Below, piece after piece: positions 1 through 64,000 of a DNA stretch of 64,000 nt. A program made the translations under genes and the position numbers. Below the pieces are notes generated by a model. It was not told the origin of the DNA, searched no databases, and saw nothing but the letters and a program-made list of their open reading frames with translations. The stretch lies in the sequence record MT708547.1. One strand, 5' to 3'. The number at the start of each line of letters is the position of its first letter. The first letter of the stretch is position 1.

Positions 1-17
1 AGTCCGTTTATAAAGTC

Positions 18-31
18 GCACCCAGTGGGCT
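18..31 (-). repeat. Short-RNA core element (AGCCC-ACT-GGGTGC on - strand) at extreme left end
   Basis: gcacccagtgggct = reverse complement of family core; promoter unclear. Confidence 0.6.
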
Positions 32-149
32 ACATTTGTAACTATTCAGTACTGAATAATTCAATGCATATATTATTTCAGTACTTAATCATTAGCAAAC
101 TATTAATTTCAATATCTCCTTTAGATAATATTTCGTATCTTATATTAAC

Positions 150-208
150 AAAAATCTGAATAGCATGTCAAGAAAAATCTGGATTACCAACGAGAAAAAA
201 TCTGGATT
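150..208. repeat. Three AAAAATCTG(G/A)AT(T) repeats (another at 989-1000)
   Basis: 150-161, 172-185, 194-208; core AATC-TG-GATT is an inverted repeat. Confidence 0.7.
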
Positions 209-270
209 TTAAAAATTTTGAAATGTCGTTTATAGTTCAGGAAAAAAATGAAATTATAACAAGAAAATTG

Positions 271-299
271 TTGACATGGATATGCTGCCATTATATAAT
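271..299 (+). promoter_or_regulatory. Consensus sigma70 promoter
   Basis: TTGACA-17-TATAAT. Confidence 0.9.
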
Positions 300-305
300 G
301 TAATC

Positions 306-720
306 CTCAAGACGAGAGAATGTTCTCTCATAGAAAATGCGAAGAAGCCGAGTTTATCTGTCCCTGCGTGAGTGGGCTAACATTTGAATAGGACAATACG
401 TAGATGAATGAAAAAGGTTTAAAGGGAAGTATTTGATTCCCTGTAGTATAGTTAATGAGTTAGTACTGATATAGTTTAATCATTGAGTACTACTGTCGCA
501 AAGGGAAACCTTTGGCTTCCATGGGGAGTGATGACAGAAGGGCATTATCCTCCATATAGAGTTACTGCGAATAACTCCATAAGTTGGGTTGTGGCAAACC
601 TCCTAAAATAGTGAATCTACAGTACTACTGCTTGGTAGTACTGCTTTTAATTTAAAGAATCCTCTCCGCCAAGAAAGGTGCATGTAACTTGAACATGTGA
701 ACTACGGGAACAGTACTGAA
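306..720 (+). ncRNA. Candidate ~400-nt structured ncRNA
   Basis: Perfect promoter, no ORF, many stems (GAGAGAA/TTCTCTC, GTAGTA/TACTAC, CAAAGG-GAAA-CCTTTG, GAGTTA/TAACTC, CAGTACTAC/GTAGTACTG). Confidence 0.55.
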
Positions 721-791
721 TTATTCAGTACTAATTCCTCCCCAAATTCTGGATACAATGATGCTAGGCTTCAGTTAGTACTGAGTGAGAA

Positions 792-901
792 TGATAATGA
801 TTCTCATTTGAATTGGATGAGAATGATTCTCATTTACTATTGCAAATGATAATAGATTGCATTTACGAATGGTTCTCATTCGCAGATGATAATGATTCTT
901 A
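792..901. promoter_or_regulatory. Cluster of 3 strong + 2 weak Fur-box-like sites
   Basis: TGATAAT-G-ATTCTCA 792-806, TGAGAAT-G-ATTCTCA 818-832, TGATAAT-G-ATTCTTA 887-901; weak 847, 864. Confidence 0.75.
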
Positions 902-929
902 TTTGAAATTGATTTTTCCGATTTTTCCC

Positions 930-995
930 ATTAGCCACCCTTCAGCGTAGGGTTAATTTTTCCCCTGCCGAATCGGTTTTATATTTTCAAAATCT
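930..995 (-). ncRNA. Short-RNA family copy A
   Basis: - strand TTGTTT-17-TATGAT (1030-1002); ACCCT-8nt-AGGGTGG core. Confidence 0.45.
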
Positions 996-1036
996 GGATT
1001 AATCATATCAGTACTAACCAAGATAAACAATACCCC

Positions 1037-1051
1037 TTTACAAATCTTTAC
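1037..1051. promoter_or_regulatory. TTTAC-N5-TTTAC box (CpxR/RstA-like)
   Basis: TTTACAAATCTTTAC = revcomp GTAAA-N5-GTAAA. Confidence 0.6.
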
Positions 1052-1077
1052 AAAAAGATTCTAAATGTGAATACAAA

Positions 1078-1092
1078 TGATAATGATTCTCA
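1078..1092. promoter_or_regulatory. Fur-box-like site
   Basis: TGATAAT-G-ATTCTCA. Confidence 0.75.
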
Positions 1093-1099
1093 TTTACAG

Positions 1100-1149
1100 T
1101 ACTGAATACTTTTTCCCACGCCCTGGCGTCTCCGGTTCCTCCCGTCTAT
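1100..1149 (-). ncRNA. Short-RNA family copy B
   Basis: - strand TTGACT-16-TATAAT (1183-1156); CGG-GAGGAA-CCG stem, divergent core CGCCAGGGCGTGGG. Confidence 0.5.
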
Positions 1150-1251
1150 ATAAACATTATACAGTACTGAATAATTAAGTCAATACTATTTTTGCAAAAA
1201 GATTAAAATAAAATACTTGCAATCCTGGTTAGTACTATATTATAATGTTTA

Positions 1252-1300
1252 CAGTACTGAGAAAGTGCTTTTGCCCGCTAGGGTGCTGGGGAGTATGCGT
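1252..1300 (+). ncRNA. Short-RNA family copy C
   Basis: TTGCAA-18-TATAAT (1217-1246); GCCC-GCTA-GGGTGC-N6-GTAT. Confidence 0.55.
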
Positions 1301-1304
1301 TAAA

Positions 1305-1319
1305 TGATAATGAGAATCA
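1305..1319. promoter_or_regulatory. Fur-box-like site between convergent copies C and D
   Basis: TGATAAT-G-AGAATCA. Confidence 0.65.
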
Positions 1320-1334
1320 TTTACAGTACTGGAC

Positions 1335-1370
1335 GGATTTTCCCACCCTCGGGGGTCTCTTTTTGTCTAT
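1335..1370 (-). ncRNA. Short-RNA family copy D
   Basis: - strand TTGATA-16-TATAAT (1404-1377); CCCC-GA-GGGTGG core. Confidence 0.5.
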
Positions 1371-1409
1371 GTAGTAATTATACAGTACTGAGATACTATA
1401 TCAAGTCTC

Positions 1410-1424
1410 TTTACAAATCTTTAC
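1410..1424. promoter_or_regulatory. TTTAC-N5-TTTAC box
   Basis: exact TTTACAAATCTTTAC. Confidence 0.6.
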
Positions 1425-1522
1425 AAAGCACCCGGGGAGATTTTTCTTTACAATAAAAGTACTTGCATAATTCTTTCAGTACTGACATAATGACTACATC
1501 AACCAATTAGGAGTATTACCAG

Positions 1523-1735
1523 ATGGCTACCATTACGACCCTGTTAAAAAATGCAAAAACTGTATTATTCAGTGATGACGAACATACCAACGTGGATATC
1601 ACTGGAGTTAAAAACCTGTTGGATATCAAAAAGATGTTTTCTATTCATGGCAAACTTACGCGTGTTGGCACGTTCGGAAATAAAGTATGTTACCGCCTTT
1701 CAAGTGATTATAATTTCACACTAACTTTACTGTAA
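1523..1735 (+). CDS. Hypothetical protein, paralog of C-terminal half of 4362-4721
   Basis: SD + promoter; LKNAKTVLFxDDE shared. Confidence 0.85.
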   Translation: MATITTLLKNAKTVLFSDDEHTNVDITGVKNLLDIKKMFSIHGKLTRVGTFGNKVCYRLSSDYNFTLTLL

Positions 1736-1798
1736 AAGTACTTGCATAATTCTTTCAGTACTACTATTATATATTCATACCAAAACAGGAGAACTACT

Positions 1799-1969
1799 AT
1801 GAAATATGCATACTCTTATTTTATTGTAAACGGTGAACGTTTGACCATCGGCCAGGCCGCTGTAAAACATGAAATCATTTGCGATGATCTGGCGAAGATG
1901 CTACCAGGTGAAACGCAAGAGTTTTACAAAGGCTTTCAGAAAGTCGTTGTAACACGTTGCGAAGATTGA
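1799..1969 (+). CDS. Hypothetical protein (56 aa)
   Basis: AGGAG SD before ATG 1799. Confidence 0.75.
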   Translation: MKYAYSYFIVNGERLTIGQAAVKHEIICDDLAKMLPGETQEFYKGFQKVVVTRCED

Positions 1970-2034
1970 TCCAGTACTTGGGGCGGAAACGCCCCTAAAA
2001 CGTCCTGTAACGCATTGTAAGAGGTTTTTATAAT

Positions 2035-2262
2035 ATGGCTATAGAAGTTAACGCTGGGGATATAAAGTCGGCTGTACTGCGTACCCTGAAAGCATACGGC
2101 AGAAAGCTGAATGATCGCAACGTTCCCTATTATTTCCTTGCTGCTACTCATAAAATGGCAATCGCTGAGGCTCGCGGGTGGTTGAATGATCGCAGTACTG
2201 TAAAGAGTACCAGAACAAGAAACGCAATTGAGCGATGGATAAAAGAATTAGAACATTTTTAA
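2035..2262 (+). CDS. Hypothetical protein
   Basis: ORF with GAGG SD, followed by terminator. Confidence 0.7.
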   Translation: MAIEVNAGDIKSAVLRTLKAYGRKLNDRNVPYYFLAATHKMAIAEARGWLNDRSTVKSTRTRNAIERWIKELEHF

Positions 2263-2282
2263 TAATTCAGTACTGAAATTAT

Positions 2283-2306
2283 AAGGGGAGTTAATTAATT
2301 CCCCTT
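2283..2306 (+). terminator. Hairpin terminator
   Basis: AAGGGGAG-TTAATTAA-TTCCCCTT. Confidence 0.55.
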
Positions 2307-2319
2307 TACAAATCTTTAC
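2305..2319. promoter_or_regulatory. TTTAC-N5-TTTAC box 10 nt upstream of -35
   Basis: exact match. Confidence 0.6.
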
Positions 2320-2363
2320 AAAAGAATGGTTGACATAGTATTCCAGTACTGGTATTATGTATT

Positions 2364-2415
2364 CATAGACAGAACAAGTCTTTGGCCCACCGGGTGCGGA
2401 GGAGTATATATTAGA
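2364..2415 (+). ncRNA. Short-RNA family copy E
   Basis: TTGACA-17-TATTAT (2330-2358); GAC-AGAACAA-GTC; GCCC-ACC-GGGTGC-N6-GTAT. Confidence 0.65.
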
Positions 2416-2420
2416 TTGAA

Positions 2421-2441
2421 TGAGAATGATAATGATTCTCA
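2421..2441. promoter_or_regulatory. Extended Fur-box-like site between convergent copies E and F
   Basis: TGAGAATGATAATGATTCTCA. Confidence 0.75.
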
Positions 2442-2451
2442 TTTACTGTAC

Positions 2452-2499
2452 TGAATATATTTCCGCACCCTTTTGGGCTTTTCGATTACTTTCTACTTG
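2452..2499 (-). ncRNA. Short-RNA family copy F
   Basis: - strand TTGCAT-16-TATACT (2533-2506); GCCC-AAAA-GGGTGC. Confidence 0.55.
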
Positions 2500-2538
2500 T
2501 TAATAAGTATACCATAATCAGTACTGAATGCAATGGTC

Positions 2539-2553
2539 TTTACAAATCTTTAC
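2539..2553. promoter_or_regulatory. TTTAC-N5-TTTAC box
   Basis: exact match. Confidence 0.6.
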
Positions 2554-2650
2554 AAAAGAAAATAATTATAAAAAGTACTGAAAAAGTACTTGACGCAATA
2601 ATGTAGTACTGGCATAATACATCCATACCAAACAGAACGGAGTAACTAAA

Positions 2651-2938
2651 ATGTTTAATGAAAATGATCATATTGTTAAAGAGTTTTCTTTCAGTAAGCC
2701 GATCCATTTAGAAAACGGTGAAACGCTGGACAATAAATTTTATGGTAGTATTATTAAGCGTTATACATCGCGGAGTAGTACTGGAATTTTGTGGGAAGTG
2801 AATAAACAGTACAATGGTAATTCGCTGGTTGTCAATGAGTGGGAAAGTTATGCAGTAGCTGAAATGGATTTTTCAAACTTCATTACTGAATCTTTGAACG
2901 ATGATATTTTTTACAAGTTCACGGCGGAAAGGGTTTAA
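2651..2938 (+). CDS. Hypothetical protein
   Basis: cassette promoter + GGAG SD. Confidence 0.85.
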   Translation: MFNENDHIVKEFSFSKPIHLENGETLDNKFYGSIIKRYTSRSSTGILWEVNKQYNGNSLVVNEWESYAVAEMDFSNFITESLNDDIFYKFTAERV

Positions 2939-3054
2939 AAAGTTTTAAAGAGTACTTGACAACATAAACCAGTACTGTATAATGTATTGCATAGAAAGGA
3001 GATTCCAGAATAATGGAATCTCCGATAAAATAAACTAATCAGGAGTTAATTACC

Positions 3055-3666
3055 ATGAACGTTATCGATACCATCTATTCTAAATCTTTCGATGAACTGA
3101 ATGCAGAGCAGAAAGAAAAAGCAATTGATATTATGCGGGATCTGGAACGTCACGATTCAGATCCATTCTGGGCACAATTAATTAATGAAGATAAACGCGA
3201 ATTAATGAATAATGAATATGGTTTTACTGATACTGTAATTCATTATAGCGGCTTTTGCTCACAAGGTGACGGGGCGTCAATTAGTACTGAATCAATCGAC
3301 GCAGAGACGTTTTTACGCAAAATTAAAGCATGGTCGAAATTCCGTGTATTGCATAAACATTTCAATGATGGTACAATTACATTAAAGATCGAACGCAACG
3401 ATCATCGTTATTCTCATGAAAATACTGTTTCTGGTGTGGTGGATCTGGACTACGGCACTGAATTCACTGCTAAAAAGGAAGAGAAAGCGGAAGAACTTGA
3501 AACGCTTTTGACTGAAACTATTCGTGATCTTTCACGCCAGCATTATCAGGTTCTGAGCGATGAAAACGATTATCAAAATAGTGATGAAGCATTGATTGAA
3601 TTGATTAATGCAAATGATTATAATTTCAAAGTGGATAGTACTGGTAACGTATTGGGGTTAGCGTAA
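3055..3666 (+). CDS. Acidic conserved phage protein (YSGFxSQGDGAS ... SDEAxxExIxANxYxF family)
   Basis: motifs recalled from a widespread phage/plasmid family often loosely annotated 'antitoxin'; function unproven. Confidence 0.6.
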   Translation: MNVIDTIYSKSFDELNAEQKEKAIDIMRDLERHDSDPFWAQLINEDKRELMNNEYGFTDTVIHYSGFCSQGDGASISTESIDAETFLRKIKAWSKFRVLHKHFNDGTITLKIERNDHRYSHENTVSGVVDLDYGTEFTAKKEEKAEELETLLTETIRDLSRQHYQVLSDENDYQNSDEALIELINANDYNFKVDSTGNVLGLA

Positions 3667-3960
3667 TGACTAAATTATATATTCGTTTCTGTTTTGCCTG
3701 GTACTTGTATAATCTACAAAATGGTTATACAGTGAAATAATATATATTTTTACTGATATACTGTAAAACGTCCTGTAAACGATTATGGGACGTTTTAAGG
3801 AATATTGGTACAATGTTAGTACTGAATGATTTAAAACGGCTTACAGTGGCTTACAGAGCGTTTAAAAAGTACTTGACGCAATAATGTAGTACTGGCATAA
3901 TTCATCTATACCAAATAGCAAAGGGAATCAGTACTGATTCCAATATAAGGAGTAACCAAA

Positions 3961-4275
3961 ATGAGTACTAAAGAACTGAATGTAACTACCAACACTTATA
4001 AGACGTTATGCGGGCGGTTGTTACGTGATTATTACACGGTCGAAATCGAAGAACGCGAATTACCCGAAGATAAACACTATTGGGAAAGTGGTGTGAGTCC
4101 TCTGTTACGGGTAACAACGTCTAAGCATGTTTTCTTTACTTCCCGTATTCATGTTAATAAGCGTGTTGAATTGACTTTCTCTTTCAGTGGTAGTTATAAA
4201 GATCATGAGATATTAAATGATCATATCGTTATTAGCAAATTTATTCAAATGTACGGGGCGGATTCTTTGCTTTAA
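3961..4275 (+). CDS. Hypothetical protein
   Basis: cassette promoter + SD. Confidence 0.85.
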   Translation: MSTKELNVTTNTYKTLCGRLLRDYYTVEIEERELPEDKHYWESGVSPLLRVTTSKHVFFTSRIHVNKRVELTFSFSGSYKDHEILNDHIVISKFIQMYGADSLL

Positions 4276-4361
4276 GTACTTGACAATGCGATCCAGTACT
4301 GTATAATGTATTACATCAAAGGGGATACATAGGGTATCCCTGATTTAAAGGAGTAGCGACT

Positions 4362-4721
4362 ATGCGAGCTTTTAACGTTTATAAGAATGACAAAAAAATT
4401 GACGTTGTTTATTATTCCGAAGTAATGACGGCAAAAGAAGTAACCGATTTGCTGAATAGCCGCGGTGAATACAACGGCGAAGTAAAAGCATTTCGGTCAT
4501 TGAATAGTGCGAATATTCGCACAGTACTGAAAAATGCTAAAACTGTTTTATTCAATGATGACGAATATTTTAATAAAGATGTTACGGGTATTAAAAACCT
4601 GGAAGATCTGAAAAGCCTTATTGGTATTAAAGGCAACGTATACAAAGTGGGGGAAGTCGGATCTCGCCATGAATATAAATTAGCTGGAAGTGATTATAAA
4701 TTTTCAATCCTGGTAATGTAA
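4362..4721 (+). CDS. Two-domain hypothetical protein
   Basis: N-term AFNVYKNxKxIDxVxY domain + paralog of 1523-1735. Confidence 0.85.
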   Translation: MRAFNVYKNDKKIDVVYYSEVMTAKEVTDLLNSRGEYNGEVKAFRSLNSANIRTVLKNAKTVLFNDDEYFNKDVTGIKNLEDLKSLIGIKGNVYKVGEVGSRHEYKLAGSDYKFSILVM

Positions 4722-4722
4722 T

Positions 4723-4926
4723 ATGAAAGTTTATATTTTGGAAGTGGAAGAATGTAATTCATATTCTTACAGTGGTACACTATCACGTGTGGAGGCGGTA
4801 TTTGCCAGCGAGAAAGAAGCCCACACTGCCGGGATTCAAAAAGTAAAAGAAGGCTATGAAGGTTATAGCGTCGATGCTTATGATATTCAGGGCGATCTTT
4901 CAGTACTGAAAAATATGTTGACATAG
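4723..4926 (+). CDS. Hypothetical protein
   Basis: directly follows upstream stop. Confidence 0.75.
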   Translation: MKVYILEVEECNSYSYSGTLSRVEAVFASEKEAHTAGIQKVKEGYEGYSVDAYDIQGDLSVLKNMLT

Positions 4927-4949
4927 TTTTTTGTTACTGTATAATAATT

Positions 4950-4974
4950 AGGGGATCAATCGATCCCCTTTTTT
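4950..4974. terminator. Hairpin terminator
   Basis: AGGGGATC-AATC-GATCCCCT-TTTTT. Confidence 0.8.
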
Positions 4975-5043
4975 GTTTCAGTACTTAATTAATAATAGAT
5001 ACACTACCGCACCCTATGGGTTAGTGCCTTGTGTCCGGCTTAT
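4950..5043 (-). ncRNA. Short-RNA family copy G
   Basis: - strand TTGACT-17-CATAAT (5078-5050); GCC-GGACACAA-GGC; ACCC-ATA-GGGTGC-N6-GTATCTA. Confidence 0.65.
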
Positions 5044-5089
5044 GTAGTTATTATGCCAGTACTGCGAATATAAGTCAATAGGTAGTTTT

Positions 5090-5104
5090 GTAAAGAAGTG
5101 TAAA
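5090..5104. promoter_or_regulatory. GTAAA-N5-GTAAA box 11 nt upstream of copy G -35
   Basis: GTAAAGAAGTGTAAA. Confidence 0.6.
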
Positions 5105-5307
5105 TGCACAGGAAGCATTGTAAGGCGTTAATCTGTTGCTGGTGGCTGATAGTATAGAGAAGTGTTTTAGATTGATTGTAGGCCGTTGTAGGCGTTTATG
5201 AATAGTAAAGTACTGATATTGTTTAATGATCCCGGTATGTGCAAATTATTTTAATTTTTTTCATATTAGGTATTGACGGATTGTGTCAGTACTGGCATAA
5301 TGTATCA

Positions 5308-5375
5308 CATAGAGCGACGGGCAAGACAAGTAGTCAACCTGTAAGACATACGAAAACCAGGTGACGTTGCACTGA
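5308..5375 (+). ncRNA. Candidate ~70-nt three-way-junction RNA
   Basis: TTGACG-17-CATAAT (5273-5301); GCGACG/CGTTGC enclosing GAC/GTC and ACCTG/CAGGT. Confidence 0.5.
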
Positions 5376-5442
5376 TTCAGTACTGAATAATACATAACAT
5401 CTAAATGTTGACAGTACTGAAAAAATGTAGTATAATGATTCA

Positions 5443-5585
5443 CAGAAAGAAGCAATCCAGTAAGCATGGATTAGTGATAAACGTAGACCGGAATCACGAA
5501 AAACTTTCAAGGAAATACCCTTATATAATAAGGGAAGCGTTAAGCGTAGAACGTAAACGCGAAAGTCCTAGCCTTGAACTGAAAA
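5443..5585 (+). ncRNA. Candidate ~140-nt multibranch RNA
   Basis: TTGACA-17-TATAAT (5408-5436); AATCCA/TGGATT, GTGAT/ATCAC, TTCAAGG/CCTTGAA enclosing CCCTTA/TAAGGG and GCGTT/AACGC. Confidence 0.6.
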
Positions 5586-5708
5586 AGTAAACAAGGTAAT
5601 TTAAGAAAAAAGATTTAAAAAAGTAGTTGACAAGTACTAACGAGAATGAGATAATCTCTCTCGTTGAAACAAACAAACAATCTTAATCAAAACTTAAAGG
5701 TGAATAAA

Positions 5709-6209
5709 ATGGCTAAACTGAATTCTGTTGTTGTTGCTCTGATCGCTGGTGATGTTGCTGCTCTGAATGCTTCTTTCGCGTCGGTATCGATGGAAGATAT
5801 GAAAACTGTTCGCAATAACTTTAACGAGTTTTACTCGAAGTTTAAAGCGGCAAATGAAGCGGCGGAAGCGGCTGCAAAAGAGCGTAAAGCACAGATCGAA
5901 ACCGAAACGAAAGCCCTGGTAGATGCCCTGGTAACTGCTGGCCTGGATCTGGAAATGGCCGCCGAAGTCGCCAGCCAGAAAATGGCGGTTAAATATCCCG
6001 AACTGGCCGCGAAGCCGGAAACTGGTAAATCCTGGTCGTTTGAAACGGTATTCGTTAACCTCGACGGCGAAAAACTGGAAATTGGCACTAAAGGCAACAA
6101 AGGCAGCATGAAAGCACTTAAAGCGGCACGCGACGCAATTGCTGCCGGCGAGTACAAAGATCGTGCTGAATGGATCGCCGCACACGCCTGGACTGAAACC
6201 GAAGCGTAA
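5709..6209 (+). CDS. H-NS/MvaT-like nucleoid-associated protein
   Basis: Ala/Glu coiled coil ending ALVTAGLDLE (H-NS MLIADGIDPNE-like); C-term GEKLEIGTKGNK (MvaT GEVIETKGGN-like); high-expression codons. Confidence 0.5.
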   Translation: MAKLNSVVVALIAGDVAALNASFASVSMEDMKTVRNNFNEFYSKFKAANEAAEAAAKERKAQIETETKALVDALVTAGLDLEMAAEVASQKMAVKYPELAAKPETGKSWSFETVFVNLDGEKLEIGTKGNKGSMKALKAARDAIAAGEYKDRAEWIAAHAWTETEA

Positions 6210-6230
6210 TAATTCAGTCCAGTAATAATT

Positions 6231-6254
6231 AGCCTCCTAATTGGAGGCTTTTTA
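6231..6254 (+). terminator. Rho-independent terminator
   Basis: AGCCTCC-TAATT-GGAGGCT-TTTT. Confidence 0.85.
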
Positions 6255-6344
6255 TTTTTGTTCAAAAAAATATTTTAATTTATTTTTTGAACGGATTTCA
6301 AAAATCAGGTATAATAATAAAGGGTGTTAATTACAAAGACCCCC

Positions 6345-6400
6345 ATAGTGTTCGCTACGCTCACATAATGATCTTACTCGTTGCACTCGTAAGATCATTA
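6345..6400. repeat. Hairpins with TTCGCTACGCT / TCGTTGCACTC loops
   Basis: perfect 12-bp stem TAATGATCTTAC/GTAAGATCATTA 6366-6400. Confidence 0.75.
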
Positions 6401-6826
6401 TCCAATCGGCCTTTGGCGATTTCTTTTTGATTTCCTACGGAAACCAAACGAAACCACCAGCAAAGGCATATCCCTTTATTTGATTTAGTTAGTACTGCGA
6501 TTAATTAGTAATTCATTGCACTACATAGCAATCAATTCCTTTTGTAATAACTCACAGGACGCAATAAGACGCGTTTAAATGACTTCCCTATGTAATGCCA
6601 TTCCTTTTTAATAAGTCCTCTCAAAACGCGTTATAGTGCGTTATACGGCGTTTTTATAATACTCATCATTTCTTTTTCAAAAAGTACTTGCATTAATGAT
6701 CCAGTACTGTAATAATGTACTCACTGAAACGCAGTAAGTGAAGTAAGTAAATGCAAATAAGTACTTGACAAAGTGTTATAGTACTGGCATAATGAATACA
6801 CCAAAACGATTAAGGAGAAACACCAA

Positions 6827-7300
6827 ATGTTAAAACTTCATAAAGTACTCGATAACGCTGTTGTAACCGACTTTTTCCTGTCTCTTAACAACGAACCGAA
6901 AACAGCAAAAGAAATTGTTTTGAGTGGTTACGTTGCCAGCAAGTCAGAGATCGCACATTTGGAAAGTGCTTTCAAGTCCGGTGATGCATTATACAAAAAA
7001 ATGCAAAATACCATAGAAGATTTGCAATATATCAATTTACGTGATATTGTAGACAATAAATTGGATATTTCAGAAGAAGCACGCGAGAAGCTGGTAAGTA
7101 AATTATGTTACCGCTGCCGAACTGCAAAATGGAATCGCATTCGTAGTATTATTACTTACGATTTAAGTAATATCGATTCCAAATCAATTCTTGAACGTAT
7201 GTTATTAAATTTGCAAAGCAATGAATGGTTTTATACCGCTGCTCAATCTCATAGCGAAGAAATTGCATATATTCGTGATTATGTAATTTACAGCAAGTAA
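6827..7300 (+). CDS. Hypothetical protein
   Basis: cassette promoter + SD. Confidence 0.85.
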   Translation: MLKLHKVLDNAVVTDFFLSLNNEPKTAKEIVLSGYVASKSEIAHLESAFKSGDALYKKMQNTIEDLQYINLRDIVDNKLDISEEAREKLVSKLCYRCRTAKWNRIRSIITYDLSNIDSKSILERMLLNLQSNEWFYTAAQSHSEEIAYIRDYVIYSK

Positions 7301-7373
7301 TTAATAATTGATTAGCCATCATTAAAGCTGGTGGCTAACAGAATATTAATAACCTGTTGGGAGAATAATCTTT

Positions 7374-7643
7374 ATGAAAGGTATTAGTACTTTAATTGAT
7401 GCAAATACCCGCGTAGCTCGTTCAATGGTTGCTACGTCATTACGTGAATATACTGCAAGCGGGTATTTAGTATTCGCCGTAAATGGCAAATTGCAAGAAC
7501 GTAGAATAGCATTCAGTACTAAAGAGAATTGCCGTTATATTGTATTCAAGAAAGAAGCATACAAGATAGATTTACCAGCTAAACCGATCTCAGGCGGTTA
7601 CAATGTTGAAAGCCTTTATGAAAGGCCACCGTATACTGCGTAG
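7374..7643 (+). CDS. Hypothetical protein
   Basis: GGAG SD. Confidence 0.8.
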   Translation: MKGISTLIDANTRVARSMVATSLREYTASGYLVFAVNGKLQERRIAFSTKENCRYIVFKKEAYKIDLPAKPISGGYNVESLYERPPYTA

Positions 7644-7752
7644 AATCGATTTTGAGCGACTTTAATAAAAATATAGGGAATCATACTGATACCCGTTTAA
7701 AACAGTGTAGAAAGGCGTATAACGCGTTATACGCCGTAAGGGAGTGGATTCT

Positions 7753-7923
7753 GTGAAGCGTGAACAAGCTTTATTAACGCCAGAAGAGGCCCGCCGCTAT
7801 GAAATGTTTTCAAACCAGGAAACGATCAAAGCGGCACAATATAACCCGGTTGCTTGTACAGTACAAAGAAAAAATTTTGTACTGAATGAAGTAGAAAGTA
7901 TTATCAAATCAAATAAGGAGTAA
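7753..7923 (+). CDS. Hypothetical protein (56 aa, GTG start; not in ORF track)
   Basis: AAGGGAG SD, open to TAA 7921. Confidence 0.55.
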   Translation: MKREQALLTPEEARRYEMFSNQETIKAAQYNPVACTVQRKNFVLNEVESIIKSNKE

Positions 7924-7928
7924 ACACT

Positions 7929-8201
7929 ATGCAAAATAACCGCCCAATGATAAGAAATATGCTTTTCGTATTCCAGAAAAAAGTTAATGTAACTTCGGTA
8001 AATGGTGAACGTAAATTAAATGCGGCATTCGCCAAATATACACAAAGCAAAAACATCCATTACTTTTATCTTACTCTGAATGAGTTTAATGATCTGGTAA
8101 AAGAAATGTTTGTCAGTACTGAAATTGTTGCACCTGTAAGCACTGATATCATTCTAAAAGAATGGGAAAGTTTTTACAAAAGTTCTGTTGTAATCGCTTG
8201 A
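7929..8201 (+). CDS. Hypothetical protein
   Basis: AAGGAG SD. Confidence 0.85.
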   Translation: MQNNRPMIRNMLFVFQKKVNVTSVNGERKLNAAFAKYTQSKNIHYFYLTLNEFNDLVKEMFVSTEIVAPVSTDIILKEWESFYKSSVVIA

Positions 8202-8255
8202 CAACATAATCCAGTACTGGCATAATAACTACATAGACCACAAAGGAGAAACATA

Positions 8256-8435
8256 ATGGAAACTGTAATTGCTACTACCAAAATCAATGGACTGGATAAT
8301 GAAGTTTCATTGATTCATAAACAAAGCACATATGTTGTGTCATATGGTCACTATAGAACCTATCATGACACCATCAATGAAGCTTTTGTGGATTATATGA
8401 AAGCAATTGAAATTGCCTATGATGATTATCGTTAA
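8256..8435 (+). CDS. Hypothetical protein (59 aa; not in ORF track)
   Basis: cassette promoter + AAGGAG. Confidence 0.75.
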   Translation: METVIATTKINGLDNEVSLIHKQSTYVVSYGHYRTYHDTINEAFVDYMKAIEIAYDDYR

Positions 8436-8518
8436 AAGTACTTGCTTTAATCATTCAGTACTGTATAATGTATTACATCAAAGGGAATGAATGATTCATT
8501 CCCACATAACCAGGAGTA

Positions 8519-8881
8519 ATGACTATGTTTGATAAAGTTTTATTTTCTGATAACACCTCTGAAACCGAGATCCCGGAAGCGGTAAAAGCTTTTGCTCAAT
8601 TAGTTGCCCAGCGTCAAACTGATAATTACGACGGGCCTTATTCTTTCCTTACTGAGATTAGTAAAGGCAAAAAGTTTATTAAACTTATTCGCCGCGAGAA
8701 GTGGAAAGATAACGGACAATTAACAGGCGGATCGGTATTTGCCTTTATTGATCCCGATGGTAACATTTACAAATCAGCGACAGCTAAAGCACCAGCTAAA
8801 GGCATTCGCGGAAATGTTAACATCAACGGCGGCGGCGATGCAATCGGGCGTGATGGTTATATTCGTTACTTTCGTAATTGA
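8519..8881 (+). CDS. Conserved phage hypothetical protein (GKKFIK..SVFAFID..GNIYKxAxxKAPAKG.RGN family)
   Basis: motif common in T4-like phages; function unknown. Confidence 0.8.
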   Translation: MTMFDKVLFSDNTSETEIPEAVKAFAQLVAQRQTDNYDGPYSFLTEISKGKKFIKLIRREKWKDNGQLTGGSVFAFIDPDGNIYKSATAKAPAKGIRGNVNINGGGDAIGRDGYIRYFRN

Positions 8882-8932
8882 CAAATCTTTACAAATCCAG
8901 GGGTTGACTTCGGTCGCCCCTTTTGTTATTAT
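8878..8932 (+). promoter_or_regulatory. TTGAC-N5-TTTAC box + terminator/promoter hybrid
   Basis: GGGGTTGAC-TTCG-GTCGCCCC-TTTT containing TTGACT-17-TATTAT. Confidence 0.8.
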
Positions 8933-8937
8933 ATATT

Positions 8938-8995
8938 CATACCACAGAGCAAGTGGTTTAGCCCACAGGGTGCCGAGATGTATCTATAGTTTAAT
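8938..8995 (+). ncRNA. Short-RNA family copy H
   Basis: ACCAC-AGAGCAA-GTGGT; GCCC-ACA-GGGTGC-N6-GTATCTATAGTTT. Confidence 0.7.
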
Positions 8996-9039
8996 GATTT
9001 GAAGTACTGAAAAATAATTATAAAAAGTACTTGTTAGAC

Positions 9040-9061
9040 GTGAATTCTTTTAAGAATTCAC
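9040..9061. repeat. Perfect 10-bp palindrome inserted in promoter cassette
   Basis: GTGAATTCTT-TT-AAGAATTCAC. Confidence 0.8.
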
Positions 9062-9120
9062 TTGTATTTGTGATTCAGTACTGATATTATATATTCATAC
9101 CAATTAAGGAGATTATCCAA

Positions 9121-9282
9121 ATGAATACACAATATGTACCGGTGATGAATATCACTATCGGAAATGGTAAAGGTATGCATCGATTCAGTACTACAAAAAG
9201 TTATACTCAGCGTACATTAGAATCATGTGCAATTACCAAATGGCAAATAAAACATTACTTTACTACGGACAAGAAAAATTGA
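9121..9282 (+). CDS. Hypothetical protein (53 aa; not in ORF track)
   Basis: cassette promoter + AAGGAG. Confidence 0.65.
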   Translation: MNTQYVPVMNITIGNGKGMHRFSTTKSYTQRTLESCAITKWQIKHYFTTDKKN

Positions 9283-9391
9283 TTAAAAAAGTATTGACTG
9301 CGATACTCAAGTACTGTATTATAACTGGTATAGCGTTTGCACTAGCAGTAACCGTGGTTTTTGGTACTGTAATTATATTGGGGAACATATC

Positions 9392-9697
9392 ATGATTAAA
9401 AATATTGATGCATTCAATAAAGCATATCTTTATACCAGTACTTTTCGGAATAGCGAAGGAGATCCGGTTGAATTTAAAAATGTAGTACTGATCCGGCCTG
9501 GGTTCGATATTATTCATATCTCGAATACCTGGAATCAAGCTGCGGGCAATCGCTACACTATTGATAAAGAAATTTCAATAGAAGAAGCGTTAAAACTTCC
9601 ATCATTGCCGGATCGCTTATCCCTGGCTAGTCGTGTGGAACTGGTAGGCGATACTGCACAATATATTACGCATGAGTATGAATTTAAGTACCTATAA
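9392..9697 (+). CDS. Hypothetical protein
   Basis: ORF with purine-rich SD. Confidence 0.75.
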   Translation: MIKNIDAFNKAYLYTSTFRNSEGDPVEFKNVVLIRPGFDIIHISNTWNQAAGNRYTIDKEISIEEALKLPSLPDRLSLASRVELVGDTAQYITHEYEFKYL

Positions 9698-10073
9698 GTA
9701 CTTGACAATATAATTCAGTACTGTATAATGTATTACATCAAAGGGGATACATAGTGTATCCCCAATTAACAGGAGTAACCCATATGTCTAGTATCGTTAT
9801 TAATGAAACCTTATTATCTGTTACTTATGATGATGCGAGTATTTTTCCTGGTAATGATTATGGGTATGAAATTCCCGTAAAAGTTGAACTCGATCAAAGT
9901 GTCGGCAATCCCGATGATATTAAACGCACTATGGTGGTTAAAATTGGTGATATCACTTTATTGCCCAGTGATATTGATCATATCAAAAGTATGATTGATC
10001 GTGCAAATAATATCGCTGAAACCTTCAAATAAGTACTTGACAATATAATTCAGTACTGTATAATGTATTACAT
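9694..10073 (+). repeat. 45-bp perfect direct repeats (9694-9738, 10029-10073) flanking one gene
   Basis: ataagtacttgacaatataattcagtactgtataatgtattacat x2. Confidence 0.9.
9784..10032 (+). CDS. Hypothetical protein
   Basis: AGGAG SD. Confidence 0.85.
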   Translation: MSSIVINETLLSVTYDDASIFPGNDYGYEIPVKVELDQSVGNPDDIKRTMVVKIGDITLLPSDIDHIKSMIDRANNIAETFK

Positions 10074-10125
10074 AGAAAAGAGATTCCAGTACTGGAATCT
10101 CTAAGATAACCCAAGGAGATTAAAA

Positions 10126-10314
10126 ATGGCAGTAGTATACGGTTATATCAGCAACTATGATTTGACTTTCCGGGAAGTCGGTACTGAATTAGGTGCAAAG
10201 AATGCAGCAACGCGAAACGGCTCGACCCGCGTAGGATATCGCAGTAGTATTAATAATATGTATATTGAAACGCATATCCGCAACGATAAAAAGGGTAAAT
10301 GGGAAAAAGTGTAA
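10126..10314 (+). CDS. Hypothetical protein
   Basis: AAGGAG SD. Confidence 0.85.
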   Translation: MAVVYGYISNYDLTFREVGTELGAKNAATRNGSTRVGYRSSINNMYIETHIRNDKKGKWEKV

Positions 10315-10324
10315 TCTAATTCCA

Positions 10325-10339
10325 TTTACAAATCTTTAC
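10325..10339. promoter_or_regulatory. TTTAC-N5-TTTAC box 11 nt upstream of -35
   Basis: exact match. Confidence 0.6.
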
Positions 10340-10384
10340 AAAACCAGTACTTGATTTAATTATTGAGTACTGGTATTATATATT

Positions 10385-10437
10385 CATTGGCAGATAAGCC
10401 GCAGCCCACAGGGTGCCGAGATGTATCTATAGTTTAT
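10385..10437 (+). ncRNA. Short-RNA family copy I
   Basis: TTGATT-17-TATTAT (10351-10379); GGC-AGATAA-GCC; GCCCACAGGGTGCCGAGATGTATCTATAGTTT. Confidence 0.7.
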
Positions 10438-10704
10438 TGAATTGAAGTACAGAAAAATATTTCTTGCATAATTCATTTCTTATGATATAATAGTAATCAC
10501 ATAAATTAATTGGAGTGAACAAAAATGTTATTAGATTGGCTCAATACTTTATCCCCTGCCGCTGGCCGTCGCTGGGCTATCGGTTCGTCGGTTGCCATCG
10601 TTGTAGGCGTCATTGTACTTTTAGTGATGATTTTCTAAAAAGTACTTGCTTTAATGATTCAGTACTGTATAATGTACTTATACCAAATAACAGGAGTAAA
10701 ACCG

Positions 10705-11022
10705 ATGAAAGATGTAACTTTACCAGTAGTTCAAACTAACTTTGAAAACCAATTCCTGGCCGAAGTGTTCAAGATTGATAATGGCGTTGTATCAATCAAT
10801 TACGGTTTCAATAGCGGCGGTTATGAAAAATTCATTTATTTCGTTACTGCCGATGGTGGATGCCTGGCAATTGATACAGTACTGAATGAATTCAGTAAAG
10901 TAGATTTTAATGATGATAATGATCCTCAGTGGTATATCGTCGGCTATGACGTGAACTATGAAGATGAAGATCTTTATGATGATCATACTAATCAAAAAAT
11001 TGAATCTGCTTATGGGGAATAA
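10705..11022 (+). CDS. Acidic conserved phage protein (GGY..YFVTADGGxL..WYIVGYDVNYED..SAY)
   Basis: SD at 10692; acidic C-terminus. Confidence 0.8.
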   Translation: MKDVTLPVVQTNFENQFLAEVFKIDNGVVSINYGFNSGGYEKFIYFVTADGGCLAIDTVLNEFSKVDFNDDNDPQWYIVGYDVNYEDEDLYDDHTNQKIESAYGE

Positions 11023-11339
11023 AAATGATCATCGTACTATCAGAGAAAGAAAAGAAATTAATTCTTTCAGTACTGAAAGAATATCCCAGAAATATGCGGG
11101 AGCCGTTTGAAACAAATGGTGAATTCGAAGAGCATTTAAACGATATCGATTTATTGATATCCAAGATTGAATCACAATAGTGATGTACTGTAAAACGTCC
11201 TGTAATCGATTATGGGACGTTTTAAGGAATAGCACTATGATTTATTCAGTACTGTAAAAAAACGCTTGAAAATTGATTCCAGTACTGTATAATGTTTTAC
11301 ATAGGAAAATTATTCTCCCCATTATTAGGAATAAAGAAT

Positions 11340-11567
11340 ATGTTTTATCTTGGAACTGTTAAAGAAAATTCGAATGTAATTGAGGCGTCATTGATTTGTA
11401 CTAATAATGAAGTCGCTGGCTATGATTTTGCAAAAGAGCGATTCATGAAATATTACACTGGTGATAATTCAGTGTCATTCGATTTTGAACGTATCGGTGA
11501 TGGTGTTACAATTATGAAATTTGAAGATCTCCCTGAAATCGATTTTGATTTTGTCGTTACACTGTAA
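11340..11567 (+). CDS. Hypothetical protein
   Basis: cassette promoter. Confidence 0.75.
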   Translation: MFYLGTVKENSNVIEASLICTNNEVAGYDFAKERFMKYYTGDNSVSFDFERIGDGVTIMKFEDLPEIDFDFVVTL

Positions 11568-11666
11568 AAAAAGTACTTGCATAATTCTTTCAGTACTGTA
11601 TACTGTACTTATACCAAACAAAAGCAAATGGAATCAGTACTGATTCCCTGTAAAGGAGATAGACCA

Positions 11667-11918
11667 ATGTCAGATCGTATCACTCGCAAAATGGTAGCAG
11701 ATAAAGTTGCTGGGCTGAATCTTGCTATTGACCGTCGTGGATTGCCTGAAAAATATCAGGTAGTACTGGAAGATGGTAAATTCAATATTGAATTACAGCC
11801 GTCTCATGTTTATACTAAACCAACAGCGGTACAAAAGTATTTGAGTACACGAGAAGCATATTTTTATCTTAAAGGTATGTTTCAAATTCTTCTCGACAAT
11901 GTACCACATAAAGATTAA
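11667..11918 (+). CDS. Hypothetical protein
   Basis: AAGGAG SD. Confidence 0.85.
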   Translation: MSDRITRKMVADKVAGLNLAIDRRGLPEKYQVVLEDGKFNIELQPSHVYTKPTAVQKYLSTREAYFYLKGMFQILLDNVPHKD

Positions 11919-11920
11919 AG

Positions 11921-11951
11921 AAAAAGGGGAGACAATGAGTCTCCCTTTTTT
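11921..11951. terminator. Bidirectional terminator
   Basis: A-tract-GGGAGAC-loop-GTCTCCC-T-tract. Confidence 0.85.
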
Positions 11952-12020
11952 GTATTCAGTACTATATATATTTTAGATACAATTTGGCACCCTGTGGGTT
12001 AGTAGCTTGTTCTGCTTTAT
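11925..12020 (-). ncRNA. Short-RNA family copy J
   Basis: - strand TTGACA-17-TATAAT (12055-12027); AGC-AGAACAA-GCT; ACCC-ACA-GGGTGC-N6-GTATCTA; ends at bidirectional terminator. Confidence 0.75.
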
Positions 12021-12146
12021 GTAGTAATTATATGATAAAGCTGGTGGCTTGTCAACACTTATTTTAAAATAAAAAGTACTGAATAGTACTTGCAAAAAGT
12101 ATTCAGTACTGTATAATGTTTATATTGAGATTAAGGAGTACTGACT

Positions 12147-12686
12147 ATGTTAATCAAAATGTATCACGGTTCTAATAATTTTGATCATCGCCGTGGATAT
12201 CTGGGCGGAAAACCAGGTAATTTTCATATGGGTTTTGGACTATATCTAACTAACTCTTATCGCTGGGCTGATAATTATGGGCGACGTCATTATGAGTTAG
12301 ATTTAGATCTTTGTAGTACTGGTGCCGCACATAATGTATGGATTCCTACTAAACACTTTATGGAATTCATAAGAGTATATTGTACTAAAAAGTTTTTTAC
12401 AATGTGCTGTAAAGAATTTAAAGACCGTGAATCTTTGAATGTAGAACGCGTTGAATTGCTTATTATCAATATGGAAAGGCATGTTACTAAAATCGCTAAA
12501 CCATTTGCTGAATTCGTCGCCGCCTGGGGTTGTACGCATAGCATTGAAATATCCGGTAACTATGGTGGTGTTTGCTTGCGGCTTTATGATTTCAGTACTA
12601 TAAAGAATTGTATCATAAGCCAGGAAACGCAAGATTTTTATTATCCAGATGAATTGACAAGATATCCTCAAAAAAACTTGTATTAA
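12147..12686 (+). CDS. Putative ADP-ribosyltransferase-fold protein
   Basis: MYHGS..F..G.GLYLTN...A..YG pattern of H-Y class ARTs. Confidence 0.5.
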   Translation: MLIKMYHGSNNFDHRRGYLGGKPGNFHMGFGLYLTNSYRWADNYGRRHYELDLDLCSTGAAHNVWIPTKHFMEFIRVYCTKKFFTMCCKEFKDRESLNVERVELLIINMERHVTKIAKPFAEFVAAWGCTHSIEISGNYGGVCLRLYDFSTIKNCIISQETQDFYYPDELTRYPQKNLY

Positions 12687-12737
12687 TGATTCAGTACTGA
12701 TATAATGTATTAAATTAATCAGGAGGAATTATCTTAA

Positions 12738-12866
12738 ATGAATAACCGTCAATTGATGATCGATGCATCTCGTTTTCGTTCAAAAGAAGAAAAGAGAAGT
12801 TGCATTAAATGGGTTTTGTCAACTTTCATTATTGGATTACTTATTGTTGCTTTTGTTTATAGTTAG
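12738..12866 (+). CDS. Small membrane protein (42 aa; not in ORF track)
   Basis: AGGAGG SD; C-terminal hydrophobic helix. Confidence 0.65.
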   Translation: MNNRQLMIDASRFRSKEEKRSCIKWVLSTFIIGLLIVAFVYS

Positions 12867-13246
12867 TACTTGACAACTGATTTCAGTACTGTATAATGTT
12901 TATCAAAGGGAATGAATAATTCATTCCCAAATAATCAAAGGAGTTTTGCCATGATCTATATTATCAAAGTATCCCCGACTGTAGGCAAATCAGAAGTTGT
13001 AGCCGTCATCACTTCCCTGGAAGCGAAAGATCTTCATACGCCGTTTAATGTATGGGTGGAGGATAATTTCGGCCAATTCAGTACTGCTGAATATATCGAA
13101 CAATTCGCCGTACCGGATACTGGTAAAATCAAAGTGGATCGTATCCTGGATTTTGATAACAGTAATTATTTTTAAAAGTACTTGACAACTGATTTCAGTA
13201 CTGTATAATGTTTATCAAAGGGAATGAATAATTCATTCCCAAATAA
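12865..13246 (+). repeat. 70-bp perfect direct repeats (12865-12934, 13177-13246) flanking one gene
   Basis: identical promoter+hairpin cassette. Confidence 0.9.
12951..13175 (+). CDS. Hypothetical protein
   Basis: AAGGAG SD. Confidence 0.85.
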   Translation: MIYIIKVSPTVGKSEVVAVITSLEAKDLHTPFNVWVEDNFGQFSTAEYIEQFAVPDTGKIKVDRILDFDNSNYF

Positions 13247-13262
13247 ACAAAGGAGTTTTATC

Positions 13263-13409
13263 ATGAAAGAATATATCTTTGAGGTAACTTTCACCTTCGG
13301 CCCGCATCAACTGATCCGCTCTTCTGGTTATAACCGCGAACAAGCATTCAGCAACCTTCGCCGTATGTACCCCAGTGTCGTGACCTGGGTCAAATGTGAA
13401 GAAGCATAA
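13263..13409 (+). CDS. Hypothetical protein (48 aa)
   Basis: AAGGAG SD. Confidence 0.75.
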   Translation: MKEYIFEVTFTFGPHQLIRSSGYNREQAFSNLRRMYPSVVTWVKCEEA

Positions 13410-13489
13410 AATAATTAGTCAGTACTATTGACAACGCGTGATAGTACTGCTATAATTATTTTAACTTATACGGAATGGAGTTAAAACAA

Positions 13490-13726
13490 ATGTTCAGTGT
13501 CAGCAAACAAGGCGACAAATTTCTGGTTCAATACCATCATTTTGATCTGGTATACACTCAGCCAGATTGTGTATTCAGTACTCAGGAAGGTGCCGAAAAG
13601 CACAAAAAAGCCTTGATCGAAAATAGCAACAGTGGTACATTAGATTTCATCCAACAGTACTGGAATGAATCTAAGCTGCTGGATGGATATTCCAATACAG
13701 TTTATTATGTAGGCATGACTGATTAA
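13490..13726 (+). CDS. Hypothetical protein
   Basis: GGAG SD. Confidence 0.8.
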   Translation: MFSVSKQGDKFLVQYHHFDLVYTQPDCVFSTQEGAEKHKKALIENSNSGTLDFIQQYWNESKLLDGYSNTVYYVGMTD

Positions 13727-13828
13727 TCGGGAGTACTGCTAATGTATATACCAATTATCATACCGTTAGCAGTACTGTTAATCGCCGCCGTCATCTGCGA
13801 ACATTATCATTTGTTAGGAATGTAAACT

Positions 13829-13999
13829 ATGATTCAATGTGAATTGTCAGTACTGATCACGCTGTTCTATATGTTGGGACAAAAGAAACAATATATTTCT
13901 GGTGATAATGCATTATTGTATCAATCATTAGACCAATGGCAACGCACTGAATTAAGCAATGCATGGGCGAAAGGTTACAACGATAGTACTGCAAAATAA
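13829..13999 (+). CDS. Hypothetical protein (56 aa; not in ORF track)
   Basis: AGGA SD. Confidence 0.5.
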   Translation: MIQCELSVLITLFYMLGQKKQYISGDNALLYQSLDQWQRTELSNAWAKGYNDSTAK

Positions 14000-14008
14000 T
14001 TTAAAAAA

Positions 14009-14041
14009 GGGGTTGACACAGGTCAGCCCTTTTGTTATTAT
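14009..14041 (+). promoter_or_regulatory. Terminator/promoter hybrid
   Basis: GGGGTTGAC-ACAG-GTCAGCCC-TTTT containing TTGACA-17-TATTAT. Confidence 0.8.
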
Positions 14042-14046
14042 TAGTA

Positions 14047-14100
14047 CATAGCAAGAACAATGCTCAAGCCCACAGGGTGCCGAAGTGTATCTATAGTTTA
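14047..14100 (+). ncRNA. Short-RNA family copy K
   Basis: AGCA-AGAACAA-TGCT; GCCC-ACA-GGGTGC-N6-GTATCTATAG. Confidence 0.7.
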
Positions 14101-14218
14101 TGTAGTACTGAATCATTAATTTTTCTTGACAATTGGTTTAGTACTGGATATAATAGCCGCCATTGAATACAGAACGGGAAATTAGTACTAATTTCCCTTA
14201 CAGGAGGATTTTAAAAAA

Positions 14219-14485
14219 ATGGCCTATCATACACCACATAGACATTTCATTGATAAACGCGGTATGGCTTTTAAAGCAATGAGTGACAATCGTAACACAC
14301 AAATGTACTTTAAAGATATGACGTTAGAAGAAGCTATTGAAGCTGTAAGGAATGATCGTAAGCTTTCCAAGAAAGTTGCATCAGTACTTAATGCTTTTTG
14401 GTTTGAACGTACTACCAACAAAGAATACAAAGAAAAGATGATTGCACTTGGTAAAGTAGTACGAGAAGAAAAATTATATCTTTAA
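14219..14485 (+). CDS. Hypothetical basic protein
   Basis: AGGAGG SD. Confidence 0.85.
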   Translation: MAYHTPHRHFIDKRGMAFKAMSDNRNTQMYFKDMTLEEAIEAVRNDRKLSKKVASVLNAFWFERTTNKEYKEKMIALGKVVREEKLYL

Positions 14486-14580
14486 GTACTTGACTATGTG
14501 ATTCAGTACTGTATACTGTACTTATACCAAACAAAAGTAAAGGGAATCAGTACTGATTCCCTGTAAAGGAGATAGACCAA

Positions 14581-14688
14581 ATGAAACAAGCAAAATTTAA
14601 TTCAGAAATAAAAGCAGCAAAAGCACACAAAGTACAGTTAGTAGTACTGGTTATTGTATCAATCTTTTTGCTGTGCAACATCGGCTAA
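14581..14688 (+). CDS. Small membrane peptide (35 aa; not in ORF track)
   Basis: full cassette + AAGGAG; hydrophobic C-terminus. Confidence 0.6.
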   Translation: MKQAKFNSEIKAAKAHKVQLVVLVIVSIFLLCNIG

Positions 14689-14768
14689 AATAATTATTAC
14701 AGTACTATTGACAACACGTGATAGTACTGGTATAATTACTTTACCAAATCAAAAAGGAGTAACCAAAA

Positions 14769-15044
14769 ATGCGGATTAAACTTACTAATGATGAGATTCA
14801 TTCAGTACTTACTACCAATATGCAGGACTGGAAAAAGTACGCTGATATCGAAGAAGTCCAGGAACTCAATGATGATTTGAGTGTAGATGAAATTATCACT
14901 ATTTGCTCATCTCAATTCTTTGATGATATCAATGATGAAGAGCAAGATGTATTTGATATCATGGAAAAACATTTTATTGCGTATGATGTTTTCCCGTATA
15001 CTCGCCAGGCTTATATTCTTATTCACAACATTTATAACAAATAA
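14769..15044 (+). CDS. Small acidic protein
   Basis: 20 D/E vs 7 K/R in 91 aa. Confidence 0.85.
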   Translation: MRIKLTNDEIHSVLTTNMQDWKKYADIEEVQELNDDLSVDEIITICSSQFFDDINDEEQDVFDIMEKHFIAYDVFPYTRQAYILIHNIYNK

Positions 15045-15056
15045 GGAATAATAATC

Positions 15057-15422
15057 ATGGAAAAAGAATTTAAAATCAAATACAATATCAGTACTGATTG
15101 TGGTTTTGAAGTACCAGAAGAAGATCAAGAACGTCTTAATGATGTTATTATGATTGACATTTCAAATAAAATCATTCAAGGCTACCGCGAAGGTGAATTG
15201 TGTGAATCGTTGATGGATCAATTCGATGAAGTGGAAACATTTTATCGTGGCTGGTGGAGCATCGAAGAAGTTCACAAAGTACACGAATACCGTGTATTCT
15301 GGATTAACGGCGTTAATGATATCGAAGATATCATTGTAAAAGAAAGTAGTGAATCCGCCGCCATTCAGTACTTTAAAGATCACTACCCCAACAAACGTTA
15401 TCACCATTTAGAAAAAATTTAA
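15057..15422 (+). CDS. Acidic hypothetical protein
   Basis: AAGGA SD. Confidence 0.85.
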   Translation: MEKEFKIKYNISTDCGFEVPEEDQERLNDVIMIDISNKIIQGYREGELCESLMDQFDEVETFYRGWWSIEEVHKVHEYRVFWINGVNDIEDIIVKESSESAAIQYFKDHYPNKRYHHLEKI

Positions 15423-15485
15423 AAAGTACTTGACACCTAATATCAGTACTGACATAATTACTTTAAACAAACAAGGTATTACAAA

Positions 15486-15872
15486 ATGAAAAAGATTATT
15501 CTGGCTGTTACTCTGATGGTTTCCGCTTCCTCTGTGATGGCTGTTAATCTCAATGAATTAACTGATTTCAGTAATACTATGCGTGATCGTTTCAGTGTAC
15601 CAGATCACATTGCAAAAGCCGAACAAGCTCGCAACGCTGGCATGAAATGCAATGCATTGATGACCGATGAGAAAACGGGTAAACAGTTTAAATCACAATT
15701 CAGTACTGGCCCGGAGGATAAACCGATGGTATCAGGTAACGATCTGACTTATCATGAAGAAGATGATACCGGTAGTACTACACTGGTTATCAATAAAAAT
15801 ACTGGTAAAGGTTTTATTACTATTATGGACGCAAGCCAGGTAATTGCAACTGGTAACGTAATTTGCAAATAA
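15486..15872 (+). CDS. Exported (signal peptide) protein
   Basis: MKKIILAVTLMVSASSVMA; two Cys. Confidence 0.8.
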   Translation: MKKIILAVTLMVSASSVMAVNLNELTDFSNTMRDRFSVPDHIAKAEQARNAGMKCNALMTDEKTGKQFKSQFSTGPEDKPMVSGNDLTYHEEDDTGSTTLVINKNTGKGFITIMDASQVIATGNVICK

Positions 15873-15957
15873 AATACTTGACAACATAATCCAGTACTGA
15901 TATATTAATACGCATAGGGGCAAACAACTTGCCCCACTAAACAAAAGGAACTACCAA

Positions 15958-16314
15958 ATGATTACTAAATTCTACGCTACTCGTGAACTGGCTCGGAACG
16001 TCGCTCGTGAAGAAGGTGAAACCTTCAAAGATATGGGTAAAGATTCCCCTGCTGGTCAACGCTGGGCAGTACTGTTCCGCGAGGTCAAAGACCTGGTAGA
16101 AAACGCTAAAGCCGTTGAAATGAACGTTCCCACCAAAGAAGATAAAGAACTGACTGATGCCCTCGCCGCTGCATTCTCCGCGATGGATAAAGCCGCAGCG
16201 GTAGTACTGAAAGTACCGGAATTTGTTACCAGAAAAGTGCATTCAGTACTACAAAATAAATTCAATGGTAAACAGGTTCAAGTGTTTACTAAACGTAAAA
16301 TTCCGGTCATGTAA
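15958..16314 (+). CDS. Hypothetical protein
   Basis: cassette + SD; followed by terminator. Confidence 0.85.
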   Translation: MITKFYATRELARNVAREEGETFKDMGKDSPAGQRWAVLFREVKDLVENAKAVEMNVPTKEDKELTDALAAAFSAMDKAAAVVLKVPEFVTRKVHSVLQNKFNGKQVQVFTKRKIPVM

Positions 16315-16337
16315 AATCTGACTATTACAGTACTAAC

Positions 16338-16360
16338 AAAGGGGCTTCAATGCCCCTTTA
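16338..16360. terminator. Hairpin terminator
   Basis: AAAGGGGC-TTCAAT-GCCCCTTT. Confidence 0.75.
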
Positions 16361-16422
16361 AACGTCCTGTAAGCCATTCTAAGAGGTTTTACATGAAAAA
16401 GGTACAATTACACAAAGGAGTA

Positions 16423-16641
16423 ATGAAAGTTCATTATAATGCCCCGCAACGCATTATAGATAGATCCATTGAACTAGCCAATCAATACCTAGCTGGTGGA
16501 TTAACTCCCAGGAAGTTAAGCAACGGGAAGTTATATGTAATCAACGTTGATACTAATAATCGTATAGTAATCAAAGGTGAAAGCATATCACTGTATGAAC
16601 ATCAACAGTATAACAAGAAAGTAAAAAATATTAGTAGATAA
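16423..16641 (+). CDS. Possible ParE/RelE-like small toxin-fold protein
   Basis: ..Y..G...PRKL....Y.INV...RIV......L.EH..YN pattern; AAAGGAG SD. Confidence 0.35.
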   Translation: MKVHYNAPQRIIDRSIELANQYLAGGLTPRKLSNGKLYVINVDTNNRIVIKGESISLYEHQQYNKKVKNISR

Positions 16642-16720
16642 GTATTGACAACTGATTTCAGTACTGCCATAATGTATACATACAAGGCAATACCGCCTAA
16701 TAACATAGGAGTAACTGAAA

Positions 16721-17143
16721 ATGAAAAAATCAACTAAAATTGTCTTAGGTGTATTTGTTGTTCCGGCAGTCGCCTTTTTTACTTGTGCTATGATTTTTGG
16801 TGATGCTTCTCGGGTTGCCGCAAAAATCGAAAAAGAAAAACAAGTCCAGGCACAAGTCAAGAAAGAAGAAAAACCAAATTATAACACTGTATGGGAAGCA
16901 ATTTGCCATACCAGTACAGGTAAACGAATTTCCATCCTTACAGCAATGAATAATGGAAAATCAATCGTCGGAAACGAATACATGGAAGTGACTTCCAGTA
17001 CTGGTAAAGAATTCGTAATGACGAACTATAATAACAATAATGTTGCAATTGTTACACAGGATTTTAAAGGTAATGCAGTACTTGAATATCATACGGAATA
17101 TGAAGTAATATTTGCAAAATGCACGTTTGAATGGGGTGCATAA
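16721..17143 (+). CDS. N-terminally membrane-anchored protein
   Basis: hydrophobic IVLGVFVVPAVAFFTCAMIF. Confidence 0.8.
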   Translation: MKKSTKIVLGVFVVPAVAFFTCAMIFGDASRVAAKIEKEKQVQAQVKKEEKPNYNTVWEAICHTSTGKRISILTAMNNGKSIVGNEYMEVTSSTGKEFVMTNYNNNNVAIVTQDFKGNAVLEYHTEYEVIFAKCTFEWGA

Positions 17144-17163
17144 AAATAAAAAAAAATCAAAAA

Positions 17164-17198
17164 GGGGGGTTGACATATGTCAGCCCCTTTGCTATTAT
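17164..17198 (+). promoter_or_regulatory. Terminator/promoter hybrid
   Basis: GGGGTTGAC-ATAT-GTCAGCCCC-TTT containing TTGACA-17-TATTAT. Confidence 0.8.
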
Positions 17199-17203
17199 TA
17201 ATA

Positions 17204-17252
17204 TCAAGAAAACAAGCTAACCCACAGGGTGCATAAATGTATCTATAGTTTA
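17204..17252 (+). ncRNA. Short-RNA family copy L
   Basis: ACCC-ACA-GGGTGC-N6-GTATCTATAGTTT; stem 1 degenerate. Confidence 0.6.
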
Positions 17253-17324
17253 TTAAAGAATTTTAGTACTTGACAACGTAGTACAGTAGTACTAAAATAT
17301 CTACATACAAAGGAGATTACCAAA

Positions 17325-17909
17325 ATGAACAAACATCTTAAAGTACTGAATAAATGTAAATCCAATACCGAAATGTTACTGTACTGTTACAAAAATTTAA
17401 TTAAACTCGGGAGAGGTTCATCCAGGACAGTATTTTTGTTAACAAAAAATAAAGTACTGAAAGTTGCTCATAACCATATTGGCAACCAACAGAATACAGC
17501 AGAAATCACTGCATGGTTGTATATTGATTATGACCGCTATTATAATAAACGTTTTTTCGCTAAAGTGTTCCCTGATATGTCGCATTTCAAAGATGTATAC
17601 ATAGTACAGGAGTACTGCGACAATATCAGTACTAAAGAAGCGAAGCCATATATTGAACATTACAAAGATTCACGTACAATTAAAAATGAAAGGGCTAAAC
17701 GCTTCCACACGGCGTTAAGAGATGTAGATAATACCCTTAACTATAAAACGCTGGTGGACTTAAACATGGGCAATATAGGCCGTTCTGTAAGGGGTGCAAT
17801 CAAAATCCGTGATTATGGTTTGTCTGAACATATTGCTAAACAGTACCGAGAAGCCCGCTTCCAATACCAGAAGCTCAAAAGTATTAGTAAAATAAGTATT
17901 GATTTATAA
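17325..17909 (+). CDS. Minimal Ser/Thr protein kinase-like protein
   Basis: LGRGSSRTVF (Gly loop), VLKVA (Lys), AE (alphaC), YIVQEY (hinge), DLNMGNIG (catalytic D..N), IRDYG (DFG-like). Confidence 0.75.
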   Translation: MNKHLKVLNKCKSNTEMLLYCYKNLIKLGRGSSRTVFLLTKNKVLKVAHNHIGNQQNTAEITAWLYIDYDRYYNKRFFAKVFPDMSHFKDVYIVQEYCDNISTKEAKPYIEHYKDSRTIKNERAKRFHTALRDVDNTLNYKTLVDLNMGNIGRSVRGAIKIRDYGLSEHIAKQYREARFQYQKLKSISKISIDL

Positions 17910-17975
17910 TTTCAGTACTGGTATAGTACTTTCACAGGGGAGATAATCTCCCCAAATCACAAAGGAGATTTTACC

Positions 17976-18338
17976 ATGAGTACTAAACCATTTGTAACCA
18001 CTCGTTCCAATCTGACTGAGATCTATGTACATGGTGGATATGAGGAAACGTATGTCACTGGTATTATGGTAGAATTCCATCAGGGTTATCGGTTTATGTT
18101 GGTAGATTCAGAAATCTATCATACCCAACAAGATAAACATGGTTATGTCAATAAGTACTCCACCGATGAAGTACTGAAACGCCTGGATAATAAAATTAAA
18201 CAAATTCAAAAACATCTTGACAACGGCGGAAAACTTAATCATTTACTTTGGGATAGCTTAGATCCCTGCTACGGTTCGGATGCATATGGTAAAAGCCGTG
18301 ACACTGCAATGAAAGTACTTAAAGATTATTTCTTTTAA
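17976..18338 (+). CDS. Hypothetical protein
   Basis: cassette + SD. Confidence 0.85.
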   Translation: MSTKPFVTTRSNLTEIYVHGGYEETYVTGIMVEFHQGYRFMLVDSEIYHTQQDKHGYVNKYSTDEVLKRLDNKIKQIQKHLDNGGKLNHLLWDSLDPCYGSDAYGKSRDTAMKVLKDYFF

Positions 18339-18429
18339 GTATTGACATAGGTTATCAGTACTGTATAATGTTTTGCATACACAAGAGATTCCAGTGCTGG
18401 AATCTCTAATCTAAAGGAGAATACCGAAA

Positions 18430-18711
18430 ATGATTACTGGTCACATTACTAACTATGCAAAACGCCGCGATGTAGAAATCGAAGTACTGAAAGCTGGCGA
18501 AGTTGACGATGACGCCCAGGTATGGTTCTACACCGCAGACAATGATTGTGAACCAGTACTGATGTACCTGATTAATAATGATGGTTCTCTTACTTATCGT
18601 AGCAAACTGATGAAGTCACTGGAAGATATGCCAGCACATATCAATAATAAAGAAGTACTGAAACGCGTAATCTGCTACATCTCAGACCAGCACAAAGCGG
18701 ATATGATGTAA
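18430..18711 (+). CDS. Hypothetical protein
   Basis: cassette + SD. Confidence 0.85.
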   Translation: MITGHITNYAKRRDVEIEVLKAGEVDDDAQVWFYTADNDCEPVLMYLINNDGSLTYRSKLMKSLEDMPAHINNKEVLKRVICYISDQHKADMM

Positions 18712-18724
18712 TCTTTACAAATAT

Positions 18725-18758
18725 GGGGGTTGACTAATGTCAGCCCTTTTGGTATTAT
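18725..18758 (+). promoter_or_regulatory. Terminator/promoter hybrid
   Basis: GGGGTTGAC-TAAT-GTCAGCCC-TTTT containing TTGACT-17-TATTAT. Confidence 0.8.
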
Positions 18759-18763
18759 ATATT

Positions 18764-18815
18764 CAATCCAGCGAAATGGTCTAACCCTCAAGGGTGCCGA
18801 TATGTATCTATAATT
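18764..18815 (+). ncRNA. Short-RNA family copy M
   Basis: CCA-GCGAAA-TGG; ACCC-TCAA-GGGTGC-N6-GTATCTA. Confidence 0.65.
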
Positions 18816-18961
18816 TAATGATTTGAAGTACTGAAAAATAATTATAAAAAGTACTTGTATTTGTGATTCAGTACTGCCATAATATATCCATACAAGGGAA
18901 ACACATTGTTTCCCGATAATCCACAGCAATAGTGCTGGTGGATGAACCAGGAGTAATAACC

Positions 18962-19258
18962 ATGCAAGACAAATCAATTCATGTTCAAGTAGTTTCAAGC
19001 CGTGGCTATGATGATGTAGTACTGGATATCATGGTTAAAGATCTGCGGGACTATGCAACCATTGCACGTCATATCATGGTTAACTCCATTTGTATCAGTA
19101 CTGGTGCAGACCTGGAAGCTAACCGCTTACATATAGAGGAACATCTATACAAAGCACGTATGAATGATAGCAGTGTATTCATCATTGAAGGTGCTGAGGG
19201 TAAAGAGTATACCGTATACCTTCGCCAGTACCTGGAAGCAGAAAAAGAAGAAGATTAA
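18962..19258 (+). CDS. Hypothetical protein
   Basis: AGGAG SD. Confidence 0.85.
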   Translation: MQDKSIHVQVVSSRGYDDVVLDIMVKDLRDYATIARHIMVNSICISTGADLEANRLHIEEHLYKARMNDSSVFIIEGAEGKEYTVYLRQYLEAEKEED

Positions 19259-19353
19259 TTTATAAAAAGTACTTGCTTTAATAGTTCAGTACTGTATACT
19301 GTTTATCAAGGGGAAGCATAGGGCTTTCCCGTTACACTCAAAGGAGATACACC

Positions 19354-19752
19354 ATGTTTACTATCACTTCTCGCCAGGATGTTCTGTACGTTGCTAAAAC
19401 TTTTGGTCTGGAAGCACTCGATCATATCATTCGCAACAGTACAATGAATGCTGATGCAAATGGGATTATCATTGATACTCGGGCATGGGCCGCCAATGAA
19501 GTCATTGCCATCGAGCATGTTAACGATGGTAACAATGTCTATGAAGTGGATGCATGTTTCAATGCTGTTAATGTAGCAGGTATGTATATCACTGGCATTG
19601 ATGATATTACTATCATCCGTTCGGGTATGGGTAACTTCTCCATGCCTTTACGTTCAGCAATGGAAAGTAAAGAGATCAGTACAGAACAATGTGCAAATTT
19701 AATCAATGAGATTACCGCACGTAATGAAGCTGCTGCTATCCTTTACCCGTAG
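19354..19752 (+). CDS. Hypothetical protein
   Basis: cassette + SD. Confidence 0.85.
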   Translation: MFTITSRQDVLYVAKTFGLEALDHIIRNSTMNADANGIIIDTRAWAANEVIAIEHVNDGNNVYEVDACFNAVNVAGMYITGIDDITIIRSGMGNFSMPLRSAMESKEISTEQCANLINEITARNEAAAILYP

Positions 19753-19771
19753 TAGTTCAGTACAGTACTGT

Positions 19772-19805
19772 AAGCCCATAGGATAAACCCTGTGGGCTTT
19801 TTCTT
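19772..19805 (+). terminator. Terminator closing the cassette region
   Basis: AAGCCCATAGG-loop-CCTGTGGGCTT-TTT. Confidence 0.8.
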
Positions 19806-20054
19806 TATGGGTAATATGATTGGGTAGGTTATGGTATAAGTACTGTCAGAATTGATTACAGGAGGATAACAGAAAAATTGATTAATTGATTTCAGTACTG
19901 AACTGTCATTGAGAAAAAATATTAGTCAAAAAATAATTGACTTAGAAAATAATTAAACCAATACCTTATACTGTATGAAATAGTTTCGGACTGTTATTAT
20001 ATATTTGACTAAGTAAAGTGGTATTAGGCTTAGCACTTTTATATAGTATTACAG

Positions 20055-20145
20055 TACTGAATACTTATATCATTCTGTGCACTATTCTGTACACTATTCT
20101 GTACTGAATACTTATATCATTCTGTACACTATTCTGTACTACACT
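20055..20145. repeat. Compound tandem repeat
   Basis: TACTGAATACTTATATCATTCTGT x2 interleaved with (G/A)CACTATTCTGT x3. Confidence 0.85.
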
Positions 20146-20171
20146 AATTGAAATTCATGGATATAAAACCC

Positions 20172-20200
20172 TTGCCTCTTCAATAAAAGTGTGCTATGAT
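20172..20200 (+). promoter_or_regulatory. Plain sigma70-type promoter (no AGTACT); similar at ~20907, 21955, 24880, 28740, 33738, 35926, 46413, 60560
   Basis: TTGCCT-17-TATGAT; e.g. TTGACA-17-TATTAT at 21955. Confidence 0.7.
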
Positions 20201-20245
20201 GTAATTAATATGTGTGTTTCTATTATGTGAAATTATGGGTACAAA

Positions 20246-20434
20246 ATGAAAACCAGACCGTATCACACTGAAATAAAAGAAGCTTTTTATAATGGTAATC
20301 CATTAAGAAGTATTGAATTAGTTTTGCTTCGTAATTTAGGTACATCATCACAAGAAGAGTGTGCTCAAGAATATATAAATCGTTTGATATATAATGTAAA
20401 GTACAAAGCAAAAGGCATTTTTATCATTACTTAA
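20246..20434 (+). CDS. LGTxxQ family
   Basis: IELVLLRNLGTSSQ..EYI. Confidence 0.75.
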   Translation: MKTRPYHTEIKEAFYNGNPLRSIELVLLRNLGTSSQEECAQEYINRLIYNVKYKAKGIFIIT

Positions 20435-20502
20435 ATCGTAATACATAAAGAATTAGATGATATTTAATGCTGCACTAATATCTTGACTCTTTTTTTCTAC
20501 AA

Positions 20503-20748
20503 TTGTATATAACAGGAATAGTAATGCAGCCTAAATTAATAAATTTTATAAAATTTGATTCAATGGTTAGTAAATCATGTAAAGAGCATATAAAAATATA
20601 TTCAATTAAACCTAATACTGTTAGGATGAGAGAAATCTATTTACTTCATGCATTGGGTACTAATGTACAATATAGGTACTCATTGCAGTACATTGATGCA
20701 TTAATGAAAGAAATAAAAGGAAAGTGTATGTATGTATATTACTACTAA
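20503..20748 (+). CDS. LGTxxQ family
   Basis: REIYLLHALGTNVQ..QYI. Confidence 0.7.
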   Translation: MYITGIVMQPKLINFIKFDSMVSKSCKEHIKIYSIKPNTVRMREIYLLHALGTNVQYRYSLQYIDALMKEIKGKCMYVYYY

Positions 20749-20890
20749 TACGAATTATGAGAAGTTCAGATTTTCAGTAAAAGACTGGAATGATCCTCCT
20801 GTGGTACTGAAAGAATTCGAAACATTAGAAGAAGCATTAACGTTTATCAAGACCAACAATTATCTTTGTGTAGAAAATTTATCAATTTGA
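20732..20890 (+). CDS. Hypothetical protein (52 aa; not in ORF track)
   Basis: open frame filling gap. Confidence 0.5.
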   Translation: MYITTNTNYEKFRFSVKDWNDPPVVLKEFETLEEALTFIKTNNYLCVENLSI

Positions 20891-20988
20891 CTAACCTTTG
20901 TTTGCATTAAAAGTAGACAAAGGTTTTTCTTTTTGCTATGATATCAGTACTACATAATTGTATCAACTCATTGGTGAGGAATCAAAAA

Positions 20989-21387
20989 ATGGCAAAGAAA
21001 AAGAAAAAGATTGACAGAACATTACGGCATCCTAAGTACAGAGTTCAATATCATGATAGTGAACAGATAGAAGTAGATTTGGGAGGTGGAAGTAGGTTAA
21101 AATATGCTAACAATGCATATGTGAATAATAAATTTGTATTAACATTGTATAAAAATTTCAAGTATCATTCAAGTAATGATCTTCTTGATTATACATTTAT
21201 TAGTACTGAAGAAGAATTATTTCAGCATTCTTTGCTGTGTACTGTTTATATTGATTTTTCTGTACTGGTACAGTTACAGAAAGCTTTAAAGCATCAAATG
21301 TATCAATATATTTTTCCAAATAAACTGGAAATGATTAATATGAAGAATAGATATGTTTTGGATATTACTGGTACTGAAATTGTTTAA
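20989..21387 (+). CDS. FQYST family
   Basis: STEEELFQHSL. Confidence 0.8.
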   Translation: MAKKKKKIDRTLRHPKYRVQYHDSEQIEVDLGGGSRLKYANNAYVNNKFVLTLYKNFKYHSSNDLLDYTFISTEEELFQHSLLCTVYIDFSVLVQLQKALKHQMYQYIFPNKLEMINMKNRYVLDITGTEIV

Positions 21388-21412
21388 TAACAATTATAAC
21401 TAATGAGCCAAA

Positions 21413-21940
21413 ATGAAAATTAATATCAAAGATGATAGTGAATTAAGTACATTAGTACAAGATATATGTACTGTATACAATAAGATGAAATCTGTAACTA
21501 AAGATAAAGGAAGGATAGATGTATTACGCGGTGAATACAGATTTAATCATATATTGAGTAAAAATTTATCTGTACTGCAAACTTGTATTAGTAATGTTCA
21601 ATACAATATCATTGAATACGGTTCTTTCTTTTCTGATTACTGCTATGATAATATGATAAAGATTGATAATACTGGTAATATTTTGGATGTTTATTTAGCA
21701 CCGAATAGTCCAGTATTAGAAATTATTAAAATTGGTGATATTAATAACACGTTGGAACACATTGAATTGCCTCCAAGGTCTACTGAGATGACAGAGGAAT
21801 ATGTATTCCAATTAAGTACAGTACATGAATATTTTTCTGCTATTATAATGATCACAGAGTTAAAGAAAAGAATTAATCGCAAGATGCGTGTTCATGTACC
21901 TGATTTCAGTACTGAATTGATCAAGTACATTGAGCATTGA
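21413..21940 (+). CDS. FQYST family
   Basis: TEEYVFQLSTV. Confidence 0.8.
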   Translation: MKINIKDDSELSTLVQDICTVYNKMKSVTKDKGRIDVLRGEYRFNHILSKNLSVLQTCISNVQYNIIEYGSFFSDYCYDNMIKIDNTGNILDVYLAPNSPVLEIIKIGDINNTLEHIELPPRSTEMTEEYVFQLSTVHEYFSAIIMITELKKRINRKMRVHVPDFSTELIKYIEH

Positions 21941-22026
21941 GATATAAAATGTCTTGACATTGGCTTTTCTTTTTGCTATTATAATCATAAACCCGTATTA
22001 TCCTTTACAAAGAGTAAGAAAATAAA

Positions 22027-22665
22027 ATGACTACAAGTGAATTATCTGAACTGTTTGGGATTTTATCAGTACTGATGCCTAAGATTGAAAGTAATCCACA
22101 TCATTTATTGAGTCCAAAAGCACAATCTATTTTCAGTATTGAAAAGCGAATGGATCTGGAATACGAGGAACTTTGTGCTCGTTTGAAAGCTATTGCAAAT
22201 GATGAGATAATTCCAAAAGAATATCTTGTTAGTATCAATGAATTGAGTTCTTACACTCGTTGTGAAATCACTCGTCCTGAATATTATGATAGTGGTACTT
22301 GTAGTTATAAACGAGTATTAACAATGAAAGAAAATTCACATGATTTTAATGTAATTAATCTTACTGATGATGGTAAAGTGAAAGAAGTTATGTATCATCC
22401 TACATCAGAAGAAATTATGATCAACAAAGGTGGTGTTTGGGGAAGTCGACATAAAATTAAAATTCCTAATTACAAAGACTATGATGATGTTGATGCTTAC
22501 ATGTTTCAGTTAAGTACTGTAAAGAATATTAGTACTGAAGAAGAAAATATTATGAAGTTCTTTATGTTCTTACAGAAGTTTAAAAGTTCACGAAAGCGTT
22601 TGCCTAAATTTAGTACAAACATTAAACTGATTTCATTATCTAAACTGCTAGAGTTATATGACTAA
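22027..22665 (+). CDS. FQYST family
   Basis: DAYMFQLSTV. Confidence 0.8.
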   Translation: MTTSELSELFGILSVLMPKIESNPHHLLSPKAQSIFSIEKRMDLEYEELCARLKAIANDEIIPKEYLVSINELSSYTRCEITRPEYYDSGTCSYKRVLTMKENSHDFNVINLTDDGKVKEVMYHPTSEEIMINKGGVWGSRHKIKIPNYKDYDDVDAYMFQLSTVKNISTEEENIMKFFMFLQKFKSSRKRLPKFSTNIKLISLSKLLELYD

Positions 22666-22942
22666 AATTGAATACTATTCAGTACTGAATATACAGGAAG
22701 TATGCAATGAATTATACTTCACTCCTTATACAGAAGTATTGCGTTCTGTACTACAATCACTACAGAAGGAATTCAATGCAAAGTACAAAGGAACACCAGT
22801 ACGAACAAAAAACAATGAATTTGTCTATGAGACTGTAATTGATCATTATATTATATCGTTCATTGATTGTGTGTTCAAAACTGATATTGACTGGAACAGA
22901 TATTTTGATGAAACTGTTATGATCATTGGGGATAAAAAATGA
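22658..22942 (+). CDS. EY/FNxKY family
   Basis: MTKIEY..LQKEFNAKYKG. Confidence 0.8.
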   Translation: MTKIEYYSVLNIQEVCNELYFTPYTEVLRSVLQSLQKEFNAKYKGTPVRTKNNEFVYETVIDHYIISFIDCVFKTDIDWNRYFDETVMIIGDKK

Positions 22943-23220
22943 CTAAAGATGAATATAAATCTGTTTCTATTATTAGAAAAATGTGTGATTCTTTTTACAG
23001 AAATACAGAATACGGTACTGCTATGCGTTCAGTACTGAAGACGTTATCAAAAGATTTTACTCATAAGTATCATGGCCGAAAGATAAAAATTAATACTATT
23101 AATGCAGAATATTACACAAAAATTAAAAAGTACAAGATTACATTAGGTGAATGTGATTTTCGTACTAACACCGGAATTAATGGTTCATTTTTTGGTGATT
23201 ATGTGACGCTATGTGATTAA
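22939..23220 (+). CDS. EY/FNxKY family
   Basis: MTKDEY..DFTHKYHG. Confidence 0.8.
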   Translation: MTKDEYKSVSIIRKMCDSFYRNTEYGTAMRSVLKTLSKDFTHKYHGRKIKINTINAEYYTKIKKYKITLGECDFRTNTGINGSFFGDYVTLCD

Positions 23221-23290
23221 AAATGTTTTTTTACTTACCATGTTAGTACATAGATAAAACAACCATGATATTTAATATAAAGGAAACGTT

Positions 23291-23515
23291 ATGAAACAAT
23301 TTTTTAAAACCATCTGGAATTCACTGTTCAGTAAAAATGTTAGTACTGTTGATAGTACTATTACTACCAATCCACAAAGTACATACATTCCTGTATATAG
23401 CAATGAAAATCCATTCTATACAGAAGAAGAGAAGAAACAATGGATTGAAGATGAGATTCGTTTACGTAAAGAAGAAGCAGAGCGTATGAAACTTGAAAAA
23501 AGTAATAAGAAATGA
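23291..23515 (+). CDS. Hypothetical protein
   Basis: AAAGGA SD. Confidence 0.75.
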   Translation: MKQFFKTIWNSLFSKNVSTVDSTITTNPQSTYIPVYSNENPFYTEEEKKQWIEDEIRLRKEEAERMKLEKSNKK

Positions 23516-23694
23516 AACCAATGCAACAAATAAATTCTGACTATTATTACAGTACTGTACAGTACAATATGTATTTAAGTTCTTTTATGAATTTAAAAAC
23601 GAGTTCAATAGACAAAGACGTATATGAAAGTATATTGGGTTGTTTGAATCATAGTATTCATAAATTATATAAATTAAAAGGTACGTTGGGATGA
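23512..23694 (+). CDS. QGKLP-type small protein
   Basis: ends LYKLKGTLG. Confidence 0.7.
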   Translation: MKPMQQINSDYYYSTVQYNMYLSSFMNLKTSSIDKDVYESILGCLNHSIHKLYKLKGTLG

Positions 23695-23873
23695 TTGATA
23701 ATTACCAGCAAATAAAAATACTATCTGAGTATTATAAAATTGATACTAATTATATAGTACGGATGCCTGTAGAGTTGGATGAATCTTTACATAAGTGGAG
23801 ATATTTTTCAGTATTAAATAATTTGAATTTTGTCATTAATAGTTTATATGAATTACAAGGTAAATTACCATGA
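23691..23873 (+). CDS. QGKLP-type small protein
   Basis: ends LYELQGKLP. Confidence 0.7.
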   Translation: MIDNYQQIKILSEYYKIDTNYIVRMPVELDESLHKWRYFSVLNNLNFVINSLYELQGKLP

Positions 23874-24217
23874 AATATAAACGATGTGATGATGGATATC
23901 TAGCTGCCAGGTATTACAGTAAATTTGTATCTACAACTAACAAAGATGATTTGTTATTGCTTATGTTAGTAGGTACAATTAAACAAGAAATGGCGGCGGA
24001 AAGATATATCAACACGTTAATACATAAAATGGTACTGAAACACAGGCTGGTTAAGATCAGGACTATTGGTGGTTATGAACCTTATAAATTTGGTGTATTT
24101 TATCTTGACAATACTAAATTAGCTGCTGCTGATTCTATTATAATTTGTGAGTCCATTGAAAAAGCGGTTCAGTACTGTAAAAATAATAATTATAAATTGA
24201 TTGGTACAGAGGTATGA
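23870..24217 (+). CDS. LGTxxQ family with C-terminal extension
   Basis: LMLVGTIKQ..RYI. Confidence 0.75.
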   Translation: MKYKRCDDGYLAARYYSKFVSTTNKDDLLLLMLVGTIKQEMAAERYINTLIHKMVLKHRLVKIRTIGGYEPYKFGVFYLDNTKLAAADSIIICESIEKAVQYCKNNNYKLIGTEV

Positions 24218-24220
24218 ATT

Positions 24221-24472
24221 ATGATGAGTTTAAAATTTTATGACCATTTACCAAAAAGTATTAAATTCAGTAATATACAATATTATACATTAGAAGATTG
24301 GGAAATGCATTATCGAAAGATACTTGGTTTTTCTTTGGGATTTGAAGAAACTGAGTACCAGGAAATACATTATAATTATTATATTGAAATATTAAAATGT
24401 ATGATACATAAAGATTATGAAATTTTAATTTCCAGATATATAGTGACGAGTAAAAATGGATCAAGAAATTAA
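24221..24472 (+). CDS. Degenerate LGTxxQ-like protein
   Basis: TEYQE..YYIEIL. Confidence 0.65.
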   Translation: MMSLKFYDHLPKSIKFSNIQYYTLEDWEMHYRKILGFSLGFEETEYQEIHYNYYIEILKCMIHKDYEILISRYIVTSKNGSRN

Positions 24473-24623
24473 GAAGAAGTTAACAGAACTTATTGAATCA
24501 TCTATTAAAGCCGAGGGTGCTTTCTTTGAGCACTACGATAAGTACGATAAAAAAGGACGAGTATTGTGGGAGAAGCGTAATAGTACCAGGAAGGAGTTGG
24601 ATGAATTTATTTCTAAATTGTGA
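24456..24623 (+). CDS. Hypothetical protein (55 aa; not in ORF track)
   Basis: open frame, overlaps neighbours. Confidence 0.55.
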   Translation: MDQEIKKKLTELIESSIKAEGAFFEHYDKYDKKGRVLWEKRNSTRKELDEFISKL

Positions 24624-24838
24624 GGAAATTAGTGAATAGTCCAAATGGTCGTGCATCTATATCCCAACTATATTTGTATAATCTTAAATTATCTTATATT
24701 ATAAAATCAATAAAAACTCAAAATAACTTCATTGGTTTGCCTAATTATGTAAGAGAAATGGAGATAGATTCATTTGTTAAGGATATGATAGAAATATATA
24801 AAATTCAAGGTAAGTTACCACCGTTTGATGCGTTGTAA
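24620..24838 (+). CDS. QGKLP-type small protein
   Basis: IYKIQGKLP. Confidence 0.65.
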   Translation: MRKLVNSPNGRASISQLYLYNLKLSYIIKSIKTQNNFIGLPNYVREMEIDSFVKDMIEIYKIQGKLPPFDAL

Positions 24839-24940
24839 TACTATTCACTTCATCCCCACCGTGTGTCTTTTTTAAACACTTGACTTCCAGTCAAATCTGT
24901 GTTATTGTTATCATTGTAATAATCAAAATGGTACAATATA

Positions 24941-25225
24941 ATGACCAAAAGTGAATACTATTCTGTACTGAATATTCAGGAAGCGTGCAAAGGTTTATAC
25001 TTTACTCCTTATACTGAAGTTATGCGTTCTGTGTTACAATCATTACAGATGGAATTTAATGCAAAGTACAAAGGGACACCCATTTCCATAAAATGCTATA
25101 ATGAAAATTTTGGTGTTTTAATTAATAGTTATAGTATAACATTTATTGTTTGTTATTTTGAAACATCGGGTTCTATAGCAGTGACAAGAAAATATTTTGA
25201 TTCTGATACAAAGATTAGGAAATAA
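24941..25225 (+). CDS. EY/FNxKY family (recent duplicate of 22658)
   Basis: near-identical first ~48 aa. Confidence 0.85.
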   Translation: MTKSEYYSVLNIQEACKGLYFTPYTEVMRSVLQSLQMEFNAKYKGTPISIKCYNENFGVLINSYSITFIVCYFETSGSIAVTRKYFDSDTKIRK

Positions 25226-25286
25226 AAAATAGTGTAATCTTTTATACATCCAACAATCTTTAAAAATAACTGGTAATTACTGTATC

Positions 25287-25562
25287 ATGACTGAACAAGA
25301 ATACAAATGCACAACGCATGTAATCGGAGTATTAGGTGATATTGAATCAAAGTATCGCAGTACAATGCTTACTATCTTATCAATTCTACAAGCTGATTTT
25401 AATAAAAAGTACGCACAAAGAAAAGTACAAATAACTGTAGGTTCAGGTGTTAAAACCAAAACAATCAAGGGGTATTGTATTGGATTTAGATATGTGTATT
25501 TTACTATTACCAAAGGATATAAAAGAGAGTATTTCAATGAATTCACTACTTTGTGTTCATAA
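25287..25562 (+). CDS. EY/FNxKY family
   Basis: MTEQEY..LQADFNKKY. Confidence 0.8.
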   Translation: MTEQEYKCTTHVIGVLGDIESKYRSTMLTILSILQADFNKKYAQRKVQITVGSGVKTKTIKGYCIGFRYVYFTITKGYKREYFNEFTTLCS

Positions 25563-25571
25563 AGAGGGATT

Positions 25572-25838
25572 ATGAAAAGAGATAAACATTATAAACAAAT
25601 TGAATTCATTTATAAACTTGCACGAAATAGTGATGCTTACACCTATATTTCTTATGAATCATATCTCAAAGAAGTTGTTGTTTTGTATCTTAAAAAGTAC
25701 AAATCAAAAAAGGTTGATTCTGGTACTTACATCATAGACGATGTTAAATTTTTATACGGCGAGCTTCGTGTATACCAGAGAAGAGTAAGTGATGGTATGC
25801 TTTTGTGGGATTCAATCTGGAATACAAATATAGATTAA
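25572..25838 (+). CDS. EY/FNxKY-like protein
   Basis: YLKKYKSKKV. Confidence 0.7.
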   Translation: MKRDKHYKQIEFIYKLARNSDAYTYISYESYLKEVVVLYLKKYKSKKVDSGTYIIDDVKFLYGELRVYQRRVSDGMLLWDSIWNTNID

Positions 25839-25840
25839 TT

Positions 25841-26269
25841 ATGAAAACACTAGAAGAATTAATTAGAATAAGTAAAAATATCATTTATATTAACAATGTA
25901 TTCAGTACTGGAAAAGGTCATCTTATTGTTGATGATGTTAGATACTTTTATTCTGAGTCTGCTCATATATGGTACAGTTCATTTTATGTTCGTGATTTTG
26001 AACCCGAGTGGGATTGTATTTCTTATTCGAGGGGTTTAAGTACAGTCACAACTATTTCTTCTATGAAGGAACATACTCACACACTCGATTGTTCAGAATT
26101 TGATTTAAGTGAAGAGATGCTTTTTCAGTACAGTACAATGTATTCCAGTACCGAACTGGAAGCTATATTTGTTAAAGTGTACATAGATAAATTCACAGAT
26201 GTAGATGAATTTTGTATAAATCTATCACAATATCCCGTGTATTGTGAAAAACTTGGATTAATACCATGA
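25841..26269 (+). CDS. FQYST family
   Basis: SEEMLFQYSTMY. Confidence 0.8.
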   Translation: MKTLEELIRISKNIIYINNVFSTGKGHLIVDDVRYFYSESAHIWYSSFYVRDFEPEWDCISYSRGLSTVTTISSMKEHTHTLDCSEFDLSEEMLFQYSTMYSSTELEAIFVKVYIDKFTDVDEFCINLSQYPVYCEKLGLIP

Positions 26270-26682
26270 GTTACCGAAGTTCATTATTTTTTGCACAAAA
26301 GGTATACTGTACCGTTCAGTGCTTTTATAATTCCGAATTTGATAATACCGTACTGAAAAAGACAGGAAATGACAGTATATTTGAGTACTACGATTATCAG
26401 AATTTATTTTTTGATTACCCAGTCTTCAATACTACACAGATGGATTGTCATATTTCTCTGGATTTTTCTTTTATGACATTCAATTCCTATAGTACAGGTT
26501 ACATGTCACTTGATTCTGTTGTTAGATTAAATTCTAGTAAGATAGTACCAATTCATAGTAGTGAGGATTATGATTTCTTTAGTAATTATTATACTGAAAA
26601 TGAATTGTTTGTTTGTACTGTATTTTCGTACCTAATTCTTAACAAATGTAAACCATTCTATCTGGATTTGCGTATAATTTAA
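26266..26682 (+). CDS. Paralog pair member 1 (degenerate FQYST-like)
   Basis: ends CKPFYLDLRII. Confidence 0.8.
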   Translation: MSYRSSLFFAQKVYCTVQCFYNSEFDNTVLKKTGNDSIFEYYDYQNLFFDYPVFNTTQMDCHISLDFSFMTFNSYSTGYMSLDSVVRLNSSKIVPIHSSEDYDFFSNYYTENELFVCTVFSYLILNKCKPFYLDLRII

Positions 26683-26752
26683 AGATAAGGATTTTAATAT
26701 CATGTTAGGAATTTTCCCACTACAATTACAATGAAATATGGAATAAAGTATA

Positions 26753-27148
26753 ATGAAAAATAACGAGTCACTTTTTCTTGCTAAAAAGATATACAACACA
26801 GCACAGCTTTTTTATAATTCAAGCTTTAACTGTACTGGATTTAAGAGAAGTTTTGTGGGAATGGATTATGAATATAAATTTTCTGATTTAATTGTTTTCA
26901 GTACTGAAAATACTTACGGTTCTTTCTTTTCTTTTCAAAAAAATATTATACTTTTTGATAATGAATTTACTGGTATAATTGAATGTGAATACAAAGATGG
27001 AACACGTAATTATCTTTCTGAAACATTGTCTTTACGTCAACAGTACCAGCCTGCATATACAAAGGATAATATGTCAGTGATTACAATTTTTTCGTACTTA
27101 GTGCAGATGAAGTGTCAACCATTTTATATGGATTTACGTATAATTTAG
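26753..27148 (+). CDS. Paralog pair member 2
   Basis: ends CQPFYMDLRII. Confidence 0.8.
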   Translation: MKNNESLFLAKKIYNTAQLFYNSSFNCTGFKRSFVGMDYEYKFSDLIVFSTENTYGSFFSFQKNIILFDNEFTGIIECEYKDGTRNYLSETLSLRQQYQPAYTKDNMSVITIFSYLVQMKCQPFYMDLRII

Positions 27149-27456
27149 GGGATATTCTTTTGTTAAAAATTCATTGTCATAACGGTCTTCTGTTTTGCAG
27201 CACTACAATACATAACGGAAGGTTGATTTACAACAAAAAAGATGATTCCTTTTTTTGTATCCATAAGAATTATGAAAAACCACACAAAATTATTGATTAT
27301 TCTGCATTACAAGAGGATGAACTTTTCCAGATGCATTTAGTATATGATAAAGTACTGAATTTGGATTTTCACACTTTAGTATATATTCAGAACAAAATGC
27401 GAGAATTATCAAAAATTTATACTGCTGATTTTAAGATTATAACACCTGAAATATAA
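27112..27456 (+). CDS. FQYST family (start uncertain)
   Basis: QEDELFQMHLVY. Confidence 0.7.
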   Translation: MSTILYGFTYNLGDILLLKIHCHNGLLFCSTTIHNGRLIYNKKDDSFFCIHKNYEKPHKIIDYSALQEDELFQMHLVYDKVLNLDFHTLVYIQNKMRELSKIYTADFKIITPEI

Positions 27457-27457
27457 G

Positions 27458-27790
27458 ATGAATAAAAATATTAGAACCAATCGTAATATGTGGTGCACTG
27501 TATATAAACTGATTTATTCTACTTTTACCCTTATACGATTAGTTAACAAAAATAATATAAAAATTGATGTTTATTTCCATAACAACGGTAATAAAGAGTA
27601 TTACTTAACAGAGGGTAACATATATGAAATTAATGATTTATCCTCTTTGAGTACTGAAGAATATTTTCAATTACTTACTGTATGGGACTATAAAACTGAT
27701 ATTGATTTTGTTATTTCTGCACATAAACGCATAGAGGAACTTAAAAAGGATGAGTTTTTCAATCGTGTCGATACAGTGATTGAATATTAA
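27458..27790 (+). CDS. FQYST family
   Basis: STEEYFQLLTV. Confidence 0.75.
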   Translation: MNKNIRTNRNMWCTVYKLIYSTFTLIRLVNKNNIKIDVYFHNNGNKEYYLTEGNIYEINDLSSLSTEEYFQLLTVWDYKTDIDFVISAHKRIEELKKDEFFNRVDTVIEY

Positions 27791-27957
27791 AAGAGTGTAC
27801 TAAAAAATGATTTATGATGAAAATGTTAAGTATATAACACAATTCATAGTACTATCATACACCAGATATGGCAGTTCTGGTTCTAGGTATATTGATAGCA
27901 TACTTAAACAACATATTAAGTTCAATGTTATCAATAACAAGAAAGGTTAATATAGAA

Positions 27958-28422
27958 ATGATTTTTGATACAAGGGAGGGTGCACTTTTTTATGCCAATC
28001 AAATATGCAATTTAGTATTGTATTACAAAAGTAATGAAAATTTATTAGATGAATATAAATGTTTGTATTCTAAAGTAGATGATATAGAAAGAGTTTCTTT
28101 GGAAATCGAAAACGACGACCCATTCCCTGAATCAATTATTGATTTTCAAGAAAAATATATTAATTATATTCCAGGTGAAGAATGTGAAATAATTCTTTCC
28201 GATGTATTTGGTCATAGTATCAAAATCAATCCCAGTGACCAAAATGAAGAATTCAATACCAGTACAGAAGAAGGTTATTTCCAGAAGAGTACTATATACA
28301 ATTCTGATGAATTGTTCTGCATTATTCTTTTTGAAAATATAGTACGTAAAATTCCCTTTCAATTCTATATTGATTTAGAAACAATTAATGACATAATAAA
28401 AGAGAAAAATTATGCGATATAA
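27958..28422 (+). CDS. FQYST family
   Basis: STEEGYFQKSTIY. Confidence 0.8.
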   Translation: MIFDTREGALFYANQICNLVLYYKSNENLLDEYKCLYSKVDDIERVSLEIENDDPFPESIIDFQEKYINYIPGEECEIILSDVFGHSIKINPSDQNEEFNTSTEEGYFQKSTIYNSDELFCIILFENIVRKIPFQFYIDLETINDIIKEKNYAI

Positions 28423-28750
28423 AATATATAAAACCAACCACCTGGTTGTAGCTGAGTACCTTTGTGATAATATGTTAGATATGTTCGAAAATGAACATGA
28501 TTTTGTTTTAAATTTAAGTACTAAAAAATTTAAGTTGAACTATTATGGTTCACATGAATTATCTGAACAATATTCAGTTGAATTGCAAGATTGTACTCAG
28601 ATGCAGGATGATGAATTGTTTCAGTACTCTTTGATTTTTGATTTTAATTTATTAAGTTTAAAGAATATTGTATTACTTCAGAAAGAAATGCTTACCATAC
28701 AAGATGATGATACTCATGATACTAAAGAAATTAATTTTATTGACTTTTGA
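28412..28750 (+). CDS. FQYST family
   Basis: MQDDELFQYSLI. Confidence 0.8.
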   Translation: MRYKIYKTNHLVVAEYLCDNMLDMFENEHDFVLNLSTKKFKLNYYGSHELSEQYSVELQDCTQMQDDELFQYSLIFDFNLLSLKNIVLLQKEMLTIQDDDTHDTKEINFIDF

Positions 28751-28810
28751 ATGTATATGTGATAGCATATGTTGTATGGGTGATACAAAACCATAAAAGG
28801 GGAATATATA

Positions 28811-29185
28811 GTGCAGACAAATCAAGAAATACAAATAAAATTAAAAATTAATAATTATTTTAATAAAGTTGTTAGTGCTTCGTATAATGAAGAAGTTTTG
28901 TACGAAATAAATTATTCCATGAATTGTTCATCCTTTTCATTTCGTGAGTATAATGGTATAACTTTAATTAGATCTTATGTAATTCCAGTGATTGATTATA
29001 CTGAAATGCAAGATGATGAATTGTTCCAGTACTCTTTAATATACGATCTGGAACATGTTATCCCCTTTGACTCTATGGTTGAATTACAGGGTATTATGAA
29101 ATCATGTACACAATTAGACCAATTGCAGGGTGGTATTGAATACACATTTAGTACAATGAATAAGAAGAATTATTATGTACAATGA
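28811..29185 (+). CDS. FQYST family
   Basis: MQDDELFQYSLIY. Confidence 0.8.
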   Translation: MQTNQEIQIKLKINNYFNKVVSASYNEEVLYEINYSMNCSSFSFREYNGITLIRSYVIPVIDYTEMQDDELFQYSLIYDLEHVIPFDSMVELQGIMKSCTQLDQLQGGIEYTFSTMNKKNYYVQ

Positions 29186-29414
29186 ATGTATTAAATCTCA
29201 CATAGAAAAAATAACTCTAATGTCTCCTGAGTATTTTACTTTACGAAATGCAAAAATTTATCGTAAAATACAAAAAGATGTTGTTAATTATTATCTTTCA
29301 TTGTACTGCAATGGAACTAAATCAAATTATATCATAATAGATATAAGATCGATAATTGATGGTACCTTTAGTATCCAGTACAGGGTTTATCAAAGGAAAT
29401 ATAATGATGACTAG
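29175..29414 (+). CDS. Hypothetical protein
   Basis: overlapping neighbours. Confidence 0.65.
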   Translation: MYNECIKSHIEKITLMSPEYFTLRNAKIYRKIQKDVVNYYLSLYCNGTKSNYIIIDIRSIIDGTFSIQYRVYQRKYNDD

Positions 29415-29688
29415 AGATGAATATTTTGTATTGCAATGCATCAATTCATTTTACTACGATAATACGATTAATTACAAATACAGGGATGTATTTTTTGACT
29501 ATATTTGTGAAGCTCAGGAGTACTACAGCAAAAAAATAAAAGGTACACCATGCACAATAAAAAACATAAATGAAGATGCTATACTGGAGAATATACACTG
29601 TATTGGATTTAAACATATATTATTCACTGTATATATGTTTAATCTAAAGAATTCAACAATAACCAGATATGAGAACATTGAATTTTGA
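29404..29688 (+). CDS. EY/FNxKY family
   Basis: MMTRDEY..KKIKGTPC. Confidence 0.75.
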   Translation: MMTRDEYFVLQCINSFYYDNTINYKYRDVFFDYICEAQEYYSKKIKGTPCTIKNINEDAILENIHCIGFKHILFTVYMFNLKNSTITRYENIEF

Positions 29689-29906
29689 AAACAACAAAAA
29701 ATATATCAAAACAACAAAGTACTGACCTCATGTTTAAAGCTTATTTACAGGTGGAATTGGAAAGTGGTATTTCTCCAGAGTGGTCGAGTTATCGTTTATC
29801 TGAATTGTTCATGTTGTATCATCTGGGTACTACTAGTCAGGATGAAATGTCGGAGTTCTACATTTATGCACTTATGCATAAAATGAATTATGTACACAAG
29901 GGGTAA
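29685..29906 (+). CDS. LGTxxQ family
   Basis: ELFMLYHLGTTSQ..FYI. Confidence 0.75.
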   Translation: MKTTKNISKQQSTDLMFKAYLQVELESGISPEWSSYRLSELFMLYHLGTTSQDEMSEFYIYALMHKMNYVHKG

Positions 29907-29910
29907 GTAA

Positions 29911-30129
29911 ATGAAAACATTAACAATTCCTCAGTGGTCTAATTTATATGATTATTATCATGAAAAATACAAAACCAATTGCAAATCCAGTAAAGACGTG
30001 ATAAGATGTATTGAAGTGACATTGATTGCTTCACTTGGTACAGATAAACAAACATATTGTGTAGAGCAATATATTGCAATGCTTATTGATTACACTAAGG
30101 AATTACAACATGAGTACAAATTTATCTAG
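29911..30129 (+). CDS. LGTxxQ family
   Basis: EVTLIASLGTDKQ..QYI. Confidence 0.8.
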   Translation: MKTLTIPQWSNLYDYYHEKYKTNCKSSKDVIRCIEVTLIASLGTDKQTYCVEQYIAMLIDYTKELQHEYKFI

Positions 30130-30544
30130 TGTAGAATTAGATTTTTTAGTTCGCAAATGTGATCCTTATGTGCAAAAATTACTGAAGAAATGTAAAACAT
30201 ATTCATACACAAATATTAAATTACAGTTCGAATTTACTACAATAAAAATTTATTCCTCTGTGTTAATTGATTCTGATATTATACCAAAAAGAAGTTCATG
30301 TGAAATTCCTTTGGAAATCTTTTATAAGAAACATTATAAATTATTAAAGAAGTTGAATTATATTCAGTACTACAGTAATGCACATTTATATACTGAATTG
30401 CAATGTATGTATAATCAGTACCTTGAAAGCATGGGGGTATCTATTGGCGATTTTGATGGATATCCTTTAAGTACTGAACAGATTAATTTATACAAATTTG
30501 TTTTTAATTTTAATTGTTCATTTTTAAGGAATGAATTAATATGA
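30110..30544 (+). CDS. Hypothetical protein
   Basis: AAGGA SD. Confidence 0.75.
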   Translation: MSTNLSSVELDFLVRKCDPYVQKLLKKCKTYSYTNIKLQFEFTTIKIYSSVLIDSDIIPKRSSCEIPLEIFYKKHYKLLKKLNYIQYYSNAHLYTELQCMYNQYLESMGVSIGDFDGYPLSTEQINLYKFVFNFNCSFLRNELI

Positions 30545-30879
30545 AAAACGAATTGCGTGGTTTATTGAGTACTCAATCGTTTCTTAAACGAATATCCACG
30601 GAAGAAATAGATTTTATCAGGAAAGAATTACTAAATCAATTATTTGATAGTGCCATTAAAAATTTTGCAAATGATCTTACTGTAATACATAAAGATAAAA
30701 TTGTATCAATTAAAATTCTAGTATGTAATACAAATACAAATACGTTTGAATACATTAAATCTGATTTTGTTATAAATGAATTTAGTTGTTCTTTATTCAA
30801 TGCTACCTGTCTTGTTGATAGTGTTGAGGGTTACATCAGAATAAAACGAGTACATTGTAAATTTATAGTGGATGGGTAA
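30541..30879 (+). CDS. Hypothetical protein
   Basis: AAGGA SD. Confidence 0.75.
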   Translation: MKNELRGLLSTQSFLKRISTEEIDFIRKELLNQLFDSAIKNFANDLTVIHKDKIVSIKILVCNTNTNTFEYIKSDFVINEFSCSLFNATCLVDSVEGYIRIKRVHCKFIVDG

Positions 30880-31151
30880 TGCAAAAATATGAATTTGACT
30901 CAGTACATATCATCATAAGTACTTTATGGGATATGGATCCTTCTTATACAACAGTGTATTATAAAATATTCTCTTCAATACAAGATGATTTTAATAAAAA
31001 ATACGCACAAAAAGAAGTACTCATAGAATCGAATAATAAAGTGATAAAAGAAAAAATATCGTACTACATTATTTCCTTTGGTGTATTGAAATTTATTTGT
31101 ACAAATTCATTTAGTAGACAATACTTCGCCGACGGGTGTCAATTATTATGA
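30879..31151 (+). CDS. EY/FNxKY family
   Basis: IQDDFNKKYAQK. Confidence 0.8.
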   Translation: MQKYEFDSVHIIISTLWDMDPSYTTVYYKIFSSIQDDFNKKYAQKEVLIESNNKVIKEKISYYIISFGVLKFICTNSFSRQYFADGCQLL

Positions 31152-31447
31152 CTAAAGAAGAATATATGAAAGTTTTGTTCATTAAAGAAATTTTTGTCCA
31201 AATGGTATTGGGTACTGATTATTTGTACAAAAATGCATTCATTAACATTCTTGAAGTACTACAAGATGATTTTGATTCAAAGTATAAAGGAATGAAAATA
31301 AATTACAAAACATATAATCAGGATTATATTAAAATTATCAAAAAATATACAATTAATTTAAGTTCTGTAAATTTTGAAACTGCACTTGGAATGAGGTTTA
31401 AACATTTTGATTATTATTTAATTCCAATTGGATTTAAAGATGAATAA
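31148..31447 (+). CDS. EY/FNxKY family
   Basis: MTKEEY..LQDDFDSKYKG. Confidence 0.8.
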   Translation: MTKEEYMKVLFIKEIFVQMVLGTDYLYKNAFINILEVLQDDFDSKYKGMKINYKTYNQDYIKIIKKYTINLSSVNFETALGMRFKHFDYYLIPIGFKDE

Positions 31448-31745
31448 ATTCGAATACCAATCAATACAATTAATTAAAGAGTATTCAAATTCTTTACATA
31501 GTTCTTTTATTTTAAAAAATAATAATTATTCCACTAAAATTTGTGATATAATTAATAATTATTTTAAATGTATATCTAAAGAATTTTCCACAAAATATAA
31601 GAATAAAAATATAAAAACCGATGTAGATGTTTTTGTAATAGTGGGTTTCATTATACAACAAGATTTATGTGTTGTAAAATCACTGGCGAATAGTACTAAT
31701 TATTTCTTTAATTGTAAATCCCTTATAGAAGGTGAACTTTTGTGA
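31440..31745 (+). CDS. EY/FNxKY family
   Basis: ISKEFSTKYKN. Confidence 0.75.
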   Translation: MNKFEYQSIQLIKEYSNSLHSSFILKNNNYSTKICDIINNYFKCISKEFSTKYKNKNIKTDVDVFVIVGFIIQQDLCVVKSLANSTNYFFNCKSLIEGELL

Positions 31746-32074
31746 ATAAACCAAACATTTATCTGGAATTTGATAACAGCATAAAGCAAGTTAATATGTT
31801 GAGATCAATTTTGAGAGATTGTTATATAGAAGCATATTACTACAAGAACTGGAATACTAAAATGTATTCTAATACATTATATTACTCATTCAATGAATAT
31901 TTAGATTACATTTCCGAAGAATTCAATGAAAAATATAATTCAATTGTACTTACCTATAATTCAAAAAAGCATGTACTGAATAATATAGAAATGAGTTTGA
32001 AATTTATCACATTACATTTATCCAGTTCAGAATTACCAACAACAATTATTATACATCCTTCATATCTGGAATAA
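31742..32074 (+). CDS. EY/FNxKY family
   Basis: ISEEFNEKY. Confidence 0.75.
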   Translation: MNKPNIYLEFDNSIKQVNMLRSILRDCYIEAYYYKNWNTKMYSNTLYYSFNEYLDYISEEFNEKYNSIVLTYNSKKHVLNNIEMSLKFITLHLSSSELPTTIIIHPSYLE

Positions 32075-32080
32075 AATATA

Positions 32081-32290
32081 ATGAATGATTTGGATTCCCT
32101 GTTGTGGTATACTTTATCCGTTCTTTCATTTGAACGCGATAAACACAAAGTACAAGCATCTAAAAATCCAGATATATTACAGAAAAAGAAAGAATACGCA
32201 TTAGTGTATTCTTTGGAAAAATCATTTATTTCTATGCATCTGGAATACAGAGAATACAGAACATCAAATGGTATAAAAAATGAAATATAA
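32081..32290 (+). CDS. Hypothetical protein
   Basis: gap-filling ORF. Confidence 0.65.
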   Translation: MNDLDSLLWYTLSVLSFERDKHKVQASKNPDILQKKKEYALVYSLEKSFISMHLEYREYRTSNGIKNEI

Positions 32291-32615
32291 ATCTATAGTA
32301 CACAAAAGATTCAAGTCAATATATTATACGGAAATTTATGTTCATAAAAAAGTAAAAGGTATTGATTTTTATATTGATAAAGTATATCTGGATTATGATG
32401 TAGTTACTAATACATTCGAATGTACAGACCTCTTTGATTCAATACCAGTACCTAACTTGGCTGAATTAAGTGAAGAAGAAGAATTTCAGTACTCATTAGT
32501 ATATGAAGATATATGGGGATTTAAATGGGATTATTATCGAATGGTGTCTTATCAAAAAGCACTAATATCCTCTATAAAAAAACAAAATTACTTATTAATT
32601 AACCTGGAATATTAA
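32280..32615 (+). CDS. FQYST family
   Basis: SEEEEFQYSLVY. Confidence 0.8.
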   Translation: MKYKSIVHKRFKSIYYTEIYVHKKVKGIDFYIDKVYLDYDVVTNTFECTDLFDSIPVPNLAELSEEEEFQYSLVYEDIWGFKWDYYRMVSYQKALISSIKKQNYLLINLEY

Positions 32616-32616
32616 T

Positions 32617-33150
32617 ATGCAAAACAAGTACAACTATAATGACCCAGAATTTGCTACACTCGCATATGATATAGCAAAAATGGTAAAAGACTTAAAGGAA
32701 TGTGCTATTGGTACTAAAGATATTAGTACTGTAATGAATACCGATGTGAATTTTAAGAAAGAATTACAGGTAACTGATTCGACAAACCCTTTGGCTGCAT
32801 TCAAGAATTGTGTGGTAGATTTCGATGGTGTAGTGCAATGTAATATAGGGTATAGATCACTCAAAGGTAATGTAATAACGTTTGATGCACATGGGAATCT
32901 ATATGAAATTGACATTTATAAGGGTCAAAAATTGATCATTAAATTCATTGATATATATCGATGTAGCATATCATATCAATTCGAATTACCAAAAATTGAT
33001 GGTGCATTCATTGATAATTATGATGCTTATATTTTTCAGTTAAGTACTACAAATGAATATTACAGTATCATTGATTTTGTACTTAGAATGAAAATGAAAT
33101 TCCAGAGTAATTTGTACTTAAAAGGAAGTATCCTTGATCTGGTGTTATAA
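32617..33150 (+). CDS. FQYST family (21413/22027 subgroup)
   Basis: YDAYIFQLSTT. Confidence 0.8.
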   Translation: MQNKYNYNDPEFATLAYDIAKMVKDLKECAIGTKDISTVMNTDVNFKKELQVTDSTNPLAAFKNCVVDFDGVVQCNIGYRSLKGNVITFDAHGNLYEIDIYKGQKLIIKFIDIYRCSISYQFELPKIDGAFIDNYDAYIFQLSTTNEYYSIIDFVLRMKMKFQSNLYLKGSILDLVL

Positions 33151-33155
33151 AATAT

Positions 33156-33335
33156 ATGAAAATTTTAACAAAAGAAGAAGTACAAAAACGATTAATTGTA
33201 CAACAAGATTATACAACAATGCATAGATTTCTTGAGCTTCGTTTATTGAATTTTATTGGTACTAATTACCAGAAGAGTTGTGTAAATTTTTATATCAAAA
33301 TGCTTCGATCTGAAATTAAACTAAAATTAAAATGA
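33156..33335 (+). CDS. LGTxxQ family (59 aa; not in ORF track)
   Basis: ELRLLNFIGTNYQ..FYI. Confidence 0.75.
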   Translation: MKILTKEEVQKRLIVQQDYTTMHRFLELRLLNFIGTNYQKSCVNFYIKMLRSEIKLKLK

Positions 33336-33508
33336 AACACATTAATAGTATTCAGTACCTTAAATTGTACAAAAAAGCACTTGATAATTCCAGTACAATG
33401 TTGGAGTTTAATGAAAACTTTTTCATATACGTATTGGGAACTAACTATCAAGAAAAGTTAATTCTTCCATATTTGGAAACTCTCTGCTATTCAATGAAGA
33501 AAAAATGA
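33332..33508 (+). CDS. LGTxxQ family (58 aa; not in ORF track)
   Basis: FIYVLGTNYQ..PYL. Confidence 0.75.
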   Translation: MKHINSIQYLKLYKKALDNSSTMLEFNENFFIYVLGTNYQEKLILPYLETLCYSMKKK

Positions 33509-33696
33509 AAATGTTAACTCCAACCGAATATGACAATGTAATAAGTTTAGTATATGTTTCTTTACCACGAAAATGTAGTTCTATTAGAAAATTTGAATTG
33601 TATTTAAAAGCGGTTCTTGACACCAATTATCAGTTACAAATTACAAATATATACATTTCCAGACTTATTCTACATATGCAAGGAAAAATTATATGA
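33505..33696 (+). CDS. LGTxxQ family with QGK tail
   Basis: ELYLKAVLDTNYQ..IYI..MQGKII. Confidence 0.75.
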   Translation: MKMLTPTEYDNVISLVYVSLPRKCSSIRKFELYLKAVLDTNYQLQITNIYISRLILHMQGKII

Positions 33697-33711
33697 TTTA
33701 TTTGAATCTGA

Positions 33712-33734
33712 ACCCTCTTAATTGAGGGTTTTTG
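33712..33734 (+). terminator. Terminator
   Basis: AACCCTC-TTAATT-GAGGGTT-TTT. Confidence 0.8.
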
Positions 33735-33764
33735 TAATTGACTTTCTCTATAATTTAATGTACA

Positions 33765-34124
33765 ATGACAATAAATGTTACTAACATAGGGGTATTATGT
33801 TTGAAAATCACACTAGGTGAAGATAAGTATATCAAATTTTTAATCAATTTATATCAATCATTTAATTCAATGCCAGAAGATACTGAATATGATAGGAATA
33901 TGAAATTGATTTCTATAATTATGTCAGATACTATATGTGAACCACACATTGAGTATTTGAACAAAAAATACAAAAACAAAAGAGTAACAGACCGACTTAA
34001 TAATCCATATTATATTAGATATTTCAAAAGCACCCCGCTGGCTCTCTTTGCTTATACATTTACTGTTAATTTTCATATGTTCAGTTTTAAAGATTTGTAT
34101 TTAACTGAGGAGACTTTCGCGTGA
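33765..34124 (+). CDS. EY/FNxKY family (YIEYLxxKY subgroup)
   Basis: EPHIEYLNKKYKN. Confidence 0.75.
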   Translation: MTINVTNIGVLCLKITLGEDKYIKFLINLYQSFNSMPEDTEYDRNMKLISIIMSDTICEPHIEYLNKKYKNKRVTDRLNNPYYIRYFKSTPLALFAYTFTVNFHMFSFKDLYLTEETFA

Positions 34125-34414
34125 GTATGTATGAACGAATAGATAAAACAGTACTAAAAACTTTACAAATGATTTATCGATTGACTAATTCAAGACACAA
34201 ATACACTGAAATATTCACTTATACATTTATTGAGTATCTTAATTCCAGATACGAATATTGTACTATAAATGATGATACATTCAGGGTGGTGGAATTTAAG
34301 ATTGGGCTATTTGGTATTTTATGTGTGATTAATTGTGAAAGAACCGGTAGAAATGAATACATTTATACCCATGATTTAGGTGATGTAGATTTTGTTGTAC
34401 AAAAAACATCATAG
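34121..34414 (+). CDS. YIEYLxxKY subgroup
   Basis: FIEYLNSRY. Confidence 0.75.
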   Translation: MSMYERIDKTVLKTLQMIYRLTNSRHKYTEIFTYTFIEYLNSRYEYCTINDDTFRVVEFKIGLFGILCVINCERTGRNEYIYTHDLGDVDFVVQKTS

Positions 34415-34424
34415 AGATAATATA

Positions 34425-34742
34425 ATGAAACTATCAGAAGACAAATATTATTGTACTTTAGATTTAATTACTGAATTATTTCTTGATAATAAAATACGAA
34501 AAACATATGCTTCTTATACATTGAGTAAATTGCGAGGCATTCATTATGAAGAATATATTCAGTACTTATCTATGAAATACAAAAATTCAGTATGTGATGT
34601 TTATTCTCATGGAGAAAGTGTCATTCTTGAATTTTCATATGATCAATTTGGTATTTTAATTTATTGTACTAACAATTCATACGGGTTTTGTACTAGACTG
34701 GATTTTGTGGAAATATCTTCTTATGAAAAAACTGAAAAATAG
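34425..34742 (+). CDS. YIEYLxxKY subgroup
   Basis: YIQYLSMKYKN. Confidence 0.75.
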   Translation: MKLSEDKYYCTLDLITELFLDNKIRKTYASYTLSKLRGIHYEEYIQYLSMKYKNSVCDVYSHGESVILEFSYDQFGILIYCTNNSYGFCTRLDFVEISSYEKTEK

Positions 34743-35049
34743 TATAGTACACAAAACAATAAAAATGATTAATACTTCTATCATTTATACAGATTTTGTA
34801 TATTGCTCACAAACATATAAAAATTTATTTGATTTACTAATGGAACCGTATATTGAATATTTGAGAGAAAAATATATCAACAAACAAGGTTCAAGTTCTT
34901 ACGGTGTTTCTATGAATTATTTTATAAACATAGTTGAAATAAATTCAGATCACGACTGGTTAGTTATTATTAAAGGACAAAATAGCACTTTATGTTCCCA
35001 AAATTATGTATATTTCTCAATTGATGATTTTATTATAAAAGATGAATAA
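34723..35049 (+). CDS. YIEYLxxKY subgroup
   Basis: EPYIEYLREKY. Confidence 0.75.
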   Translation: MKKLKNSIVHKTIKMINTSIIYTDFVYCSQTYKNLFDLLMEPYIEYLREKYINKQGSSSYGVSMNYFINIVEINSDHDWLVIIKGQNSTLCSQNYVYFSIDDFIIKDE

Positions 35050-35338
35050 AGAAAAAACACAAAGAACAATAGATTATATAGAAAAATTACTTATTGATGA
35101 TTTGTATATGGGTAATATTATTCCACACAATGGTTCATTTTTACATGATATAACATATGAAATATTAAAACCATTTATGGATTATCTTTATGTAAAATAT
35201 ACAGGAAAATTATGTTTAATTAATTCTCTTAATACCTGTTCTTATATTACTTCAGTTGAAATAAGAGTTGTTGTTGGTATTGTATTCCTCACCAATTCAG
35301 AAAATAGTTACAAAATGAAGGATATAACAATAATATGA
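35042..35338 (+). CDS. YIEYLxxKY subgroup
   Basis: PFMDYLYVKYTG. Confidence 0.75.
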   Translation: MNKEKTQRTIDYIEKLLIDDLYMGNIIPHNGSFLHDITYEILKPFMDYLYVKYTGKLCLINSLNTCSYITSVEIRVVVGIVFLTNSENSYKMKDITII

Positions 35339-35544
35339 AAAAGATATCAGATTTGGTATATTATGAAATTTTTTATAAGTACTTTGACCGATTTACTAAT
35401 ACTATTCTGGATAAACCGTACAGAAAATATGAAATTGAATTATTGGCGTTTATTGGAACAGATCAACAACAACAATGTCAAGATGATTATATACTATCAT
35501 TGATTCGATACATGAGATTTTACCAAAATGATGAAGAATATTAA
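35335..35544 (+). CDS. LGTxxQ family
   Basis: EIELLAFIGTDQQ..DYI. Confidence 0.8.
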   Translation: MKKISDLVYYEIFYKYFDRFTNTILDKPYRKYEIELLAFIGTDQQQQCQDDYILSLIRYMRFYQNDEEY

Positions 35545-35722
35545 TATATTCGAAGCAGAAAAACTTCTAAACAAATATGAAAATGAATACAAATACAACC
35601 AATGTGATAAATTAAGAAAATCCGAAATTCATTTTTTTGCGTTACTTGGTACTAATTTTCAGGATAACGTTTATCATTTTTATTTCGGTAATTTACTTAA
35701 CAAAGCGAGAAATATAAATTAA
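35528..35722 (+). CDS. LGTxxQ family
   Basis: EIHFFALLGTNFQ. Confidence 0.8.
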   Translation: MMKNINIFEAEKLLNKYENEYKYNQCDKLRKSEIHFFALLGTNFQDNVYHFYFGNLLNKARNIN

Positions 35723-35723
35723 T

Positions 35724-35906
35724 ATGAAACAGATTACTTTATTGGATTTATCTACCAGAAGAATAGTTGCAAGAAGAACAATGACTGAATATAATGAACT
35801 TAGATATCATGAATTAAATTTGTTAGCATCACTTGGTACTAATTTTCAGGAAAATCATAATCAGATTTATATTACTGCCTTAAAAGATTCATTAAAGATA
35901 AAATAA
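35724..35906 (+). CDS. LGTxxQ family
   Basis: ELNLLASLGTNFQ..IYI. Confidence 0.8.
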   Translation: MKQITLLDLSTRRIVARRTMTEYNELRYHELNLLASLGTNFQENHNQIYITALKDSLKIK

Positions 35907-36032
35907 AAATAATTTTTAATTTAAACTTGACATTTGTTCATTTTGTGATATAGTATTAAAATGAAATTCAAGTACTTGATTTTGTACTGAAAATATTTTA
36001 TCAAATTAAATCTACTCATTGGGGTTAATAAA

Positions 36033-36242
36033 ATGAAATATACCGTTATTGGTATTTTGGGTTCAGATATTTGTAGTACTAACACCTCGCTGGAAGCAGT
36101 ACAAGTTGTATTGAAACAGATTCCATTGAGTGAAAAAAATTCAAAAAAGTTTGAAAATCGATTACAAAATGCAAAAGAAGGCTCCACGATTTATATTGAA
36201 TATGGTGGAGCTTCATGTGCTGTTAAAGTTCACAAGAATTAA
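36033..36242 (+). CDS. Hypothetical protein
   Basis: own promoter at ~35926. Confidence 0.7.
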   Translation: MKYTVIGILGSDICSTNTSLEAVQVVLKQIPLSEKNSKKFENRLQNAKEGSTIYIEYGGASCAVKVHKN

Positions 36243-36250
36243 GGGTTACT

Positions 36251-36523
36251 ATGAAATTAATTAAAAATATTTTATTCTTTTTTATTTTTAGTATATGTAT
36301 TACAAATAATGTATATGCCATACAAATGAATTGTGTCAATGTACAGGACAATAAATTTTGCACAAGTACAGATGAAAATGGTAATACAGTACGTACCAAC
36401 ATTTATCGTTTTGGTAATATAGAAACCATCGAATCATCCGGTACTGATTCTAATGGTAATACTTTTATCAACAAGTGTACTGTAATTAAAATGGATAATT
36501 ATAGTACTATTAATTGTAATTAA
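36251..36523 (+). CDS. Exported Cys-containing protein
   Basis: signal peptide ending VYA; TDENGNT/TDSNGNT repeat. Confidence 0.75.
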   Translation: MKLIKNILFFFIFSICITNNVYAIQMNCVNVQDNKFCTSTDENGNTVRTNIYRFGNIETIESSGTDSNGNTFINKCTVIKMDNYSTINCN

Positions 36524-36531
36524 GGTACACT

Positions 36532-36927
36532 ATGTCATTTATGAAAGATAAAGAATATGCTGACATAATAATTAAAATTATAAAACATTTAAAACAACAA
36601 AATTCTGATCTAGGAACTTCAAATTTTAATGAATATGCCAGCTTTGGATATTTGTGTTATAATTATAATGAACCAACATTGACGTATTTTTATGATAAAA
36701 AAGACAAAGATTTCGACAAGTTTTCAACTAAACTGGAAGTACTTTCATTTGATATCAGTACAGAAGAAGGTTATTTTCAGGCATCTTTTATGTATCCAGA
36801 TTCACAAATGAGAGTAATGTTTTTATTTACAGAATTGAAAAAGAATTTTAAAAATGATTCATTCGTTATTCCCATGAAGTTACTAAATGATTATTTAATA
36901 TATAAAGGTTATAACTGTTATGTCTGA
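36532..36927 (+). CDS. FQYST family
   Basis: DISTEEGYFQAS. Confidence 0.85.
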   Translation: MSFMKDKEYADIIIKIIKHLKQQNSDLGTSNFNEYASFGYLCYNYNEPTLTYFYDKKDKDFDKFSTKLEVLSFDISTEEGYFQASFMYPDSQMRVMFLFTELKKNFKNDSFVIPMKLLNDYLIYKGYNCYV

Positions 36928-37309
36928 ATTTGAAAAAATCATTAAACGTTGTGAAATGTATTTTTCTTTTATTACCAAAAATATAGAAAAAACAGAAAGA
37001 GAATATGTTTTAAAATGCGAATACAAAGATAATGGATTTATCTGTTATACACCAGAAAATAATGAATACTATTTTTATTTCCCAGATCCAGAATTTGGTT
37101 CTTCTGGTATAAAAACAGAAATACCAGATGATGTTCTAACCGAAGAAGGATATTTTCAGTACTCAACTATTTTTGATAATGAAAAATTATTCAGTATGGT
37201 GTTAATGAAATATTTTAAAGATAATTGTGATTTTAGATTTTCTGTAGAGGCTACTGATTGTCTTTTTGACTTCCTACAACGAACGGTATACAATGAAAAT
37301 ACTAACTGA
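36920..37309 (+). CDS. FQYST family
   Basis: TEEGYFQYSTIF. Confidence 0.85.
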   Translation: MSEFEKIIKRCEMYFSFITKNIEKTEREYVLKCEYKDNGFICYTPENNEYYFYFPDPEFGSSGIKTEIPDDVLTEEGYFQYSTIFDNEKLFSMVLMKYFKDNCDFRFSVEATDCLFDFLQRTVYNENTN

Positions 37310-37487
37310 GAGTGATTGCTACAGAATATGTTCTGAAGTATCTTTAAACTCAATCAATAAAAATAAAGCACAACGTGCAGAACTAATATTAGTAAGATTT
37401 ATGGGTACAAACTTTGAAGGAATTGCTTTGCATAATTATATGAATTGTTTAACGGAATATTGTAATGAGTTACATAATAGAAAGTAG
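37293..37487 (+). CDS. LGTxxQ family
   Basis: AELILVRFMGTNFE..NYM. Confidence 0.75.
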   Translation: MKILTESDCYRICSEVSLNSINKNKAQRAELILVRFMGTNFEGIALHNYMNCLTEYCNELHNRK

Positions 37488-37887
37488 TTATGAAAGAGAT
37501 ACTCTTATGTGTTCAGAAATAATGAGAATTCATGAACGATTTATTGGTCTTGATTCTTTGGTGTGGAGTTTCAGAGAGGATGCATATTTAATTTTCAGTC
37601 CAGGAACTAAAAATTATATACAATACCATCTTTCATCACAAGAACAAAAAGAGTTATTTTTTAAAGGATCTACAGTACCGAGTTCAATCGATCTGAGTTA
37701 TCCTCTTAAAGAAGACATTGATTTGTGTACAGAAGAAGGCTATTTTCAGGGTTCATTAATTCTTGACAAAAAATATTTAACAGTATATACTATTTTTCAG
37801 TTCCTTGATAAAAATTGTAATTCTGCGTTCTCTATTGATATGGTACCTTTTTTGAAGGGGTTTAGACGAAAATATGAAAATAGTTGA
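37465..37887 (+). CDS. FQYST family
   Basis: TEEGYFQGSL. Confidence 0.8.
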   Translation: MSYIIESSYERDTLMCSEIMRIHERFIGLDSLVWSFREDAYLIFSPGTKNYIQYHLSSQEQKELFFKGSTVPSSIDLSYPLKEDIDLCTEEGYFQGSLILDKKYLTVYTIFQFLDKNCNSAFSIDMVPFLKGFRRKYENS

Positions 37888-38269
37888 TTATGATTACCAA
37901 AGGGATCTAGCTATATCTAATATCATTTTGGAACTCTGTGAAGATGATCCTTATTATACTGTAGTTCGAGGGTATAGTAATAATGAATACAAAAGTGATG
38001 GGTTTTTGGTTTATTCCAATGGAACACCCGTAAATCAAATTCTTGTATTTCCAAGGTTCAATGAAATACTACAAAAGAACATGGTACCAAATAAACTTGT
38101 TAAATTAGTCCAAACTGATTTGTTGTCCGAAGAATCATATTTTCAACATAGTACTTTATATGATGCATTCGAATTGCATGTTATGTTTATTTTTCAATAC
38201 TTAATGAAATATAGTACACATTCAGTATCAATGCCAATGAGATCAATCTGGAATGAATATGAAAAATAG
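37874..38269 (+). CDS. FQYST family
   Basis: SEESYFQHSTLY. Confidence 0.8.
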   Translation: MKIVDYDYQRDLAISNIILELCEDDPYYTVVRGYSNNEYKSDGFLVYSNGTPVNQILVFPRFNEILQKNMVPNKLVKLVQTDLLSEESYFQHSTLYDAFELHVMFIFQYLMKYSTHSVSMPMRSIWNEYEK

Positions 38270-38786
38270 TTATATCTATGATGAAAAAGAAAACAAAGGT
38301 GAATTAATTCAACACATGACTATACAAAAATGTTTTGAATACGCTGATAAAGTAATTGATTTATATAATATCTTACATAATAAACCAAAAATCAAAATAC
38401 TCAATTTAGCTGAACTATCGTCGGATAAATCTTTTGAATACACAAGTAATGATAATTTAAATGATTTAGTTTATTCAGAAGATAATCATTATTTTATAGG
38501 TACTTCATTTATTGAGATTTATTCAGGAATACGATATATTCCAGAGAGTGTTCATAAAATATTAGGTATAACATCAGGTGGTGGAACATCCAACCTCATT
38601 GATATCGGTGATGTTATCATTGAAAACACGGAAGAGGATATCTTTCAGTACAGTACTGTTTATAGTGAACACGAATTAAAGCATTTGATTATTTTAAGTG
38701 CAATTAAAAAGAATAATTGTAGAGAGTTCTTTATGGATTTGAATTATTTGGAATTTTTATTAGATTATCATTATAACTTAAATTAA
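38253..38786 (+). CDS. FQYST family
   Basis: TEEDIFQYSTVY. Confidence 0.85.
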   Translation: MNMKNSYIYDEKENKGELIQHMTIQKCFEYADKVIDLYNILHNKPKIKILNLAELSSDKSFEYTSNDNLNDLVYSEDNHYFIGTSFIEIYSGIRYIPESVHKILGITSGGGTSNLIDIGDVIIENTEEDIFQYSTVYSEHELKHLIILSAIKKNNCREFFMDLNYLEFLLDYHYNLN

Positions 38787-38797
38787 AAAAACAAACT

Positions 38798-39319
38798 ATG
38801 AAATCAATTTACACTGAAAGTATTAAACTTATTAATGACATTGATGATTTCTTTAAATTTGTAAATTCAAATTCTTATTATGCACTTCATAATTTGAATA
38901 TACTAATTTTTGATCATCCAGGTTCGGTTATTTCTGCATTTGAACCAAAAAATTTTTATCAAATCTGTTTAATTAGAGATAATGTACAGGAATCAATTTT
39001 TAAGGTATCATTGAATACAAGATATGAATACTGGAATGAATCAAGAATGTTTTATTTCGACGCGAGCAGAAATAATTTTTCTATATGTGAAAAAACAAAA
39101 ATCCAAAATACTGTTGATATTTTGGAATATGATAACAATATAGAAGAGTTAGCATTCCAATACAGTACTGAAGTACGACTGGAATTTGTTCCTGTTTGTG
39201 TATTGGCTTCGTACTTAAAGAAGAATCACGACCCGAAATATCCATTATTTAAATTGATACTCAATGATGTTGATTTTTTATTAAAACGATTCAAGGAAAT
39301 AGAAGATTATGATTGGTAA
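38798..39319 (+). CDS. FQYST family
   Basis: EELAFQYSTE. Confidence 0.85.
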   Translation: MKSIYTESIKLINDIDDFFKFVNSNSYYALHNLNILIFDHPGSVISAFEPKNFYQICLIRDNVQESIFKVSLNTRYEYWNESRMFYFDASRNNFSICEKTKIQNTVDILEYDNNIEELAFQYSTEVRLEFVPVCVLASYLKKNHDPKYPLFKLILNDVDFLLKRFKEIEDYDW

Positions 39320-39800
39320 TTTAATCGATTTTAATTCGGTATTAAAATTCTCAGAGAATTTAATTAAAATTCACAAAGCATTTACTGATGGTTTCTTTTT
39401 GAAAGTACCGAACTTTTGTACTAAACTGGAAGTAGTACAAGGTGAGTATGAATATTCGGTTAATCAACCAATAAAATGTTCACAAATGTATACCAGTTTA
39501 ACTGAAGAATATATTATTGATATTAATGATATATATTTTATATCTTTTAATCCTGATTCAGTACTTGAGATATACATCAATGCCGTTAGATCAAAAGTAC
39601 TTAGTACAAAAGATGTAAATTCATTTGATATATCAGAAGAGGGTTACTTCCAGGGAAGCACGATTTATGAACCAGCAATGTTAAATTCTATTTTAATTGC
39701 ATCTGTTCTAAACCGAAGTGATTGTGGTAAATTTTATTTTGATTTAGATTATTACGATCTTTGTGTTGAGTATATGGAAAAATATAATTATGTTCAATGA
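39309..39800 (+). CDS. FQYST family
   Basis: DISEEGYFQGSTIY. Confidence 0.85.
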   Translation: MIGNLIDFNSVLKFSENLIKIHKAFTDGFFLKVPNFCTKLEVVQGEYEYSVNQPIKCSQMYTSLTEEYIIDINDIYFISFNPDSVLEIYINAVRSKVLSTKDVNSFDISEEGYFQGSTIYEPAMLNSILIASVLNRSDCGKFYFDLDYYDLCVEYMEKYNYVQ

Positions 39801-40281
39801 ACGTATCAGAACTGCACAAGAAATTATTCAAATTATAGTAGCAATAGAATCTACTGATAAAAAGTATGATGATTTCAAAAGTAATTTTACAGAAAAATAT
39901 GTTCAGGACTCGGATTTTATTCAGTACTATATTAAAGGTGAAGAAAATGTATTCTATGCAAATGAAACATATATTTGTGATTATGACAATTCTTCTAGAT
40001 TTAATTACATCTGTTTTATTCCAAAATCAAATATTATAGTATTTCGCCTTTGTGATGAATTCGAAACAATATATGAATATGAACTGTTTAAAGATTTTTC
40101 AGAAGAACTGGCATTTCAGTACAGTACATTGTACAATTATGATATAATTGAAATGATGATTATGTTCTGGTATTTTAACCAGATCTACAATGGCTCTTTT
40201 TATATTAATATGAATTTATTTGAAAAAGCCAAAAAAATATATGAGAGATATCATGACTTCGAATACAAATCCATTAATTGA
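39790..40281 (+). CDS. FQYST family
   Basis: SEELAFQYSTLY. Confidence 0.85.
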   Translation: MFNERIRTAQEIIQIIVAIESTDKKYDDFKSNFTEKYVQDSDFIQYYIKGEENVFYANETYICDYDNSSRFNYICFIPKSNIIVFRLCDEFETIYEYELFKDFSEELAFQYSTLYNYDIIEMMIMFWYFNQIYNGSFYINMNLFEKAKKIYERYHDFEYKSIN

Positions 40282-40843
40282 ACACGATAGTCAATTTTTT
40301 TACGAAAAAATAACTAATAGTATAGAATTATTAAAAAATATAGTCACTTATTTAAATCAAAATGATATGGAATATGTTGCTCATAAAACTGGCGATTTGT
40401 ATTTTTATATTACAAATGAAAACCCTCGTATTATGTCATTCCACACTGGTGAATATTCTTTTATGGATTTTTATACTAGTACAGAAAAGAAAGATGGTAG
40501 AAATTCAGTAGACATATTCAATAATAAAAAGAAAACGTGTATAGATTTTAATATACTACAAAATACTGATTCTTTTTTTCTCTCAGATTCCAGAAATGGT
40601 GCAGCGAATGTAATTGATGCGTCAAAAATAATCGAATTGCCTATAATTAAAGTTCAAACAGAAGAAGAAAGATTTCAGTACAGTACTGTGTATAACGATA
40701 TTGAATTACGTAGTATTGAATTGTATTATAAATTTATGAAAGAACAATTGTATTTTTACGTTACATTAGATGGTGTTGAAGAAATTCAAACTGTACTTCA
40801 AACAATACACAATGATTTACCAAAATATATAAGGAAAAAATAA
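40253..40843 (+). CDS. FQYST family
   Basis: TEEERFQYSTVY. Confidence 0.85.
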   Translation: MTSNTNPLIEHDSQFFYEKITNSIELLKNIVTYLNQNDMEYVAHKTGDLYFYITNENPRIMSFHTGEYSFMDFYTSTEKKDGRNSVDIFNNKKKTCIDFNILQNTDSFFLSDSRNGAANVIDASKIIELPIIKVQTEEERFQYSTVYNDIELRSIELYYKFMKEQLYFYVTLDGVEEIQTVLQTIHNDLPKYIRKK

Positions 40844-41340
40844 TGAATTGTGAATATAAAAAATCTAAACACATCGCGGATTCGTTGGTAAAATTAATCA
40901 AATCAATACTGAATGGTGCAATCGATGGACGACTAAACTATGATGACAGTGATGACATTATTAATGTTACATTAAAATCCAACAAAAAGAGTTATAGGAA
41001 TTTATTTTCTACTGGGTGGTATTATAGTGAGTACTTACTTGAAGACAACTCTTCAATGGGATATCCAGAAACCCATTATTTTGCTTTTGACCCAAATGAT
41101 AGTTCTCTTGTTGTTACTATTCGACAATGTAATGGTAAAAGAACAAGAGAGAAACTTAGTACAACTGGACTTAATATAGATACAGAAGAAGAGTGGTTCC
41201 AGTATAGTACTTTATATAATGATAATGAATTATTTTCTATTATGTTATGGTGTGCATTTAAGAAAGAAAACTTCCCATCATGTTTAGTCGAATTTTCAGA
41301 ATTTTTCAAATATTTGGAAGAAACAAATGCTATTATCTGA
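40843..41340 (+). CDS. FQYST family
   Basis: TEEEWFQYSTLY. Confidence 0.85.
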   Translation: MNCEYKKSKHIADSLVKLIKSILNGAIDGRLNYDDSDDIINVTLKSNKKSYRNLFSTGWYYSEYLLEDNSSMGYPETHYFAFDPNDSSLVVTIRQCNGKRTREKLSTTGLNIDTEEEWFQYSTLYNDNELFSIMLWCAFKKENFPSCLVEFSEFFKYLEETNAII

Positions 41341-41908
41341 TATCAAATCTTTTAGTACTGAACTGGATGTAATTAAAAATATCATTATTAAGATGATTGA
41401 AATTCACAGAACTAAAAGACGATATACGTCTTTTAGCGAAGAAGGTTTTGAACTTGAGCGTGGATTGTTTCATATTGATTTGATGATTAGTGATTATGAA
41501 TGTATTTTTAGTTTAAGAAACGATTCGTCTCAAATGAAAAATACTGGGATTGATTTATCCATTATTCCACATCATCAAATTATACTTGGTGGTTCTGGAA
41601 ACGTATACATTTCACCATTCGAATCTGGATTTAGTAGAAGTATAGCTTTACCAAAAAATGAAGGTAGTGAACCTTACATTTTAATTAACGATGATGCACT
41701 TGATGAATGGAAATTTCAGTTAAGTACATTATATGATCCAATAATCGTTGATATAATCAACCTAGAAGAAGAACTAAGAGAGCACTTAGCCTCTTTGGAG
41801 CACAACAATAATGTATATGCACCTTTGTTATTGGTTGTTGATTTAAAATGTTTAGAAAAGAAAAAACACGATTTGAATTCTATGCTTGAATTTTTAGAGA
41901 ACATATAA
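41327..41908 (+). CDS. FQYST family
   Basis: DEWKFQLSTLY. Confidence 0.85.
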   Translation: MLLSDIKSFSTELDVIKNIIIKMIEIHRTKRRYTSFSEEGFELERGLFHIDLMISDYECIFSLRNDSSQMKNTGIDLSIIPHHQIILGGSGNVYISPFESGFSRSIALPKNEGSEPYILINDDALDEWKFQLSTLYDPIIVDIINLEEELREHLASLEHNNNVYAPLLLVVDLKCLEKKKHDLNSMLEFLENI

Positions 41909-41911
41909 AAC

Positions 41912-42520
41912 ATGAAATTAGAATATTTCCCAAATTTAGAATACAAACATTGTATTGCTTATTCAATGTTTGTGGAAGATTTAATTAACGCATTACATGA
42001 TCCAGAAATACGAAGAGAATGTAAAATTATAAGAATAGAAAATGATAGATTTTATATCAACACTGGAATTAGAAAAATAGATCTGGATATATTAAGTGTA
42101 GATACAACCTCTACACCAACCTTGATTTCTTCCAGAGTTGGTAATTTCGAATTTTACTGGACTCACTGTTATGAATTCAATAAAGATTCTAAACATGATT
42201 TTATGATAGATGGTGATTTGTGCGAAAAAATTAAGTACAGTTATGACTATACAGAAGAAATGTTCTTTCAAAACAGCTTATTATACAAAAACTGTGATTT
42301 GTTTTATATTATATTATTCAATTATTTAAAATGTAATTTAAATCATTCATTCTGTATGGCATCTGCACCCATCCCTGAAGATTTTTTTAAATTAATTCCA
42401 AATTTACTTTACATTGCTACCGAAAAGGGGTATTATGGTGATCTGTTAGAGTTGATGAAAAATATTCATCCAAATAACAACGATAAAAGTTCATATCTAT
42501 CAGGATTTAGCAATCTATGA
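41912..42520 (+). CDS. FQYST family
   Basis: TEEMFFQNSLLY. Confidence 0.85.
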   Translation: MKLEYFPNLEYKHCIAYSMFVEDLINALHDPEIRRECKIIRIENDRFYINTGIRKIDLDILSVDTTSTPTLISSRVGNFEFYWTHCYEFNKDSKHDFMIDGDLCEKIKYSYDYTEEMFFQNSLLYKNCDLFYIILFNYLKCNLNHSFCMASAPIPEDFFKLIPNLLYIATEKGYYGDLLELMKNIHPNNNDKSSYLSGFSNL

Positions 42521-43080
42521 CATACGAAGAATACAAAAAGACAATACCAGTACTCGCTGAAATTGTTTCATTACTAAAAAATCATCTAAGTAAAAGAACC
42601 ATATACAACGATAGATTCTTCACCTTACCCAAATCCAATTTTTATATAAAACAAATCAATGATGCTGATATTGACATAAGAATTTCAAAAAATAGTGATT
42701 CTATTATTCGCGTTGCAAAAGAATCTCAGTGTTTTGATGGAGAGATTCCTATGTTACTTCGTCAGTTCGGTGATGTATATTGTTCATCCAGAAAACACCC
42801 AGGGTATATTAAAATATATTCAAGTGAAAGTGACATAGATTTACTTGATGTTGACTGCCCAGAAGAGCAATTATTTCAATATAGTACAATTCTTTCTGAT
42901 ATAGATCTTATCGTACTTGAACTTGAGTTAGAACTTCAAAAAGTACTTGACGAAAATGTTTACTGTGTAATTACATTATTCTATGATAATGATTACTATA
43001 GTGAATGTGCTTCATACAATGATTATGTAAATCTACGAGATGATTTAAAAGATGAAAAAAGAACATGGGAACATTATTAA
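42517..43080 (+). CDS. FQYST family
   Basis: EEQLFQYSTIL. Confidence 0.85.
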   Translation: MTYEEYKKTIPVLAEIVSLLKNHLSKRTIYNDRFFTLPKSNFYIKQINDADIDIRISKNSDSIIRVAKESQCFDGEIPMLLRQFGDVYCSSRKHPGYIKIYSSESDIDLLDVDCPEEQLFQYSTILSDIDLIVLELELELQKVLDENVYCVITLFYDNDYYSECASYNDYVNLRDDLKDEKRTWEHY

Positions 43081-43636
43081 TAACTTAAAAGTTATTAAAG
43101 AATTAAGCACTGCTATGATTTTGTTGTACAAAAATACAGACAAAATTAATGCTGATAATTATATTCTAAGTACTACCAGATTAAATCCATACGAAAATGG
43201 AACATTGTACTTGAGAACAAAAGCATCTCAAAATATCATTGGAATTATGAATGAATCAGTTTGCCTGGAAGAATATGCATACAAAGATGAAGAGGTACCT
43301 GGTAATTACAGGGTTATTATACGAGATTCGGCATTCTTCTTATGTAGTCCGATGAATCCATTTTTCAATAAAATATATGCTGATTTTAATTATACAAATG
43401 GTGTTGAAACTTTTCCTATTCCCAGTGAAGATACATGGGAAGAAGAGATGTTTCAACTATCATTAGTAGTACCAAATATGGTATGTTCCGAAGTACTGGA
43501 ATTATATAAAGAAATACACAATAATATTGAAAGTCATTTTTATATTTCATATGAATATGAAAATTATGATACCACATTATTAAAAGATGCATTAAATGAC
43601 GTTAAAAAATTTATCAAGCACTACATCAACAAATGA
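43052..43636 (+). CDS. FQYST family
   Basis: EEEMFQLSLV. Confidence 0.8.
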   Translation: MKKEHGNIINNLKVIKELSTAMILLYKNTDKINADNYILSTTRLNPYENGTLYLRTKASQNIIGIMNESVCLEEYAYKDEEVPGNYRVIIRDSAFFLCSPMNPFFNKIYADFNYTNGVETFPIPSEDTWEEEMFQLSLVVPNMVCSEVLELYKEIHNNIESHFYISYEYENYDTTLLKDALNDVKKFIKHYINK

Positions 43637-44174
43637 TACTGAAATGTACTTATTGTACAAAAATATTTTACTTGAATTAAAAAGATTATTGCATACTGAT
43701 AATGTACGCGATAATTATCTACATCAAGATATAAATGGTGAAATTTATTGTATAATTTCTGATGGTAAAATCGCATTATATGCTAATTCCGAAAATATAG
43801 CATTCACTTATGTTTTATTTGCTTATTCGTTTAATTCACCAAATTACGTATCAGAAAAATATAGAGTAGAATATGATTCATATGTATACTTTGATCGTGA
43901 TAATTCAACAAATGAATATATGATTAATCACGAAACAAATAATATCATCCAATTGATTAAAGAAAATGAGTTGAGTTCAGATGAATTAGAAAGTTTATTA
44001 TTCCAACACAATACATTGCATTCAGATGAAGATAAATTTTGTATTTGGATGGATTATTATATCAGAGATTACATTGAAGATAAACATTATTTCTGTGTAA
44101 ACTATAACAAATTAAATGAATTCAGTACTGATATATATGAAAATATTCTATTGGAATTAAAGAAATATGATTGA
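43596..44174 (+). CDS. FQYST family
   Basis: ESLLFQHNTL. Confidence 0.8.
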   Translation: MTLKNLSSTTSTNDTEMYLLYKNILLELKRLLHTDNVRDNYLHQDINGEIYCIISDGKIALYANSENIAFTYVLFAYSFNSPNYVSEKYRVEYDSYVYFDRDNSTNEYMINHETNNIIQLIKENELSSDELESLLFQHNTLHSDEDKFCIWMDYYIRDYIEDKHYFCVNYNKLNEFSTDIYENILLELKKYD

Positions 44175-44778
44175 ATTAAAATTTAAAATACAAGAACTAA
44201 AAGAACTGGTAATTCACTTAAAGAATGTAAATGATAAATTCCATCTCTCAGAAAATTTCATGATTTATATTCCAGGTACCGAATCAACACTCATTCACGA
44301 AATGTCAACAAAAGGGATATATTCCAATATTACATTGAAATCAAGAGATTACAAAACTAATATCTATTACAACACCATCTCTTTAATCAGGAGTTCAGAT
44401 CCCTCTGAAGAACGTATCAGGAAATCTAAAACAGTAGGTTCAATTTATAGTAGTTCATGTAATATATATTCTTTATCCGATAATACCAAAATGCAGATTG
44501 GTATATATGAAAACTATCATAGAAAGTGTGATACCAGTGAAAATGGAACTATTGAATTGCCTGATTATGTAAAAGATTCTGATGAATTTGAAGCATTATT
44601 ATTTCAATACAGTACAGAGAGTGATATTAAGTACAACAGATTATTAAAAATGCGTATCATAAAAGAAATATATGATGTACTTCAATATGAAGAAATATCA
44701 ATAGATGATACATTATTTGATTTGGATTCAAATGATTTGAAAACAATTATACAGGAATTGAAATTAAAATTATGCTAA
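44167..44778 (+). CDS. FQYST family
   Basis: EALLFQYSTE. Confidence 0.85.
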   Translation: MIELKFKIQELKELVIHLKNVNDKFHLSENFMIYIPGTESTLIHEMSTKGIYSNITLKSRDYKTNIYYNTISLIRSSDPSEERIRKSKTVGSIYSSSCNIYSLSDNTKMQIGIYENYHRKCDTSENGTIELPDYVKDSDEFEALLFQYSTESDIKYNRLLKMRIIKEIYDVLQYEEISIDDTLFDLDSNDLKTIIQELKLKLC

Positions 44779-45335
44779 CATTGTCCGAAATTCTGGAATA
44801 CGATAATAAAATTATCAATCTCTTGGGTGATATATCCTTTGAATTCAACAAAAAAGAAGATAAAAACACCAATAAAGCCACTATACTGAAAGTAAATGAT
44901 AGTGAATTAGTTGTATTAGAAAATAATCTTCATTTTTATTCTGTTGTACTTAAAGTGTATAATGGTATGTCAGAAACTCCGTGGTATATGGTGAAAAACA
45001 CAGATGATTATGATACATTTCGTGGTATTAAACCATTCATCAACGAGTATGGTATTTTTTGTACTGCAAATGATTACGATGTATTATATGATGAATACGA
45101 TCAATTCGGTACTGTTCATAACGTATTCACAGAAGAACAATATTCCTGTATAGAAAGTACTGCTTTTCAGTTAAGTACAGAGTTTGATTTACAAGTAGTA
45201 AGAGCATTAGCAATGCAAACCAATTTGTATTACAACAAAAGACACTATCAAATAATGTGTAATACAAAAATCCAGGATCATTTATATAATCCAAAATTAA
45301 TTTTAAATCTAGAAAAATATCTGGAAACACTATGA
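44772..45335 (+). CDS. FQYST family
   Basis: ESTAFQLSTE. Confidence 0.85.
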   Translation: MLTLSEILEYDNKIINLLGDISFEFNKKEDKNTNKATILKVNDSELVVLENNLHFYSVVLKVYNGMSETPWYMVKNTDDYDTFRGIKPFINEYGIFCTANDYDVLYDEYDQFGTVHNVFTEEQYSCIESTAFQLSTEFDLQVVRALAMQTNLYYNKRHYQIMCNTKIQDHLYNPKLILNLEKYLETL

Positions 45336-45823
45336 AAGAAATTATTGAATTAATAGAATTGATGCAGTCAAGTATAAGTTCATGTAAACTTGCAACCGGT
45401 GAACATAATTTGAATGCTGATTTTGATTTAGTAGTCAATAATCAAAAGAAATGTATTCACTTGATTAAAAAATCCAGTACTAAAGCAATCAAACATACAG
45501 CACTCATGATAGCTTCTTCACATCCTGCTAAAAAATATAATTCAAATATTGCTAATATAAGTTCACTGTACAAACCAGAAAGTACATCTTCATATATCAG
45601 TTCAATTAAAAGTGAATTGGATTTTCATAAATGCATGTTGGATTCTTATGAAGAATTAGAATTTCAGTACAGTACGATAATTGCACGAAGTGATATTTTT
45701 ATAATTCAATGCTTGTTATATTCAATTGATTTTAAAGATATTGTGTACATGACAAATGATTTTATGAAATATAATTATATTGAAATACTCAGATCATTAA
45801 AGGACAAATTATGCCAAAATTAG
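45332..45823 (+). CDS. FQYST family
   Basis: EELEFQYSTI. Confidence 0.85.
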   Translation: MKEIIELIELMQSSISSCKLATGEHNLNADFDLVVNNQKKCIHLIKKSSTKAIKHTALMIASSHPAKKYNSNIANISSLYKPESTSSYISSIKSELDFHKCMLDSYEELEFQYSTIIARSDIFIIQCLLYSIDFKDIVYMTNDFMKYNYIEILRSLKDKLCQN

Positions 45824-46404
45824 ATGCACAGTACTGTGATAAATTACTGAATGCATTGATTACTATACAGAAGAATATAAAAAAAGAAAAGAGTATTCAA
45901 ATTTACTATAATGACAGTTATATTCTTGTACAATGTAATCCAGATGGTAATTACGTAGAGTTCAGTTTTAAGAAAGAAGATGTTCATGATTGCATTAGTA
46001 TTGATTTACATGAAGCAACACCACATCAAAGTTTAAAAAATATTATTAAAGCATATAAAAGAACTACTTATGCATTTGACACTTTAGTTCACAGATATAA
46101 AACATTTTATTGTATGTTTGATACAGACGAATATGATTTCAATTTAGTAGGATTTGATGAAAATAACATCATTAACATTCCTTATGATTTTGATGATGAA
46201 TTATATTTTCAGTACAGTACTTTATATAGTTTACCACCACAGAGTGATCTTGAGCTTCACAAAAGTATTCATAAAAAATGCAAAAATGAACTACCAAATA
46301 AAAGTGTAGTTAGAATTTCATATCTATCCATCGAATTAGATCAAAACGAAATGGATGAAATTTTGGAATCTTTGTATTCATTGGTTCCTGTGTTTAAGCA
46401 TTAA
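45811..46404 (+). CDS. FQYST family
   Basis: DELYFQYSTLY. Confidence 0.85.
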   Translation: MPKLDAQYCDKLLNALITIQKNIKKEKSIQIYYNDSYILVQCNPDGNYVEFSFKKEDVHDCISIDLHEATPHQSLKNIIKAYKRTTYAFDTLVHRYKTFYCMFDTDEYDFNLVGFDENNIINIPYDFDDELYFQYSTLYSLPPQSDLELHKSIHKKCKNELPNKSVVRISYLSIELDQNEMDEILESLYSLVPVFKH

Positions 46405-46407
46405 AAT

Positions 46408-46441
46408 CCCCCTTGACTGGGGTTTTTTTATTTGTTATAAT
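46408..46441 (+). promoter_or_regulatory. Terminator whose loop is a -35 box
   Basis: CCCC-TTGACT-GGGG-TTTTTTT; TTGACT-17-TATAAT. Confidence 0.75.
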
Positions 46442-46460
46442 AAAAAATAGAGAATATAAA

Positions 46461-47087
46461 ATGAAAAAAGAATCATATAACATACTTCGTGTATGTGAAA
46501 ATTTAATATTATTACTACTGTCTTATAAGAAAAATATAAATTTAAGCAAGAAAATTCTTGATTATCATATTAATATTAATATTACATGTAGTACTCATAT
46601 TTCAATATATTTAAATATTAGTAATTTTGGTTCTATTACAACAACATCATCCAATATAATTTCATTTAATGCTGATAATATTCAACCAGTTGAATTAAAT
46701 TTACCAATTGAAGATATTAAAGGTGAAATGATTTATTTTGATGACCGATATTGTGAATATGATGTTAATAGTCCAAATTTAGTAGGAGCGTATTTAAAAA
46801 AATATGATCCTGATATTGATGGATACAATGAAACAAATTGCCATGAAGTAATGGAAAAGACGTATGATGAATGGGCTTTTCAGTACAGTACATTATATGA
46901 TTTTGTTCCAGATAAAGAAGATTATTTTTACTTGAAAAATTTCATGCATAAATTGGGTAACGAATTCGATTATACATATTCAAATATTTTATTTGAATCA
47001 AAAGTGGATATTGTGAATCTAAAATCTGCAATTGATATATGTACCGAAACTGTTAAAAGGAAGATTGATGAAAACTCCGATATTTGA
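46461..47087 (+). CDS. FQYST family
   Basis: DEWAFQYSTLY. Confidence 0.85.
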   Translation: MKKESYNILRVCENLILLLLSYKKNINLSKKILDYHININITCSTHISIYLNISNFGSITTTSSNIISFNADNIQPVELNLPIEDIKGEMIYFDDRYCEYDVNSPNLVGAYLKKYDPDIDGYNETNCHEVMEKTYDEWAFQYSTLYDFVPDKEDYFYLKNFMHKLGNEFDYTYSNILFESKVDIVNLKSAIDICTETVKRKIDENSDI

Positions 47088-47583
47088 AAAATCAAAGAAA
47101 TATGCACAACGTATATCTGATTGTATTGAACTTATACAATTAATGAGAAAAACTTTTTACGTAAATCACAAAGGTTCTTTTCGATATCAACATGAAAATA
47201 ATGGACTTATTACCATGAGCAGAGGCAAATCACCCTTTGGTGAGGTTATATTAACATATGTACCAGATAATATTCATATTCCGTTCAATGATAATTATCT
47301 AATAGAAATATCAAATTATATTCCAGTACTAGATTATACAGAAGAAACCGAATTTCAATATAGTACTTTGTATAATAATGAAGAATTGTTAATGCATTAT
47401 ATATATTCCATTCTATGGAATTTGAACATCAAAGGTAAAATTTATATAAACCCAAAAATAAATTTAAGAACATATACAATGGCATTGAAAAATATCAATA
47501 ATTATTTTGAGATCACAAATTATAATTTATATAAAGAATTGTGTAATAAAAAATTCAAATCAATGGAAATAAACCACTTATGA
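47068..47583 (+). CDS. FQYST family
   Basis: TEETEFQYSTLY. Confidence 0.85.
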   Translation: MKTPIFEKSKKYAQRISDCIELIQLMRKTFYVNHKGSFRYQHENNGLITMSRGKSPFGEVILTYVPDNIHIPFNDNYLIEISNYIPVLDYTEETEFQYSTLYNNEELLMHYIYSILWNLNIKGKIYINPKINLRTYTMALKNINNYFEITNYNLYKELCNKKFKSMEINHL

Positions 47584-48164
47584 TTGAAAGATATGAGTTT
47601 AGTACAAGAATATTAAATGAAGCACTCAAAAAAGTTCCATCAATTGTAGAAAAACATAGTAAATTATATTCTAAGTACAATAGTAATAGTACATTCAATG
47701 TTGGTATTAAAAATCAGAATTATGAAACTAACATTGATGATAGTTCCATTGAATATGGTTCAGCAAATGGTTCTTCATGGACAATTGAATTTGACAATTC
47801 ACTCCATGATTATTATAACTGGACACCAGAATATAATGAATTTAGCTTTAATACATCATCTGTTGCTTTTTTGGTTAGTAGTGAACATATGTTGTACGCT
47901 CTTTATGATTTTAATACTGAAATTTTTATAATCGAAGACACCGATTTATCTTTTGAAGTAAATTGCATAGATTCGCTACGTGAAATGATTTTTACATTAC
48001 AACTGGAGTACTCAGATATTATTGAGACTGAATTACTATGGAGTATGCTATCACCGATGATTGAGTTTAAAAAGCTGTTGACACCTGACAAAGATGTTGC
48101 TATTATATTTGAACCATATAGACAAGAGTTTTTAGAATTAAACCCAGAGATACCAAACGTATGA
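47580..48164 (+). CDS. Hypothetical protein (degenerate FQYST-like)
   Basis: REMIFTLQLEY at equivalent position. Confidence 0.8.
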   Translation: MIERYEFSTRILNEALKKVPSIVEKHSKLYSKYNSNSTFNVGIKNQNYETNIDDSSIEYGSANGSSWTIEFDNSLHDYYNWTPEYNEFSFNTSSVAFLVSSEHMLYALYDFNTEIFIIEDTDLSFEVNCIDSLREMIFTLQLEYSDIIETELLWSMLSPMIEFKKLLTPDKDVAIIFEPYRQEFLELNPEIPNV

Positions 48165-48571
48165 TTCTATATCACTGTAGTACTGTAAAAATTGACAGCT
48201 TTTATATCCCCTTTGGTGGCTTACATTTTGGTGGTATTAATAGTGCTTTAGAAGCGGCGTTACGTAAGCTGAGAAGCCCACGAAACACGTTGGATCACAA
48301 GGAGATACATATCCATAAATGTTTCGTGGAACTCGGTAAAACACAGCACAGTGAGGATTTGGGTGGTGAGGATTCGTGGAGAGCGGTGATCGATGAATGC
48401 TCACGATTAGGATTTAATTCAGTACAATATAAGAATGTATACGAACCTGATTCAGTACCTAGCTATATGATTTGGGACGCCAGTAGAGTAAAAATCATAG
48501 AAGTGGATTGTATTCATATGGATGACGCCGAACAAATGCTGGAAGAATTTTATGATTCACATTGTACTTAA
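48161..48571 (+). CDS. Putative ADP-ribosyltransferase-fold protein (ART-PolyVal-like)
   Basis: LYHCS..F..GLHFG..A ... GFNSVQYKNVYE..SYMIWD pattern. Confidence 0.5.
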   Translation: MILYHCSTVKIDSFYIPFGGLHFGGINSALEAALRKLRSPRNTLDHKEIHIHKCFVELGKTQHSEDLGGEDSWRAVIDECSRLGFNSVQYKNVYEPDSVPSYMIWDASRVKIIEVDCIHMDDAEQMLEEFYDSHCT

Positions 48572-48591
48572 ACTAATACAGGTAACGATTC

Positions 48592-49143
48592 ATGTCAGAA
48601 CCAATAGAATATTTTAAAGCATGTTCTCGTTTGGTTAATTCAATTTCAAAGGATTTTTTATCAAGAAAACCAAAAGAGTATATTGATGATGTACTTGGAT
48701 ATAATTTTATATTATATTGTGGTTTTAGTTCATTAAGAATTTCAGTTGATGATGAAAACGAAACACCAGTACTTACAATTTTTAATGTTGATTACATAAC
48801 ATGCAACCCAAAAGTATTTCATAAACCACGCTGGTGTATAACTAATATTGTTAACAGTGGTATTCAATGTGGTTTGGTGAAAAAAATTACCCACCGTTTT
48901 GATTCAGACGCTGAACTCATAGATTATGAGAATGATTTTAGTTCTAAGTTATTCTCTAATACTTTAACTGAAGAAGAATTTTTCCAGTACAGTACAGTAC
49001 TGAAATTAAACACATTGGAATATTATCTGGAATGGAATAAAACTATAATGCAAGACGATACAAATGAAAAAGTTGTTTGGCATTGGTATTATGGTGATTT
49101 CATTTCAAAAGAAGCTATTGATGAATTATCGAAAAGAATATAA
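48592..49143 (+). CDS. FQYST family
   Basis: TEEEFFQYSTVL. Confidence 0.85.
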   Translation: MSEPIEYFKACSRLVNSISKDFLSRKPKEYIDDVLGYNFILYCGFSSLRISVDDENETPVLTIFNVDYITCNPKVFHKPRWCITNIVNSGIQCGLVKKITHRFDSDAELIDYENDFSSKLFSNTLTEEEFFQYSTVLKLNTLEYYLEWNKTIMQDDTNEKVVWHWYYGDFISKEAIDELSKRI

Positions 49144-49156
49144 TAAGGATTAAAAA

Positions 49157-49645
49157 ATGATGCTTGACATTATCGGAAATTTAGATATAGTTAATCAAAT
49201 CATTCAATCAGCAATTGATGATATTAAGAAGAAGGAGATTGAGGTACGATGGAATTTCTTATCGTCTGATATTGGATACCTTGTTGATATTAGTGAACCA
49301 ACAAAGAAACAAATGGTTGTACAAATCAATGCACTAAGTAACAGACAATCTCTCTGTAAATTTTATATTACAAAGAATGGGATAATTCTCAGATATAATA
49401 ATAAATTGTTGTTTGAATACAAAAACAGTACTAAAACATTCATTACAAATTTATTTGATGAACCATTTTATATTGATGATTTAGAAAGTACTTTCTTTAC
49501 TCAAAGATGTTTAAATTCGTTTGGTTCACTGGATAATATAGTATTTGATTATGATATCATGACTGAAACATTAAAGAAAACACAGGATTTATATTATGCC
49601 TACTTGGTGTTTACCCAAAAACGAGAAAATGCTAACACAGCCTGA
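49157..49645 (+). CDS. Hypothetical protein (degenerate FQYST-like)
   Basis: DLESTFFTQ. Confidence 0.75.
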   Translation: MMLDIIGNLDIVNQIIQSAIDDIKKKEIEVRWNFLSSDIGYLVDISEPTKKQMVVQINALSNRQSLCKFYITKNGIILRYNNKLLFEYKNSTKTFITNLFDEPFYIDDLESTFFTQRCLNSFGSLDNIVFDYDIMTETLKKTQDLYYAYLVFTQKRENANTA

Positions 49646-50075
49646 CGATAGCGTATATAAGTGTATTGAGCATTTCGATTATTTTATTAATTCAAACAAA
49701 GAATTTATTGTGGTCGATTGTATACCATTGTATTTCATTAAATCCGATTCAAATACAATCAAAGAATTTAATATGTACTATGGTAGTGAATTTATATCAA
49801 TTAAATTAATCAATAAATATTTGAAAAATTCTTATTCAATTGAAAGTTATTACAATGGAATATTTTTGCTCGGTATTAGCAATGAGTACATCAATTCAGT
49901 ACTATTAAAATCAAACACAAATGAACCAGTTTATGCTGATCGAGAAGCATTCAATGAAATCGATTTCTTCCAGTATACATGTGGTGATGCTTATATACCA
50001 TTACACACCAATACGATGTGTTTAGTTAAAGATAAATTGTTGGAGATTGAAAATGATTTCAAAAAATACTATTAA
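49629..50075 (+). CDS. FQYST family
   Basis: EIDFFQYT. Confidence 0.75.
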   Translation: MLTQPDDSVYKCIEHFDYFINSNKEFIVVDCIPLYFIKSDSNTIKEFNMYYGSEFISIKLINKYLKNSYSIESYYNGIFLLGISNEYINSVLLKSNTNEPVYADREAFNEIDFFQYTCGDAYIPLHTNTMCLVKDKLLEIENDFKKYY

Positions 50076-50544
50076 AACTGGAATGCAATGTTTGATTGAT
50101 TATTTTGAAAATCCAAAATCATACACTGAGGTACTGAAAGGTGATCACACATTTCATTACTACGGTGATGATATTCAGATTATAGTTGGATTTCATACAT
50201 TAAAACTTTGTATTATTGATAATAAAAATTCAAATTGTTTTATTTTCTCTCCAGTAAAAATGCGAGAAGATGATATTTGCACCGAATTCGGTACTATTGT
50301 TGCTGTAATTGATGATGATGGTAGAAAAACACATATATACGATACACTATTCATTGAAAGTTCTACTTTGTTTCAATTGAGTTTAATTCACGATATTAAT
50401 ATTGATGGATTGGATATATTGATGTATAAGTATAGTGAATTACTTGAATTACTAGGGAAATCTAAAATTAATCACAATACTAAATACATTAAAGAAGCAT
50501 GTGATAATTTATCAAAAGCTCACGTGCAATACTCTAACGAATAA
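50047..50544 (+). CDS. FQYST family
   Basis: ESSTLFQLSLI. Confidence 0.8.
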   Translation: MKMISKNTIKTGMQCLIDYFENPKSYTEVLKGDHTFHYYGDDIQIIVGFHTLKLCIIDNKNSNCFIFSPVKMREDDICTEFGTIVAVIDDDGRKTHIYDTLFIESSTLFQLSLIHDINIDGLDILMYKYSELLELLGKSKINHNTKYIKEACDNLSKAHVQYSNE

Positions 50545-50585
50545 GACACTTCAGGAAGAAGTGCATTTTTTGGAAAGGATGCCCC

Positions 50586-51062
50586 ATGGAAAAGACCAGC
50601 ATCATCGAAAATGGTGATATTAACGATATTTTATCTTTGAATGGATTTAAAATTCATGATATAATGTTTTCAGTGAGAGACATAATTCAGTGCTTATTTT
50701 TATGTAGTAAAACAATGTACGATTATTATCATAGTGATTTATGTAATATGTTTGTCATTACTATCAGTACTGAAAACTCTTTTGTATTATCTTTTCCAAT
50801 GAATACCAATGAAGAATTCATTCAAGCAGTACTAAGAAATGATAATGTAACTAATGCACAAACTGAAGTTCATAGAAAGAAGAATACTTATACAATTAAA
50901 GATGATAAAATCATTATGTTTGTTAGTAAAGGTTTTATCATGGATAACTTCATTGTTAAAGAATCTTATCATGATTTTAAAATTGAACCTGATAGTTCTA
51001 AAGTTATGATTTATGCTAGTGATATTGAATCAATTACAGTATCTGATCCTGAACTGGAGTAA
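50586..51062 (+). CDS. Hypothetical protein
   Basis: AAAGGA SD. Confidence 0.8.
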   Translation: MEKTSIIENGDINDILSLNGFKIHDIMFSVRDIIQCLFLCSKTMYDYYHSDLCNMFVITISTENSFVLSFPMNTNEEFIQAVLRNDNVTNAQTEVHRKKNTYTIKDDKIIMFVSKGFIMDNFIVKESYHDFKIEPDSSKVMIYASDIESITVSDPELE

Positions 51063-51066
51063 TATT

Positions 51067-51207
51067 ATGTCAAAGAAAAATAAAATAAACAACTACGTTG
51101 CAAAGTACTGCAATGAGTTCAATAAAGCTCAAACTCACGTAGATCGTAAAAAAGAATTCAAAAAGGGTAAAATCAAACACAAAGGCGGGAGTGAATACTT
51201 CCGCTAA
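51067..51207 (+). CDS. Small basic protein (NxVAK..FNKAxxHxDRKK type)
   Basis: GGAG SD; motif recalled from T4-like phages. Confidence 0.7.
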   Translation: MSKKNKINNYVAKYCNEFNKAQTHVDRKKEFKKGKIKHKGGSEYFR

Positions 51208-51241
51208 TTTTTCGCCTAAATTTCGAGAAGAATAACATAAT

Positions 51242-52135
51242 ATGAAAGACTTTTTAAATTTCTCTGTACTATCTGTAAAAGAGCACTTTGATATAATTAA
51301 AGGAAGCTCTTTAAGCAATCCACCATTTAATTCAATTCATAAAAAAACTTATAGAAATGCAATAATTTATGAACTAATGGACTATGATATTTGTTTTTAT
51401 AAACACGACGGTGATAGTACTGAATTTAGTATTCAGGATCATTCATTTAATCTACCGTGTTATTCATTAGTTGAATCAAGAAATTATAGTTCTTATTGTT
51501 CACATGATTATTCGTACAGAAAAGATTTATACACAAATGAATTGTCTTATAAACAATTCACATTAAATGGTATTGATTATGCAAAAAACACATTTAATGC
51601 AAGTGTAAGATATCATAGTATTTCTGATAAAATCAAATACAACCGAATTCTTACTGATTATAATTACTGCATTCGTTCATTATATAGTGATATCAATAAT
51701 ATAAGTGCAACTGCAATTGAATCAGAATTCTTCAACAGAAATTTTCAAATTTTAGAAAAATCTAAAATTAGTACTGGATTTGTATTCGAATCTAATTTTG
51801 ATATTAGTGTACCAAAAGAAAATAATAATAAATTATTAACAAGTGTTCACGTTAATCTAAAGAAAGAAACAAAAGATAGTAACACATTATTTGAAATGAA
51901 ATGGAATTATGATGATAGATTGGTATTTGAATTAGATACACCAGATGCAAGTATTATGCATTTATATAATACACTATACACATTTCAATCTGAATTGTTG
52001 TTTGGTAAAACCGATTATTATCATTTTAAAAATTCATTAATTTATCTGGAAAAAATATTAGAGTATTATAAATCAGAATTACCCATAATCAGTATTGTGT
52101 TAGAAAATATTAAGAGGAACAAAGATGGAAACTAA
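51242..52135 (+). CDS. Hypothetical protein (possible FQ-like tail)
   Basis: 297 aa ORF; LYTFQSELL. Confidence 0.8.
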   Translation: MKDFLNFSVLSVKEHFDIIKGSSLSNPPFNSIHKKTYRNAIIYELMDYDICFYKHDGDSTEFSIQDHSFNLPCYSLVESRNYSSYCSHDYSYRKDLYTNELSYKQFTLNGIDYAKNTFNASVRYHSISDKIKYNRILTDYNYCIRSLYSDINNISATAIESEFFNRNFQILEKSKISTGFVFESNFDISVPKENNNKLLTSVHVNLKKETKDSNTLFEMKWNYDDRLVFELDTPDASIMHLYNTLYTFQSELLFGKTDYYHFKNSLIYLEKILEYYKSELPIISIVLENIKRNKDGN

Positions 52136-52433
52136 TTTTAAAATTGTATTCAAGGAATTTTTAATTCCATACCTTGGAAAGAGATTCATTCCTTATAATG
52201 CAAAGAAAGTACAACACCCAGATGGTACTGAACTGTATTTGGTTGAAAGTACAGAACAAGATGCACTTGATTTATTCCTAATGCATATCAAGAATGCAAA
52301 TTCAGACGTTTATAACAAATATTTTGAGTACTTGTATAATGAATATATTCTTGAATTCCAGGATGAAAATATGTTCAGATTAGCAATGAGTGATTATTCT
52401 GAATGGTCAAATATCGTAATTGGAACAAACTAA
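52125..52433 (+). CDS. Hypothetical protein
   Basis: GAGG SD. Confidence 0.8.
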   Translation: METNFKIVFKEFLIPYLGKRFIPYNAKKVQHPDGTELYLVESTEQDALDLFLMHIKNANSDVYNKYFEYLYNEYILEFQDENMFRLAMSDYSEWSNIVIGTN

Positions 52434-52456
52434 ACTAAACAAGAAGGATTAAAATT

Positions 52457-52843
52457 ATGCGTGATGAAAAGACAAGTAAAATTCTAAAAGCAATCGGTGG
52501 TGTTCTTATTATTGATGTAAAAGGAGAACCAAAACTTTGTGCTATGGAAGATCTAAAAAAATCAAAATTCTTTGATATTGGATCACTCTTCAATGCTATC
52601 CGAGTGCTGAATAATAAAGAAGTTGAAGATTATGGTCTTAAATGGCCTACATACCGTGATGCTTCAGGTGAAATCAGCAATTCATGGAAAACAATTCAGG
52701 AAGTACACAGTCGTTCTGATAATGATTGGGACTTTATCGTTGCTGTCTGTGAACAACTAAATGAAGAAGTACCTGAAGTACTGGAGAAATATATTGTATT
52801 ACAAAATCTGGATAGTTTTCGTAATGGAACTTTGCAGTACTAA
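52457..52843 (+). CDS. Hypothetical protein
   Basis: AAGGA SD. Confidence 0.85.
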   Translation: MRDEKTSKILKAIGGVLIIDVKGEPKLCAMEDLKKSKFFDIGSLFNAIRVLNNKEVEDYGLKWPTYRDASGEISNSWKTIQEVHSRSDNDWDFIVAVCEQLNEEVPEVLEKYIVLQNLDSFRNGTLQY

Positions 52844-52872
52844 TTAACAAAAAAACATAAAGGAATATAATA

Positions 52873-53160
52873 ATGAAAGAACAAGATATGGATATGGAAT
52901 ACGATTTTATTAAAATTGAAGAAGGTGAAGAGAGTGAACAAGTAAGTACACAACTTGTTGCTAATACAAAACGTTCAATGATTGCCCGCAAACCAACCAG
53001 AACGCAGGAGGAATATGAATCGTTTATTGAATCAAAATACACAGAAGTCCATTATATGCAAGATGGTACACCATATGACGTCACCGTTACAGTACTGAAA
53101 CCTGAAGTTAATGATCTTGAAGGTTTAAAACAGTGCTACGCATACCAAACACGTAGTTAA
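52873..53160 (+). CDS. Acidic hypothetical protein
   Basis: AAGGA SD. Confidence 0.8.
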   Translation: MKEQDMDMEYDFIKIEEGEESEQVSTQLVANTKRSMIARKPTRTQEEYESFIESKYTEVHYMQDGTPYDVTVTVLKPEVNDLEGLKQCYAYQTRS

Positions 53161-53169
53161 TATATTAAA

Positions 53170-53198
53170 GGCAGAGATGTACTTCTCTGCCAATTTTT
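53170..53198 (+). terminator. Terminator
   Basis: GGCAGAGA-TGTACT-TCTCTGCC then T-rich. Confidence 0.7.
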
Positions 53199-53229
53199 AA
53201 TTTAAAACAAAATAAGGTTTAGTAGATAT

Positions 53230-54090
53230 ATGAAATTATATTTTTTATTTTCTTTTGCTGAAGATATGTATGGATTTGCAGAAGTTGCAGAAAGTGATGG
53301 AATCTCATCACATACCAGGCATCAAAAACACCCACATGAGTTTTATAATAATTTATTCATGTTTATGCAATATAAAATTTTCTCATCTGAATTTGATAAT
53401 TTAGATCACCCATGGGAATTACCTTTAATTGATATTCCAGACGAATACGTATTTCAGTTCATGTTAATGGGTCTGGAAGACTATGACTTAGTTGTTTATA
53501 ACTACAGAACTAAACGCATTATGCTTGGAACTCACGATAGTTCCATTGTATATGTTTCAAGTACTAATGATGAGTTAGCGTCTGATGAAGGTAATTATAG
53601 AAAATCTTATGGTTATATAGAAAATGATAATGATTTTATTTTAGATTTTCGTGTATCAGAAGAAGAAAGAAGAAAAAGAGAAACTTATCAAGTGGAGTTA
53701 AAACCAGATAATGGTTATAATGAAATTTTAGAAGTACTTAAACCATACTACCTTGATATTGTTTATAAGAAATATAAACGCCTGCTAAATCATCTTAGCG
53801 AAAAAGAACCAATTGGTTTTGAAACCAATTCATTACGTAATAGCATCATATTTCCACCTAGAGTAATGAAATATGGTGAAGTTTCTAAACACAAGATGAA
53901 ACTATATCCAGATGATATTGAAGTTCTATATCATTCGTGGTTGAATAATGATGAACTATATGTAGAAAATAAAAAGTTAATGCGTATAAGTAATAATGAT
54001 GATAGATTGCTACAAGCGTGGTATAATGATTCATATTCTGCATTTACTGACAGTAATTCTGAGTATTGGAAGAATACAGGACAAAACTAA
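53230..54090 (+). CDS. Hypothetical protein with internal FQ-like motif
   Basis: IPDEYVFQFML. Confidence 0.8.
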   Translation: MKLYFLFSFAEDMYGFAEVAESDGISSHTRHQKHPHEFYNNLFMFMQYKIFSSEFDNLDHPWELPLIDIPDEYVFQFMLMGLEDYDLVVYNYRTKRIMLGTHDSSIVYVSSTNDELASDEGNYRKSYGYIENDNDFILDFRVSEEERRKRETYQVELKPDNGYNEILEVLKPYYLDIVYKKYKRLLNHLSEKEPIGFETNSLRNSIIFPPRVMKYGEVSKHKMKLYPDDIEVLYHSWLNNDELYVENKKLMRISNNDDRLLQAWYNDSYSAFTDSNSEYWKNTGQN

Positions 54091-54094
54091 ACCA

Positions 54095-54121
54095 AGGACG
54101 GCGTAAAAACCGTCCTTTTTT
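54095..54121 (+). terminator. Terminator
   Basis: AAGGACGG-CGTAAAAA-CCGTCCTT-TTT. Confidence 0.85.
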
Positions 54122-54125
54122 AATA

Positions 54126-54133
54126 TATAAATA
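54126..54133 (+). promoter_or_regulatory. Possible T4-type late promoter
   Basis: TATAAATA; also TATAAT at 54158. Confidence 0.35.
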
Positions 54134-54139
54134 TCTGAA

Positions 54140-54610
54140 CGAAAAATAGATTTAAGATATAATGTATGTAATTACAAGGATGTTGGATGCACAGGATGTG
54201 CATACACTAAAAACCTGATCCACTCGAAACAAGTAGAGGGCAGATGAGTATACCAACAATACGCCGTGTAGAGGATACCCGTTTAGGCGAGTCGACACGT
54301 TAAAGGGCAAAGGTAGCACGATTGCCCCAATCTCTCAGGAGATTGATAGGACGCGAATCCAGTTAAGTCTGGACATTAAGTGTAAAAAGGGAGATTATTT
54401 TCTTTTAGATATTTTGGAAATAATCACAGTATTGAATTGCTTGAATAGTTCGGTACTGAAGTGCAAGTATGTTTAAACTTGTGACCGTTGCATGTGACTG
54501 CGATAAGGGGAAACCGGGCAACCCGCCTCTGCCTAATAAATTAAATTTATTAGAATTCGCAATTCAAGGAATTTCGACAGCTACGAGCTTCAAGGCTTAG
54601 CTTTTTTATT
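54140..54610 (+). ncRNA. Candidate ~450-nt structured ncRNA
   Basis: GC-richer ORF-free island; GGGCAA/TTGCCC, CAATCTC/GAGATTG, TCCAG/CTGGA, CAAGT/ACTTG, GNRA loops, ends AGCT..AGCT-TTTTTT. Confidence 0.6.
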
Positions 54611-54777
54611 TCTCATCCCCTCCCTGTGGGGGGGATGAAAATATCTCGTGCAAACGCCTTCAAGTATTGAAATTCACGAAGTGAATTGAAATTACTTGTT
54701 CTGTAGTCAAACGACAGTGAGACGTGAGAACAAGTAATTTCTGCATGTATCAACGAAGTGACAACGAGTTGATACAT
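54611..54777. repeat. Cluster of long perfect hairpins
   Basis: AATTCAC-GAA-GTGAATT; 15-bp GAAATTACTTGTTCT/AGAACAAGTAATTTC; 10-bp ATGTATCAAC/GTTGATACAT. Confidence 0.8.
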
Positions 54778-54832
54778 AGCACTTTAAAACATTATTGAAT
54801 TCAATAATTAATATTATTATGGTTTTAAAGAA

Positions 54833-55402
54833 ATGAATTTAGAAGAACAGAAGAAAATCGCTTCAAGAAAACAAAAGAAAGGGATTGATATTAAGTACTA
54901 CAATACTGATTTTGATTTAGTACTAAATCCAGATGTCACATTTAGTGGATATGTAGTAAGAACAGAAAAAAATACATTGTCAAATATTAAAGAATATGAA
55001 AATGGAAAAGAGATTGGAATCATTTCATTTAGACCTACACAAACCCCCACCATAAATGTTGTTCGTTATAAAAGCTATTATGAAGAACGATACGTAAATG
55101 GAAATCTTTCTTTGCAATTCAATGCAACATGTGATTCATTATTCGGTGAATATATAAAATATGATCAAAATGGTGATATTTTAATGAGATATTACTATAA
55201 TAATAATGTTAATTGTACTGAAGAAATCATGGATTTTATTGGATTTAATGGTACAATTGAAGAGTTTAAATATTATACATTTAAAGAAGATGAAGAATTT
55301 AATATTTTAATGCGTTATGGGAGTCACTTTAAATTATTAAAAGAACAAGAAAAAAAACCTCAGTACTTTGACGGTTTATTTGAGAGGTTATATAAAAAAT
55401 AG
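54833..55402 (+). CDS. Protein with MORN-variant-like repeats
   Basis: YENGKEIG..YVNGNL..GEYIKYDQNG. Confidence 0.5.
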   Translation: MNLEEQKKIASRKQKKGIDIKYYNTDFDLVLNPDVTFSGYVVRTEKNTLSNIKEYENGKEIGIISFRPTQTPTINVVRYKSYYEERYVNGNLSLQFNATCDSLFGEYIKYDQNGDILMRYYYNNNVNCTEEIMDFIGFNGTIEEFKYYTFKEDEEFNILMRYGSHFKLLKEQEKKPQYFDGLFERLYKK

Positions 55403-55410
55403 GGAAATAA

Positions 55411-56055
55411 ATGAGAAAAGGAAGTAAAAAAAGTGATTTAGTTCACGGATTTGGTATAAATGATATACATAGAGATTCAAAATTAGATAGTGATTATTAT
55501 AGATGTTATGGTATATGGGTTGGATTTTTGCGTAGATGTTATAGTAATAATAGATCTCTAAAGAATATTTCATATACAAATACTGTTGTATGTGACGAGT
55601 GGAAATACTATTCAAATTTCAAAATATGGTATTATAATAATTACATAGAAGGTTATCAAATAGATAAAGATGTAATTGGTGGTACATTAGATATATATTC
55701 ACCAGAAACGTGTGCTTTCATACCTAACTTGATTAATAGCTGTATTATTGATGGTAATAGAAAAGATAAGAGTACGCCAATTGGTGTTTCATTATCTATA
55801 TATAAAAACAATGTCAAGTACAGAACCTGTATAACAAAATATGGTAAACAATTAAAAAATTTCGGTTTATATGATAATCCGTATGATGCACATAAAATTT
55901 GGCAAATTGAAAAACGTAATTATCTTTTAGAATTAATTGATAAGTACAGTAATGATGTAGTACCAGAAGTCATTCAAGGATTACAACGACGAGTTGATAT
56001 TTTGAATAATGATATTTTAAATGGAATAGAGACAAAAACAATAAGTAAAGTATAA
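55411..56055 (+). mobile_element. Free-standing HNH-type homing endonuclease with AP2-like C-terminus
   Basis: W..FLRRCY..VCDEW..F..W..IDKD..YSPETC.F..PIGV..FGLYD..AH. Confidence 0.7.
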
Positions 56056-56068
56056 GGATTATACAATC

Positions 56069-56587
56069 ATGGAAGAAGAAAAGAAAGATAAACATGCCGT
56101 ACATTTTACAGGTGGTCATGATATATGGACTACTCCACTTGATTTTTTTAAGAAATTAGATGATGTTTGGCATTTTACATTAGATAGTGCTTGTGTAAAA
56201 GAAACTGCGTTATGCTCTAAGTACTATACACCAGAAACTGATGGTTTATCTCAGGATTGGGGGAACGAAATTGTATGGTGTAATTGTCCTTACAGTGATA
56301 TAAAAACTTGGTTATCTAAGTGTGCAGATGCGTATAAAAAAGGTGCTACCGTACTGATATTAGTTCCTGCTCGTACCGAGACTATTGCATTTCAAAATTA
56401 TGCTATGCCAATTGCTGATTGTATTACCTTTATTAAAGGTAGATTAAAATTTGGTGATCCTGCTAATCCAGAACGTAAAACAACTAGTGCACCGTTCCCA
56501 TCATGTCTAATAGTACTGGATAAGAATCTAACACAAGCGAAAATAGATTGCCTAAAATCATTAGGAAACACTATGGTTAACATATGA
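56069..56587 (+). CDS. Phage DNA N6-adenine methyltransferase (Dam/T1-type family)
   Basis: WTTP..FF..L..F.LD.A..Y..DGL.QDW..WCNCPYS..LVPART..F..GRLKF..APFPS. Confidence 0.85.
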   Translation: MEEEKKDKHAVHFTGGHDIWTTPLDFFKKLDDVWHFTLDSACVKETALCSKYYTPETDGLSQDWGNEIVWCNCPYSDIKTWLSKCADAYKKGATVLILVPARTETIAFQNYAMPIADCITFIKGRLKFGDPANPERKTTSAPFPSCLIVLDKNLTQAKIDCLKSLGNTMVNI

Positions 56588-57120
56588 ATAAATGTATAAT
56601 TACTTTTGGTAGAATAAATCCAATTCATTTAGGTCATGGGATTTTATTCAATAAAGTTCAAGATATTAGTACTGAATTAAATGCAGATTTAAAAATTTAT
56701 CTTAGTACTACACAAGATCCAAAGAAAAATCCACTTCCACCTAATCTAAAACAATATTACACTTCAAATTTTTATCCAAACATTAAAGATGTATTGAGTA
56801 CTGAAAGTAATGTAATTAATATTATGCAAGATTTGGATTCTCAGTACAGTGATATTATTTTTGTTTGTGGATCAGATCGAATAAATTCCTTTAAAAAAGC
56901 ACTTGACAGTGCTAATGGAAAATTATATAATTTCGATTCAATAGAAGTAATTCAGGCTGGGATTGAAAGAGAATGTAGCAAATATAGTAGTACTGTAATG
57001 CGTTCGTATGCACTTGATGGTGATTACAACTCATTTAGTACCTTTTTACCTGGAAAAGATGTTTATTTAAAAGAACAGCTATTTGAAGATGTTCGACTGT
57101 ATTTGGGAGTACAAAAATGA
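56584..57120 (+). CDS. Cytidyltransferase-like nucleotidyltransferase
   Basis: TFGRINPIHLGH (HxGH), GSDR, SSTVMR. Confidence 0.85.
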   Translation: MNKCIITFGRINPIHLGHGILFNKVQDISTELNADLKIYLSTTQDPKKNPLPPNLKQYYTSNFYPNIKDVLSTESNVINIMQDLDSQYSDIIFVCGSDRINSFKKALDSANGKLYNFDSIEVIQAGIERECSKYSSTVMRSYALDGDYNSFSTFLPGKDVYLKEQLFEDVRLYLGVQK

Positions 57121-57407
57121 TTCTGTTTAACACCAATGCACTACATTGGGATGAAAATGAAAAAACTGGATTCAGGAAAATTTCAGTACTATATAAATCA
57201 AACAATGTATTGAATATTATTGCAAATAAAACGAATAATCAATGGATGACACAAGTGGTACCTATGGGTTATTCATATACAAAAGATGAAGTTGAATTTC
57301 TTGTTGAGTTGTACAAAATTATAGTACCTATTATGGATTTTTTAGAACAAGATATTGTAATGGTACATTCCGATGTTCTTGATTTTCTGGAATACATAAA
57401 TGTCTAA
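57117..57407 (+). CDS. Hypothetical protein
   Basis: coupled ORF. Confidence 0.75.
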   Translation: MILFNTNALHWDENEKTGFRKISVLYKSNNVLNIIANKTNNQWMTQVVPMGYSYTKDEVEFLVELYKIIVPIMDFLEQDIVMVHSDVLDFLEYINV

Positions 57408-57660
57408 AATAGATATTTCATCTATATTCTATGAATCATGGGTTGAACTTCGAGATGAACTGGCTATCATTGAAAGTACTGAATTGTGGTTAATCAAGAG
57501 CCAAAAAAAATTTTCAGTAGAATTAAAACATAAATTACATCACGCATATAAAAATTCTCTACCTTGCACTTTTAAAACACAAAACATTAATTACGATGGT
57601 AAAATAATATACTTAGACGATGGTTGTATATTTTATCTGGTAAAAATTGAATACATTTAA
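57400..57660 (+). CDS. Hypothetical protein
   Basis: coupled ORF. Confidence 0.7.
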   Translation: MSKIDISSIFYESWVELRDELAIIESTELWLIKSQKKFSVELKHKLHHAYKNSLPCTFKTQNINYDGKIIYLDDGCIFYLVKIEYI

Positions 57661-57669
57661 GGAATAAAA

Positions 57670-58275
57670 ATGAATACTAATAGTAATACTTATTTTCGTT
57701 ATCTACGTCTGGGTCTATCTCTTCGTCCAGTACGTGGTTATTGTGATGATCTGGAAGATTTTGAATACGCGTGGGCTGTTCATTGTGAAAATGTACAATA
57801 CGTACTTAATGATTTTGGTGAATTTGAAAAAGATAATGATGCAACTTCAATGATGAATGCAATTGATAATCTTGATTGTATTGCTAATTCAGATCGTCAT
57901 GAAACAGTACTTGCAGTACAGAAATATATTGAAAGCAATCTTCACAAACCGGTTTGGTGTATGGTAAGCACTGAAGAACAACTTGGAATTACTTTTGGTA
58001 GTGAAGATGGTTATGTTGCACAATTAATTATGGATTTCAGTACTGAAGAAAAATTCATCTCTTATCGTGATAAAATTTATCAAGCACTATTGCGTAGTGG
58101 TATCAGTGAAGATCAAGTACCAGAAATTGCACCAATGAAAGATTTCTTCCTTATCCCAAGTGATGAAAAATATGATGCAATGTTTTATAAAATGAATGTG
58201 CCAGGTGTTATTGTTGAACATTTTGATGATGATAATACTGAGTGGTTGGACTTGGGTGATGACGAAGACGATTGA
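57670..58275 (+). CDS. Acidic hypothetical protein
   Basis: AAGGA SD, high-expression codons. Confidence 0.85.
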   Translation: MNTNSNTYFRYLRLGLSLRPVRGYCDDLEDFEYAWAVHCENVQYVLNDFGEFEKDNDATSMMNAIDNLDCIANSDRHETVLAVQKYIESNLHKPVWCMVSTEEQLGITFGSEDGYVAQLIMDFSTEEKFISYRDKIYQALLRSGISEDQVPEIAPMKDFFLIPSDEKYDAMFYKMNVPGVIVEHFDDDNTEWLDLGDDEDD

Positions 58276-58361
58276 TGATTTTTATTGCTTTATAGAAAAT
58301 ACAACTGCACTATTAGAGTATTTTGACAATACTCCTTATCATAAAATATTAGTGCAGGTTT

Positions 58362-58688
58362 ATGATGATCTTTTTTATGAATATGGTAACTATTTTGATT
58401 GGTTCGCACATCTTAGTACATAACTTTTTATTACTTCTTAATAACAAAATACAAATTAACTATATTTTCAGAGATGATCCTTTATATAAAAATGAAATCT
58501 CTGATATATACAAGAATATGACAACTGAAATCTATCATTATTACATGAATAAAAAATTCAAGTGCTATTATATCAAAGGAATTGTAAAACCAGCAAGGTT
58601 ATATATATGCACTAAAAATGATATGGTGAGTAAAGTTATAGATATCAAAGATTTAAAAGATGAGGTTCTTAGGGATGAGTGGTGTTGA
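58362..58688 (+). CDS. Hypothetical protein
   Basis: ORF track. Confidence 0.6.
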   Translation: MMIFFMNMVTILIGSHILVHNFLLLLNNKIQINYIFRDDPLYKNEISDIYKNMTTEIYHYYMNKKFKCYYIKGIVKPARLYICTKNDMVSKVIDIKDLKDEVLRDEWC

Positions 58689-58992
58689 ATGTGTGAAAAA
58701 GAAAATCGAATTTATACAAATGACATGTAAGGTAATTTTCGATTTAGCACACAGTAACAACATGCCAACAGCATTTAAAGAAGTACTATTATTAAGTACT
58801 GAGATTATTTTTGAAGAATATTTCAGTACTAAATTGTATTTATATTATGGTAATTTTTGCAAAATTCACGGCTTTACTATAAGTAGTTCAAATGGAAGTG
58901 TTTATATTTTAACTTCATTTGGTCATTTCGAATTAACAGAAAGTACTGTAAAAAATTTATATGAATATCCATCAAAAATGAGAGTAAATTAA
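58660..58992 (+). CDS. Hypothetical protein (EY/FNxKY-like)
   Basis: FEEYFSTKLY. Confidence 0.65.
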   Translation: MRFLGMSGVECVKKKIEFIQMTCKVIFDLAHSNNMPTAFKEVLLLSTEIIFEEYFSTKLYLYYGNFCKIHGFTISSSNGSVYILTSFGHFELTESTVKNLYEYPSKMRVN

Positions 58993-59192
58993 TGAAAAAA
59001 TGTTCGTGTTGTGGATCTACTCAAATTGCACGTTTTCGATTAGATTCTGATTGGGCCGTTGGTTGTGGTGATTTCTACCCAGTGAATGATTATTCAGAAT
59101 ATACTGAAGAACAACTGAAAGATTTTGATAATAGTTGGAGGCCAGATTTTGAATTTCTTTATTGTTTGAATTGTAATTCAGTACAAGAATGA
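58992..59192 (+). CDS. Small zinc-ribbon protein
   Basis: CSCCGS ... CLNC. Confidence 0.7.
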   Translation: MKKCSCCGSTQIARFRLDSDWAVGCGDFYPVNDYSEYTEEQLKDFDNSWRPDFEFLYCLNCNSVQE

Positions 59193-59461
59193 TTAAACCA
59201 CATTATTATTGTATTCATTACTTGGGAACGATTCTTTGTAATGAATTTGCGAAAAATAAACAGTATAAATTTAGTACTGTAATACGTGATATATTGTTAT
59301 ACATTGAAAAAGAATTAACATTATTTTATAAAAATACTGAATATACTTATTGTTATAAAAAGTACAAAATACTTAATTTGTCATTTGATAATAGAGGATT
59401 TTTATATGTAATGAGTACTGAAAATTATTCTCATTTGGTTCTACATACGGATTTATCATGA
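59189..59461 (+). CDS. EY/FNxKY-like protein
   Basis: IRDILLYIEKELTLFYKN. Confidence 0.7.
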   Translation: MIKPHYYCIHYLGTILCNEFAKNKQYKFSTVIRDILLYIEKELTLFYKNTEYTYCYKKYKILNLSFDNRGFLYVMSTENYSHLVLHTDLS

Positions 59462-59715
59462 ATAAACAAAAATTATATTCAAATATTGTATATTGTTTGA
59501 CATATTCAGTACTTAATCATTTCAATTATTCATATTGTATTAGAAGTATTCTAGATAATATAGAAGATGAACTCAATATTATATATACTGGAAAAAAGTT
59601 TACAATCAACAATATAAGCCACCGATGTAGGGGTATTGTTATTTCTAATGGTATTATATTTGTTTTATATGGCATAAATTACAATTGTTATTTTAAGAGG
59701 GCTAAATTCAAATGA
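59458..59715 (+). CDS. EY/FNxKY-like protein
   Basis: IRSILDNIEDELNIIYTG. Confidence 0.7.
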   Translation: MNKQKLYSNIVYCLTYSVLNHFNYSYCIRSILDNIEDELNIIYTGKKFTINNISHRCRGIVISNGIIFVLYGINYNCYFKRAKFK

Positions 59716-60329
59716 AAACTGATTATTCAAAATTAAGAACAAAACTTTATGGAATTATAGAGGGATTATCTCTAATCGATCCAAAGTACTATGAATTACG
59801 TCGATTACTTGCATTTGCTGAGCAATATCATTGTAATACACGTAAAGATGGTTCTGAAGAATTCTCTCATCAATTACAAATGCTTGGATTGGCTCTTACG
59901 CTTCATGAATCACTATGTAAGCCGTTTGAAGTATACATGGCAATTGTATCTCATGATTTAATCGAAGACTATCCAGAAGCTTCTGAAACGCTTGAGATGT
60001 TATTCCCTGATGTAATCCAATATAGTCGCAAACTGGCTAAATTTAAAGATTCAAATACTGATGAAGATTCGTACTATGGATACTTTAATCAGCTTGCTAA
60101 TTGTCAAGTATGTTCAATTGTAAAACTCGTAGATAGAGTGCACAATTTGAGTACCGCACCTGGTGTATTCAGTACTGAAAAAATTATAAGTTATTGTGAT
60201 GAAACTGATAAGTATTTCTTTGATATGATAAAAAAATCCAAAGTTATGTTCAATCAACGTTCAGCATATGAAGTTCTAAAATTCATGTTGAATACCGAAG
60301 TCAGTACTATCAGGAATTTATTAAAATGA
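59712..60329 (+). CDS. HD-domain hydrolase, RelA/SpoT/Mesh1 (p)ppGpp-hydrolase-like
   Basis: FAEQYH..RKDG..F.H; SHDLIEDY; VKLVDRVHNL. Confidence 0.8.
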   Translation: MKTDYSKLRTKLYGIIEGLSLIDPKYYELRRLLAFAEQYHCNTRKDGSEEFSHQLQMLGLALTLHESLCKPFEVYMAIVSHDLIEDYPEASETLEMLFPDVIQYSRKLAKFKDSNTDEDSYYGYFNQLANCQVCSIVKLVDRVHNLSTAPGVFSTEKIISYCDETDKYFFDMIKKSKVMFNQRSAYEVLKFMLNTEVSTIRNLLK

Positions 60330-60532
60330 AAATAGTTTTAGAATTTGCATTTATTATTTTTGGTTTCATTTGGTTCACTGCTATTTCAATTTTTGCTGGA
60401 TATCTCATTATTAAACCGGATATGTTGATTTTCTACTGGATTTTGACTTTAATTGCATTCATCAGTGTTGTCTATTTGTCTTATAAACTGGTATATCTAT
60501 ATGCAGATGAAATCAAAAAATATAACACTTAG
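60326..60532 (+). CDS. Small two-TM membrane protein
   Basis: two hydrophobic segments. Confidence 0.75.
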   Translation: MKIVLEFAFIIFGFIWFTAISIFAGYLIIKPDMLIFYWILTLIAFISVVYLSYKLVYLYADEIKKYNT

Positions 60533-60639
60533 TTGGTTTTATGTTGAAAAGATTTAAAATCGATATTGAATAAACATTTCTCCTTGTGATATAATACTAT
60601 ATGTAAAAGGATTTTACATAAGCACAAGGAGAGTCAAAG

Positions 60640-61368
60640 ATGATAGATAATTTAGCATTTGCATCCGAAATGGCTAATCAGTTGAACATGAGTAATTTTC
60701 AGAGTCTTACACCAGTGATGGCGGAATATGCTGTTGCTCATGCCACCTGTGGTGAACAAGTTGGATCAGCAAATTTATTAGCTGATGTATTCAGTACTGT
60801 ACAAAGTACCCAATACAGTGTTAAAATGTATAGGGATAAGTTTGTACAGTTGTATATGCTTGATGTAATAAAAGAAGAACCAGAATGGACTGATTTTATT
60901 ATTGAACGTAGGATTAGTGGTGTTTCTAATCCAGATAAAGATGCAGTACAAGTATTTGATGAAATACTTCAAGATGTATATAGTAATGAACAAAAAAGTC
61001 TAAATCAATACAATGTACGTTCTACCAAGACAGTGCTCGTGGGATTTGATGAAGATGAAGAATATTACTATTTTCGTTGTACTGAAGTAGATTTTAAATA
61101 CGAAACCCCCAGTACAGTTAAAGTTAAAGAATTTACTGAAAAGAGTAAAAACTTCAAAAAACATTCTTCTAATATTAGTAATATAGTTGGTTATAATAAA
61201 GATGGTATTGACATATATCAATGGGTACACCCAAATAACTCAACTTATACCAGATGTTTAAAGAAACGTTATAATTTAAAACAAGAAGAATCATTTTATT
61301 TTAAGATAAAGAAGCATTCCTATCAACGACCTGATGAATCAGTGTTACTTGGTATGATTTACTTCTGA
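60640..61368 (+). CDS. Hypothetical protein
   Basis: own promoter + AGGAG SD. Confidence 0.85.
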   Translation: MIDNLAFASEMANQLNMSNFQSLTPVMAEYAVAHATCGEQVGSANLLADVFSTVQSTQYSVKMYRDKFVQLYMLDVIKEEPEWTDFIIERRISGVSNPDKDAVQVFDEILQDVYSNEQKSLNQYNVRSTKTVLVGFDEDEEYYYFRCTEVDFKYETPSTVKVKEFTEKSKNFKKHSSNISNIVGYNKDGIDIYQWVHPNNSTYTRCLKKRYNLKQEESFYFKIKKHSYQRPDESVLLGMIYF

Positions 61369-61376
61369 TTTTAGTC

Positions 61377-61408
61377 GTCCAGTACAATATAAGTACTGGA
61401 CATTTTTT
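61377..61408 (+). terminator. Terminator
   Basis: GTCCAGTAC-AATATAA-GTACTGGAC-ATTTTTT. Confidence 0.7.
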
Positions 61409-61420
61409 TAAGGTAAAAAA

Positions 61421-61699
61421 ATGAATATATTACAAAAAGTTAATCTATTTGGAAAAGCGTATACAAATGCTTTTTATGGTATTGATAAACGTTATGAATA
61501 TGCTAATTTTTTAAATAGGGAAATTGAATTTAGTGGAATGAATAGGTTATTGTCTGGTAAACGAGTAACTATTATTTTTAATGGTTATCAGGGATATATT
61601 AATCAAATTCGTCATCTAGATAAGAAAATTTTTGCATACGTTTATACTAATAATGGAAATTTATTGATTAATTTATCTTTTTTGGAATTGATTGAATGA
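61421..61699 (+). CDS. Hypothetical protein (paralog of 61696, 62010)
   Basis: M..L.KV.L..KAY/KVF N-terminus. Confidence 0.75.
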   Translation: MNILQKVNLFGKAYTNAFYGIDKRYEYANFLNREIEFSGMNRLLSGKRVTIIFNGYQGYINQIRHLDKKIFAYVYTNNGNLLINLSFLELIE

Positions 61700-61980
61700 A
61701 ATTAATAGACCAAGTTATTCTTTATAAGAAAGTATTTGATTATATGGAAGATTTTCTTGATGGTACACATTATGAATGTTGCATTTATGTTACATGGAAA
61801 AAGAATGTAATGGAAATAGAAAAAGCTACCATTTCTAAAATAGTGCGTATAAAAAGCCTTGATACTATTGGTACTATTATTGAACTTAATATAGGAAGAT
61901 ATTTTGCATTTTTTGGTGTAAAAGTACCTGAAAACGATTTTGCTCTTATAATTTCATTAGATGATATTGAGTTTCTTTGA
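61696..61980 (+). CDS. Hypothetical protein
   Basis: coupled ORF. Confidence 0.75.
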   Translation: MKLIDQVILYKKVFDYMEDFLDGTHYECCIYVTWKKNVMEIEKATISKIVRIKSLDTIGTIIELNIGRYFAFFGVKVPENDFALIISLDDIEFL

Positions 61981-62009
61981 GTTTTATCTATTTGGTAATA
62001 TAAAATATT

Positions 62010-62321
62010 ATGGATAAATTACACAAAGCAGTATTATTTTTAAAAGCATATAGCTATGAGTACTTACAAAGTCATGGAAAATGGAATGGTAGTTATAAGG
62101 ATTTATATTCATCTGTTTTTCTTAATGAAGTAAATCTTGTGATATCAGAAGTACAAAAATTATATGAAAGAAAACTTGTGCATACGAGATTTGGTATTGG
62201 AATTATTATTAGTATATTTTGCTTCACATACGGTTCCTTTTTAGTCGCAATAGAAACAATAGTAGAAGGCAAACCACAAACAATAGTATTAAAATTAAGT
62301 GAGATATATCTGGATGAATGA
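62010..62321 (+). CDS. Hypothetical protein
   Basis: ORF track. Confidence 0.75.
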   Translation: MDKLHKAVLFLKAYSYEYLQSHGKWNGSYKDLYSSVFLNEVNLVISEVQKLYERKLVHTRFGIGIIISIFCFTYGSFLVAIETIVEGKPQTIVLKLSEIYLDE

Positions 62322-62586
62322 ACATTTTAATAGAATACAATTAATCACCCAACTTCTACAAATGGTTGATGACACATTTGATGAATTAAAAAATAATCTT
62401 ATGAATAAGAAAATCAAATGTAAGGTATATATGAATGATGGTGATTATTTCGATATGCGTGAAGTTGAAGTAACTGGAATTGTTACTAATATTACTTTGT
62501 ATGAATATGATCTAACTATTACAGTGAAAATCGACGAAGGTCGTGAATATTACGTTTGTAATCAACATATTGAGGTGGTTGAATGA
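62299..62586 (+). CDS. Hypothetical protein
   Basis: ORF track. Confidence 0.7.
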   Translation: MRYIWMNEHFNRIQLITQLLQMVDDTFDELKNNLMNKKIKCKVYMNDGDYFDMREVEVTGIVTNITLYEYDLTITVKIDEGREYYVCNQHIEVVE

Positions 62587-63728
62587 GTTTAGTAGAAATC
62601 TATAATGATTTAATGAATTTAGTACAAAATAATGAAGCATTTGAATATAAAGATCAGCGTTCAATTGGCGGTGGTTTGTATAGAATCTTTTCTTATCGAA
62701 TGGCCTCATATACTGATTTCTGTGAACCTAATGCCAAAGAAACACGAGGATCAATGTGGGAAATCAATGAAGATGGCACTATGATTCGTTGTGCGGCACG
62801 TACTATGAATAAATTTTTTAACGCATATGAAAACCCATTCACAATGTTTGATAAAAATATGCTTAGTACTGAAATTGAAGTGGCGATGGATAAACGAGAC
62901 GGTTCTATTATCAGTACTTTCAAGGATAATGACGGAATTATTCGTTGTAAATCTCACACTTCTCTATCTTCAGAACACGCAATTAATAGTAATGCTATCA
63001 TGCGTCCTGGTTCTAGTTTATATCAATACGTAGAAGAAGCTGAACTTCAACAATATACCGTGAACCTCGAATATACTTCACCTGAATATCGTATTGTATT
63101 GCCATATCAGAGCGAGAAACTGACTGTATTGAACGTTCGTCATCGAATCACTGGTGAACTACTGTGTGGTGAAAAACTGCGTCAGAAGTTTCCTATGCTC
63201 GCTATGCGTAGCACTAATATGATAAATGGTCAGAACATTGCAAGTAATTTTCCAATGCGTACTACAGTACTTGAAACTGTGGAAGCAGTAAAAGGAATGC
63301 GAGACATTGAAGGATTTGTAGCAGTACTGAAAGATGGCACAATGTTTAAAATTAAAACAGATTGGTACTGTGCTTTGCATTTCAATAAGGATAGTATTAA
63401 TGTTGATTCTAGACTTTACGAATCAGTGCTACAAGGTGCAAGTGATGATTTAAGGCAAATGTTCTCTAATGATCAGTATTGTCTTGATAAGATTAAAAGG
63501 ATGGAAGATTTAGTATTCAGTACTTATAATTCTTTTGAAAAATTTGTTAATGATTTTTACAATGAATTTAAACATTTAGAACGCAAAGAATATGCACTAA
63601 AAGTACAGAAACTTCTACCAAAAGAATTAAATCATCAGGGTTATGCTTTCTCTTTGTATAACAATAAACCGTTTGATTTAAAGGAAAACATGATCAAATA
63701 CAGCAAAGAAGTATTAAAAGATTTCTAA
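62583..63728 (+). CDS. rnlA: RNA ligase 1 (T4 RnlA-like)
   Basis: RIFSYR, RG, KFFN, motif I KRDGS, NLEY, EGFV, FKIKTDWY. Confidence 0.9.
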   Translation: MSLVEIYNDLMNLVQNNEAFEYKDQRSIGGGLYRIFSYRMASYTDFCEPNAKETRGSMWEINEDGTMIRCAARTMNKFFNAYENPFTMFDKNMLSTEIEVAMDKRDGSIISTFKDNDGIIRCKSHTSLSSEHAINSNAIMRPGSSLYQYVEEAELQQYTVNLEYTSPEYRIVLPYQSEKLTVLNVRHRITGELLCGEKLRQKFPMLAMRSTNMINGQNIASNFPMRTTVLETVEAVKGMRDIEGFVAVLKDGTMFKIKTDWYCALHFNKDSINVDSRLYESVLQGASDDLRQMFSNDQYCLDKIKRMEDLVFSTYNSFEKFVNDFYNEFKHLERKEYALKVQKLLPKELNHQGYAFSLYNNKPFDLKENMIKYSKEVLKDF

Positions 63729-63740
63729 TAAGGACACCAA

Positions 63741-63914
63741 ATGAAGAAAAGGAATTCGTGGAGTACTCCTGAAGAATATAGGAAGATTCAGTGTTATTTT
63801 GATACAATACACAAAGAAAAATCCAGTTCAGGAGTACGAAAAAACAGAAATAAAATTAATACTAAAAAGAAAGAACGTATATATTCTTTAGAACGCCATA
63901 CAAGAGAAGCTTAA
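63741..63914 (+). CDS. Small basic protein (57 aa; not in ORF track)
   Basis: AAGGA SD. Confidence 0.55.
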   Translation: MKKRNSWSTPEEYRKIQCYFDTIHKEKSSSGVRKNRNKINTKKKERIYSLERHTREA

Positions 63915-64000
63915 ACGGGAGATTATTATGAAAGTACAAATTCAGCACAGTATTGTTCAAGACATGTCAGTGGTTAAATTTAACAATCTTCATGATTTTT

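Follow-up and report, generated by a model that had tools for sequence, protein, structure and literature searches.

A candidate family of large, pseudoknotted non-coding RNA genes in jumbo phages and integrated enterobacterial elements

Few large RNAs of intricate fold are known apart from the ribosome, RNase P, introns and tmRNA, and the new classes OLE, GOLLD, ROOL and raiA each opened new biology. ROOL and GOLLD, both large and ornate, are encoded by phages and prophages and assemble into multimeric cages made of RNA alone, and OLE is an ornate RNA of ~600 nt that forms a membrane ribonucleoprotein in Firmicutes. Here we analysed bases 1–64,000 of Klebsiella phage Muenster (MT708547.1), hereafter the window. 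The + strand at ~54170–54780 very probably carries a real structured RNA gene that belongs to a new family of non-coding RNAs. Like ROOL and GOLLD, this RNA falls in a class of about 550–800 nt with many helices, pseudoknots and conserved unpaired nucleotides, and it is encoded by stand-alone genes of phages and prophages. Unlike them, it matches neither Rfam model (E up to 10), does not lie beside tRNA genes, is present in up to six paralogues per genome and is carried by phages of Enterobacterales and Xanthomonas. OLE is comparable in length and complexity, and in our reading the GAUGA/CUGA arrangement around helices H3 and H4 may resemble a k-turn-like junction, as a further likeness to OLE. 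In contrast to OLE, the RNA is phage-borne, multi-copy and associated with Gram-negative hosts, it has no Rfam match, and no Oap-like partner genes are adjacent. Group I introns, RNase P RNA and tmRNA are of similar size and likewise have pseudoknotted cores and peripheral modules whose insertion point changes, but the gene described here has its own promoter, is multi-copy and lacks flanking exons, and neither Rfam nor ARAGORN (for tmRNA) gave a match. A further comparison is with ncRNA001–004 of PA5oct, ORF-free transcribed regions of 236–619 nt that were defined by RNA-seq in a jumbo phage distantly related to the RaK2-like phages; no structure has been published for them. A search of the whole PA5oct genome with the covariance model of the 3′ core (R1) gave no match, and we therefore draw no link to these RNAs.

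The locus had been singled out in a sequence-only reading, which proposed an unrecognised class of large phage non-coding RNA and an Rfam scan as a check. At gathering thresholds, Rfam 15 (families covered include GOLLD, ROOL, HEARO, OLE, raiA, group I and II introns, RNase P, 6S and tmRNA) gave 0 matches in the 64-kb window. Permissive scanning of the element (E up to 10) returned only noise, as did a scan of two well-conserved homologues, and bacterial copies matched no family while the SRP RNA control was detected. ARAGORN found neither tRNA nor tmRNA in the window or at 20 loci around homologues. Likenesses to the hammerhead, group I and RNase P cores, drawn by eye (CUGAU...CGAAA...GAUGAG; ACAGAG.AACCCG), were rejected: the core nucleotides misfit and the Rfam models are silent. 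A literature search found no paper describing the RNA family and no transcriptomes of these phage genera. With no Rfam 15 match and no paper found, the family is not previously described. Since the lack of an Rfam match is accompanied by very strong covariation, the proposal of an unrecognised large structured class stands.

The same reading had described an ORF-free, GC-richer island of structured RNA at 54126–54610, lying between a terminator and a U tract. The island is richer in GC than its flanks (0.37–0.41 versus 0.24–0.33), both flanking signals are where they were said to be, and its structured nature is borne out by a fold energy of −195.5 kcal/mol (z = −8.35 relative to shuffles) and by covariation in homologues. 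Its extent was underestimated: the region is structured as claimed, but the element, ~600 nt long with a start that we place at ~54170, is conserved to about 54779 (+), ~170 nt further. Freedom from ORFs holds in part; a 43-aa ORF is annotated inside the island but is absent from homologues or lies in another frame. From its promoter the cassette runs through a 5′ domain and a 3′ core, the latter organised on a three-way junction, to a terminator-like hairpin plus U tract and finally a conserved structured tail, with the following features:

54094–54117 (+), bidirectional intrinsic terminator of upstream gene CPT_Muenster_134 and left cassette boundary (8–9 bp stem, then T run)
54126–54133 (+), TATAAATA, a T4-late-like motif, not conserved in homologue alignments
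54135–54163 (+), conserved promoter from homologue alignments: −35-like CTGAAC (54135–54140), 17-nt spacer, −10 TATAAT (54158–54163)
54181–54186 (+), 5′ strand of pseudoknot PK1 (UGUUGG), pairing with the H4 loop at 54253–54258 (permutation test)
54187–54203 (+), variable hairpin P2 (AUGCACA-GGA-UGUGCAU); copy B and other phages have another hairpin sequence at the same site
54215–54243 (+), helix H3 (outer CUG/CAG plus inner helix) with conserved loop YGAAAAnGUA; 92.3% paired, 7/8 pairs changed on both sides
54243–54262 (+), conserved GAUGAG junction and hairpin H4 (GUAU/AUAC); 100% paired
54253–54258 (+), H4 loop CCAACA, the 3′ strand of PK1 (PK1 permutation support)
54265–54299 (+), helix H5 (CGUGU/ACACG) around conserved AGAGGAUACCCG and H6; H5/H6 about 97% paired
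54305–54373 (+), 5′ domain of the Alcyoneusvirus type, with three hairpins (54305–54327, 54333–54342, 54358–54373); copy A/B swaps and R2 alignment
54345–54349 (+), conserved GAUAG (R2 alignment)
54387–54393 (+), AAGGGAG, invariant alignment columns; site of the AAAGGGA of the earlier reading
54393–54425 (+), hairpin Pa (alignment and fold)
54427–54458 (+), hairpin Pb, whose loop UUGCUUGAAUAG fits the family consensus uUG.U...aUaG (alignment and fold)
54461–54484 (+), hairpin Pc (GTGCAAGT...ACTTGTGA); 92% paired, 4/5 pairs changed on both sides
54469–54600 (+), GenBank-annotated 43-aa ORF CPT_Muenster_135, inside the RNA gene
54483–54491 (+), invariant GACCGUUGC; its GUUGC (54487–54491), as 5′ strand, forms pseudoknot PK2 with GCAAC at 54518–54522
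54499–54561 (+), three-way junction Px-Py-Pz; 89–100% paired, 13/16 pairs changed on both sides
54499–54503 with 54557–54561 (+), Px (junction covariation)
54506–54510 with 54526–54530 (+), Py, conserved loop GAAACCGGGCAACCCGC (junction covariation)
54533–54553 (+), Pz (junction covariation)
54579–54607 (+), terminator-like hairpin and U6 (54602–54607); several aligned homologues have a canonical terminator hairpin here
54613–54638 (+), 11-bp C-rich/G-rich tail hairpin; 95.5% paired, G-C to G-U changes only
within 54613–54666 (+), conserved tail single strand GAUGAAAAU...CAAAC.CcUUCAAGUA (tail alignment)
54671–54687 (+), tail hairpin (tail alignment and fold)
54688–54741 (+), long tail hairpin with conserved loop AAACGA.AGUGA (tail alignment and fold)
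54744–54777 (+), last tail hairpin; 92% paired, 4 pairs changed on both sides

Covariation was evaluated in 38 non-redundant homologues, with slid pairings as controls. Compensatory changes support at least 15 helices as well as two pseudoknots, and many unpaired segments are invariant in the family. Pairing was 96.4% in the 3′ core (slid controls, 40–51%; two-sided changes in 19 of 26 pairs), 91.1% in the 5′ domain (29–45%; 25 of 33 pairs) and 80.9% in the tail (40–55%). For PK1, which has many compensatory variants among homologues, the mean longest helix was 7.47 bp versus 5.01 ± 0.21 bp with permuted partners, and none of 1000 permutations reached as high; PK2 was 100% paired, with two of its five pairs covarying (C-G/U-A and G-C/A-U). 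Within helices G-U outnumbered A-C overall, 131 to 75, an excess that modestly favours the + strand, whereas the 5′ domain alone had more A-C than G-U, opposite to the overall signal. An optional hairpin module with loop UACAAUAUAG occupies either of two insertion points in relatives; none is found in the window.

Within the window, the whole-family profile HMM (nhmmer) had its sole match at 54108–54806. R1 scored 112 bits (E 1.7e-26) at 54438–54594, and the covariance model of the 5′ domain (R2) scored 88 bits (E 1.1e-23) at 54210–54394. The 3′ core contains the family's Pc, a pseudoknot between GACCGUUGC and GCAAC, and the Px-Py-Pz junction, whose loop reads GAAAC.G..CAACCCGC; the 5′ domain contains the H3 GAAAA.GUA loop, the GAUGAG junction, H4/PK1, H5/H6, GAUAG and AAGGGAG, its mid-part being a divergent variant in Muenster. 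The element, copy A, is one of three paralogous genes in this phage; the others, at 128.9–129.6 kb and 314.3–315.0 kb, lie outside the window. Copies A and B share 450 bp at 100% identity, which suggests gene conversion between them. When these two copies were compared alone, several helices were already compensatory: H5 is CGTGT/ACACG in copy A versus GATGC/GCATC in copy B, and hairpins of the 5′ domain read GGGCAA/TTGCCC versus GGATAGG/CCTATCC and CCAG/CTGG versus CTGG/CCAG.

The sequence-only reading had taken TATAAATA for a T4 late promoter of the RNA. The motif is present but is not conserved in homologues; it is probably not the promoter, and the late timing derived from it is not upheld. 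What is conserved is a TGAAAC-like motif followed by an extended −10. The family consensus, tG.aAC...TGnTATAAT, is sigma70-like, with TATAAT invariant and TGAAAC conserved. It also precedes the bacterial copies and is found at many further sites in phage Munch, and a 'divergent RpoD-like promoter' was described in the CBB paper. At the other end, the terminator-like hairpin and U6 may mark the end of a ~440-nt form; the conserved structured tail continues beyond this site. As to coding, 12 of the 38 homologues have no ORF at the CPT_Muenster_135 site, and the rest have ORFs in three different frames with different ends. With neither frame nor length conserved across homologues, the annotation of CPT_Muenster_135 is most probably spurious. 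In public RNA data, four libraries, from wastewater metatranscriptomes and one transcriptome, contain short contigs of low depth that match portions of the element; these runs had been chosen by the element itself, their coverage is thin and biased, and DNA carry-over is possible.

The sequence-only reading further held that the element and an RNA at the left end of the window (306–720) are two distant members of one class, sharing a covarying hairpin, possibly one early and one late. The two hairpins do exist (GTGCAAGT..ACTTGTGA at 54461–54484; GTGCATGT..ACATGTGA at 678–700), are one compensatory swap apart and have flanks in common, and ATAGGAC...AAAGGGA is present in the same order in both RNAs. 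A single A-T/T-A difference between two sequences is, however, not covariation in the population sense, and ATAGGAC and AAAGGGA are uninformative because, by our estimate, chance alone would give two regions of such size about 16 7-mers in common. The expectation of 0 for the hairpin and 7-mer patterns is not a fair test, since the patterns were defined post hoc. By eye, the left-end RNA also has a Pb-like hairpin (446–497, loop UGAUAUAG) and then a possible three-way junction in which a GAAA tetraloop replaces the pseudoknot loop; the best non-self R1 match in the window falls there. This match (441–584) reached only 8.6 bits (E 5.5 over the window), has broken pairs and is not at the 678–700 hairpin; R2 gave nothing above noise at 306–720 (at most 4.3 bits, + strand), the profile HMM (nhmmer) had no match there, and blastn likewise detected no significant similarity to the left-end RNA. 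Moreover, the 678–700 hairpin lies downstream of the left-end RNA's own terminator (620–649) and is invariant in orthologues, whereas Pc, a true helix, is among the family's most variable in sequence, and its invariant 3′ flank CGACCGUUG is absent from the left-end RNA. By blastn, the left-end RNA matched only Alcyoneusvirus-type Klebsiella phages. The common-class proposal is thus largely refuted by the model searches, and we consider it very unlikely; by these comparisons the element is not detectably related to the 306–720 RNA.

Carriers of the family are lytic 350-kb phages, including phages of Klebsiella, E. coli, Salmonella and Erwinia, and integrated enterobacterial elements. RaK2-like jumbo phages have three to six ancient paralogues each (four to six in relatives other than Muenster), which occupy unannotated gaps of 600–840 bp in the relatives' records examined. 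The paralogue groups are older than the split of the phage genera and have kept syntenic positions. The + orientation shared by copies is explained by about 85–90% of genes lying on that strand. Bacterial copies are single; in Enterobacterales chromosomes each immediately follows a serine or tyrosine integrase gene, with the RNA facing a convergent CI-like repressor gene; no conserved protein was found in these neighbourhoods besides the interchangeable integrases and the CI-like repressor. In the tree, bacterial copies are interleaved with phage copies. A loose pattern searched in metagenomes gave mostly false positives, with only 17 of 80 loci passing R1; several of the passing loci are on contigs of jumbo-phage size (about 230–370 kb). 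R1 matches of 15–17 bits in other genomes look spurious.

Could the element act in cis on replication? The transcript would then fold, persist as an RNA–DNA hybrid and prime the leading strand, as at T4 oriF/oriG or with ColE1 RNA II, and several evenly spaced origins would serve a 350-kb genome. With these systems the RNA shares a promoter-driven non-coding transcript of several hundred nucleotides. T4 has at least five early origins that use promoter-derived RNA primers (PMC3016281), and here too there are several dispersed copies, five per genome in the cases that bear on spacing. These are more evenly placed than random (P about 0.0001–0.02 per genome, from the SD of gaps), although the five-copy genomes are syntenic, so that the tests are not independent, and Muenster's three copies are unevenly spaced. 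The ancient paralogues at kept syntenic positions, one Munch copy at a strand-switch point, and the conserved U tract and subsequent G-run hairpin about 440 nt downstream of the start would also fit an origin. However, T4 R-loop origins do not depend on a particular RNA sequence or fold, have no common motif and require an A+T-rich unwinding element (PMC3016281), whereas here loops, junctions and two pseudoknots, a tertiary-type architecture, are strongly conserved, the region is GC-richer and no A+T-rich unwinding element follows the promoter directly. Profiles of GC skew and gene strand showed gene-strand effects only, with no skew inflection at the copies except at gene-strand switches. Unlike the T4 origins, the family also occurs in temperate elements, and single copies beside integrase and CI genes would be an unusual origin site. 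We consider an origin function unlikely.

We regard as similarly improbable a long cis-regulatory leader, which would control the genes 3′ of each copy by read-through of the internal terminator or by processive antitermination (HK022 put-like). Consistent with a leader, a terminator-like hairpin and U tract lie inside the element with conserved sequence after them, in Muenster the tail is separated from the next gene (54833) by no clear terminator, the RNA abuts the start of the next gene in one paralogue group, and most copies are co-directional with the following genes. But the genes 3′ of the RNA are unrelated among copies and sometimes convergent, as where one copy opposes minus-strand genes in 121Q, CBB and GAP32 or where the CI-like repressor gene faces the RNA in bacterial elements; a gene-specific leader is therefore disfavoured. 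At about 600 nt and with two pseudoknots, the RNA is also far above known antitermination RNAs. Least probable is that the locus is no functional RNA at all, being instead a DNA-level repeat (a recombination hotspot, protein-binding array or remnant mobile element) or a small-protein gene. The several dispersed copies, the identical stretch of copies A and B, HNH or I-HmuI-like genes near two copies and the small ORFs annotated by GenBank in all three Muenster copies are compatible with such readings. Against them, hundreds of compensatory changes keep helices and pseudoknots on one strand, every copy is preceded by the conserved promoter, and the ORFs are unconserved.

The best explanation overall, and in our judgement a likely one, is a new family of ~600-nt RNA genes, each a self-contained cassette whose product acts in trans; the trans-acting mechanism, taken by itself, is quite possible but short of probable. 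Of the functions considered, the most likely is that of a horizontally mobile gene for a compactly folded RNA acting in trans, ahead of a part in priming replication or in regulation in cis. Host sigma70 RNA polymerase would transcribe the gene early in infection or from an integrated element, and the transcript would fold into a compact tertiary structure. It could then act in trans as an RNA or RNA–protein machine, in scaffolding, assembly or a ribozyme-like capacity, presumably in phage–host or phage–phage interplay, and would not be the leader of any one gene. Speaking against this explanation, five distinct paralogues have long been retained and are evenly spaced, which a position-dependent role would also fit. 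More tentatively, this ornate, pseudoknotted RNA class, exchanged among phages as a promoter-to-terminator cassette, might be an RNA machine in itself, working as a ribozyme or as a particle that self-assembles or scaffolds proteins, and the five evenly spaced, anciently diverged paralogues of jumbo phages might each differ in specificity or serve, according to position, in replicating or organising the genome.

The family is tractable: diverged copies number in the dozens, over 50 pairs covary, and the RNA is amenable to deletion, probing, expression and imaging in E. coli systems. It also corrects annotation: several 'hypothetical proteins' of these phages are probably spurious ORFs within RNA genes. 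The family spans two lifestyles, that of lytic 350-kb phages and that of integrated enterobacterial elements, and the even spacing of five copies makes genome organisation in giant phages a concrete question.

The window sequence is identical to bases 1-64000 of MT708547.1, the 346,937-bp genome of Klebsiella phage Muenster, a RaK2-like jumbo phage (genus Alcyoneusvirus). The element (copy A), a structured RNA gene of ≈ 600 nt, is flanked by a 286-aa gene, which ends at 54090, and a 189-aa gene, which starts at 54833; a 43-aa ORF is the sole GenBank annotation between them. The sequence-only reading had described a GC-richer island between a terminator and a U-tract. The GC content of the island is indeed 0.37-0.41 versus 0.24-0.33 in the flanks, a bidirectional terminator precedes it, and a U6 tract with a hairpin just before it lies inside. 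The proposed end at 54610 was wrong, because conservation extends to about 54779. The fold of 54178-54780 has a free energy of -195.5 kcal/mol (z = -8.35 versus shuffled sequences).

Features at copy A (window coordinates unless MT708547.1 is named)
54094-54117: bidirectional terminator
54126-54133: TATAAATA
54135-54140, + strand: CTGAAC of the promoter
54158-54163, + strand: TATAAT of the promoter
54255-54467, 54357-54606, 54505-54717 and 54587-54749: contigs from public RNA runs
54469-54600 (the 43-aa ORF), and MT708547.1 128938-129732 and 314648-314779: small annotated ORFs
54602-54607: U6 tract

To define the conserved structure, 57 instances of the RNA were reduced to 38 non-redundant sequences and aligned in three sections. 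Pairing far exceeded that of slid controls, and many pairs had changed on both sides.

Pairing in the three aligned sections
3' core (A2; helix Pc, pseudoknot PK2 GUUGC/GCAAC, junction Px-Py-Pz): 96.4% of cells paired versus 40-51% in slid controls; 19 of 26 pairs changed on both sides (194 cells)
5' domain (A3; helices H3, H4, H5, H6, H7, H9, H10): 91.1% versus 29-45%; 25 of 33 pairs
Tail (A4): 80.9% versus 40-55%; 13 of 22 pairs

The final hairpin of the tail was 92% paired. The H4 loop pairs with the 5' leader (UGUUGG in Muenster, CUGAUUGA in most copies) to form a second pseudoknot, PK1. Compensatory variants of PK1 are numerous, and its helix averages 7.47 bp versus 5.01 ± 0.21 bp with permuted partners. 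Invariant unpaired segments include GAAAA.GUA, GAUGAG, ACCCG, GAUAG, AAGGGAG, GACCGUUG, GAAAC.G..CAACCCGC, GGGGGGAUG and CAAA.C.CGUCA. Helices, pseudoknots and invariant loops of this kind are hallmarks of a compact tertiary fold. Relatives (homologue loci L019-L073; e.g., L024:7000-7100 and L019:560-610) carry an optional hairpin module whose loop, UACAAUAUAG, is conserved and whose flanks are AAAUUUUG/CAAAAUUU; depending on the copy, it is inserted after AAGGGAG or inside helix Pz. The module is absent from the window and from the Muenster copies.

Open reading frames across the core are lacking in 12 of the 38 homologues and fall in three different frames in the rest; on this comparison, the element is not coding. 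The small ORFs annotated inside the three Muenster RNA genes (CPT_Muenster_135, 248, 249, 250 and 491) are probably spurious. The functional strand is probably +, modestly favored by the excess of G-U (131) over A-C (75) in the helices; the 5' domain by itself has no such excess. Public RNA runs (three wastewater metatranscriptomes and one organism transcriptome) gave thin coverage of parts of the element, in short contigs of low depth, and in two of these runs the rest of a 5.7-kb stretch had no genuine coverage. This coverage is a lead only, since the runs were chosen because they contain the element and are thus selection-biased.

Upstream of every copy we found tG.aAC, a spacer and TGnTATAAT, the motif reported for phage CBB as a 'divergent RpoD-like promoter'; at copy A, transcription would start near 54170. 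The motif (TGAAC/TGAAAC + TGnTATAAT) recurs at about 20 other sites in phage Munch and at 6286-6323 and 3782-3826 of the window, and therefore represents a promoter class that is general to these phages. The bacterial chromosomal copies have it upstream as well, which suggests recognition by the host sigma70 polymerase. By contrast, TATAAATA, taken earlier for a T4-type late promoter of the RNA, is present in Muenster but not conserved in the homologues.

Blastn against the whole Muenster genome located copy B at 314326-314957 (87% identity to copy A), just downstream of an RpoD-like sigma factor gene, and model and profile searches located copy C at 128.85-129.6 kb, where three small annotated ORFs cover it. 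Copies A and B are identical over their 3' ≈ 450 bp (54385-54835 of the window versus 314570-315020 of MT708547.1) except for one GG indel, from about 54385 as far as the ribosome-binding site in front of the next gene. Divergence is clearly greater in the 5' ≈ 260 bp, where the differences are mostly compensatory (CGTGT/ACACG versus GATGC/GCATC, GGGCAA/TTGCCC versus GGATAGG/CCTATCC, and CCAG/CTGG versus CTGG/CCAG). The pattern resembles the outcome of a recent gene conversion that affected part of the RNA gene. About 600 bp downstream of copy A is a gene for an I-HmuI-like 'DNA binding protein' (55411-56055), and some 500 bp upstream of copy C is an HNH endonuclease gene (MT708547.1 127806-128390); their proximity may be fortuitous or may hint at homing-type mobility.

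Distant blastn matches and IMG/VR pattern scans placed the element in further RaK2-like phages, including Asteriusvirus, Mimasvirus, Eneladusvirus, XaC1 and Munch; in the records examined, it occupies unannotated gaps of 600-840 bp. The covariance model of the 3' core (R1) found three copies in Muenster, four in 121Q and five each in CBB, GAP32, BF, fHe-Yen9-04, XaC1 and Munch, and the IMG/VR scan gave as many as six motif matches per genome. Every copy is on the + strand, as are about 85-90% of the genes. Except in 121Q and the Alcyoneusvirus A/B pair, copies cluster in a tree by paralogue rather than by genome, and the paralogue set is therefore older than the split of these genera.

Nine loci from a scan of bacterial genomes and two in E. 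coli complete genomes (blastn) extend the family to Serratia, Citrobacter, Enterobacter, Silvania, Buttiauxella, E. coli and other hosts. The nine matched both R1 (100-109 bits) and the model of the 5' domain, R2 (129-158 bits), strongly; one E. coli locus matched the family profile along almost all of its length. One E. coli island with a family member adjoins ffs. At most of the loci examined, an integrase gene, encoding a large serine recombinase in some cases and a tyrosine integrase in others, lies immediately upstream of the RNA in the same orientation, and at most of these loci a convergent CI-like repressor gene faces the RNA. None of the bacterial copies (L271-L280) is annotated; in the tree they form their own clade, apart from two sequences that fall close to a jumbo-phage paralogue group. 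Being present in integrated elements and in lytic jumbo phages, the RNA gene behaves as a mobile cassette common to both.

An RNA at 306-720 had been proposed as a second member of the class. The hairpins and two 7-mers cited for this lie where they were placed, but kinship is very improbable. R1 scored 8.6 bits at 441-584 (E 5.5 over the window) with broken pairs, R2 found nothing on the + strand, and nhmmer and blastn found nothing. The supposedly shared hairpin corresponds to Pc, which varies freely in the true family, and the invariant flank of Pc is missing at the left end; the left-end hairpin (678-700) lies past that RNA's terminator (620-649; hairpin 620-643 plus a U run) and is invariant in orthologues. 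By eye, and without statistical support, a possible reduced architecture can be made out in the left-end RNA: a Pb-like hairpin and then a possible three-way junction, with a GAAA loop where the family has its pseudoknot loop. A consensus sigma70 promoter (TTGACA 271-276, 17-nt spacer, TATAAT 294-299) precedes the left-end RNA, for which blastn gave matches only in Alcyoneusvirus-type Klebsiella phages. Its locus (271-655) is part of the terminal repeat defined by PhageTerm and hardly varies among five such genomes; the phiKp_21 version lacks 30 nt (about 504-533). Many CAGTACTG/AGTACT palindromes (40-1200) and GAGAATGATAATGATTCTCATTT-type repeats (about 780-1100) surround it and may be protein-binding or packaging-related.

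In Rfam 15 scans of the window copy, of two conserved homologues and of the bacterial copies (where the SRP RNA control was recovered), no family matched; ARAGORN found nothing in the window or around the homologues, and our literature search found no description of this RNA. Non-coding RNAs have been defined by RNA-seq in the related phage PA5oct; its genome gave no R1 match. Nearest in kind are ROOL and GOLLD, ornate phage and prophage RNAs, and OLE RNA, with no evidence of homology to any of them.

The element has a conserved promoter, a conserved covarying fold and no conserved ORF. A less likely explanation is a T4- or ColE1-like origin primer. In five-copy genomes, the gaps between copies measure 34-94 kb (52-94 kb for the most part) and are more even than expected at random (P about 0.0001-0.02, SD of gaps, in tests that are not independent because the genomes are syntenic), and the five RNA-primed origins of T4 offer a parallel (PMC3016281). 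Even spacing could reflect a positional function or, trivially, recombinational collapse of close direct repeats; the three Muenster copies are not evenly spaced. Conserved tertiary features, a GC-rich downstream region, the lack of a skew signal and copies adjoining integrases all argue against a primer. A cis-regulatory or antitermination leader is another alternative; the genes downstream of the copies are unrelated or convergent, and no neighboring protein is conserved. We favor a stand-alone, compactly folded RNA that the host polymerase would transcribe early during infection or from a resident element, and that would act in trans in a scaffold, assembly or ribozyme-like role.
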